Assembly: GCA_951406725.2 (NCBI GenBank)
Contig: OX597841.1
Span: forward strand, 12,958,001-13,022,000
From: Octopus vulgaris
Lineage: Eukaryota
Length of the DNA stretch: 64,000 nucleotides
Direction of reading: 5' to 3'
Below the pieces are notes generated by a model that was not told the origin of the DNA, ran no database searches, and saw only the letters and a list, made by a program, of their open reading frames with translations. Made by a program: the position numbers and the translations under genes. Positions 1-64,000 of the stretch are shown one piece after another (the stretch's first letter is position 1; each line of letters begins with the position of its first letter).

Positions 1-3000
1 ATACATACATACATTCACACATACATTCACACATACATACATACATTCATACATACATTCATACATTCACACATACATACATTCATACATTCACACATAC
101 TTTCATACATTCACACATACATTCATACATTCACACATACATTCACACATACATACACACATACATTCATACATACACACATACATTCACACATACATAC
201 ACACATACATTCATACATTCACACATACATTCACACATACATACATTCACACATACATACATACATACATTCATACATTCACACATACATTCATACATAC
301 ATACATACATTCACACATACATACATTCACACATACATACACACATACATTCATACATACACACATACATTCACACATACATACACACATACATTCATAC
401 ATTCACACATACATTCACACATACATACATTCACACATACATACATACATACATTCATACATTCACACATACATTCATACATACACACATACATTCATAC
501 ATTCATACATACATACATTCATACATTCACACATACATTCATACATACATACATACATTCACACACATACATTCATACATTCACACATACATTCATACAT
601 TCATACATACATTCATACATTCACACATACATTCACACATACATTCATACATTCACACATACATACATACATTCACACATACATACATTCACACATACAT
701 ACATACATACATTCATACATACACACATACATTCATACATTCATACATACATACATTCATACATTCATACATTCACACATACATACATTCATACATTCAC
801 ACATACATTCATACATTCACACATACATTCATACATTCACACATACATTCATACATTCACACATACATACATACATTCACACATACATTCACACATACAT
901 ACACACATACATTCATACATTCACACATACATTCATACATTCACACATACATTCATACATTCACACATACATACATACATTCACACATACATTCACACAT
1001 ACATACACACATACATTCATACATTCACACATACATTCATACATTCACACATACATTCATACATTCACACATACATACATACATTCACACATACGTTCAC
1101 ACATACATACACACATACATTCATACATTCACACATACATTCATACATTCACACATACATTCATACATTCATACATTCACACATACATACATTCATACAT
1201 TCACACATACATTCATACATTCACACATACATTCATACATTCACACATTCATTCATACATACATACATACATACATTCACACATACATTCACACATACAT
1301 ACACACATACATTCATACATTCACACATACATTCATACATTCACACATACATTCATACATTCACACATACATACATACATTCACACATACATTCACACAT
1401 ACATACACACATACATTCATACATTCACACATACATTCATACATTCACACATACATTCATACATTCACACATACATACATACATTCACACATACATTCAC
1501 ACATACATACACACATACATTCATACATTCACACATACATTCATACATTCACACATACATTCATACATTCATACATTCACACATACATACATTCATACAT
1601 TCACACATACATTCATACATTCACACATACATTCATACATACACACATACATTCATACATTCACACATACATTCACACATACATACACACATACATTCAT
1701 ACATTCACACATACATTCATACATTCACACATACATTCATACATTCATACATTCACACATACATACATACATACATTCACACATACATTCAAACATACAC
1801 ACATACATTCATACATTCACACATACATTCATACATTCACACATACATTCATACATTCACACATACATACATACATTCACACATACATTCACACATACAT
1901 ACACACATACATTCATACATTCACACATACATTCATACATTCACACATACATTCATACATTCACACATACATACATACATTCACACATACATTCACACAT
2001 ACATACACACATACATTCATACATTCACACATACATTCATACATTCACACATACATTCATACATTCATACATTCACACATACATACATTCATACATTCAC
2101 ACATACATTCATACATTCACACATACATTCATACATTCACACATACATTCATACATTCACACATACATACATACATTCACACATACATTCACACATACAT
2201 ACACCCATACATTCATACATTCACACATACATTCACACATACATTCATACATTCACACATACATACATACATTCACACATACATTCACACATACATACAC
2301 ACATACATTCATACATTCACACATACATTCATACATTCACACATACATTCATACATTCACACATACATTCATACATTCACACATACATTCATACATTCAC
2401 ACATACATACATTCATACATTCACACATACATTCATACATTCACACATACATACATTCATACATTCACACATACATTCATACATTCACACATACATTCAT
2501 ACATTCACACATACATACATACATTCACACATACATTCATACATTCACACATACATTCACACATACATACACACATACATTCATGCATTCACACATACAT
2601 TCATACATTCACACATACATTCATACATTCACACATACATACATACATTCACACATACATTCACACATACATACACACATACATTCATACATTCACACAT
2701 ACATTCATACATTCACACATACATTCATACATTCACACATACATTCATACATTCACACATACATTCACACATACATACACACATACATTCATACATACAC
2801 ACATACATACATACATTCATACATTCACACATACATACACACATACATTCATACATACACACATACATTCATACATTCATACATTCACACATACATACAT
2901 TCATACATTCATACATTCACACATACATACTTACATTCACACATACATACATTCACACATACATACTTACATTCATACATTCATACATTCACACATACAT

Positions 3001-6000
3001 ACTTACATTCACACATACATACATTCACACATACATACATTCACACATACATACATTCATACATTCACACATACATTCATACATTCCCACATACATACAT
3101 ACATTCACACATACATACATTCACACATACATACATACATACATTCACACATACATACATTCATACATTCACACATACATACATTCATACATTCACACAT
3201 ACTTTCATACATTCACACATACATTCATACATTCACACATACATTCACACATACATACACACATACATTCATACATTCACACATACATTCATACATTCAT
3301 ACATTCACACATACATACATACATTCACACATACATACATTCACACATACATACATTCATACATTCACACATACATTCATACATTCACACATACATTCAT
3401 ACATTCACACATACATACATACATTCACACATACATTCACACATACATACACACATACATTCATACATTCACACATACATACATACATTCATACATACAT
3501 ACATTCACACATACATTCACACATACATACATACATTCATACATACATTCATACATTCACACATACTTTCATACATTCACACATACATTCATACATTCAC
3601 ACATACATTCACACATACATACACACATACATTCATACATACACACATACATTCACACATACATACACACATACATTCATACATTCACACATACATTCAC
3701 ACATACATACATTCACACATACATACACACATACATTCATACATTCACACATACATTCATACATTCACACATACATACATTCATACATTCATACATTCAC
3801 ACATACATTCATACATTCACACATAAATACATACATTCACACATACATACATTCACACATACATACATTCACACATTCATACATTCACACATACATTCAT
3901 ACATTCACACATACATACATTCATACATTCATACATTCACACATACATACATTCATACATTCATACATTCACACATACATTCATACATTCACACATACAT
4001 TCACACATACATACATTCATACATTCATACATTCATACATACATACATACATTCACACATACATACATTCATACATTCACACATACATACATTCATACAT
4101 TCACACATACATACATTCATTCATACATACATACATACATTCACACATACATACATTCACACATACATACATACATACATTCACACATACATACATTCAT
4201 ACATTCACACATACATACATTCACACATACATTCATACATTCACACATACATTCATACATTCACACATACATACATACATTCACACATACATACATTCAC
4301 ACATACATACACACATACATTCATACATTCACACATACATTCATACATTCACACATACATACATTCATACATTCACACATACATACATACATTCACACAT
4401 ACATACATTCACACATACATACATTCACACATACATACATTCATACATTCACACATACATTCATACATTCACACATACATACATACATTCACACATACAT
4501 TCACACATACATACATACATTCACACATACATACATACACACATACATACATTCACACATACATACATTCATACATTCACACATACATTCATACATTCAC
4601 ACATACATACATACATTCACACATACATTCACACATACATTCACACATACATACATACATTCACACATACATTCACACATACATACACACATACATTCAT
4701 ACATACACACATACATTCACACATACATACACACATACATTCACACATACATTCACACATACATACATACACACATACATTCATACATACACACATACAT
4801 TCACACATACATTCATACATTCACACATACATTCACACATACATACATACACACATACATTCATACATTCACACATACATTCACACATACATACATACAC
4901 ACATACATTCATACATACACACATACATACACACATACATTCATACATTCATACATACATACATACATTCACACATACATTCACACATACATACACACAT
5001 ACATTCATACATACACACATACATACACACATACATTCATACATACACACATACATTCACACATACATACATACATTCACACATACATACATACATACAT
5101 TCATACATTCACACATACATACATACATTCACACATACATTCACACATACATACACACATACATTCATACATTCACACATACATACACACATACATTCAT
5201 ACATACACACATACATTCACACATACATTCATACATTCACACATACATTCACACATAGATACATACACACATACATTCATACATACACACATACATTCAC
5301 ACATACATACATACATTCACACATACATACATACATACATTCATACATTCATACATACATACATTCACACATACATTCACACATACATTCATACATACAT
5401 TCACACATACATACATACATACACACATACATTCATACATACACACATACATTCACACATACATTCATACATACACACATACATTCATACATACACACAT
5501 ACATTCACACATACATACATACATTCACACATACATACATACATACATTCATACATTCACACATACATTCATACATACACACATACATTCACACATACAT
5601 ACATACATTCACACATACATACATACATACATTCATACATTCACACATACATACATTCACACATACATTCACACATACATTCACACATACATACATACAT
5701 TCACACATACATACATTCACACATACATACATTCACACATACATACATTCATACATTCACACATACATTCATACATTCACACATACATACATACATTCAC
5801 ACATACATTCACACATACATTCACACATACATACATACATTCACACATACATTCACACATACATTCACACATACATACATACATTCACACATACATTCAC
5901 ACATACATACACACATACATTCATACATTCACACATACATTCATACATTCACACATACATTCATACATTCACACATACATACATACATTCACACATACAT

Positions 6001-8020
6001 TCACACATACATACACACATACATTCATACATTCACACATACATTCATACATTCACACATACATTCATACATTCATACATTCACACATACATACATTCAT
6101 ACATTCACACATACATTCATACATTCACACATACATTCATACATACACACATACATTCATACATTCACACATACATTCACACATACATACATACACACAT
6201 ACATTCATACATACACATACATTCACACATACATACACACATACATTCACACATACATTCACACATACATACATACACACATACATTCATACATTCACAC
6301 ATACATTCACACATACATACATACATACATACATACATACATACACACATACATACATACATACATTCATACATACATACATACATTCACACATACATTC
6401 ACACATACATACACACATACATTCATACATACACACATACATTCACACATACATTCATACATTCACACATACATTCACACATACATACATACACACATAC
6501 ATTCATACATACACACATACATTCACACATACATACATACATTCACACATACATACATACATACATTCATACATTCACACATACATACATACATACATAC
6601 ATACATTCACACATACATTCATACATTCACACATACATTCATACATTCACACATACATTCATACATACATACATACATACATTCACACATACATTCATAC
6701 ATTCACACATACATACATACATTCACACATACATTCACACATACATACATACATACATTCATACATTTACACATACATACACACATACATTCATACATAC
6801 ACACATACATTCACACATACATTCATACATTCACACATACATTCACACATACATACATACACACATACATTCATACATACACACATACATTCACACATAC
6901 ATACATACATACATTCATACATTCACACATACATACATACATTCATACATACATACATACATTCACACATACATACATTCACACATACATACACACATAC
7001 ATTCACACATACATACACACATACATTCATACATTCACACATACATTCACACATACATACATACACACATACATTCATACATACACACATACATTCACAC
7101 ATACATACATACATACATTCATACATTCACACATACACACATACATACACACATACATTCATACATACACACATACATTCATACATACATACATTCACAC
7201 ATACATACATACATTCACACATACATACATACATACATTCATACATTCATACATACATACATACATACATACATTCATACATTCACACATACATACACAC
7301 ATACATTCATACATTCACACATACATTCACACATACATACACACACACATACATTCATACATACACACATACATTCACACATACATTCACACATACATAC
7401 ACACACACATACATACATACATACATACATACATACATACATACATTCATACATTCATACATACATACATACATACATACATTCATACATACATTCATAC
7501 ATTCATACATACATTCATACATTCATACATACACACATACATTCATACATTCACACATACATTCATACATACATACATACATACATTCATACATTCACAC
7601 ATACATACATACATTCACACATACATACATTCACACATACATACATTCATACATTCACACATACATACATACATTCACACATACATACATACATTCACAC
7701 ATACATACATACATTCACACATACATACATTCACACATACATTCATACATTCACACATACATACATACATACATTCATACATTCATACATACATTCATAC
7801 ATACACACATACATACACACACACATACATACATACATTCATACATACATACATACATACATTCACACATACATACATACATACATTCATACATTCATAC
7901 ATACATACATACATTCACACATACATACCCATACATACATACATACATTCATACATACATACATACATACATACCCATACATACATATATACATACATTC
8001 ATACATACACACATACATAC
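1..8020. repeat. Compound tetranucleotide satellite (CATA/CATT/CACA), copy 1; runs off the window start
   Basis: Continuous mixture of 4-mers with a recurring ~16-mer (CATTCACACATACATT/CATA); almost no G on the + strand. Confidence 0.99.
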
Positions 8021-8143
8021 ATGTAATAACTCCTGTGATATAGTTTGCGTTTATTTTTGCCGCTGTCATTCCAACCATGACCATCCGGTGTTTTCCCTTC
8101 AACGAAAGCTGCACTACATTATCCACTGCGTCACGTTTTACAA
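8021..8143 (-). CDS. Candidate internal exon, 123 nt, phase 1-1: (x)VKRDAVDNVVQLSLKGKHRMVMVGMTAAKINANYITGVIT; product unknown
   Basis: Minus strand: tttcactctgcag|TTGTAAAACG...GTTATTACAT|gtatgt. Only one frame is open; unique sequence between repeats. Confidence 0.55.
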
Positions 8144-8219
8144 CTGCAGAGTGAAATTTAAGAATATGTATGAATGCATGTATGTATGTAATGTATGTTT
8201 TTATGTATATATGTACGTA

Positions 8220-8589
8220 CTAGCAGTATCGCCCGGCGTTGCTCGGGTTTGTAAGGGAAATAACTATAAAGCATTTTTAGAGAGTTATAGCCAAAAAAAT
8301 GGAAAAAAAATGATGGTAAATTTTTTTAGTTAAAAAGGTCGAGTTGCGTCCCCTAGACAGTCTGTGGTTTGTGTTTCTGATTCTCGACCCCATGTCGAAT
8401 TTATCGATTTTTTTCAGAACTGGGGGAACTTTTCAAAATTTTCGCTGCGTTAGTTTTGAATTATGACATTGGGCTATGTGTGTGTCAAGTTTCATCAGAA
8501 TCGGTTGAAAGCCGTGGTCAGGGTGAGGGTACAACCTGACAGACACACAGACACACAGACAGACAAACTGCCGTTTATATATAGAGAGA
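8220..8589 (-). mobile_element. Non-autonomous Helitron
   Basis: Minus strand starts A|TCTCTCTATATATAAAC, has an internal (CTGT) microsatellite, and ends with hairpin CCCGAGCAACGCCGGG, 8 nt, then CTAG|T. No TSD. Absent from the duplicate block at ~21740. Confidence 0.8.
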
Positions 8590-9099
8590 TATATGTATGT
8601 ATGTATGAATGTATATATGTATGTATGTATGTATGCATGCATGTATGTATGTATATATGTATGTATGTGTGTATGTATGTATATATGTATGCATTTATTT
8701 ATGTATGTATGAATGCATGTTTGTATATATGTATGTACGTATGTATGGTGTCTTCTATTTTTTTAACTATTATAAATCTTCCACTGAGGAGGGACCCTGT
8801 TTCCAACAAAGATACATGGTTCCATCTTTGTGATGTAGTTAACACAGATGTATTTATGTATACACGTATAGGTGCGTGTCTGTGTATATTTACGTGTGAT
8901 TTCAGACATGGATCTTCCACTTTTGTAATGGTTTTTAAGTTTTTGTTTTGGAATGTTTTCACTTCTAAATATCTTTACTGAGACTGACATAAAATTGGTT
9001 AAGTCAACTGAATTTGAGGTTAATTTGATTCCCATTAATAGAATAAGAAATGAGGAAAGCTTCTAACGATACAGAAATGAAAATAAAAAAACCTTTACA

Positions 9100-9365
9100 T
9101 ATCATCATCATCATCATCATCATCGTTTAACGTCCACTTTCCATGCTAGCATGGGTTGGACGATTTTGACGTAGGACTGGCGAACCAGATGGCTGCACCA
9201 GGCTCCAGTCTGATCTGGCAGTGTTTCTACAGCTGGATGCCCTTCCTAACGCCAACCACTCCGAGAGTGTAGTGGGTGCTTTTTACGTGCCACCTGCAGA
9301 GGGGCCAGGGGAGGCTGGCAAATGGCCACGATCGGTTGGCGCTTTTACGTGTCACTGACATGGAC
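9100..9365 (-). mobile_element. 5'-truncated RTE-type LINE 3' end with (GAT)n tail; duplicate at 22227-22495
   Basis: (CAT)n-CGTTTAACGTCCACTTTCCATGCTAGCATGGGTTGG...GGATGCCCTTCCTAACGCC. Same family as 28655-29140 and 33200-34025, where it is attached to RTE ORF remnants. Confidence 0.8.
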
Positions 9366-10230
9366 GCTTTTTCTATATAAAGTTTGTGAATGTATATTTG
9401 ACTGAAATACATACAAAAATTTTATTCAAAGGAATTTTTCTACATACAGTGTGTATATATTTTTGACTGAAGCACAAAATTTTATTCAAATAATTTTTCT
9501 ATAAAGTTTGTATAAGATTTTGATTAAAATACACATAATTTTATTCAAAGTACACATTTTATATAAAGTGTATGGACATATATTTGACTAAAACGAATTT
9601 AATTTTATTCAGAAGACTTTTTCTACACAGTGTATATATATTTTTGACTAAAATATATAATTTTATTCAAAGGACTTTTTCTACATACAGTATATACGTA
9701 TTTTTGACAAAAACACAAAATTTTATTCAAATGACTTTTCCACACAGGGTATGTATATATTTTGACTAAAATACATATAATTCTATTGAAAAGACTTCTA
9801 CATACAGTAGGTGTATATTTTTCATTGAGTTATAGAGAATTTTATTCAAAGAATTATTTCCTCTACGCTGTATATATATTTTTTACTGAAATACATATTT
9901 TATTCAAAAGACTTTTATATATAGCATGTATATATTTTTTACTAAAATATATGTGAATTTATTCTCAAGATTTTGTTTATATATAGTGTGTCTGTAGTAA
10001 AACAATTTAATTTTAATCAAAGGTCTTTTCTACATACAGTGTTTTTTTGACTAAAATACAAATAACTTTATTCAAATGATTTTTTTTCTTCGTTGAGTGT
10101 GTATATAACTTTGATTGAATTACTCTTAATTTTACACAAAGAACTTCTTCAACATAGAGTGTGTATATATATTTTGACGGAAATATAATTTTATTCAAAT
10201 GAATTTTTCTGCATACAATGTACATATAGT
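9365..10230. repeat. AT-rich minisatellite, ~60-bp period, ~14 diverged units; duplicate at ~22495-23365
   Basis: TTATTCAAA recurs at ~9422, 9482, 9541, 9663, 9723, 9842, 9900... Confidence 0.85.
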
Positions 10231-10298
10231 TTTTGATTACATACATACATACATACATACATATGTATGTATTGAGATATATATATATATATATATAT

Positions 10299-10621
10299 AA
10301 ACAATTGCAGCGTAGAAGGTGTTTGTAAGCCATTCAAGAAACACACAAAAGGCGTGCGATTCACTTCAACATTTAAGTTTAATTTGTCAAAATATTTTCG
10401 TTGCTAAAATCCGCAACCCGTTCACTACGGATGTTTGTCAGTGAACAGGTCGCGGATTTTAGCGACGAAAATATTTTGACAAATTAAACTTAAATGTTGA
10501 AGTGAATTGAACGGCTTTTGTGTGTTTCTTAAATGGCTTATAAACACCTTCCACGCTGCAATTGTTTTCGTTTCAGCACACGATCTCAGATCAAATTACT
10601 TGCTATGCGAGTACATCTCCG

Positions 10622-10625
<4 letters not shown>
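10299..10625. mobile_element. Palindromic (foldback) element in (TA)n, probably a Penelope pseudo-LTR relic; duplicate at 23421-23745
   Basis: Arms 10299-~10426 and ~10440-10567 are near-perfect reverse complements; contains a hammerhead-like motif. Confidence 0.65.
10434..10483 (+). ncRNA. Type I hammerhead ribozyme variant (G3-C8 core); duplicate at 23556-23605
   Basis: TTTGTCA [GTGAACA] G GTCGC-ggatttta-GCGAC [GAAA] ATAT [TT] TGACAAA: 7-bp stem I, 5-bp stem II, palindromic stem III. Confidence 0.6.
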
Positions 10626-10663
<38 letters not shown>

Positions 10664-10755
10664 TATGTAGATAGGGTTATATATATATATATATGTGTGA
10701 CTACGGTCTCATATATGTCTGTATATAGACAGTTGCAACACTCCTGTCACAACCT

Positions 10756-10799
10756 GGGACCTTGAAGACTGCTTGAATGCAAGAAAGTATACTAGTCCC
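10756..10799 (+). ncRNA. Minimal type I hammerhead-like motif, slightly decayed; duplicate at 23899-23942
   Basis: GGGAC [CTTGAAGA] CTGC-ttgaat-GCAA [GAAA] GTATAC [TA] GTCCC. Confidence 0.55.
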
Positions 10800-10967
10800 T
10801 TAATATTTGATATTCGATATTTCATCTATTCAATATGACAATCAATACTTCATTTCTTTTTTACTATATATATATACTATTTATACTATATATTCTATAT
10901 TCTACATTAATATTATAAAGAATATAAATAAAACACGTAAAAAACAGACAGAGTTGGAATTTCTTTG

Positions 10968-11038
<71 letters not shown>

Positions 11039-11216
11039 ATCAGTTAAAATAAACGAATGAAACTAATGGACGAGAGGAGGAGAAGAAGTGTGTTATGCTG
11101 AGGTTTGGTGAAAAGAGAGAGTTTGATGTTTTGAGCTTAGCTCTTTGTTGGAAAGGAGAAGGGGAAAAGTCCTAAGAAGAGAAAGGAATCACCAAGTGGT
11201 GGACAAACGAAAGAAA

Positions 11217-11316
11217 NNNNNNNNNNNNNNNNNNNNNNNNNNNNNNNNNNNNNNNNNNNNNNNNNNNNNNNNNNNNNNNNNNNNNNNNNNNNNNNNNNNN
11301 NNNNNNNNNNNNNNNN
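11217..11316. other. Assembly gap (100 N)
   Basis: Run of exactly 100 N, a placeholder gap size. Confidence 1.
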
Positions 11317-14300
11317 CATTCATACATTCACACATACATTCATACATTCACACATACATACATACATTCACACATACATTCACACATACATACACACATA
11401 CATTCATACATTCACACATACATTCATACATTCATACATTCACACATACATACATACATACATTCATACATTCACACATACATTCATACATACATTCATA
11501 CATTCATACATACATACATGCATTCATACATACATACATACATACATACATACAGTCATACATACATACATTCACACATACATTCATACATTCACACATA
11601 CATACATTCATACATTCACACATACATTCATACATTCACACATACATTCATACATTCATACATTCACACATACATACATACATACATTCATACATTCACA
11701 CATACATACATTCATACATTCACACATACATTCATACATTCACACATACATACATACATTCACACATACATACACACATACATACATACATTTACACATA
11801 CATTCATACATTCATACATTCACACATACATACATTCATACATTCATACATTCACACATACATTCATACATTCACACATACATACATACATTCACACATA
11901 CATACATTCATACATTCACACATACATACATTCATACATTCACACATACATACATACATTCACACATACATTCATACATTCACACATACATTCACACATA
12001 CATACACACATACATTCATACATTCACACATACATTCATACATTCACACATACATTCATACATTCACACATACATACATACATTCACACACACATACATT
12101 CACACATACATACACACATACATTCATACAGTCACACATACATTCATACATTCACATACATTCATACATTCACACATACATTCATACATTCACACATACA
12201 TTCACACATACATACACACATACATTCATACATACACACATACATTCATACATTCATACATTCACACATACATACATTCATACATTCATACATTCACACA
12301 TACATTCATACATTCACACATACATACATACATTCACACATACATACATTCACACATACATACATTCACACATACATACATTCATACATTCACACATACA
12401 TTCATACATTCACACATACATACATACATTCACACATACATACATTCACACATACATACATACATACATTCACACATACATACATTCATACATTCACACA
12501 TACATACATTCATACATTCACACATACATACATTCATACATTCACACATACATTCATACATTCACACATACATTCACACATACATACACACATACATTCA
12601 TACATTCACACATACATTCATACATTCATACATTCACACATACATACATTCATACATTCATACATTCACACATACATTCATACATTCACACATACATACA
12701 TACATTCACACATACATACATTCACACATACATACATTCACACATACATTCACACAAACATACACACATACATTCATACATTCACACATACATTCATACA
12801 TTCATACATTCACACATACATACATTCATACATTCATACATTCACACATACATACATTCATACATTCATACATTCACACATACATTCATACATTCACACA
12901 TACATACATACATTCACACATACATACATTCACACATTCATACATTCACACATACATTCACACATACATACACACATACATTCATACATTCACACATACA
13001 TTCATACATTCATACATTCACACATACATACATTCATACATTCATACATTCACACATACATTCATACATTCACACATACATACATACATTCACACATACA
13101 TACATTCACACATACATACATACATACATTCACACATACATACATTCATACATTCACACATACATACATTCATACATTCACACATACATACATTCATACA
13201 TTCACACATACATTCATACATTCACACATACATTCACACATACATACACACATACATTCATACATTCACACATACATTCATACATTCATACATTCACACA
13301 TACATACATTCATACATTCATACATTCACACATACATTCATACATTCACACATACATACATACATTCACACATACATACATACATTCACACATACATTCA
13401 TACATTCACACATACATACATACATTCATACATTCACACATACATACATTCATACATTCACACATACATACATTCATACATTCACACATACATTCATACA
13501 TTCACACATACATACATACATTCACACATACATTCATACATTCACACATACATACATACATTCATACATTCACACATACATACATTCATACATTCACACA
13601 TACATACATTCATACATTCACACATACATTCATACATTCACACATACATACATACATTCACACATACATTCACACATACATACACACATACATTCATACA
13701 TTCACACATACATTCATACATTCATACATTCACACATACATACATACATACATTCATACATTCACACATACATTCATACATACATACATACATTCATACA
13801 TACATACATACATTCATACATACATACATACATACATACATACATACATTCATACATACATACATTCACACATACATTCATACATTCACACATACATACA
13901 TTCATACATTCACACATACATTCATACATTCACACATACATTCATACACATTCATACATATTCACACATACATACATACATACATTCATACATTCACACA
14001 TACATACATTCATACATTCACACATACATTCATACATTCACACATTCATACATACATACACACATACATTCATACATTTACACATACATTCATACATTCA
14101 TACTTTCACACATACATACATTCATACATTCATACATTCACACATACATTCATACATTCACACATACATACATACATTCACACATACATACATTCATACA
14201 TTCACACATACATACATTCATACATTCACACATACATACATACATTCACACATACATTCATACATTCACACATACATTCACACATACATACACACATACA

Positions 14301-17300
14301 TTCATACATTCACACATACATACATACATTCACACATACATTCATACATTCACACATACATTCACACATACATACACACATACATTCATACATACACACA
14401 TACATTCATACATTCATACATTCACACATACATACATTCATACATACATACATTCACACATACATTCATACATTCACACATACATACATACATTCACACA
14501 TACATACATTCACACATACATACATTCACACATACATACATACATTCACATACATACATTCATACATTCACACATACATTCATACATTCACACATACATA
14601 CATACATTCACACATACATACATTCACACATACATACATACATACATTCACACATACATACATTCATACATTCACACATACATACATTCATACATTCACA
14701 CATACATACATTCATACATTCACACATACATTCATACATTCACACATACATTCACACATACATACACACATACATTCATACATTCACACATACATTCATA
14801 CATTCATACATTCACACATACATACATTCATACATTCATACATTCACACATACATTCATACATTCACACATACATACATACATTCACACACATACATTCA
14901 CACATACATACATTCACACATACATTCACACATACATACACACATACATTCATACATTCACACATACATTCATACATTCATACATTCACACATACATACA
15001 TTCATACATTCATACATTCACACATACATACATTCATACATTCATACATTCACACATACATTCATACATTCACAAATACATACATACATTCACACATACA
15101 TACATTCACACATTCATACATTCACACATACATTCACACATACATACACACATACATTCATACATTCACACATACATTCATACATTCATACATTCACACA
15201 TACATACATTCATACATTCATACATTCACACATACATTCATACATTCACACATACATACATACATTCACACATACATACATTCACACATACATACATTCA
15301 TACATACATTCACACATACATACATTCATACATTCACACATACATACATACATTCATACATTCACACATACATACATTCATACATTCACACATACATTCA
15401 TACATTCACACATACATTCACACATACATACACACATACATTCATACATTCACACATACATTCATACATTCATACATACACACATACATACATTCATACA
15501 TTCATACATTCACACATACATTCATACATTCACACATACATATCATACATTCACACATACATTCATACATTCACACATACATTCACACATACATACATTC
15601 ACACATACATACATTCACACATACATACATTCATACATTCACACATACATTCATACATTCACACATACATTCACACATACATACACACATACATTCATAC
15701 ATTCACACATACATTCATACATTCATACATTCACACATACATACATTCATACATTCATACATTCACACATACATTCATACATTCACACATACATTCATAC
15801 ATTCACACATACATTCATACATTCACAGATACATTCACACATACATACATTCACACATACATACATTCACACATACATACATTCACACATACATACATTC
15901 ATACATTCACACATACATTCATACATTCACACATACATTCATACATTCACACATACATACATACATTCACACATACATTCACACATACATTCACACATAC
16001 ATACATACATTCACACATACATTCACACATACATACACACATACATTCATACATTCACACATACATTCATACATTCACACATACATACATACATTCACAC
16101 ATACATTCACACATACATACATACATTCATACATACATACATACATTCACACATACATACATTCATACATTCACACATACATTCATACATTCACACATAC
16201 ATACATACATTCACACATACATTCACACATACATACACACATACATTCATACATACACACATACATTCACACATACATTCACACATACATTCATACATTC
16301 ACACATACATTCACACATACATACATTCACACATACATACATACATACATTCATACATTCACACATACATTCATACATACATACATACATTCACACATAC
16401 ATACATTCACACATACATACACACATACATTCATACATACACATCATACATTCACACATACATACACACATACATTCATACATTCACACATACATTCACA
16501 CATACATACATTCACACATACATACATACATACATTCATACATTCACACATACATTCATACATACACACATACATTCATACATTCATACATACATACATT
16601 CATACATTCACACATACATTCATACATACATACATACATTCACACACACATACATTCATACATTCACACATACTTTCATACATTCATACATACATTCATA
16701 CATTCACACATACATTCACACATACATTCATACATTCACACATACATACATACATTCACACATACATACATTCACACATACATACATACATACATTCATA
16801 CATACACACATACATTCATACATTCATACATACATACATTCATACATTCATACATTCACACATACATACATTCATACATACACACATACATTCATACATT
16901 CACACATACATTCATACATTCACACATTCATACATTCACACATACATACATACATTCATACATTCACACATACATACATTCATACATTCACACATACATT
17001 CATACATTCACACATACATTCATACATACATACATACATACATTCACACATACATTCACACATACATACATACATACATTCACACATACATTCATACATT
17101 CACACATACATTCATACATACATACATACATACATTCACACATACGTTCATACATACACACATACATTCATACATTCACATACATTCATACATTCACATA
17201 CATTCATACATTCATACATTCACACATACATTCATACATACATTCATCATACATACATTCACACATACATACATTCACATACATACATTCATACATACAT

Positions 17301-20300
17301 ACATTCACACATCATACATACATCACACATACATACATTCACACATACATACATTCATACATCATACATTCATACATTCACACATACATACATACATTCA
17401 CACATACATCATACATTCACATACATACATTCACACATACATTACATACAACATACATACATTCACACATACATACATTCATACATTCACACATACATTC
17501 ATACATTCACACATACATTCATACATTCACACATACATTCATACATTCACACATACATACACACACACATACATACATACATACACACATACATTCATAC
17601 ATTCACACATACATTCATACATTCACACATACATTCATACATTCACACATACATACATACATTCACACATACATTCACACATACATACACACATACATTC
17701 ATACATTCACACATACATATCATACATTCACATACATTCATACATTCACATTCATACATACATACATACATCACACATACATTCACATCATACATTCACA
17801 CACATACATTCATACATTCACACATACATTCATACATTCACACATACATACATACATTCATACATTCACATACATACATACATACATTCATACATTCACA
17901 TACATCATACATTCACACATACATTCATACATACACACATACATTCACATTCACACATACATACATACATACATTCACATACATACATCATACATTCACA
18001 CATACATTCATACATACATACATTCACATACATCATACATACATACATTCATACATTCACACATACATACATACATACACATACATTCACACATACATTC
18101 ATACACATACATTCACATTCAACATACATTCATACATTCACACATACATTCATACATTCACACATACATTCATACATTCACACATACATACATACATTCA
18201 CACATACATTCACACATACATTCACATCACACATACATTCATACATTCACACATACATACAACATACATACATTCACACATACATTCATACATTCACACA
18301 TACATCATACATTCACACATACATTCATACATACATACACACATACATTCATATACATTCACACATACATACATACATTCACACATACATTCATACATTC
18401 ATACATACACACATACATTCATACATTCACACATACATTCATACATACATACATACATTCATACATTCACACATACATTCATACATTCACACATACATAC
18501 ATACATTCACACATACATACATACATACATTCACACATACATTCATACATTCACACATACATTCACATTCATACATTCATACATTCACACATACATTCAT
18601 ACATTCACACATACATTCACACATACATACATACATACATTCACATCACACATACATTCATACATTCACACATACATTCATACATTCACACATACATTCA
18701 TACATTCACACATACATTCATACATTCACACATACATACATTCATACATTCACACATACATTCATACATTCACACATACATACATTCATACATTCACACA
18801 TACATTCATACATTCACACATACATTCATACATTCACACATACATACATACATTCACACATACATTCATACATTCACACATACATTCACACATACATACA
18901 CACATACATTCATACATTCACACATACATTCATACATTCACACATACATTCATACATTCACACATACATACATACATTCATACATACATACATACATTCA
19001 TACATACATTCATACATACATTCACATACATACATACATACATACATTCACATACATTCATACATTCACACATACATACATACATTCATACATTCACACA
19101 TACATACATACATTCACACATACATACATACATTCACACATACATACATACATTCACACATACATACATACATTCACACATACATACATACATACATTCA
19201 CACATACATACATACATTCACACATACATACATTCACACATACATACATACATTCACACATACATACATACATTCATACATACATACATACATTCATACA
19301 TACATACATTCACACATACATTCACACATACATACATTCATACATTCACACATACATACATACATACATACATTCATACATTCACACATACATTCATACA
19401 TTCACACATACATACATACATTCACACATACATTCACACATACATACATACATTCATACACACATACATACATACATACATACATTCATACATTCACACA
19501 TACATACATACATACATACATACATACATACATACATACATTCATACATTCACACATACATTCATACATTCACACATACATACATACATTCACACATACA
19601 TTCATACATACATACATACATTCATACATTCACATACATACATACATACATTCATACATTCACACATACATACATACATTCACACATACATACATACATT
19701 CACACATACATTCACACATACATACATACATACATTCATACATTCACACATACATACATACATACATACATTCATACATTCACACATACATTCATACATT
19801 CACACATACATACATACATTCACACATTCACACATACATACACATACATTCATACATTCACACATACATACATACATTCATACATTCACACATACATACA
19901 TTCACACATACATACATACATTCACACATACATTCACACATACATACATACATACATTCATACATTCACACATACATACATACATACATACATTCATACA
20001 TTCACACATACATTCATACATTCACACATACATTCATACATTCACACATACATTCACACATACATACATACATTCACACATACATACATACATTCACACA
20101 TACATACATACATTCACACATACATTCACACATACATACATACATTCACACATACATACATACATTCACACATACATACATACATTCACACATACATACA
20201 TACATTCACACATACATACATACATTCACACATACATTCATACATTCACACATACATACATACATACATACATACATTCATACATACATACATACATACA

Positions 20301-21589
20301 TACACATACATACATTCATACATACATACATACACATACATACATACATACATACATACATTCATACATACATACATACACATACATACATACATACATA
20401 CATACATTCACACATACATACATACATTCATACATACATACATACATTCACACATACATACATACATTCATACATACATTCACACATACATTCATACATT
20501 CACACATACATACATACATTCACACATACATACATACATTCATACATACATTCACACATACATACATACATTCATACATACATACATACATTCACACATA
20601 CATACATACATTCACACATACATACATACATTCACACATACATTCATACATACATACATACATACATACATACATACATACATACATACATACATACATA
20701 CACATACATACATTCATACATACATACATACATACATACACATACATACATACATACATACATACATACATACATACATACATACATACATACATACATA
20801 CATACATTCACACATACATACATACATTCACACATACATACATTCACACATACATTCACACATACATTCATACATTCACACATACATACATACATTCACA
20901 CATACATTCATACATACATACATTCACACATACATTCACACATACATACATACATTCATACATACATACATACATTCACACATACATTCATACATACATA
21001 CATTCACACATACATACATACATTCACACATACATACATACATTCACACATACATACATACATACACACATACATACATACATTCACACATACATACATA
21101 CATATATACATACATTCATACATACATACATACATACATACATACATTCACACATACATTCATACATACATTCATACATACATTCATACATACATTCATA
21201 CATATATACATACATTCATACATATATACATACATTCATACATACATACATACATACATACATACATTCACACATACATTCATACATACATTCATACATA
21301 CATTCATACATATATACATACATTCACACATACATTCATACATACATTCATACATATATACCTACATTCATACATACATACATACATACATACATACATA
21401 CATTCATACATACATACATTCACACATACATTCATACATACATTCATACATACATTCATACATACATTCATACATATATACATACATTCGTACATACATA
21501 CATTCATACATACATTCATACATTCACACATACATACATTCACACATACATACATTCATACATACATTCATACATACACACATACATAC
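11317..21589. repeat. Compound CATA/CATT/CACA satellite, copy 2 (~10.3 kb)
   Basis: Same units as 1-8020. ~17200-18700 has many single-base register slips suggestive of consensus noise. Confidence 0.99.
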
Positions 21590-21712
21590 ATGTAATAACT
21601 CCTGTGATATAGTTTGCGTTTATTTTTGCCGCTGTCATTCCAACCATGACCATCCGGTGTTTTCCCTTCAACGAAAGCTGCACTACATTATCCACTGCGT
21701 CACGTTTTAAAA
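21590..21712 (-). CDS. Second copy of the 123-nt candidate exon ((x)LKRDAVDN...YITGVIT; V/L difference)
   Basis: ctctgcag|TTTTAAAACG...ATTACAT|gtatgt; one substitution versus 8021-8143. Confidence 0.55.
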
Positions 21713-23743
21713 CTGCAGAGCGACATATAAGAATATGTATGAATGTGTGAATGTATGTATGAATGCATGTATGTATGTATATATGTATGTATGTGTGTAT
21801 GTATGTATATATGTATGCATTTATTTATGTATGTATGAATGCATGTTTGTATATATGTATGTACGTATGTATGGTGTCTTCTATTTTTTTAACTATTATA
21901 AATCTTCCACTGAGGAGGGACCCTGTTTCCAACAAAGATACATGGTTCCATCTTTGTGATGTAGTTAACACAGATGTATGTATGTATACACGTATAGGTG
22001 CGTGTCTGTGTATATTTACGTGTGATTTCAGACATGGATCTTCCACTTTTGTAATGGTTTTTAAGTTTTTGTTTTGGAATGTTTTCACTTCTAAATATCT
22101 TTACTGAAACTGACATAAAATTGGATAAGTCAACTGAATTTGAGGTTAATTTGTTTCCCATTAATAGAATAAGAAATGAGGAAAGCTTCTAACGATACAG
22201 AAATGAAAATAAAAAAACCTTTACATATCATCATCATCATCATCATCATCGTTTAACGTCCACTTTCCATGCTAGCATGGGTTGGACGATTTTGACGTAG
22301 GACTGGCGAACCAGATGGCTGCACCAGGCTCCAGTCTGATCTGGCAGTGTTTCTACAGCTGGATGCCCTTCCTAACGCCAACCACTCCGAGAGTGTAGTG
22401 GGTGCTTTTTACGTGCCACCTGCAGAGGGGCCAGGGGAGGCTGGCAAATGGCCACGATCGGTTGGTGCTTTTACGTGTCACTGACATGGACGCTTTTTCT
22501 ATATAAAGTTTGTGAATGTATATTTGACTGAAATACATACAAAAATTTTATTCAAAGGAATTTTTCTACATACAGTGTGTATGTATTTTTGACTGAAGCA
22601 CAAAATTTTATTCAAATAATTTTTCTATAAAGTTTGTATAAGATTTTGATTAAAATACACATAATTTTATTCAAAGTACACATTTTATATAAAGTGTATG
22701 GACATATATTTGACTAAAACGAATTTAATTTTATTCAGAAGACTTTTTCTACACAGTGTATATATATTTTTGACTAAAATATATAATTTTATTCAAAGGA
22801 CTTTTTCTACATACAGTATATACGTATTTTTGACAAAAACACAAAATTTTATTCAAATGACTTTTCCACACAGGGTATGTATATATTTTGACTAAAATAC
22901 ATATAATTCTATTGAAAAGACTTCTACATACAGTAGGTGTATATTTTTCATTGAGTTATAGAGAATTTTATTCAAAGAATTATTTCCTCTACGCTGTATA
23001 TATATTTTTTACTGAAATACATATTTTATTCAAAAGACTTTTATATATAGCATGTATATATTTTTTACTAAAATATATGTGAATTTATTCTCAAGATTTT
23101 GTTTATATATAGTGTGTCTGTAGTAAAACAATTTAATTTTAATCAAAGGTCTTTTTCTACATACAGTGTTTTTTTGACTAAAATACAAATAACTTTATTC
23201 AAATGATTTTTTTTCTTCGTTGAGTGTGTATATAACTTTGATTGAATTACTCTTAATTTTACACAAAGAACTTCTTCAACATAGAGTGTGTATATATATT
23301 TTGATGGAAATATAATTTTATTCAAATGAATTTTTCTGCATACAATGTACATATAGTTTTTGATTACATACATACATACATACATATGTATGTATTGAGA
23401 TATATATATATATAATATATAAACAATTGCAGCGTAGAAGGTGTTTGTAAGCCATTCAAGAAACACACAAAAGGCGTGCGATTCACTTCAACATTTAAGT
23501 TTAATTTGTCAAAATATTTTCGTTGCTAAAATCCGCAACCCGTTCACTACGGATGTTTGTCAGTGAACAGGTCGCGGATTTTAGCGACGAAAATATTTTG
23601 ACAAATTAAACTTAAATGTTGAAGTGAATCGAACGGCTTTTGTGTGTTTCTTAAATGGCTTATAAACACCTTCCACGCTGCAATTGTTTTCGTTTCAGCA
23701 CACGATCTCAGATCAAATTACTTGCTATGCGAGTACATCTCCG

Positions 23744-23803
<60 letters not shown>

Positions 23804-24110
23804 CAGTATGTAGATAGGGTTATATATATATATATATGTGTGACTACGGTCTCATATATGTCTGTATATAGACAGTTGCAACACTCCTGTCACAACCTGG
23901 GACCTTGAAGACTGCTTGAATGCAAGAAAGTATACTAGTCCCTTAATATTTGATATTCGATATTTCATCTATTCAATATGACAATCAATACTTCATTTCT
24001 TTTTTACTATATATATATACTATTTATACTATATATTCTATATTCTACATTAATATTATAAAGAATATAAATAAAACACGTAAAAAACAGACAGAGTTGG
24101 AATTTCTTTG

Positions 24111-24181
<71 letters not shown>

Positions 24182-24359
24182 ATCAGTTAAAATAAACGAA
24201 TGAAACTAATGGACGAGAGGAGGAGAAGAAGTGTGTTATGCTGAGGTTTGGTGAAAAGAGAGAGTTTGATGTTTTGAGCTTAGCTCTTTGTTGGAAAGGA
24301 GAAGGGGAAAAGTCCTAAGAAGAGAAAGGAATCACCAAGTGGTGGACAAACGAAAGAAA
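21590..24359. repeat. Duplicate of 8021-11216
   Basis: Collinear and near-identical; copy 1 stops at the gap exactly where copy 2 continues (GGACAAACGAAAGAAA). Confidence 0.97.
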
Positions 24360-24571
24360 AAAGGCACTCAACATATTTACTATGTACTATGTACTCAACA
24401 TATTTACATGTACTATTTAAAACGGTTTGATTCAGTCCCATGTGGTAATCAAAAGCCTGAAAGAAATGAGCTTCTGTTAGGGGCCAGCTGAACATTTAGT
24501 CGCATGGAACCAGACCAAAGTGTTTTCAATAATATATATATGGTGTCTTCTTCAAATTAATCTAAATTAAT

Positions 24572-24757
24572 CTAATCTTCTAATTTCTTGCTCCCTTTTT
24601 TTGGTTTTGGTCTTTTCTTTGAGAAAGCAACAACCGTCTTGAGTTTGGTCAGCTTCACCTGGCCTTGCCAAACTCTCGGGTATTGTGACCGGCCCTTGCT
24701 GCTTATTTTACTGGACACTTGCTTTGGCATTTTCCCAGACTTGCTCTCGTGTTGTTC
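24572..24757 (-). CDS. Probable terminal coding exon of the host gene: EQHESKSGKMPKQVSSKISSKGRSQYPRVWQGQVKLTKLKTVVAFSKKRPKPKKGSKKLED*
   Basis: Acceptor ttttattctgttttccag|GAA; phase-0 frame open to TAG; phase-compatible with exon 36226-36117. Confidence 0.55.
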   Translation of the reverse strand, partial: EQHESKSGKMPKQVSSKISSKGRSQYPRVWQGQVKLTKLKTVVAFSKKRPKPKKGSKKLED

Positions 24758-25299
24758 CTGGAAAACAGAATAAAACGCAGCGTGATGTAACATATTGTGT
24801 AAAATGATATAAAGTTGGGTATGTATCGGTCAAACATTGGCCCCCGACCATGTCTGATTTAATAGCAACACTTGATAGAATCTGCTAAGTCATGTATAAG
24901 AGTGCACAGCCGATGGTATACTGACCAGTAAAAGAGTTTTGTACTTTCTTTTCAATGATGACGTTTGAATGAAATAAAATCTTCTACCGATTACACCTGT
25001 ATTTTAATTAATTCAAATTAATGTACCTCATCTTGAAAAATGTAAAATTGTTGGCGGTTGACATCTGGGATAATTTTAGTAACAAATCAAACAGGTAAGA
25101 TGTATTAAGAATATGAATTTTAGCGTTTATTCATAATGTTATTGTTTTTACACCTGTTAATTAAATTTACCTGCCCATAAAAGTCAAATTTAGTCAGAAA
25201 GATCAGCTAAAATTATGTAATTATAAACCACTGGCATATAAGCACCTATTTACAAAGTTTTAAATCTGTATGTGGAAAATTAACAAAGTTACAAGTAAA

Positions 25300-25395
25300 T
25301 ATTGTGGCCACCCCTCTTGAACGTGAATAAATCAAAATTAATGTGAACAGATAAGCATTACATTTGACAAATTAATCTGAACACTAAACGGTTAA
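25300..25395 (-). mobile_element. piggyBac-like MITE end
   Basis: Minus strand TTAA-CCGTTTAGTGTTCAGATT..., a TTAA-flanked terminus; partner end not identified. Confidence 0.35.
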
Positions 25396-25424
25396 GTTTA
25401 ATTTTGTGGTATCGTGACCCATTC

Positions 25425-25785
25425 AAGTCAGGAGTTGTCATTGACTGAGATGTATCCAGGTAGAGATGGCTTATCTGGTATCCCTTGAAGAAATTTCATT
25501 TGAAGGTGATAGTGTCTTTTTCTTCTTTGATCTGTTTTGGGATAATGCTCTCTAGAGCAGGGTCTGTTGAGGAAAAGAAATTGTGTTGCAGTGTATTTAT
25601 GAGCTGTGATCCTGAATTGTGGAGAGGGTGTAAGGCATGCGACCCCAGCCTTGGATAAATTCTGAATTTGATGTGGAATTTGGGCAACGCTGGTCATATA
25701 TTCTCCACATTGGCAAATGATGTTGTGCTCATGGTGGTGCTGGATAGAACAGAGTTTCAATGTTTCAAAGTTGTCCCAATGTAAT
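25425..25785 (-). mobile_element. Decayed CR1-like LINE ORF2 C-terminal fragment
   Basis: Remnants ETLKLCSIQ...KFLQGIPDKPSLPGY..NS parallel the ORF ends at 27130-27760 and 47410-48115. Confidence 0.6.
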
Positions 25786-26013
25786 AGAAATGAAATTGTG
25801 AAATATAAGTGAAATCATGAAATCTTAGTTGTGGCTAATGCTAGTGCCATCAGACTGGCACCTGTGCTGGTGGCACATAAAATGTATTGTTTGAGTGTTG
25901 GGCCTCATGGAGGCAGTGACAGGTGACCAAGACCCTTGGTGACATACCATTCTCGTGTAGCCCTGTCAAACCAAGTGAGACTGTAGTTGTGGCCGATGCT
26001 GGTGTTAGGTCAA

Positions 26014-26273
26014 TTCTTTATGGATTGCGGTTCTTTGACGGAGTGATATTCCTGTTTGGCCAATATAATTATTACCACACCTTAAGCATGTAATGGCATA
26101 GATTAGATTTCCCAAGGCACAGGTGAAATTTGATTTGACCTTAAATATTTCACCTTGTTTAAAGTGGAATTCTGAACCCTCCAAAAGGTGGGGGCATGTA
26201 CCACAGTTAGGTCAACCACATTTTTTCACTTTAGGTTCTGTTTTTATGGATATAGTCTTGCGCTGGTGAACTT
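26014..26273 (-). mobile_element. Penelope-like element fragment: Cys-rich linker plus GIY-YIG endonuclease start (pseudogenised)
   Basis: Manual translation: KFTSARLY / KTEPKVKKCG*PNCGTCPHLLEGSEFHFKQGEIFKVKSNFTCALGNLIYAITCLRCGNNYIGQTGISLRQRTAIHKE (LIY...CxxC...YIGQT...R...H). Confidence 0.85.
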
Positions 26274-26353
26274 TACAGTAGGAAATTTTCCAATTTCTTC
26301 AAAGAAACAAAAATACTCTGGTTAAATGAAATAGAAATTTCATGTCAGCTTAC

Positions 26354-26442
26354 CATCCTGCTGATTCAGTAATCTTTTCTTCCCCATTGATGAAATTAGC
26401 CTGGAGTTTCTCGTAATTACTTAGACGCTCTCGGATGAGTGT
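26354..26442 (-). CDS. Candidate 89-nt cassette exon, phase 0-2: TLIRERLSNYEKLQANFINGEEKITESAG
   Basis: aaatag|ACACTC...GCAGGATG|gtaagc; single open frame; strong donor, weak acceptor. Confidence 0.35.
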
Positions 26443-26549
26443 CTATTTAATATTGGGAGATAACTTTTTTCTCCAAGTTCATTATCTATTACATGTTAGT
26501 GTGTTTACGTCCCTATAACTTAGCGGTACAGCAAAAGAGTCCAATAGAA

Positions 26550-26620
26550 TAAAATCATGATTAACTGATCCTCCTGGATTTTCTTTTACCCAAGGCCAAG
26601 AACTTTTCAGCCCCACCCAC
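26550..26620. mobile_element. Mariner-derived MITE end (same family as 29312-29932 and 45308-45515)
   Basis: ATAAAATCATGATTAACTGATCCTCC...GCCAAGAACTTTTCAGCCCC. Confidence 0.6.
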
Positions 26621-27019
26621 ATGTGTGTATATACATATACATACATACATCCATCCATCCATCCATACATACATACATACGTACATACACATATATACAT
26701 ATATATATGTATAATGAGAAAGAGAGAGAGAGAGAGATGCACACACACACATACATGCGTATGTGTGTCTAATTAGCTAATTAAAAGGTCAGTTTATAAC
26801 TCCAATCCTGACTGCAATATTTTTAATTACTTTTCTTCTACAATAAATGTAATTACATATTTAACGAAGATAGTCTCTAATACAGACTCAATTAATTAAA
26901 CTGAATTGAATGTGGCTTTTAAATATAATGAGCTTTGTGACATCTGCTCTAATTTGATTTTCATATATTTACTTCATACATACATGACAACTTAGATACA
27001 TGTACACACACACTTATAT

Positions 27020-27760
<741 letters not shown>

Positions 27761-27839
27761 TGAAGCAGATCACAGTTTGTGAAATTGGGGATCAATGAAA
27801 CGAAAGGAATCATATAAGAATATAGGAGTATATCTATTT

Positions 27840-27881
<42 letters not shown>

Positions 27882-27882
27882 G

Positions 27883-27938
<56 letters not shown>

Positions 27939-28033
27939 CACACACATATATATATACATATATATATACATACATATATATATACATATATATATATATA
28001 CATACACATATATATATATATACATACATACAT

Positions 28034-28065
<32 letters not shown>

Positions 28066-28078
28066 CATACATATATAT

Positions 28079-28123
<45 letters not shown>

Positions 28124-28332
28124 TATATATATATATACATATATATATACATACATATATATATATATATATATAAAATAAAATACAAAATGGGACAAGA
28201 GCGCAAAACATCTGGACAACTAGGGACAACAAAACATCCAGATGGATGATACAAAAAAAACAAGGATGGGTCATTCAAAGCCTTTTATTCTCAGTCAAGA
28301 ACTGGATCATCCTCACAATTTTGGCTGATTAA

Positions 28333-28380
<48 letters not shown>

Positions 28381-28560
28381 TGGGGAAAAAAGTCAAGACA
28401 GAAAATACTAAAATAATTTTATAAAGAACATTTTAGTACCGGTTTCAGTCATTTAAACTTTCTCAACTGTAAGTATGGAAAACAATTAAATTTTGGGAAA
28501 ATTAAAAGAAAAGTTTTTCTAAAAGAATATTTGGAAGTATTCAAATACAAGGGTCATTTT
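28381..28560 (-). mobile_element. (TA)n-embedded element with a U3-A8 hammerhead-like motif at 28434-28469; same family as 57705-57895
   Basis: Minus strand CAG [TTGAGAA] AGTT-taaat-GACT [GAAA] CCGG [TA] CTA; flanks align by eye to 57705-57895. Confidence 0.55.
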
Positions 28561-28654
28561 CCTTGTATCTGCCTGTTTCTGTCTCTCTTGTTTACTCTTG
28601 TGAGTCAACATAAGCACAGTATATCACTAAAGGTCTTGGTCACCTGTCACTGCC

Positions 28655-29140
28655 TCCATGGGGTCCAATGCTTGAATGGTTTGGTCATGTGATGTGGATG
28701 GATGCTGACAGCCCTATGAAGAGGTGCTGAGCTCTCAAAGTAGATGAAACACGTGGGAGTGGAGGACCCAGGAAGACATGGGATGAAGTATTGAAGAACA
28801 GCCTCAGAACACTGAACCTTTAAGGTGAGATAAGAAAGGCCCAGGATACCTGGCACCTTACTGTACTCGCATCCCACGGCAGAAGTGTTAAGACTGGTCC
28901 CTTGGGTAGTGAAAATCACCTGTGGCAGTGTCACATGAAAGCGCCCAGTGGCACTCTGTAAACAGGTTGGCGTTAGGAAGGGCATCCAGCTGTAGAAACC
29001 ATGCCAAATCAGACTGGAGCCTGGTGCAGCCCCTCAGCTTGCCAGCTCTGGTCAAAGCATCCAACCCATGCCAGCATGGACAGCAGGTATTAAATGATGA
29101 TGCTGATGACAACGATGATGATGATGATGATGATGATGAT
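28655..29140 (+). mobile_element. RTE-clade LINE 3' end (ORF tail, 3' UTR, (GAT)n)
   Basis: WFGHVMWMD...KVDETRGSGGPRKTWDEVLK-like remnant followed by GGCGTTAGGAAGGGCATCCAGC...CCAACCCATGCCAGCATGG...(GAT)n. Confidence 0.8.
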
Positions 29141-29311
29141 TATGGTTTTTTTTCAGTTGGTATCAGTCAAATCCACTCACAAGGCTTTGGTCAGCCCAAA
29201 GCTATAGTAGAGAACACCTGCCCAAGGTAGTGGGACTGAACCCAGAGCCTTGTGGTTGGGAAGCAAGCTCCTTACTACACAGCCACATAAATACACACAC
29301 ACACACACACA

Positions 29312-29932
29312 AGGGGATGTGCTGAAAAGTTCCTGGCTTCGGGTAAAAGAGAAAATAGAGGAGGATCTGTTAATTATGATTTTATTCAACAGGAGTGGCT
29401 GAGTGGTAAGTAGCTTGTTTACCAACCACATGGCTCCGGGTTCAGTCCCATTGCATGGCACCTTGGGCAAGTGTCTTCTACTATAGCCTTGGACCGACCA
29501 AAGCCTTGTGAGTGGATTTGGTAGACGGAAACTGAAAGAAGCCTGTCGTATATATGTATATATATATGTATGTGTGTGTGTGTTTGTGTGTCTGTGTTTG
29601 TCCCCCTAGCATTGCTTGACAACCGATGCTGGTGTGTTTATGTCCCCGTTACTTAGCAGTTCGGCAAAAGAGACCGATAGAATAAGTACTGGGCTTACAA
29701 AGAATAAGTCCCGGGGTCGAGTTGCTCGACTAAAGGCGGTGCTCCAGCATGGCCACAGTCAAATGACTGAAACATGTAAAAAAGTAAAGAGAGTATATTC
29801 CCTCTCAGATTCACACACTTATTGCAGGGGTCCTTCAGTTTTTCTAAGCCCTGTAAAAGAACTCAGAATGTTGGGCCTTCACAAAGGTCTTTTGCAACAC
29901 CTTCAAAGCCAGGAACTTTTCAGCATCCCCCT
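29312..29932. mobile_element. Mariner-derived MITE interrupted by a SINE
   Basis: TIRs GCTGAAAAGTTCCTGGCTT / AAGCCAGGAACTTTTCAGC; the halves rejoin to match the intact copy at 45308-45515. Confidence 0.75.
29391..29795 (+). mobile_element. tRNA-derived SINE family A (internal TA/TG microsatellite)
   Basis: Box A-like TGGCTGAGTGG, box B-like GGTTCAGTCCC, tail ...GACTGAAAC-(AAAGAGT)n. Other copies: 31100-31500 (+), 34120-34463 (-), 36365-36778 (-), 38445-38730 (+), 44837-45279 (+), 45885-46050 (-), 48270-48670 (-), plus fragments. Confidence 0.9.
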
Positions 29933-29954
29933 CCTCTCTGTGTGTGTGTGTATA

Positions 29955-30290
29955 CAGACCCCTTTGGTCACAAATGACCATAGGATTGCACCTAGAAACT
30001 TCTCCGAGGTACAAGTCCAGGGAAGGTTGTTTTTGGGAAGACCAGCATTTACCCATGCATGCCCACCGCCACTCTTCTCGCCACTGATGTTATCCAAGGG
30101 AAAGGCAAAGGGGGGGGGGACCAATACAGCTCCACACCAGTGATGTTGCAACTCATTTCTACAGCTGAGTGGAGCAACATGAAAATAAAGTGTCTTGCAC
30201 AAGAACACAACACACATCCCAGCCTGGGAATCGAACTCAGTACATTATGACTGTGAGTCCGATGCTCTAACCACCGAGCCATGTGCCTTC
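29955..30290 (-). mobile_element. tRNA-derived SINE family B
   Basis: Minus strand head TGGCTCGGTGGTTAGAGCATCGGACT...GAGTTCGATTCCC (box A/B). Confidence 0.7.
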
Positions 30291-31099
30291 ATATGTATAT
30301 GTATACATGACCAAAAAATAAGCAACAAGAATGGATCGGTAGTTTAGTACAATTGTTTCATACTATAAACAATTTATTAAAGCTGCAAATATTACAGCAA
30401 ATATAATGTCAAGTAATCTTCAGCTAATTTCATAAAGGTTTTCCAAACATCTTAGAGAATGTAAATATACTTATGAAGTTATAGATATGAGTTCCAGGAA
30501 CTTGAAGCAAGATTCCAAGCAGACCATATATGCTTTCCAACAATACAAAGTTATTAAATTAATTATTGACATCTCAGAGAAGATAAATCTACTCATAAAG
30601 ATGTGGATGTAAATTTCAAGAAACATGAGGAAAGATGCCGATCAGACCACGGTTAAGTTCGTATTTATATGTATACATGTATATATATATATATATATGC
30701 ATGTGTGTGCATGTGTATGTATGCATACAGACAGACAGACACACACACACACAGACAGACAGACACATGCATATATTGCAGTATGCATCTGTGAATGCAC
30801 TGGCATCAATGCAGATACGAATGCAGACGAGTATCGATGCATTTCTGTGTTCATGTGAGCAGAATGCGAACATGCGTCCATATGCACACATGCATGTTCT
30901 TTCTGCATATGTTAACACCAGCGAATTAAATTGCAGAGCAGCTGCATTCCTCAATACATAAATGGGACACGAGTATGCGCATTCGTTAACAATGCAATGT
31001 GCAGTCAATAGGATTTAATATTCCAGTGTATGTATATATGTATCTCCCACTCTCCCCCTCTCTCTCTCTCTATATATATATATGTGTGTGTGTGTGTAT

Positions 31100-31255
31100 A
31101 GGAGTGGCTGTGTGGTAAGTAGTTTGCTTACAACCATATAGTTCCAGGTTCAGTCCCACTGCATGGCATCTTGGGCAAATGTCTTCTGCTATAGTCTCGG
31201 GCCGACCAAAGCCTTGTGGGTGGATTTGGTAGATGAAAGAAGCCTGTCGTGTATG

Positions 31256-31286
<31 letters not shown>

Positions 31287-31500
31287 ATGTGTGTGTGTTT
31301 GTGTGTCTGTCCCCCCAACATCGCCTGACAACCGATGCTGGTCTGTTTACGCCCCTGTAACCTTAGTGGTTCGGCAAAAAAGAACAATAATTACTAGGTT
31401 TACAAACAATAAGTCCTGGGGGGGGGGCATTTGATTGACTAAAGGTGGTGCTCCAGCAAGGCAACACCCAAATGACTGAAACAAATAAAAAAAAAAAGAA
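31100..31500 (+). mobile_element. SINE family A copy
   Basis: Collinear with 29391-29795. Confidence 0.9.
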
Positions 31501-31557
31501 TGTATGCAAAAGCTGGTCTGTATACTCATAGGTGTGTGTATATGCATACATGAAGCT

Positions 31558-31592
<35 letters not shown>

Positions 31593-32424
31593 GCTTTCTA
31601 ATTAACCCACTGCATCTCTTTTATGTCCACAGCTTGCACTGGTTACACCATACAAAGTTCCTACCTGTATATATATATGGCCCTCACCGTTTGTTTTTAC
31701 TGTTTTGTTCTCACTGTCCTGTTTTTGTTACCACTTTCACCCTCTGCAAAAAATCCCAAATTTTATTTAATTTGCGGGAAGGACTATTTCAACGAAGTCA
31801 CATCTTGTTCTTACCTTGTTCAAAACGCGGAGTAGACAAAACAGGGACAACTGAAGAAGGGGAATATTCCTTATGTTGTATGTCTCGTTTCTCTGTTCCT
31901 TTGTTGTTTAAAAAATAGTTCGTTTCCATGTTTTTGTCTTTTTGTTTTCGTTTCTCATTGTGTTCAACGTTTTTTTGAACAACTGCAGACCCCCAGAGGA
32001 TCAGTGAAATACCGAATGTGCAATACAAGGGTGCTTTCACAACTCAGAGAGAGAGAGAGAGAGAAAGAAAGAGAGAGAAAGAAAGAGATAGAAAGAGATA
32101 GATAGATAGCATAATAATGATAATAATGATGATGATGATGATGATGAATAATTTGATTTTTGAAAGAAACACACCTGACTAATGGAAAAACTGAAAAATA
32201 TACAGATAACAACAAAGACACACACAATAGCAACATAGCAATTCATGTTAGCTATTCAGCAATCGAACTGTTAACAATTAAGCAACATATTGATTCCGTT
32301 CAATAAAATGTGGATATTGATTGGTTTAAGAACGTATTCAATATATAAATATAGGCTGACAATGAAAAAACGTTTTGTTGAAGTTCTTTTGTGTTGGCCA
32401 CACGACTTTTACCGATGACAGCTG

Positions 32425-32457
<33 letters not shown>

Positions 32458-32462
32458 TATGT

Positions 32463-32513
<51 letters not shown>

Positions 32514-32522
32514 TGTGTTCTT

Positions 32523-32852
32523 TTATTACGTCTGCCTTAGCAAAGGCGGAGGTATTGTTTGCAGTTGTGTTTGTTTGTCCATGGATAGGATATCTCAAGA
32601 ACCGGTGGATGGATTTGGATGAAACTTTCAGGAATGTTTGGTCCCATGGCTGGCAGAAACTGATTAGATTTTGGGATCAATCTCTTTCCGGACAAGGATT
32701 CTGGATTATTTTCCCTGTTTTTTTACTTAATTTTTGAGAGCAGTCGAGTTTCTTGAAGATATTCTCATTTTAAAAATCATCCCTGGCTAACCGTTGAGAG
32801 GGCGTTGGTGTTGCCTTGGCTCAGGTTTGCACTCTCTGAGTGCTCTTGTTAT
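32523..32852 (+). mobile_element. Helentron-associated non-autonomous element (HINE/DINE-1-like)
   Basis: 5' TTATTAC-TC(T)GCC..GGCGGAGG subterminal inverted repeat, GTTT repeat, GGATTTGGATGAAACTT core, 3' CCTTGGC..GCACTCTCTGAGTGC hairpin; TT flanks. Confidence 0.65.
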
Positions 32853-33199
32853 TATTCCAGGCCCTAACTTGTCATGGAAAATTGGGGGTGGAGTGTATGT
32901 GATTTTTGAACCCACTAAAAAGCTATCAGGGGAAATACTCTCCTTTACGGCAGTCAGCTCTGCGTCTAACATGACCCATCGTCTGAAGTTTTGACACCTC
33001 CTCTGGGTTTGTTGTCCTACATCACTCATTCAGTAAATTTGGAGGAACTGTGGTTGTACATTTGAGGGCAACAGAGAACCAATGAGGTGATAGACTTGCC
33101 TTTGAACTTTGAACATTGTTATAAATCCATGTTCAACCATCTCCTTAGGTTCACCAAACAACGTCATTTGAAATGCAGAGTTGTATTGTTTGATATTGT

Positions 33200-34025
33200 T
33201 CAGATCTGGCAGAGTTTCTACGGTTGGATGCCCTTCCTAATGCCAATCACTCTGAGAGTGTAGTGGGTGCTTTTACGTGCCACCTGCACAAGGGCCAGTT
33301 GGGCGATACTGGCAGTGGCCACACTCAAATGGTGTTTTTTATGTGTCACCTGCACAGGAGCCAGTCCAGCAACACTGGCAACGACCTCACTCAAATGTTG
33401 TTTTTCATGTACAACCGGCACAAGTGCCAGTAAGGCGACGCTGGTAACGATCATGCTTGAATGGTACTTTTTGCGTGCCACTGGCACGGAAACCAGTCAG
33501 CAGCCCTGGCAACAATCACATTCGGATGGTGCTCTTAGCGCTCCACTAGCACAGATGCCAATCATGTGGTGTTGTCATCGAATTTGATTTCGATTTCACT
33601 TGCCTCAACATGTCTTCACAATCAGAGTTTAGTGTCCAATGAAAGAAAGGTAAGCATAAGTGAGCAGGTTACACCACTGGCATAGGCCATGGGTTATGGT
33701 CTCACTTGGCTTTGAGAGGTCCTTTGCCACCAGCAGAGGTAAGAGCTCTCTGAACTTTGCCCAGGCTATTCTTGTTCTAGCAGTTACACTTTCAGCGCAC
33801 CCGCCCCCGCTACTGACTTGGTCACCTAGGTAATGGAAGCTATCAACTGCTTCTAGTTTTTCTCCCTGGAATGTGGCAGAAGATAGTCTCTGCACATTTT
33901 CAGTGTTTATTGCTCCTGAGCATCTGCCACATACAAAAACCATCTTTCTAGTTAGCCTTCCTTTGACATTGCTGCACCTCTTATGTGTCCGTAGCTTACA
34001 CTGGGTACATCTTATTACCCTGGGT
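33200..34025 (-). mobile_element. RTE-clade LINE fragment (post-RT region plus tandem-repeat 3' UTR)
   Basis: FVCGRC...EKLEAVDSFHYLGDQVSSGGGCAESVTARTRIAWAKFRELLPLL joined to the ~45-50-bp repeat UTR. Confidence 0.85.
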
Positions 34026-34061
34026 ACAATACATATATATATATATATGTGTGTGTGTGTT

Positions 34062-34109
<48 letters not shown>

Positions 34110-34325
34110 CTTGAAATTGTTTAAGTCATTTGACTGTGGCCATGCTAGAGCACCACCTTTACGGGTTTTAGTCGAAGCAATTGACCCCAGGAGTTATTCT
34201 TTGCAAACCTAGTACTTATTCTATCAGTCTCTTTTGCCAAACCACTAAGTTACAGGGACATAAACACAGCAGCATTGGTTGTCAAGCAATGGCTGGGGGA
34301 CAAACACAGACACAGGCACACACAA

Positions 34326-34367
<42 letters not shown>

Positions 34368-34464
34368 GACAGGCTTCTTTCACTTTTCATCTACCAAATC
34401 CACTCACAAGGCTTTGGTCAGTTCAAGGCTATAGTAGAAGACACTTGCCCAAGGTGCCACACTG

Positions 34465-35299
34465 TCAGTCCCATATAGCCACAACAGAAATTGCTGGAAA
34501 AAATAGGTGGGGTTGGCTGATGAAAGGAGCCCTAAAAAAAGAGGCCGAGAGCAATATACTGGCAGTGCAAGACCAAGCTTTGACCACAAAATGGAGGGGT
34601 CAACCTTTGGAATGAGCTAGTGTCTCTGCTGTGCTGCATCTGTAATAGAGGGGATGACAGCATTGCTCATATCACAAACGAGTGCCCGAGACTTGCCCAA
34701 AACTAAAAACCACAAGTTGTAGTGACATGATCAGGAATTGAAAGTGCTACATTGGAAACTATGAGAAAAGTGGGGGCTAGAGAGAGGCAAGACATGGTAT
34801 GAGCACAAATGGTACAGTGGCAGGGTTGGAGACTGGCAAAACCGTCTGGGATTTCCCCATCCAAACAGATCAGGTGCTAGAGCACAACAGACTGGACCTT
34901 GTGGTGGTGGACAAGGTGCACCACATGTGCTATATAGCTGATGTTGCATGCCTCTTTGACCCACGAACAGTCAAGGAGGAAGGCGAAAAGATAGATACAA
35001 CCCTCTTAAGTACGAAATAGCGTGGTTATGGAAAATGAAGCAGGTGAAGATAATGACAATTATTGTTGGGTCTTTGGGGACAGTATCAGAAGGGATCACA
35101 GGGAATATGAAGGAAATTGGAGTAGAGTGCCCAGTAGAACTGTTACAAAAGGTTTGCCTCCTTGGCACATGGCCAGAATAATAAAGGAGAGTATTAGAAA
35201 GCTGAAAAGAACGGATAGCATGGTACCGTAGGCTGCAGGTAGTAAACCCACCTTGCATGCAAGACTCCAGGAGTTCCAATAAAACTTGTGATAAAAAGA

Positions 35300-35362
<63 letters not shown>
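34465..35362 (+). mobile_element. R4/Dong-clade LINE 3' fragment (CCHC plus restriction-like endonuclease, decayed), (TAA)n tail
   Basis: WLMKGALKKEAESNILAVQDQAL; WDFPIQTDQVLEHNRLDLVVVDK..IADVAC; ends in ~20 TAA units. Confidence 0.85.
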
Positions 35363-35363
<1 letters not shown>

Positions 35364-36098
35364 CAGTCTTCTAGCGCCTACAGAGTACCTCAGTAGGCAT
35401 GATAGAGCAGCACAATATATTCACTGGGTAATTTGCAAAAACCTGGATTTGCCCCATGAAAAAAACTGGTGGGAACACAATCCACCTCCTGTGCTTGAAA
35501 ATGACCACATCTCACTCCTCTGGAACTTCACCATTCAAACTGACAGGAAGATAGATGCAAATAGGCCAGACATCATATTGAAAGACTTCAGACAAAGAAC
35601 ATGCCTCCTCATTGATATGACTGTCCCAATCGATATAAACGTATCTGTCAAGACCTACCAAAAACTGAGCAAATATAAAGATCTTGAAATAGAAATCAGC
35701 AAAATGTGGAAGCTGAAGACTAAAACAATACCTGTTGTCATAGGTGCCCTGGGAATGATAGCGAAAGGGGCTGATTGCTACCTAACTCAGATACCAGGAA
35801 ACCCCAAAATGGCAGAAATTCAAAAGATAGTGCTCATGGGAACTGCTCATATCCTACGCAAAATACTCTCTATGTAATCCCAAGGTTTAAAACAAACTTT
35901 TTTTATTTATTTATTTATTTTATTTTTCTTTTTTTTATGTATTAGACATTCACTAGTACAACACCAAGAAAAAAACCCCCCCCAAATATATGGCACAGAA
36001 CTTCCAACCTGTTGTCTCTTGAGTTCTCTGGGTGAGACTTGGAGCCAACTTGTACAGACATAAAGCAAAAGTCAAACATAGAATAATAATAATAATAA
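35363..36098 (+). mobile_element. Second, less decayed R4/Dong-clade LINE 3' fragment
   Basis: Open frame to 35877: EYLSRHDRAAQYIHW...LWNFTIQTDRKIDANRPDIILKD...IDMTVP...KLSKYKDL (PD-D/ExK); 3' UTR ends in (AAT)n. Confidence 0.9.
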
Positions 36099-36116
36099 AA
36101 ATAATGATAATCGTAC

Positions 36117-36226
36117 ATTAGTTGTTCCCTGTTGAAGAATTTCCTGGTGCTGTAACTTCATTTTTTGCTCAGTCTCAATGACATATCTTGGGAAGAGGTT
36201 TCTCTCACTGAAAGCAGCTTTCAGGG
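36117..36226 (-). CDS. WDR49: Host-gene exon, 110 nt, phase 1-0: (S)LKAAFSERNLFPRYVIETEQKMKLQHQEILQQGTTN; WDR49/CFAP337-like C-terminus
   Basis: cttcttcttctttcag|CCCTG...ACTAAT|gtacga. The motif resembles WDR49 '[24 protein letters not shown]' as recalled from memory, not searched. Confidence 0.7.
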
Positions 36227-36364
36227 CTGAAAGAAGAAGAAGAAGATAGTGGTTCAATTCTCAGTAAAGCTTTTCAGCAAAGATATATGTTATATATGTG
36301 TAATAGTAAGTTTTTTGCATGTATATGTGTATGTATGTATGTATGTATGCATGGATGCATATAC

Positions 36365-36778
36365 TTTTTTACTCTTCTACTTGTTTTAGTCATTTGACAG
36401 CGGCCATGCTGGAGCACCGCCTTTAGTCAAGCAAATCGACCCCGGGACTTATTCTTTGTAAGCCCAGTACTTATTCTATCAGTCTCTTTTGCCGAACCGC
36501 TAAGTGACAGGGACGTAAGCACACCAGCATCGGTTGTCAAGCAATGCTAGGGGACAAACACAGACACACAGACATATACACACACACACACACATATATA
36601 TATATGCATATATACGACAGGCTTCTTTCAGTTTCCGTCTACCAAATCCACTCACAAGGCTTTGGTCGGCCTGAGGCTATAGCAGAAGACACTTGCCCAA
36701 GATGCCACGCAGTGGGACTGAACCCGGAACTATGTGGTTGGTAAGCAAGCTACTTACCACACAGCCACTCTTGCACCT
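36365..36778 (-). mobile_element. SINE family A copy
   Basis: Reverse complement of the 29391-29795 family. Confidence 0.9.
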
Positions 36779-36945
36779 ATATATATATGAACAAGTAGAA
36801 AGATATATTTTTCAACACATAAATACTGATAGAAGAGCAATATATAGAATAAAATCCTTTTAGAGCAGAAAATTAAACACTCCAACATCGCTTGTCAAGT
36901 GATGTTGGGGAGGGGGGGGAGCAAACACACAGAAACACACAAACA

Positions 36946-37246
36946 TTGGCTTGGCAACTAAGTTCCTGCCGTTTATTTTTATTTTGGAATTTATTGCATT
37001 TTTAAATTATAGAATCTATTTTTTTTGAGAATTCTATTTTTGAATCATTTTGGAATCTTTTTTTTTCTAGTTAATTTTAGTCAATTTTTCTTTATTTTCA
37101 GATCATTAAAATGGAATGTCAATTAAAGAAAAACGAGCATTTTCGACACCTCCTTCTTTTCACTTTTAATCAAGGTTCTAAGGCCGCAAAAGGTGTTCGC
37201 GACATTTGTGCTGTGTATGGAGAGAGTGCCATAGCTGAAAGAACTC
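36946..37246 (+). mobile_element. Mariner 5' fragment (mellifera-subfamily-like)
   Basis: TIR-like TTGGCTTGGCAACTAAGT; MECQLKKNEHFRHLLLFTFNQGSKAAKGVRDICAVYGESAIAERT, then truncated by (TG)n. Confidence 0.85.
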
Positions 37247-37271
37247 TGTGTGTGTGTGTGTGTGTGTATAT

Positions 37272-37326
<55 letters not shown>

Positions 37327-37564
37327 ATGTAGTCCTAGATATACTTATGTCTCAATAATAGATGGAATGGTCATGGCTAGAATACCTGAGGTCATAGGTC
37401 CATCTCTTAGTTATAAAGACAAACACTTTGTAATATTATCGTAGGTACTAATTACAATATGGCTGTCTGAGTAAAAGACAGGATGGTCACAGCTGGAACC
37501 CCTTTGATCCTAAATCCACTGCATCATGACTGACCAGGGTTAAAGAATGATAAAAACCACTTAC

Positions 37565-37685
37565 ATTGTGTCAGGGTGCTAATGCTTGATGATTGGTTGT
37601 TTTTGACTGGCGTTGGGGACTTCAGAAGGTTCTGCTCGGCCCTCTTCAATGGTTCTTCAGACTCCAGTTCAGGTATATTGAGCGC
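37565..37685 (-). CDS. WDR49: Host-gene exon, 121 nt, phase 0-1: ALNIPELESEEPLKRAEQNLLKSPTPVKNNQSSSISTLTQ
   Basis: ttaattctttgcag|GCGCTC...ACACAAT|gtaagt; single open frame; splices in frame to 36226; resembles WDR49 '[20 protein letters not shown]' (recalled, not searched). Confidence 0.72.
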
Positions 37686-37939
37686 CTGCAAAGAATTAAC
37701 AAACACAAAACTTAATTAATTAGATTAAGTATTTTATTCGGTATCTTTTTTACCGTTTTACTTCTTTCGGTCAGTTGAAGCAGCATCTTCAATAACGAAT
37801 TTCTTGTAGAAGGATAATGACCACCCCCATGCAACTAAAAGTGGATTGACACAATACAATAAAATAAAGAACTCAACGCAGTTCAGGATAAGCAGTTCAC
37901 TGTGAGCCATTGGTAGAGAGTGTTTAACCTCGAGGATCA

Positions 37940-38250
37940 GACTTCCTAGAAAAATCCAAGGACTTCCTGGAAATTTCCGAGGCTGAGACTTCCTGGAAAT
38001 TTCTGAGGCTGAGACTTCCTGTAAAATCCCGAAGACTTCCTGGAAAGTTCCGAGGTCGAGACTTCCTGTAAAATTCAGAGGACTTCCTGGAAAGTTCTGA
38101 GGCTGAGACTTCCTGGAAAGTTCCGAGGCTGAGACTCCCTCGAATATTCAGAGGACTTCCTGGAAAGTTCCGAGGATGAGAGACTTCCTGGAATGTTTTG
38201 AGGAGGACACTTCCTGGAAAGCTCCGAAGGCATCTTGGAAAGTTCCAGGA
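37940..38250. repeat. Minisatellite of alternating 21/26-bp units built on GACTTCCTGGAAA
   Basis: Core starts at 37943, 37964, 37990, 38016, 38037, 38063, 38084, 38110, 38136, 38157, 38185, 38211. Confidence 0.9.
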
Positions 38251-39316
38251 GGTGCACTTGCAACTCCCAAAATTTCTCAGAAATGCAAGATCATAGTCTG
38301 CCAGGTTTAGAAAATAGGGTCTAAAAACTGACCTGTAAAAAGTTGCTTGATGTTAGGTTCCTCCTCAAAACAAGAATGAAGGACAAAAATTAATTTTAAA
38401 AAAATCCAGAATGCTTACTGATGAAGCTGGCCATAAAATTCCCTAGGTGTAGAAGTGGTTGTGCGGTAAGTAGCTTGCTTACGAACCACATGTTTCCAGG
38501 TTCAGTCCCGCTGCATGGTACCTTGGGCAAGTGTTTCTACTATAGCCTCAGGCCGACCAAAGCCTTCTGAGAGGATTTGGTAGACGGAAACTGAAAGAAG
38601 CCCGTCATATATATGTATATAAATATATGTATGTGTGTGTATATGTTTGTGTGTGTATACATTTGTGTGTCTGTGTTTGTCCCCCAACATTGCTTGCCAA
38701 CTAATGCTGGTGTGTTTACATCCCCATAACATGCATTCAAAAGAGTTACATCACACTATGAAAAATATGAAAAGCACAAAGTAGTATTATCCATAATAAT
38801 AGGTATATTATATCTCCCTGAGAGAGTGTATTTGTAAATTTTCACGACCAAATAGGCATGTAGGCTACACACACACACACTTCTGTTTGGCGTCCTATTT
38901 TCCAGTTCACCAAGCCTGCACACACACACACACACACACGTATCTGTCTGTTTGTGTGTGTGTGTCTCTCTCTCTTTCTTTCTCAGACTAACGCACTCAG
39001 ATAGGGACATGCATTAACAATTGAGGATAATAATTATATTGCAGCAGTGTCAGTGGTAATGGTGTTGGTGGTGCTGTTGGTGGTGGTAGTGGTGTTGGTG
39101 GTGGTGTTGGTGGTGGTGTTGGTGGTGGTGTTGGTAGTGGTAGTGGTGTTGGTGGTATTCATCCTGTATCGATCCTCAATCATTAATGCTCACTCTTATG
39201 TCATAACACTGAAATATGTCAACAGCTGCAAACAGACACACACACACACACACACACAAGTACATGTACTTTCGTATGCTTATACATATATATGAGTGCA
39301 TGTGTGTATGTGTGTG

Positions 39317-39364
<48 letters not shown>

Positions 39365-39989
39365 CATACACATACACACATATATACACACACAGACGCA
39401 CACACACACACACAAATATATATTATGTATGTATAGATAGATAGATAGGTATGAATAGAACAGATAAGAGAAGTGAGGGTAGAGAATACATGCATGCTCC
39501 ATTTGCTGACAGCTGTTTCGTAACTATTATTATTTATGTAATAGATCTTATACATAAGTGGCAATTTCTGTCTGTCAGTCTCTTTGTTACCAGCTTGCTG
39601 CCTACATGAGTGAACCATGCTTGACAAAATTTTACATATATGTTAAAAATCCAGTTCAATTATAGGCTTAATGGATTTCAATAAAAATATATAATGGGTC
39701 TCTTAGGTGAGTTGGAGTATTATTTGATAAAATGAGAAGGGTGCAAAGAGTGTGAGTGTGAGGGAAATGTGGTGGCAGAGTGAGTGTGGTTTAGAGCAAG
39801 GAAGGGGAAAACAGCATTGTGAAAGCGACAAATATGGAGTGGCAGTGGGATGATAATGTTAATACAGCAGTCATTCATGGATATACACACAACGCTGCAT
39901 ACACACTTTCGTAAATACAGATACATACTACACACACACACACATACGTACATACTTATGTCTACTATACACCATTTTAAACTTGTGAT

Positions 39990-40428
39990 TACCTGTGTGT
40001 AAATGTGCCCCCCTGACTGGCACCTGAGCCAGTGGCATGTAAAAAGTACCATCTGAACGTGGTCAATGCCATGTCCATCTGACTGGCTCCCATGCCAGTG
40101 ACATGTAAAAAGCACCAGCCAATCATATCTGATGCCAGTACCCCAGCCCCGACAGGCTTCTGTGCCGGTGGCACATTAAAAGCACCATCTGAACATGATT
40201 ATTGACAGGCTCACCTGACTGACTCCTGTGCCAGTGGCACATAAAAAGCACCCACTACACTCTCAGAGTGGTTAGCATTAGGAAGGGCATCCAGCTGTAG
40301 AAACTCTGCCAGATCAGATTGGACCTGGTGCAGCCTCCTGGTTCGCCAGTCCCCAGTCAAACCATCCAACCCATGCCAGCATGGAAAGTAGATGTTAATT
40401 GATGATGATGATGATGATGAAGATGATG
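39990..40428 (+). mobile_element. RTE 3' UTR copy
   Basis: Tandem GTGGCACATAAAAAGCACC units, conserved end, (GAT)n tail. Confidence 0.85.
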
Positions 40429-40531
40429 TGTGTGTCACGTCCTTTATTTGTTTGTCTCTTTACTTTTGTAGGATCTTCCCTGATGCTGTCCCATGTGAAA
40501 TTTTAAAATTACATCAAAATTTTCAAATTTG

Positions 40532-40857
40532 ATCATCATCATCATCATCATTTAGCGTCCGTTCTCCATGCTAGCATGGGTTGGACGGTTCAACTGGGGT
40601 CTGTGAAGCTGGAAGGCTTCATCAGGCCCAGTCAGATCTGGCAGTGTTTCTACGGCTGGATGCCCTTCCTAACGCCAACCACTCCGTGAGTGTAGTGGGT
40701 GCTTTTTACGTGCCACCCGCACAGGTGCCAGACAGAGCTGGCAAACGGCCACGAACGGATGGTGTTTTTACGTGTCACCGGCACGGGGCCAGGCAAGGCT
40801 GGCAACGGACACGAACGGATGGTGCTTTTACGTGCCACCAACACGGGGGCCAGGCAT
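40532..40857 (-). mobile_element. RTE 3' UTR copy
   Basis: (CAT)n plus conserved end plus repeat units. Confidence 0.85.
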
Positions 40858-41550
40858 ATTGAAATATTTTTCCACATTAAATCTGATTTTGTTATTTATC
40901 TGTTTCAGAAAAATTGCAGTAAAATGCTACTGAAGTTTAAAGTTTAATCAGTTTTACCTAATCAGAAAACAGGATTTGGAAGCTGGCGTTTTCTGCATGA
41001 CAGCTATCACGAAATGAAAGCAAAATCATTAAGAGGAAGAATTTTTGTTAAACAAACGAAAGCAAAACATTACAACGACTAAAGTTGTAAGAACGGATGA
41101 AGTTTTAATAAGTTTTAACGAATAAAGTCATGTGAAACAGGTGAACATACATGCAAATAATTTAGAAAGGAGAAAAATCCTCAACAAAGTCTTTCTGTGA
41201 AAAATTGCACAAATCTGTCCTGATCAAGAGGCCTATCTGTCAGGGAAGGCATGGCCGGACAGGGAATAAACAAAAATTTATACAAGACATTCTATTGTAA
41301 ACATTGCCTGGCAATGATGGGCTTTTCAGCCAGTATTGCATCAACCTTCTTAAGGATATAAAATCTATGCATACATGTGTACACCCATATATATACATAT
41401 ATATAAAAGAAAATATGCCCTTTTAAAGCCCAGCCAGGCTCATGGGCCCGGTTTCCTGGTTTCCATGGCGTATGTGTTCCCCAGCTGGATGGGACGCCAG
41501 TCCATCGCAATATATATATATAATGTGCATGCATGCATATGTATGTATGT

Positions 41551-42151
<601 letters not shown>

Positions 42152-42895
42152 TCATTATCATCATCATCATTTAATGTCCGCTTTCCATGCTAGCATGGGT
42201 TGGACGATTTGACTGAGGTCTTGCAAACCAAACTCCAATCTGATCTGGCAAAGTTTCTACAGCTGGATGCCCTTCCTAACGCCAACCACTCCGAGAGTGT
42301 AGTGGGCGCTTTTACGTGCCATTGGCACGGGGGCCAGTTTGGTGATATATATATATATCAATACACATGCATATACACACATATACAAACCCATGGGTAT
42401 GTCTTATGAGAATGTTTGATAAGATAATCCATAAGGATAGATTAGTACAAGTTAATCTTTGTCAACATGATTCATCTGTCCAGATGTTTGCCGTATATAC
42501 TCACTAGATGGTGCAGCTGTGCAGACATACAAACAAGTGTATTGGTGATCAATCTTTAGCACTGAGAGATCAATAAGAATGAGGTGTATCAGTGTGTAGC
42601 AGGGTGGGGTGGGGTGTGTTTACGTGGTGGTGCACAGGGATGGTTCATGGGACAGGTATTGATTGTAGAATTGGTTCTGTGGTGTTTGTGATGGTGGTGT
42701 TTTTGTTGAAGTTGATGTTGTTGGTGTTGGTGGTGGTTAAGGTGGTGGTGGTGGTGGTAGAGTGGCTGTAGTGGGGGTGATGATGGTTGTGATAATGGCT
42801 GTGTTGTTTGTAGTGGTGGTTGTGTCGATTGGTACCGGCTGGAAAATTAAATGTCATATCAAACAAGAAAAACCATTTTCTCCAACATCACAAAC

Positions 42896-42990
42896 CATCT
42901 CGCCAGTTTTAGGGAAGGGTGGGCTGGGATGGACTCCATTGGTGTTTAACAATGCGGATTCAGTTCTTTCATCAACAGAATTACCTACTT
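42896..42990 (-). CDS. Weak candidate exon, 95 nt, phase 1-0: VGNSVDERTESALLNTNGVHPSPPFPKTGEM
   Basis: tgtgtttattcag|AAGTAG...GAGATG|gtttgt; phase fits between 43970-43930 and 37685; no homology recognised. Confidence 0.25.
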
Positions 42991-43189
42991 CTGAATAAAC
43001 ACATAAGTGGCTGAGTACACCATAAACACATGTACCATTAAATGGACCTCATTTGAAATGCACATGCAACCCATCCAATAGGGGCTTCTATATAGTTTCC
43101 ACCAATATGTTGCAGTTATGAAGTGTAGGGTTAACCTAAGGCTATAGAAAAGAATATTTACCCAAGATAGCAAACCCTTTAATATATAA

Positions 43190-43400
43190 AGGTGTCGAGC
43201 TGGCAGAGACGTTAGCACGCCGGGCGAAATGCTTAGCAATATTTCGTCTGTCGTTACGTTCTGAGTTCAAATTCCGCCGAGGTTGACTTTGCCTTTTATC
43301 CTTTCTGGGTCAATAAATTAAGTGCCAGTTGCATACTGGGGTCTAATCGACTGGCCCCTTTCCTGAAAATTTCGGGCCTTGTGCCAAGAGTAGAAAAGAA
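43190..43400 (+). mobile_element. SINE family D (Meta-domain-like core)
   Basis: GAGCTGGCAGA..GTTAGCAC..GAGTTCAAATTCCGCCGAGGT(C/T)GACTTTGCCTTT(C)ATCC; second copy at 51748-51978. Confidence 0.8.
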
Positions 43401-43573
43401 TATAAAAAAACCCCCTTTAAGCAGTAAACCTTTTTAGCAGAATGAGAAGGGTGCAGTGTGTGGACAAGGGTGGTCCCTTTTCAGTTACTTGTATAATCCT
43501 TGTGTTCTCTCATTAGAAGTCAGTTTCCTGCACAACAGCTTTATCAGGATCCTTGCATCAGGCACACACGTGC

Positions 43574-43609
<36 letters not shown>

Positions 43610-43929
43610 CTGTGTATGAAACTTGCTTCCCAACCACATGGTTCCAGGTTCAAACCTACTTCAGGCACCTTGGGCAAGTTTCTTCTACTACAGCCTACAA
43701 GTCAGCGGTGCCATTCGAATGGCACTGGCAGCGACCATGACAACAATTCCCAGGTGCCACTTATATGGCACCAGCAATGACCAGAACTGCCATTCACATG
43801 GCACCGGCAATTGAACAGAATCTGCTCCGGCTATGAAAGTTTTGAGTTCAAAACCTACCTAAAATTACAAAAGCATAAAGGGTCAGTCAAGGAAGAGTTT
43901 GCCCTTGATTGAGGTGACTAAGGACTTAC

Positions 43930-43970
43930 GATCGATGTCTATTCTCATTTTAGTATCAGCAATTGTAAAA
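43930..43970 (-). CDS. Candidate 41-nt micro-exon, phase 2-1: FTIADTKMRIDID
   Basis: atatttccatcag|TTTTAC...ATCGATC|gtaagt; both splice sites strong; single open frame. Confidence 0.35.
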
Positions 43971-44034
43971 CTGATGGAAATATAGTTTGCACAGGTCAAT
44001 CACAAGATTGGCAGCAGATCAATGGATTAACGCT

Positions 44035-44430
44035 GTTTGGTGTTGGTGTTGTTGTTGTTGCTGCTGTTCTTTTCATTGTTGTTGTTGCCCTTTCTATTCT
44101 TGTTGTTCTTGGTGGTGGCACAAGTGGTAGTGATGGTGGTGGTGGTGGTGGTGGTGGTGGCGGTAGCGATAACAATGGTGGTGGTGACGGTCATAGCAGT
44201 GGTGGCGGCGTAGGTGGTGGTTGCATTGGTGGTGGTGGCGGCAGTGGTGGTGATGATGATGATGGTGGTGGTGGTGATGATGGTGGTGGTGGTGATGATG
44301 GTGGTGGTGGTGGTGATGATGATGGTGGTGATGATGCAGATGGTGGTGGTGATGGTTGCGTTGGTGGTGGCGGTGGCGATGGCGATGGTGTTGAAGGTGG
44401 TGGTAGTTATGGCGGTGGTGGTGGTGGAGG
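44035..44430. repeat. Low-complexity (GGT/GAT/GTT)n tract
   Basis: Degenerate trinucleotide repeat; similar tracts at 39055-39157 and 42680-42825. Confidence 0.9.
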
Positions 44431-44836
44431 TGCTATCTCACAACCAACTCACCCATCCTCCCCTGCCCATCCCACCTCCACACTTTATAAATAGAAATGT
44501 AGAACTTTATACTCAAAACATGATATTTTTACGATTTCATTAATGCCTTACCCCCCCCCCCCCCAACACTGCACCACGCCACAATACACTGCACTGTTAC
44601 ACCACCCACTGTGCCACAACACCCCCATTATGTCTATTTCCACATATATCTACCCTTTAGTGACCTTCCCTCACTACTGTCAGGCATCGATTATAAATGA
44701 TGGGGTTGTTGTTGTTGATGATGATGATGGCAGTGATTGAGTTAATGGTAGTGTTAGTAACATAAATACATATATGTCCATGCGTGTGTATGTATACACA
44801 AATATACATACACACACACACACACATCTATACATC

Positions 44837-44998
44837 GGCGCAGGAGTGGCTGTGTGGTAAGTAGCTTGTTTACCAACCACATGGTTCCGGGTTCAGTCCC
44901 ACTGCCTGGCACCTTGGTCAAGTGTCTTCTATTATAGCCTCAGGCCGGCCAAAGCCTTGTAAGTGGATTTGGTAGACGGAAACTGAAAGAAGCCAGTC

Positions 44999-45068
<70 letters not shown>

Positions 45069-45279
45069 TTGTGTGTCTGTGTTTGTCCCCCTAGCATTGC
45101 TTGACAACCGATGCTGGTGTGTTTATGTCCCCGTCACTTAGTGGTTCAGCAAAAGAGACCAATAGAATAAGTACTAGGCTTACAAAGAATAAGTCCTGGG
45201 GTCGAGTTGCTCGATTAAAAGGCGGTGCTCCAGCATGGCCGCAGTCAGATGACTGAAACAAGTAAAAGAGTAAAGAGTA
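44837..45279 (+). mobile_element. SINE family A, full-length copy
   Basis: GGCGCAGGAGTGGCTGTGTGG head through the (AAAGAGT)n tail. Confidence 0.92.
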
Positions 45280-45307
45280 TACACATACATAAATACACAC
45301 ACACATA

Positions 45308-45515
45308 GGAGGTGGGTGCTGAAAAGTTCCTGGCTTCAAGGGTATCGTGAAAAGCCTGGTTGGAAGCCCTACCTTCTGAGTTCTTTCACAGGGCTTAGAA
45401 AAACTGAAGGACCCCTGCAATAAGTGTGTGAATCTGAGAAGGGAATATGTTGAATAAAATCATAATTAACTGATCCTCCTCTATTTTCTTTTACTCAAAA
45501 CCAGGAAATTTTACA
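45308..45515. mobile_element. Mariner-derived MITE (~210 bp)
   Basis: TIR GCTGAAAAGTTCCTGG ... CCAGGAAATTTT. Confidence 0.75.
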
Positions 45516-45802
45516 AGTCTCACTTCCATACAGTAGAGTGCTAAGTACACATGCCTGGTAGATCTTCATTTTTGTGGTCTTGATCAGCTTATTGTTGTCC
45601 CAAGTCCGTTTGGAGAGTTGGGCCATCACAGCAGCTGCCTTGCCAATGCATATATTGAGCTCAGCATCAAGGGATAGGTTGTAGGTGATGGTAGAGCCAA
45701 GATAGGTAAACTTCTCCACCTCCTGTAATCTGTGGTCTCCAATATGTATGTTTGGGATGTCCAATGTAGCCTGACCCATGATGTTGGTCTTCTTGAGGCT
45801 GA

Positions 45803-45805
<3 letters not shown>
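45516..45805 (-). mobile_element. RTE/BovB-like reverse transcriptase fragment
   Basis: ISLKKTNIMGQ...LQEVEKFTYLGSTIT..IGKAAA..LSKRTW..KMKIYQACVLSTLLYGSET. Confidence 0.9.
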
Positions 45806-45891
<86 letters not shown>

Positions 45892-46407
45892 CTTCTTTCA
45901 GTTTCTGTCTACTAAATCTACTCACAAGGCTTTGATCGGCCCGAAGATTTAGCAGAAGACACTTGCCCAAGAGGGCATGCAGTGGGACTGAACCCAAAAC
46001 CATGTAACCGGTAATCAAGCTACTTACCACACAGCCACTTCTGTGCCTACCTGAATATTCCCTTCCGCCTCAGCTTCCCATTCTTAATACTGGGTACGGG
46101 GGTACATTCAAAACATCAGCATCTGCTGACAACTAGGTCAGTAGGTGAGAGAGACTTATGAAATACTTTTAGGGAGCATTTCACACATTTGGGGCTATCA
46201 GTTTCACTCCATTGTAATTTCCTGTACATGTTGTGCTGTCGACTGCTAAGTGCACCCCCCCCTCTGTGAGGTCTATCATCTGTGTCAGCCAGAATGTGCC
46301 ACACCCTCCATTGGATGTTTTGTGCCTGCAAAAGAGTACACTCCATACACACACACACATATATATATGCATATATATATATATTTATATATATATATAT
46401 ATGTATG

Positions 46408-46439
<32 letters not shown>

Positions 46440-46880
46440 TTGCCGGTGGCATGTCAAAACTCTGCTTGTGAAGACCCGTTGAGGCAAGTGAGAATCAGAA
46501 TCGAAATCGATCAATGGAAATCGATCAATGGAAATTGCAGATGTACCAGTGCCGGTGGCATGTAGAGAACTTTCCGTTTCGCGACCGTTGCCAGCACCGC
46601 CCGTTTCGTGTCCGTTGCCAGCCTCGCCTGGCCTCTGCCGGTGGCACATAAAAGCACCATCCGTTCGTGGCCGTTTGCCAGCTCTGTCTGGCACCAGTGC
46701 GGGTGGCACGAAAGCACCCACTACACTCAGGGAGTGGTTGGCGTTAGAAGGGCATCCAGCCGTAGAAACATTGCCAGATTTGATGGGCCTGATGAAGCCT
46801 TCTGCTCACAGCCCGTAGAACGTCCAACCCATGCTAGCATGGAAAACGGACGCTAAACGATGATGATGATGATGATGATG
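46440..46880 (+). mobile_element. RTE 3' UTR copy
   Basis: Same family; (GAT)n tail. Confidence 0.85.
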
Positions 46881-46900
46881 TATATGTATATATACATATA

Positions 46901-46969
<69 letters not shown>

Positions 46970-47012
46970 GTATATATACATATATATATATATAAATATA
47001 TATAATATAATA

Positions 47013-47057
<45 letters not shown>

Positions 47058-47082
47058 TTATATATATATTATATATTATATT

Positions 47083-47125
<43 letters not shown>

Positions 47126-47132
47126 ATATATA

Positions 47133-47176
<44 letters not shown>

Positions 47177-47229
47177 TATATTATATTATATTATATATTA
47201 TATTATATTATATTTATATTATATATATT

Positions 47230-47335
<106 letters not shown>

Positions 47336-47336
47336 A

Positions 47337-47367
<31 letters not shown>

Positions 47368-47409
47368 TCACATGAATATATATATATTCACTGGGTATTC
47401 ACATGAGTA

Positions 47410-48120
47410 TGACGCGACCTTTCATGTATAAACTGACAATGAAATGTAGACGGCTGGCTGGATGGATTCTTAGAACCTTTAGAACAAGAGAACAAGAAAC
47501 CATGATGGTCCTCTGGAAGACACTTGTCCTAAGCCACTTTGATATTGCCTCAGCTATGGTCACCATCCAGTGTCAAGTTGATCACAGAACTTGAGGCGAT
47601 CCAACGAAGCTACACAAAGAAGATAGCCTCTATGCAGAATGTAGCTACTGGGAAAGACTCAAGAGATTAAAATTATATTCCTGAGCGTAGGCGGGAAAGA
47701 TATGCCATAATATACATCTGGAAGATCCTGGAGGAAGTGTCCTGAACTTTGGCATCGAGAGTTACGCAAATGCCAGAATGGGCGCACTGCGTGGTGCCTA
47801 GGACTCCAAACCTGCCATCAAGATGTAGGACAAGATTCTGTGATAGCCTGGGCTTCCGAGGCCCACAGCTCTTCAATATCCTCCCGAAGAACCTGAGAGA
47901 CCTGCATGGGGTGGATACAGATGTCTTTAAAATGAAGCTGGATCTCTTCCTGTCAGGTGTCCCAGATGAACAACTTCACGGCAGGAGGGGCAGATGAGGG
48001 CAGCTGCATCGAACTCTCTCATGCACCAAATAGCAGTTGTATCCATGAAGTGAAACCAAGTAGCAACACCAAATGGCGTGCCCAGCATGGCCACAGCTCA
48101 TAAGCTGAAACTAGAATCAA
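47410..48120 (+). mobile_element. CR1-like LINE 3' fragment with tail
   Basis: KCRRLAGWILRTFRTRE..LWKTLVLSHFD; LEAIQRSYTKKI; YWERLKRLKLYS; GPQLFNILPKNLR; frameshifted. Confidence 0.88.
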
Positions 48121-48129
48121 TCAATAATC

Positions 48130-48160
<31 letters not shown>

Positions 48161-48269
48161 TAAGGGTAGAAATTGATATTAGTCAATTAAAACCAGTGGT
48201 CTAGCATATCAAAAAGAATCTGAAGATTAAAATATTTATACATACAGTCCTAAATTTGTATACATATAT

Positions 48270-48670
48270 ACTCTTTACTCTTTTACTTGTTTCAGTCAGT
48301 TGACTGCGGCCATGCTGGAGCACTGCCTTTAGTTGAGCAAATCGACCCCGGGACTTATTCTTTGTAAGCCTAGTACTTATTCCATCGGTCTCTTTTGCCG
48401 AACCGCTAAGTAACGGGGACGTAAACACACCAGCATCGGTTGTCAAGCAATGCTAGGGGGACAAACACAGACATACACATACACACATATATATATATAC
48501 ATATATACGACAGGCTTCTTTCAGTTTCCGTCTACCAAATCCACTCACAAGGCATTGGTCGGCCCGGGGCTATAGCAGAAGACACTTGCCCAAGATGCCA
48601 CGCAGTGGGACTGAACCCGGAACCATGTGGTTGGTTAGCAAGCTACTTACCACACAGCCACTCCTGTGCC
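48270..48670 (-). mobile_element. SINE family A copy
   Basis: Full-length reverse-complement copy. Confidence 0.9.
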
Positions 48671-48802
48671 TATATATATATATAACAAATTTAAGCCTGG
48701 TGCAGCCTTCTGGCTCACCAGTCCTCAGTCAAACCGTCCAACCCATGCCAGCATGGAAAGCAGATGTTAAACGACAATGGTGATGATGATGATGATATAC
48801 GT

Positions 48803-48840
<38 letters not shown>

Positions 48841-48926
48841 GTGTGTGTGTATCATCATCATCGTTTAATGTCCGCCTTCTATGGTTGGAACAATTTGACA
48901 TGCAGAAGACTGTACCAGATTTTTAA

Positions 48927-48969
<43 letters not shown>

Positions 48970-49203
48970 ACACACAAATATATATACATATACATATATA
49001 TATACTTAAAAAGTCAATAAAAGAAAATGGAGAAGAAAAATTACTCGTTTAAATTTAAATTCCTCCATTTCCCTTTATTGACATTTTTAATTTTATGAGA
49101 CTGTCTGTACACATAGACATTGATGATCGTCCTATCAATATATTTGATTACACAGGATTGCTTTTAACCATCCCTCATGTAGATATTGCCTCAATTCTGT
49201 ATG

Positions 49204-50040
49204 TCATCATCATCATCATCGTTTAACGTCCGTTTTCCGCACTAGCACGGGTTGGACAGTTCGACCGGGGTCCGGGAAGCCAGGGGCTGCACCAGGCTCC
49301 AGTCTGATCTGGCAGAGTTTCTACAGCTGGATGCCCTTCCTAACGCCAACCACTCCGAGAGTGTAGTGGGTGCTTTTTACGTGCCACCTGCACAAGTTCC
49401 AGGGAAGTCCGGCATCGGCCACGATCGGTTGGAGCTTTTAACGTGCTCCAACCAATCGTGGCCGATGCCGGACTTGGCACCTGTGCAGGTAGCACGTTAT
49501 GTATATAAATATATTATCATCATCGTTTAAATGTCCACTTTCCATGCTAGCATGGGTTGGACGATGTGACTGAGGGCTTGGTGAACCAGATGGCTGCACC
49601 AGGCTCCAATCTTGATCTGGCAGAGTCTCTACAGGTGGATGCCCTTCCTAACGCCAACCACTCTGAGAGTGTAGTGGGTGCTTTTATGTGCCACCAGCAC
49701 AAGGGCCAGTCAGGCAGTACTGGCAATGGCCATGCTCAGATGGTGTTTTTTTATGTGCCACCTGCACAGGAGCCAGTCCAGTGGCACTGGCAACGACCTC
49801 GCTCAAATGTTTCTTCATGTGTCAGTAAGGCGACACTGGTAACAGTGAGGCTAGAATGGTGCTTTTTACGTGCCACTGGCATGGAAGCTAGTCAGCTGCT
49901 CTGGTAACGATCATGCTCGGGTGGTGCTCTTAGCGCCCCACTGGCATGGGTGCCAGTCATCGAATTTGATTCGATTTTGATTTTGAATCAAATTCAATGA
50001 CGGGCGCCCGTGCCAGTGGAGCAAATTTGATTCGAAATTG
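49204..50040 (-). mobile_element. Two adjacent RTE 3' UTR copies (49204-49497 with a terminal foldback; 49515-50040)
   Basis: Each starts with (CAT)n-CGTTTAA and has the conserved GGATGCCCTTCCTAACGCC block. Confidence 0.85.
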
Positions 50041-50093
50041 AAATCAATATACACATACATACATACATACATACATACACATACACACATATA

Positions 50094-51314
50094 CGAGGGG
50101 CATTCAATAAGTAATGCCCCTGACCCACTTCCCATAGCAGTAGAGCAACGAAACTTGGCACAGTTATTAGTCTTTTTCTACATAGGAACCACCCAGAGTT
50201 ACGCATTTCTCCCATTGTTTGATGCAGCTCTGGAGACCGTTTTTGTAGAAGACCCCAGCTTGGTCCTCCAACCTCGACCTGACTTCAGGTCGTGGTTGGA
50301 GGACAAAACAACTTCATGGCTGGGAAGAGGTGAAAATCCGAGGGTGCAAGGTCAGGAGAGTAGGGGGTGGGGGAGGAGTTCATAGCCGTACGCCTGTGCT
50401 TCTGATCTGGCGACCATCTAGTTGTGGACCGGAGCGTTGTCCTGCAGGAGGAGGATGCCTTTGCTGATCTTGCTCCGCCTCTTGGTTTTGATAGCTTCTC
50501 TTAATTTCCTCAAAAGTGAAGCATAATAGGCTCCTGTAATTGTGGTACCCTTTGCCAGGAAATCTGTCATCACTACTCCGTCCTGGTCCCAGAAGACTGT
50601 GAACATGAGCTTGCCAGCGGAGGGCAGCACCCTTGCCTTCTTTGGAGGGGGTGAGTCACGGTGCTTCCACTGCATTGACTGGGCTTTGGTCTCTGGATCT
50701 TGGTGATGGACCCAGGTTTCATCCTGTGTAATCAGTCTTTTGAAAAATTTTGACTCATCTTCTTAGCACATCTCCAAATTCATCGTTCTTGCTTCTGGAA
50801 AGGTGTGAGCAACCTGGGAATCCATCTGGCAGACACCTTTAGCATATGCAAATGGTCATGAATGATAGTTTCCACAGACCCGGTTCTAATCTTGACCTCA
50901 TGGGCTATTTGGGGAATAGTTATGCGTCGATCTTCCAAAATGGTAGCCTCAACTTGACGGACAGATGCCTCATCAATGGCAGAAGGAGGGTGACCAGATC
51001 TGGGGCTGTTTCCACAGAGTTCCGACCATGTTTGAATTCACGATGCCAGCGTTTTACAAGGTCATATGATGGGGCATCATCACCATAAGTTACTTTCATT
51101 TCATCAAAAGTCTCCCGTGGTGTGCGTCCTTTCAAATACAAAACCCGGATCACTGCTCGACACTCAACAGGCTCCATTTCACACTTGACTCAGTTCAAAC
51201 ACCTGTAAATCAGAAACCACAATTAGTTCAGAGCTGTAATTTGCCACGTAATCAAACTTTCAGCAAGATCAAACAACAAGTGGGTCAGGGGCATTACTTA
51301 CTGAACGTCCCTCG
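50094..51314 (-). mobile_element. Mariner element with both TIRs; transposase pseudogene
   Basis: TA|CGAGGGGCATTCAATAAGTAATGCCCCTGACCCACTT ... AAGTGGGTCAGGGGCATTACTTACTGAACGTCCCTCG|TA; motifs WIPRLL, DETWVH, LLQDNAPVH, YSPDLAPSDFHLF with frameshifts. Confidence 0.95.
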
Positions 51315-51651
51315 TATATATATATATATGCATATATGGGTACAGGACAACACCAACAGTGCAAACAATATGAAATACGTAAACAAACGAGTTAAATACA
51401 TAAATAATGAGGGAAAAAATGGAAAACAGAGCAAGTAAACACTTGACCATATATACATACACACTCTCCACACACATGGAAAAGGATATTTAATACATCA
51501 AACTGTGTACATGTATATTTTCCCTGATGAAGGAGGTGGTGTCCAATAATGGATGCAAATACCTTTTATATGACTGGACAACCAGACAGCCAGAAATAAT
51601 CATCGGATTACAAGCTAGGTTAGTAAGACCCAAACTTTTTATCTTCTAAAT

Positions 51652-52085
51652 CAGTGGTTCCCAACCATATTTATGCTCTGCACCCCTAAAAACTTTTAAT
51701 ATGTTCTCACACCCCTTAAAGTAATAATCTATATAAGAATAGAGGTGGGCGGTGGGCTGGCAGAAACGTTAGCACGCCGGGTGAAATGCTTTGCGGTATT
51801 TCGTCTGTCGTTATGTTCTGAGTTCAAATTCCGCCGAGGTCGACTTTGCCTTTCATCCTTTCGGGGTCGATAAATAAAGTACCAATTTCGCACTGGGTTC
51901 GATGTAATCGGCTTAATCCATTTGTCTGTCCTTGTTTGTCCCCTCTGTGTTCAGCCCCTTGTGGGTAGTAAAGAAATATATATAAGAATAGAGGTGCCCA
52001 GGGCAATTGCCTGCTTTGACCCCCTATAAATCCAGCTCTGCTTGCACCCCCATGGAGTGCGAGCTCCCCTGGTTGGGAAACGCTG
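51652..52085. mobile_element. hAT (Charlie-like) MITE containing a SINE
   Basis: TIRs CAGTGGTTCCCAACC / GGTTGGGAAACGCTG; 8-bp TSD TTCTAAAT / TTCTAGAC. Confidence 0.7.
51748..51978 (+). mobile_element. SINE family D copy with an 18-bp TSD
   Basis: Flanked by TATATAAGAATAGAGGTG at 51730-51747 and 51979-51996. Confidence 0.88.
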
Positions 52086-52159
52086 TTCTAGACCCTCACC
52101 TCGTTTTATGATTTTGTTTTATAATCTGTAAGTCAACATATATTTATTTATTATTTTAT

Positions 52160-52440
52160 TGATAATGGACTGAAACGTAACTAATCTGTCCATCCTCTGA
52201 TAACTCACGGATGGTGAATCAATGATTTCCCCTCACAACTGCACACACATATCTCTGATGGTTTTCTCTGTTCTGCTAGCTGCAGGTTTTCCAGGACGTT
52301 TGTCAATATCGATATTTTCCAGCCATCTTGCAAACATCAGAACCACTCATGCACTTGTGTGCAGCTTGTACACTCCTCTCCATACTTTTTCTGCAACTTT
52401 GCGAAGGCCTCTGAGCAGGTATTGCCTTGACAACTTTCTC
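52160..52440 (-). mobile_element. Old mariner/Tc1 HTH fragment
   Basis: GNTCSEAFAKLQKKYGEECTSCTQVHEWF...DKRPGKPAASRT...TIRELSED. Confidence 0.65.
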
Positions 52441-52987
52441 TGCCATTGTCAATGTGATGATCACACGCTACACACCTTCCTTCCAAGCACTGCTGTAAAC
52501 AGTGGAAGTGAGGTAGAACATTAAAACTTAGTGTGCATGTACAGCAGAGGTGAAGGTCAATCTGTGCCAAGTGGCTTCACTCTGTGTGCTTTAGCTTCGT
52601 TACTATGGCAACAATCTGGATACTTAATGATCAGACCTTGTATATTCATATATATTTATATGTATATATGCATGTATATACATATATATAGGCTTCAAAT
52701 GTCCCATCCGTGTTTTTTGTATCGTCTTCTAAATGTTTTGCGTTCTTGTCCCAGTTTGTATTTTTTTACATATACACATATATGAATATATATGTATATA
52801 TACATATATATACATTAGCTTTTTGGGTACTTCACTGGTAGTATATTGGATAATTGATATCCCATAGTGGGTTACACTCATAACCCCTATCTCACTTTGT
52901 ACATACATACATACATACATACATACATACATACATACATACATACATACATACATACATACATACATACATACATACATACATACA

Positions 52988-53059
<72 letters not shown>

Positions 53060-53185
53060 AATATATCAATAATAAAGTGATTGTTTCTTATCAGGAACAA
53101 AATGTTTTAAAATTAAATGAGACAAATATATAAAACGATGGTTGCAGAACAAACAAATACAAGGTCATCCACGTAACATTTCGTA

Positions 53186-54008
53186 TCTCAAACATTTAAT
53201 CACAAAATGCTTTTTCTTTCACATAGAATATAGATGCATAAAATCACGGAAGATGAAACACAACCCACCAATACAAGCATATAAGAAAAATATAGGGAAA
53301 ATGTGTGAATACAGTCCATCGCGGTTAAAAGTTGATGATTAATAATTTAGTGACTAAAAAGAATATATATTTTTTAGCATTACAACATCTAGAATAATAG
53401 ATACATAAAAATATAAAGAAATATGTAAATATATAGATATAAGACTTGTTCTGCTTAAGGAGGTCACACCCTGGTACATGATGTGCGTTTCTTAATTTTT
53501 CCCATAACGAAGGAGTAATTATTGTGGTGCACCCTCGGGCATTAAGTACAGTGATGAACCCCTGAAATGGCCATAGGGAATGTAAATATGGTTTCTTCTT
53601 TTTTGCTTGGACACTGGCTTTTAACAATAGGTTTCCCTTATCTTGAAAAGTAATTTTTAATTGAAAAAATTTCTAAACGATGAACTTTTATCTTACCTTA
53701 TATATTAGTTATTTATATGTTTCCTATATATAAGTATTTTTATATCTTTTTATATATCTATATATTCATATATTTCTTTATATTTTTATGTATTTATTAT
53801 TCTAGATGTTGTAATGCTAAAAAATATATATTCTTTTTAGTCACTAATTTATTAATTATCAACTTTTAACCGTGATGGACTGTATTCACACATTTTCCCT
53901 ATATTTTTCTTATATGCTTGTATTGGAGGGTTGTGTTTCATCTTCCGTGATTTTATGCATCTATATTCTATGTGAAAGAAAAAGCATTTTGTGATTAAAT
54001 GTTTGAGA
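53186..54008. mobile_element. Foldback element (arms ~53186-53425 and ~53769-54008) with a decayed hammerhead in the spacer; duplicate at ~56610-57433
   Basis: Arms are reverse complements (the same pseudo-peptide appears on both strands in the ORF track); spacer motif at 53499-53580. Confidence 0.7.
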
Positions 54009-54201
54009 AGGGCATCAAGCTGTAGAAACTCTGCCAGATCATATTGGAGGCTGGTGTGGCCTCCTGCCTCACCAGTGCCCACTCAAACCGTCCAACCCAT
54101 GCCAGCATGGAAAGCAGACTTTAAATGATGATGATGATGATAATGATGATATAAATATGTATATATACGTATATATATAATATATATATAAGTATATATA
54201 C

Positions 54202-54263
<62 letters not shown>

Positions 54264-54301
54264 GTATATATACATATATATATATATATGTATATATATA
54301 C

Positions 54302-54333
<32 letters not shown>

Positions 54334-54345
54334 GTATATATATAC

Positions 54346-54390
<45 letters not shown>

Positions 54391-54391
54391 C

Positions 54392-54438
<47 letters not shown>

Positions 54439-54439
54439 C

Positions 54440-54488
<49 letters not shown>

Positions 54489-54659
54489 CATATATACGTA
54501 TAAATATATACAAATGGTGTTTTTTATGTGCCACCTGCACAGGAGCCAATCCAGCGGTACTAGCAACGACCTCGCTCGAATGTTTTGTTCATGTGCCACC
54601 AGCACAAGTGCCAGTAAGGAGACGCTGGTAACGATCACGCTCGAATGGTGCCTTTTACG

Positions 54660-54716
<57 letters not shown>

Positions 54717-54871
54717 TATATCTATATATATCACCATGATCACCGTGACCGACCAGGCTATCAGACGTTGCTACACATCGCTGGTCCACCCGTGCCAGTG
54801 GAGCAAATTTGATTCGAAATTGAAATCAATATATACATACATACATACATACATACACATACACACATATA

Positions 54872-55929
54872 CGAGGGGCATTCAATAAGTAATGCCCCTG
54901 ACCCACTTCCCATAGCAGTAGAGCAACGAAACTTGGCACAGTTATTAGTCTTTTTCTACATAGGAACCACCCAGAGTTACGCATTTCTCCCATTGTTTGA
55001 TGCAGCTCTGGAGACCGTTTTTGTAGAAGACCCCAGCTTGGTCCTCCAACCTCGACCTGACTTCAGGTCGTGGTTGGAGGACAAAACAACTTCATGGCTG
55101 GGAAGAGGTGAAAATCCGAGGGTGCAAGGTCAGGAGAGTAGGGGGTTGGGGGAGGAGTTCATAGCCGCACGCCTGTGCTTCTGATCTGGCGACCATCTAG
55201 TTGTGGACCGGAGCGTTGTCCTGCAGGAGGAGGATGCCTTTGCTGATCTTGCCCCGCCTCTTGGTTTTGATAGCTTCTCTTAATTTCCTCAAAAGTGAAG
55301 CATAATAGGCTCCTGTAATTGTGGTACCCTTTGCCAGGAAATCTGTCATCACTACTCCATCCTGGTCCCAGAAGACTGTGAGCATGAGCTTGCCAGCGGA
55401 GGGCAGCACCCTTGCCTTCTTTGGAGGAGGTGAGTCACGGTGCTTCCGCTGCATTGACTGGGCTTTGGTCTCTGGATCTTGGTGATGGACCCAGGTTTCA
55501 TCCTGTGTAATCAGTCTTTTGAAAAATTTTGACTCCTCTTCTTAGCACATCTCCAAATTCATCCTTGAGCACTCGACGCATTCTTGCTTCTGGAAAGGTG
55601 TGAGCAACCTGGGAATCCATCTGGCAGACACCTTTTGCATATGCAAATGGTCATGAATGATAGTTTCCACAGACCCGGTACTAATCTTGACCTCATGGGT
55701 TATTTGGCGAATAGTTATGCGTCGATCTTCCAAAATGGTAGCCTCAACTTGACAGACAGATGCCTCATCAGTGGCAGAAGGAGGGTGACCAGATCTGGGG
55801 CTGTTTCTACAGAGTTCCGACTATGTTTGAATTCACGATGCCAGCGTTTTACAAGGTCATATGATGGGGCATCATCACCATAAGTTACTTTCATTTCATC
55901 AAAAGTCTCCCCTGGTGTGCGTCCTTTCA
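54872..55929 (-). mobile_element. Duplicated, 5'-truncated copy of the 50094-51314 mariner
   Basis: Shares ~85 bp of external flank with copy 1; lacks the other TIR. Confidence 0.92.
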
Positions 55930-56112
55930 TGTAGTGGGTGTTTTTTACGTGCCACCTGCACAGGTGCCAGAGAGAGCTGGCAAACGGCCACGAACGGACA
56001 GTGCTTTTACGTGTCACCGGCACGGGGCCAGGCGATGCTGGCAACGGACACGAGCGGATGGTGCTTTTACGTGCCACCGACACGGGGCCAGACAGAGCTG
56101 GCAAACGGCCAC

Positions 56113-56435
56113 CTGGATACTTAATGATCAGACCTTGTATATTCATTTATATTTATATGTATATATGCATGTATATATATATATAGGCTTCAAATGTCCC
56201 ATCCGTGTTTTTTGTATCGTCTTCTAAATGTTTCGCGTTCTTGTCCCAGTTTGTATTTTTTTACATATACACATATATGAATATATATGTATATATACAT
56301 ATATATACATTAGCTTTTTGGGTACTTCACTGGTAGTATATTGGATAACTGATATCCCATAGTGGGTTACACTCATAACCCCTATCTCACTTTGTACATA
56401 CATACATACATACATACATACATACATACATACAT

Positions 56436-56484
<49 letters not shown>

Positions 56485-57627
56485 AATATATCAATAATAA
56501 AGTGATTGTTTCTTATCAGGAACAAAATGTTTTTAAATTAAATGAGACAAATATATAAAACGATGGTTGCAGAACAAACAAATACAAGGTCATCCACGTA
56601 ACATTTCGTATCTCAAACATTTAATCACAAAATGCTTTTTCTTTCACATAGAATATAGATGCATAGAATCACGGAAGATGAATCACAACCCACCAATACA
56701 AGCATATAAGAAAAATATAAGAAAAATGTGTGAATACAGTCCATCGCGGTCAAAAGTTGATGATTAATAAATTAGTGACTAAAAAGAAATATATATTTTT
56801 TAGCATTACAACATCTAGAATAATAGATACATAAAAATATAAAGAAATATATAAATATATAGATATAAAACTTGTTCTGCTTAAGGAGGTCACACCCTGG
56901 TACATGATGTGCGTTTCTTAATTTTTCCCATAACGAAGGAGTAAATATTGTGGTGCACCCTCGGGCATTAAGTACAGTGATGAACCCCTGAAATGGCCAT
57001 AGGGAATGTAAATATGGTTTCTTCTTTTTTGCTTGGACACTGGCTTTTAACAATAGGTTTCCCTTATCTTGAAAAGTAATTTTTAATTGGAAAAATTTCT
57101 AAACGATGAACTTTTATCTCACCTTATATATTAGTTATTTATATGTTTCCTATATATAAGTATTTTTATATCTTTTTATATATCTATATATTTATATATT
57201 TCTTTATATTTTTATGTATTTATTATTCTAGATGTTGTAATGCTAAAAAATATATATTCTTTTTAGTCACTAATTTATTAATTATCAACTTTTAACCGTG
57301 ATGGACTGTATTCACACATTTTCCCTATATTTTTCTTATATGCTTGTATTGGTGGGTTGTGATTCATCTTCCGTGATTTTATGCATCTATATTCTATGTG
57401 AAAGAAAAAGCATTTTGTGATTAAATGTTTGAGAAGGGCATCAAGCTGTAGAAACTCTGCCAGATCATATTGGAGGCTGGTGTGGCCTCCTGCCTCACCA
57501 GTGCCCACTCAAACCGTCCAACCCATGCCAGCATGGAAAGCAGACTTTAAATGATGATGATGATGATAATGATGATATAAATATGTATATATACATATAT
57601 ATATAATATATATATAAGTATATATAC

Positions 57628-57660
<33 letters not shown>
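56113..57660. repeat. Direct duplication of ~52616-54230
   Basis: Collinear from CTGGATACTTAATGATCAG to the (TA)n tract, with scattered substitutions. Confidence 0.95.
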
Positions 57661-57667
<7 letters not shown>

Positions 57668-57796
57668 CTCGAACACACAATTGCAAACAAGGGAGTCAGA
57701 GAAAGGCAGAATGCTACTTATATCTGAACACTACTATAGAAATATTCTTTTAAAAAAACTTTTCTTCTAATTTTTCTAAATTTAATTATATAATCG

Positions 57797-57840
57797 TTAC
57801 AGTTGAAAAGGTCTCAAAATGACCGAAACCGGTACTGAAA
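57797..57840 (+). ncRNA. Minimal type I hammerhead variant (U3-A8 core)
   Basis: TTACAG [TTGAAAA] GGTC-tcaaaat-GACC [GAAA] CCGG [TA] CTGAAA. Confidence 0.6.
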
Positions 57841-57935
57841 GATTCACTATAAAATTATCTTAGCATTTTCTATTTTTGACTTGTTTTTTCATATATATGT
57901 ATATATATACATAATATATATATAAGCATATATAC

Positions 57936-57972
<37 letters not shown>

Positions 57973-58090
57973 AATCAAGGAACGGCCATAATAGGCCATT
58001 CACCCACTAGAAATAACAGCCAAAGCTTCAACCGCAAAATAACATTAATTCCGTAAACCAGGAGAAAATTAAAAAAACGTTTACCCTGTA

Positions 58091-58197
58091 ATTTCTTATA
58101 CGATGCACCGTTTCATCTACTGTTTAATGGTAAACTAACCTGATTAAATTAAATCAAGCCAATCTTCCATAGGCCCTTAGATTCGTCAGTAAGAAAT
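58091..58197 (-). ncRNA. Type I hammerhead ribozyme, canonical core, extended stem II
   Basis: Reverse complement of 58521-58627 with all core bases intact. Confidence 0.82.
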
Positions 58198-58520
58198 AGC
58201 CAGATCGGAACAGATATTTTCACGAGGCACTTCTGTCCCTGCCTCGGCAATATCTGACCTAAAATTTTCAAATCATCGCACTCGCGCCAAATTTATCGGC
58301 AGCAAATAAATATGGTGACAAAAAAATTCTACAAAATTTTTTTGCCACCCTATATTGATTAATTATGAATTTTCTGGTTGATTCCGTAATGGAATCGGCG
58401 GCTTATATTTATTTGCTGCCGATAAATTTGGCGCAAGTGCGATGATTTGAAAATTTTAGGTCAGATATTGCCGAGGCAGGGACAGAAGTGCCTCGTGAAA
58501 ATATCTGTTCCGTTCTGGCT

Positions 58521-58627
58521 ATTTCTTACTGACGAATCTAAGGGCCTATGGAAGATTGGCTTGATTTAATTTAATCAGGTTAGTTTACCATTAAACAGTA
58601 GATGAAACGGTGCATCGTATAAGAAAT
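58521..58627 (+). ncRNA. Type I hammerhead ribozyme, canonical core, extended stem II
   Basis: ATTTCTTA [CTGACGA] ATCTA-(58 nt including a hairpin)-TAGAT [GAAA] CGGTGCATCG [TA] TAAGAAAT; predicted cleavage after A58619 (GUA). Confidence 0.85.
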
Positions 58628-58853
58628 TACAGGGTAAACGTTTTTTTTAATTTTCTCCTGGTTTGCGGAATTAATGTTATTTTGCGGTTGAAGCTTTGGC
58701 TGTTATTTCTAGTGGGTGAATGGCCTATTATGGCCGTTCCTTGATTGTGATGTTGAACTTATAAATGGTCTATGACTATTTAATTTTTTCTCACTAGGCC
58801 GCTGGTGACAAAAAAATTCTAGAAAATTTTTTTGCCACCCTATATTGATTAAT

Positions 58854-58885
<32 letters not shown>

Positions 58886-58886
58886 C

Positions 58887-58940
<54 letters not shown>

Positions 58941-58966
58941 GTATATATACATATGTATATATATAC

Positions 58967-59004
<38 letters not shown>

Positions 59005-59214
59005 GTATAAATATATACAAATGGTGTTTTTTATGTGCCACCTGCACAGGAGCCAATCCATCGGTACTAGCAACGACCTCGGTCGAATGTTTTGTTCATG
59101 TGCCACCAGCACAAGTGCCAGTAAGGAGACGCTGGTAACGATCACGCTCGAATGGTGCCTTTTACGTGCCATATATATATATATATATAAATATATGCAT
59201 ATATCTATATATAT

Positions 59215-59503
59215 TACCATGATCACCGTGACCGACCAGGCTATCAGACGTTGCTACACATCGCTGATCACAATGCGCTTCGCATTGTGTTTTAGCCATC
59301 AAATGACGCCACCCCGCTGGCTAAGCGAGCAGGCCAACAGAAGAAAGAGAGAAAGTTGTGGCGAAAGAGTACAGCAGGGATCGCCACCACCCTCTGCCGG
59401 AGCCTCTGGGAGCTTTAGGTGTTTCCGCTCAATAAACACTCACAACGCCCGGTCTGGAAATCGAAACCGCGAGTCTGCTGCCCTAACCATTGGGCCATTG
59501 CGC
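59215..59503 (-). mobile_element. tRNA-derived SINE (family C head, alternative body)
   Basis: GGCGCAATGGCCCAATGGTTAGGGCAGC...GGTTTCGATTTCC. Confidence 0.8.
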
Positions 59504-59539
59504 CTCTCTCTCTCTCTACATATATATATATATATATAT

Positions 59540-59880
59540 ATAATTAATCAATATAGGGTGGCAAATAATTTTGTAGAATTTTTTTGTCACCAGCGGCCTA
59601 GTGGGAAAAAATTAAATAGTCATAGACCATTTATAAGTTCAACATCACAATCAAGGAACGGCCATAATAGGCCATTCACCCACTAGAAATAACAGCCAAA
59701 GCTTCAACCGCAAAATAACATTAATTCCGTAAACCAGGAGAAAATTAAAAAAAACATTTACCCTGTAATTTCTTATATGATGCACCGTTTCATCTACTGT
59801 TTAATGGTAAACTAACCTGATGAAATTAAATCAAGCCAATCTTCCATAGGCCCTTAGATTCGTCAGTAAGAAATAGCCAG
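59540..59880 (-). mobile_element. Third copy of the hammerhead element (ribozyme at 59768-59874)
   Basis: Reverse complement of 58515-58856; one G>A change at the base of stem III (CGGTGCATCA TA). Confidence 0.85.
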
Positions 59881-61009
59881 ATATATATATACTCGACTGA
59901 TATGCATTGTTCTATTGCAGAATATATGTATAAATGAATTGTTGAACTTATCTGAAATTCTCCTTGACATCTTTTTATAGCTTTGTGTCCCACGCCTTTA
60001 TCTGAGGCTTCTGACTACTGCCCATATCATAAACAAAGAAGCTTTTCTATATATATCTATATTATACACGCACACACATACTTTATTAAAAAGCAGCAGA
60101 AATATCACAAAAACTATTACTCAGAAATTCACGTTCCACTTCATTGAACAGCAACACGAATCTCTGAGTGACAGTTTTTGTTATATTTCTGCTGCATTTT
60201 AATAAAGTACATCACTCTACCGAGTACAATTTTTACACACCTTGTTTCATATTTATGTGCTTTACGCTAAGAGTACCATACGAGTGAAATCGTTGCCAGG
60301 GCAACAAGCGGGCCTCCGTGCCGGTAGCACATAAAAACACCATTCGAGCGTGATCGTCGCCTTACTAGTACTTACGCTAGTGCTACGTGAAAAATCATTC
60401 AAGCAAAGTCGTTGCCAGTGCTGCTGGACTGGCTCCTGTGCAGATGGCACATAAAAAGCACCATTTGAGTGTGGCCGTTGCCAGTACTGCCTGATTGGCC
60501 CTCGTGCTGGTGGCACATAAAAGCACCCACTACATCATCATTGTTCGACCGTGGTCGAGACTTTCATAGTCTTTTCAAATGGCTAATAATGTGTGCGCGC
60601 GCCACTACTACACACATTGGAAAGCATTGTACAACCAAGTACTAAAGAAGATCTTTCCTCCTCCATGAAACAAAGCTGTTCCCGCTGGACGTCAACCCAG
60701 TATTTCTAAGCTACGGACCCAGTGATTTATTGTAAGGTTATCTCCCTAGATAGATTGCCTTCACTACGGCTAAGGAGCCCTTTCTACCCCAAAGGCCTAC
60801 ATACCATGCACATGTGCATGTGTGTACACATACACACAAGGCTTCTTTCAGTTTCTGCCTACCAAATCCACTCATAAAGCTCTGATTGACCTGAGACTAT
60901 GGTATGGTATAAGACAACTTCCCAAGGTGCCATGCACTGAAAGGACTGGTTTCTATGTTTCTATGTTTATATTTTACTTTATGGAATATCCTGTTTTGTA
61001 AATTATATA

Positions 61010-62078
61010 TTGGGCCATCCCATAAATAATGCAGTTTTTTTCAATTGCATGAACTAAAACTCGGAGGGGGACAGGATAAACTACCTGCATCAACTTGCTA
61101 TAAAAGCAGATAGTAATTTTACTTTGTACTTATTCTTAGTGCAGTTCAATTTTAAGTTACTTTTTCAAAGCTATAACGAAAGTGACAAAGGAGCATATTT
61201 TGCTTTATGAGTTCAATAAAGGCAACATCGCAACGGAAAGTGCAAGGATTATTAATGTAGTATATGGAGATCGGACAATAAGCGTAAGCCAGTGTCAACG
61301 GCGGTTCCAGAAATTTCAAGCCGGAAACTACAGCCTGGAAGATGAGCCTCGTCCTGGAAGATCTGTAGAGCTTGGCAAGGACGTCCTGCAAACCCTGGTG
61401 GAACAAAGTCCCATCGTAACTGTTGAGGAACTAGCAGAGAAGCTTGGATTTGGTCATTCAACCATTCAGTGACACCTGTGTGCCATCGAAAAAGTTAGCA
61501 AATTGGGTCAGTGGGTTCGTTACAAACTTTCCGAGTCTAATCACACACAGAGAGTAAATGTGTGTTCTTTGCTGTCATGTCTCAGAAATGAGCCTTTTTT
61601 TGGAATGAATAGTAACTGGTGAAAAGAAATGGGTTCTCTATAAAAATGTGAAGCACTGAAGACAGTGGGTAGGGAAAGGAGAAACACCGGCACCTTAGAC
61701 TTTTGAAGGTTTTCTCTCACTTAAAGTGTTATCTGTTTGGTGGGATATGAAAGGTTCAGTTCACTTTCAACTTTTAAACCCAAACCAAATGATAACAAAG
61801 GAGATCTACTGCAAGCAGCTTGAGCGGCTTAAGTCTGTGCTAGAAGAAAAACAACCATTTTTGGGTAATGCTCAGCCACATACAGTGAGGATGACATTCC
61901 AAAGGCTGGAGCAGTTTGAATTTTGGAGGAGGGGCTTTGCTAGTCTACTAGATAGATGGAAAAGCATTATAGAAAATGAAGGAGAGTATATTTTAGATTA
62001 AAAAAGAAATTTCTTTATCTTAGTTTTGAAAGATTAGAGAAGCATAAAAAAACCCACATTATTTATGGGATGATCCAA
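61010..62078 (+). mobile_element. Mariner element with both TIRs, internally deleted pseudogene
   Basis: TA|TTGGGCCATCCCATAAATAATG ... CATTATTTATGGGATGATCCAA|TA; ILLYEFNKG..SLEDEPRPGR; IVTGEKKWVLY; LSVWWDMKG; DRWKSIIENEGEYILD. Confidence 0.93.
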
Positions 62079-62694
62079 TATATTAGCTTAACTGTGGCAT
62101 AAAAGATAATCCCAATTACTTTAATCCTTTCATATAAACCTAATGTCTTTGCTACACAGTCATGCCTATATCTTTCTTTGTTATATTATGTATGATAAAT
62201 GTCTTAAATAAAATATCAGATTAAATAATTTAAACTAAGTAAATAACTGGGGGTAACAAGTTGGCTGAAAATCTTGAATTAATTGCTTTTAATTATTTAG
62301 TTTTATCTGTCCTTGTTCTGAATTTAAATCTTGCCATGATCCATTTTTCGGTTCATTCTCCTGTAGTCAAGAAAAGAAGCACCAATTGATTTAGTTATCT
62401 ATATCTCTTTCCTATGAGCACCTAACATTTTGTTTAGTCTGAAGGTCACTGTGTCGTTAGGTTATTGGTATATAACATGACTAAATTTTATTTCATAATA
62501 AAAAGAAAGTGATCTAAAGTATATATGAAACTCCCCACCACTACAAAAAGGAAATTTAGAGATAATTTCATTTGTTAAATTAAGAAAATGTTTTTGTGTA
62601 ATTCAACCGAATACTTGTAATATTCAGTTTTGAGGTTGTTTGTTTTTTCTTTCTATTTGTAATATCTACTGTGTTTAACTAATTATATAATATA

Positions 62695-63043
62695 ATCGAA
62701 TTGAACCAGCCAGGATCCCTGGTCTAGTGGTACGTAAAAAGCACTATCCGACTCGTGGCCGATGCCAGCGCCGCCTCGACTGGTTTCCATGCCGGTGGCA
62801 CGTAAAATACACCAATCCGACCGTGGTCGTTGCCAGCCTCGCCTGGCACCTGTGCAGGTGGCACATAAAAAGCACCCACTTCACTCATGGAGTGGTTGGC
62901 GTTAGGAAGGGCATCCAGCTGTAGAAACACTGCCAGATAAGACTGGAGCCTGGTGCAGCCTTCTGGCTTCCCAGATCCCCGGTCGAACCGTCCAACCCAT
63001 GCCAGCATGGAGAACGGACGTTAAACGATGATGATGATGATGA
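62695..63043 (+). mobile_element. RTE 3' UTR copy
   Basis: Repeat units, conserved end, (GAT)n. Confidence 0.88.
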
Positions 63044-63069
63044 AATGGCGATATAATTATATTAGCAGT

Positions 63070-63312
63070 CATCATCATCATTTAACGTCCATTTTCCATG
63101 CTAGCATGGGTTGGACGGTTCGACCGGGGTCTGGTAAGCCATGGAGGCTGCACCAGGCTCCAATCTGATCTGGCAGTGTTTCTACAGCTGGATGCCCTTC
63201 CTAATGCCAACCACTCTGTGAGTGTAGTGGGTGCTTTTTACGTGCTACCGGCACAGGGGCCAGAGCAGGTTGGCAAACGGCCACGACTGGTTGGTGCTTT
63301 TACGTATCACCA
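63070..63312 (-). mobile_element. RTE 3' UTR copy, tail-to-tail with the previous one
   Basis: (CAT)n-TTAACGTCC... Confidence 0.88.
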
Positions 63313-63837
63313 TTAAATGAATTATAATCTCCATGAGATACGAAGTCGAAATGGCAGCAAAAGTATTTACTAGTATTTACTTTTATGTATTGCTGGCCGG
63401 GAAACGTGTCTCTGTTATCTCTGGCAGTAAAGGGTCCATCATTGATGGGATCAATATAAACAAGAGTGCATTTTACACCAAAAGCCAATATGTGAGTTTG
63501 GTATCTACCACAGTATAGTTTATTCTAACAGGACATCTACGTTTAAGTGGGGATAGATATTACTTCTTGATATTAATGCAGCTTCTGTCACTAATATATA
63601 TTACGAGCAAAAGGGCCCCCCCCCCCCCGTCCAATGGACAGTGCTGAGTTGTCAAACATTTAAACCAAATTTTCTCAAAACAACCTGTCCGACCGTCCCA
63701 TTTTGTGGCATTATTTCAAGCCAGCTGGCTTTTTTTGTACAAAGTGCAGGTGCATTTTTCTGGATAAATTACTTTACTCTGCAATGTATTGAGTACCTTA
63801 TTTACTGTGGTTAACCCCGACTCAACCCGGGACCTAC

Positions 63838-63904
<67 letters not shown>

Positions 63905-64000
63905 TGCATATGTGTGTAAAATATTTATCACTCTCTCTTTCCCTCTCATGATATCTCTACTTCACCTCCCCTTCCTTTCTACCCCCACCTCTTCCTTTTT

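Follow-up and report, generated by a model that had tools for sequence, protein, structure and literature searches.

A dispersed hammerhead retrozyme of Octopus vulgaris with two fixed 3' ends at TA microsatellites, probably moved by Penelope-type priming

Metazoan non-LTR retrozymes were described by Cervera and de la Pena 2020 (PMC7229834), have been reviewed (PMC7761336), and were treated again by Li, Clavereau and Pollet 2026 (10.64898/2026.07.22.740005); mobilization of retrozymes by Penelope has already been proposed in all three. The review states that no conserved motif indicates the mobilizing element (PMC7761336), Li et al. 2026 favor local amplification of a terminal repeat, and the text of PMC7229834 uses none of the terms "target site", "inverted" and "microsatellite". 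The 490-nt octopus repeat examined here resembles the elements described there in its non-coding tandem units, each with one type I hammerhead and a weak palindromic stem III, in the apparent lack of LTR, PBS and PPT, in the presence of Penelope-like elements in the same genome, and in a unit length within the 51-972 bp size range of Li et al. 2026. It differs from them, as described there, in a stem II of 68 nt and in carrying the full Penelope footprint: two fixed 3' ends, a one-sided tail, an inverted 5'-truncated arm, and targeting to TA. No homology to known pseudo-LTRs was found for it, compared with 21 Penelope matches among Xenopus families (10.64898/2026.07.22.740005).

Complex insertions are known for endonuclease-positive Penelope-like elements (Craig et al. 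2021, PMC8557442; Arkhipova et al. 2013, PMC3846280; Frangieh et al. 2024, PMC11167929). Their tail is described as 30-40 bp long and frequently confined to one end (PMC8557442, PMC3846280). Compared with these insertions as described, the octopus family has no ORF, its tail is 105 nt rather than 30-40, the placement of the tail at one end becomes a near-absolute, counted rule (75 of 75), and its non-nested arms speak against an origin by self-priming. Both non-LTR retrozymes and Penelope fold-backs were known before. A literature search, with subscription titles largely outside its reach and with the supplements of the 2026 preprint and of PMC8557442, Repbase, and Dfam outside its scope, returned no description of this family, of a Penelope footprint on a retrozyme, or of a count of one site per arm; those supplements may list related families.

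The 490-nt unit and its hammerhead

Coordinates refer to the window, the whole 64-kb stretch of DNA that was analyzed, and q denotes a position within the reference monomer at 58313-58802 (q1 = 58313). Features are collected in Table 1.

Table 1. Features of the retrozyme copies in the window, and coding Penelope-like families elsewhere in the genome
Feature	Position	Strand	Basis or remark
Reference monomer, 490 nt, non-coding	58313..58802	+	repeat period, alignment, ORF scan, folding
Fold-back left arm, q93-439	57968..58313	-	3' end at upstream start site B (57968), abuts (TA)n
Fold-back right arm, full unit plus 54 nt	58313..58856	+	5'-truncated at q1; 3' end at downstream site A (58856), abuts (TA)n
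Separate single-arm insertion, q202-490 plus q1-54	59540..59881	-	3' end at site A, TA on either side
Tail, 105 nt, between site B (q439, 58751) and site A (q54 of the next unit)	58752..58856	+
8-bp hairpin directly upstream of site B	58718..58739	+	each pair kept in 112-114 of 113-114 loci
Hairpin q2-37 directly upstream of site A	58804..58839	+	repeated at 58314-58349
GATTCC-GTAAT-GGAATC hairpin, inside unit	58380..58396	+	sequence
TA microsatellite target, left flank	57891..57967	.
TA microsatellite target, right flank	58857..59017	.
Type I hammerhead	58521..58627	+	descriptor match, conservation
Hammerhead stem I, 8 bp	58521-28/58620-27	+
Hammerhead core CUGACGA	58529-35	+
Hammerhead stem II, 68 nt	58536-58603	+
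Hammerhead GAAA	58604-07	+
Second intact hammerhead, left arm	58091..58197	-	core identical to central copy
Hammerhead of the 59540 piece	59768-59874	-	G-to-A at 59778 breaks a stem III C-G pair
fam1, 811-aa frame	loci L131-L160, L191-L210		RVT_1 above cut-off, weak GIY-YIG (Pfam)
fam2	loci L161-L190		no Pfam match
fam3, 717-aa frame	loci L261-L280		no Pfam match
fam4-6	loci L281-L340		two 3' ends, TA targets

The sequence-only reading of the window had described a 54-bp direct repeat setting a 490-nt period, an inverted copy of about 345 bp preceding it, a third inverted copy at 59540, two copies that stop at a common base flush with (TA)n, the absence of an ORF, and one hammerhead per monomer, and each of these descriptions holds. 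The direct repeat (58313-58366 and 58803-58856) is 98% identical at a spacing of 490; the preceding copy is the left arm, 346 bp with 98.8% identity to q93-439; the third is the single-arm insertion; and the common base is q54. No ORF of 30 or more aa lies wholly inside the unit, and those that touch it extend through the microsatellite. The type I descriptor matches once per unit.

The layout built on these parts requires revision. Inverted copies are present, as the tandem-plus-inverted description had it, but the window holds only 1.11 units in tandem. The GATTCC hairpin that had been placed near a monomer junction exists, but it is internal to the unit (its first base is A, not G, in 53 of 87 loci, a count for the q68 column only). 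The 54-bp repeat marks the 5' truncation of the copy found here and no biological junction, and the three pieces, taken for one arrangement, are two independent insertions, with the 59540 piece in another TA tract. "Circular permutation" likewise falls away as evidence: only the 5' ends scatter, by 5' truncation, while the 3' ends sit at two fixed sites. The two arms of the window's fold-back meet head-to-head with a 1-nt overlap at 58313, site B lying at the left (q439) and site A at the right (q54). That the left arm stops at the other fixed site is the feature that tells most about the insertion, and the sequence-only reading had passed over it. None of 100 dinucleotide shuffles folds as well as the unit (z=-5.2).

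The hammerhead has a palindromic stem III and a GUA triplet, and cleavage is predicted between 58619 and 58620 (q307/308). Among 2000 base shuffles, the type I descriptor found any match in one and an equally good match in none. The length of stem II, 68 nt, explains why Rfam returned no hammerhead, whether at gathering score or with E-values of up to 10; the 59 matches it did return up to E=10 are miRNA-like, fall on microsatellite or palindrome, and include no hammerhead. Thirteen core positions are unvarying in 94-100 loci, counting one allele per locus, while any of the four bases occurs at position 7 and position 17 is restricted to A or C, a tolerance that matches what is known for hammerheads. 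About 60% of unit positions are invariant in the first 101 loci, so an invariant core at 13 of 13 positions has a chance near 0.001. Paired changes are seen in stem II (A-U 79, G-C 12) and at the center of the stem III palindrome (G-C 89, A-U 9); these are subfamily changes and count as few events. On the evidence of this conservation, the ribozyme is judged to be under selection. A second, degenerate hammerhead within the unit, or an internal duplication (q93-205 against q206-320), was considered and not accepted, at p=0.025 after one look.

Hammerheads were seen in other repeats of the genome as well. L044, L055, L071, L096, L130, L209 and L210 are other hammerhead-bearing repeats, six of them with a 53-69-nt stem II, and L044 and L210 have a tandem redundancy resembling further retrozyme families. 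The 3' UTR of fam3 contains a hammerhead-like motif, with the core CCGA(A/U)GA replacing CUGANGA, in all copies shown (L261-L280), and the 4-kb unit of fam1 has no canonical hammerhead.

The surroundings of the insertion are themselves repetitive. A short-end 3' stub of fam4, a coding Penelope-like family, occupies 57665-57890 on the plus strand, at 88% identity over the aligned stretch; the imperfect TA tracts that flank it are 94% alike over 79 bp, resembling a long target duplication, and the retrozyme insertion sits in the right-hand tract. A second fold-back element without an ORF is found twice, at 56611-57434 and 53186-54008, about 3.4 kb apart and 99% identical, which suggests, from the sequence, a local duplication. 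Positions 1-21591 form a (CATA)-type satellite of about 21 kb, its plus strand nearly without G, broken near 9.5-11 kb by a block that recurs at 22.6-24.2 kb.

Genome-wide copies and coding Penelope-like families

Exact patterns searched across the 2.8-Gb genome gave 763 junctions of site A with TA, 419 junctions of site B with TA, and 2,491 matches to the hammerhead 5' core, against 0, 0 and 1 for the respective reversed-pattern controls. A DNA search, in which 40 of 1587 candidates were scored, returned at least 214 matches, the full-length ones 97-99% identical and many of them head-to-tail. By these counts, many hundreds of young, protein-free copies are spread through the genome. For closer study, 120 loci were fetched and joined to the window to make 121. 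An internal 24-mer of the hammerhead anchored 40 of them and the core 13; ends A and B anchored 27 and 20, respectively, and the remaining 20 were top DNA-search matches. The anchored sets consist of the first listed places on contigs C1 and C2.

A genome-wide look at the copies, suggested by the sequence-only reading, finds tandem arrays to be frequent and an ORF for RT plus GIY-YIG flanking none of the 121 loci. Classed by their longest arm, 43 loci fall short of one unit, 33 reach one unit, and 45 have two to fourteen. Four Penelope-like protein queries detected no ORF contiguous with any arm at the 121 loci, and therefore the family is a non-LTR retrozyme, and the solo pseudo-LTR that had been offered as the alternative fails for the family. 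The nearest Penelope-like ORFs are 381, 423 and 529 bp away, those at 381 and 529 belonging to fam1 elements with their own 3' ends. An autonomous Penelope-like element is likewise rejected on the 0 of 121 loci with such flanking ORFs, and a plant-type LTR retrozyme is ruled out by the type I topology (not type III) and the lack of a unique core. Judged on the sampled sequence, the 490-nt family is a dispersed, ORF-less, non-autonomous non-LTR retrozyme, the identity first proposed from its tandem units and hammerhead.

A broader form of the alternative, close to the scenario of Li et al. 2026, would derive the copies, as stubs or solo pseudo-LTRs, from a coding Penelope-like element, and their arrays from later local DNA amplification. 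It draws on the 43 of 121 loci that have no full-unit arm, on an end anatomy that is that of coding elements, on signs of local duplication in the longest arrays, and on a partner search that took in six families when more exist. Against it, an arm reaches a full unit or more in 78 of the 121 loci, and the unit joins itself head-to-tail where the ORF would be. The two inverted arms, furthermore, are often both multimeric and terminate at priming sites, an outcome that unequal crossing-over would not yield. For the whole family, this reading is largely refuted by the sequence comparison, and we consider it very improbable. The longest arrays, up to 14 units, are a separate matter. In L111, L112 and L113, with 8-14 units each, variants are common to irregular or two-unit-spaced subsets of units, which indicates later local expansion, conversion, or assembly error; to judge from these variants, the longest arrays may have grown after insertion.

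At least six coding Penelope-like families reside in the genome, several of them very young, with many identical open frames. The six that were compared each have two 3' ends at TA targets, with tails of about 40, 57, 70, 36-40, 58 and 40-45 nt. The fam1 protein matched no solved structure. We take fam2 and fam3 to be Penelope-like from RT and GIY-YIG motifs, together with their end anatomy. The retrozyme unit shares no sequence with the 3' regions of the six families (the full unit was compared for fam1 only), and no autonomous partner was found among them, their tails of about 36-70 nt being shorter than the 105 nt of the retrozyme.

Two 3' ends, one per arm

Of 209 arms at the 121 loci, 197 end at site A (98) or site B (99), with 12 ending elsewhere, where A is the range q44-62 (mostly q54) and B the range q430-456 (mostly q439), both fixed after the ends had been seen. 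The sites lie 105 nt apart across the unit boundary, each 5-6 nt 3' of a TTGATT that is itself preceded by a strong conserved hairpin. The 5' ends scatter around the unit. TA directly adjoins 194 of the 197 canonical 3' ends, which bears out the proposed targeting of TA microsatellites; target-site duplications are unreadable inside (TA)n.

The two sites are paired in head-to-head insertions. Among 86 of these, 75 combine one A end with one B end, none has two A ends or two B ends, and 11 include an off-site end. Restricting the count to loci picked regardless of their ends leaves 42 of 42 classifiable cases as AB, for which the chance is at most 0.5^42, and a later end-blind set (L211-L223) added four AB, no AA, no BB, and three with an off-site end. 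Single-arm insertions use either site (19 A, 18 B), and either arm of a fold-back can be the longer one. The coding elements show the same pattern. In fam1, with 40 nt between its ends, a long end is combined with a short one in 14 of 16 fold-backs, the other two being one long/long and one with an off-site end; in fam3, with about 70 nt between its ends, the combination occurs in 15 of 15. By these end counts, two autonomous Penelope-like families obey the same rule as the retrozyme.

One circumstance that would permit an assembly artefact is that the junction at 58313 is unbridged (31 nt on each side) among the contig pieces listed. False fold-backs, however, mirror one end together with its flank, whereas here the ends differ in 75 of 75 cases and the flanks differ too, and the junctions of the ends with TA turn up, as loose ends, in contigs from other runs: X15-X17 show that of site A, X3 and X10 that of site B. 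We regard an artefactual origin of the tandem-plus-inverted layout as exceedingly improbable.

The relationship between the two arms was examined in the first 68 AB fold-backs. Their junctions overlap in 46 of 68, 33 of these by 1-4 nt, as in microhomology joins. Unit divergence is 0.7% within arms, 0.8% between the arms of a locus, and 4.5-4.6% between loci, and rare alleles are common to the two arms in 252 of 313 comparisons, against 325 of 5951 for other loci as the control; therefore both arms come from one RNA, or from sister RNAs of one source. In 19 of the 68, each arm has sequence absent from the other at any register, and therefore neither arm is a snap-back copy of the other. In ten, the two arms terminate at one RNA position, where permutation predicts 2.1 (p=5e-5); as read from the sequence, these symmetric fold-backs are compatible with a common 5' end of the RNA, with self-priming, or with a palindrome center that was lost later.

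The symmetric cases, which suit the copying of a hairpin, together with the alleles that arms have in common, are what a model of single priming can call on; the inverted arm would then arise by self-priming or snap-back, and the difference in tails from endonuclease resolution of an intermediate. Self-priming has been proposed for a rotifer Penelope, on an antisense template, in two reports (PMC3846280, PMC8557442). The 19 fold-backs with arm-private sequence stand against such a model, as do the use of both sites to end single-arm insertions and the freedom of either arm to be the longer, and we hold it to be unlikely, by a wide measure. Two independent, RNA-templated primings are the likely source of the two arms, and that the retrozyme is moved by Penelope-type TPRT we consider highly probable. 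The anatomy of arms and ends supports, in addition, the earlier suggestion of Penelope-type reverse transcription from a template longer than one unit.

Twin priming by L1 offers a parallel. There, each of the two target strands primes a cDNA on the same RNA, and the result is a head-to-head inversion with a microhomology join; the second priming point is variable, and the arms are adjacent and non-overlapping in the RNA. The octopus insertions share the head-to-head inversion and the microhomology join, but both of their priming points are fixed, and their arms overlap in RNA coordinates.

Template and proposed mechanism

A circular monomer seems to us, by a modest preference, the usual template. 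In favor of a monomer bottleneck, many haplotypes form homogeneous arrays, and 134 of 178 arms run through the predicted cut site, about 279 passes showing no deletion at q298-310. Among 129 units, the nearest unit lies in the same locus for 85, in another locus for 19, and is tied for 25. In 8 of 36 loci with at least three units, an allele is fixed in all units and absent from every other sampled locus, and 28 of the 36 have no such private fixed allele. No clear accumulation of stops at site B is seen among site-A arms, and therefore a model with one RNA would need strand displacement. The RNA-editing signature sought, a sense-strand excess of A>G, was absent both from distinct alleles (45 A>G against 57 T>C, p=0.62) and from rare fixed alleles (8 A>G against 11 T>C), and therefore gives no handle on the template strand.

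The same two-site Penelope priming might instead act on a linear template, either a partly self-cleaved multimer transcribed from an array or two sister RNAs, with circles absent or a side product. We find this possible, though less probable than a circle. At q308-325, just inside the predicted cut, the 47 end-anchored loci show ten 5' stops (in 10 loci) against 3.1 expected, and just upstream 3 against 2.9. The excess, which a linear RNA with a cleaved 5' end would explain, is seen also in arms longer than one unit (L074, L075, L076, L100); it peaks, however, at q314-331, overlapping a U-tract that favors microhomology joins, and the end-anchored sets have none at q308-311. The ten symmetric fold-backs point the same way, as do the coding families, which follow the end rule with 4-kb units, the 19 units nearest to another locus with the 25 ties, and the 28 loci without a private fixed allele. 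Read-through of a young, homogeneous source array would yield similar arrays, and unprocessed RNA is the main substrate in vitro (PMC11167929). On the other side, arms with a mean length of about 500-740 nt would shorten and diversify arrays over generations, whereas many haplotypes are found, each homogeneous (0.7% against 4.6%); the private fixed alleles of 8 of 36 loci also speak against it, and circles are the main form of other animal retrozymes (PMC7229834). Reopening of circles, or the use of partly cleaved multimers as extra templates, could on the present sequences reconcile the two views of the template.

From the end positions, the pairing rule, the shared alleles, and the conservation read in the genome, we infer transcription, cleavage, circles, the enzyme, and displacement, in the following scheme. 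Genomic arrays would be transcribed, and the predicted hammerhead would free unit-length RNA, probably acting as a dimer through its palindromic stem III. A host ligase would then close this RNA, by analogy with other animal retrozymes (PMC7229834). The closed RNA would be bound by a borrowed Penelope-like protein, and an asymmetric complex of RT and endonuclease would nick both strands of (TA)n. One cDNA would begin at site B and the other at site A, by twin priming from both cut strands, and both would run 5'-ward, by strand displacement or on two sister RNAs, possibly for more than one round. The two cDNA ends would be joined by microhomology, and a single-arm insertion would result if only one cDNA is completed. 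Taken as a whole, a dispersed retrozyme with two-site ends, copied in trans by a Penelope-like RT/GIY-YIG protein on one RNA that is probably a circle, is the account we lean toward, with somewhat better than even confidence.

Several of these steps have counterparts in vitro. In PMC11167929, a Penelope-like protein, predicted to be dimeric, cuts and extends both strands and initiates synthesis at two sites within the RNA, between which the tail lies. Two findings of that work speak against the scheme: hammerhead cleavage is dispensable for insertion, and start sites are alike on both strands. A bolder version of the preferred account, which we offer tentatively and rate as rather doubtful, holds that each fold-back preserves the trace of a single covalently closed RNA, a circle on which one asymmetric dimer of a Penelope RT did the copying. 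Two active sites, one per cut strand, would start 105 nt apart and chase each other round the circle by displacement, and the borrowed enzyme would have its spacing fixed by the folded hairpins of the long tail. If true, a dimer on a circle would unite retrozyme multimers, the Penelope tail, and Penelope second-strand formation in one mechanism.

What moves animal retrozymes and how Penelope insertion is completed are both called open in the literature (PMC7229834; PMC7761336; PMC8557442; PMC11167929). The octopus family supplies countable genomic evidence that retrozyme arrays are probably written at insertion by Penelope-type priming, and not only grown in place. It turns the qualitative remark that the tail is often at one end into a rule that predicts one start site per target strand, and a 490-nt RNA with two mapped start sites would be a small template suited to the existing in vitro assay.
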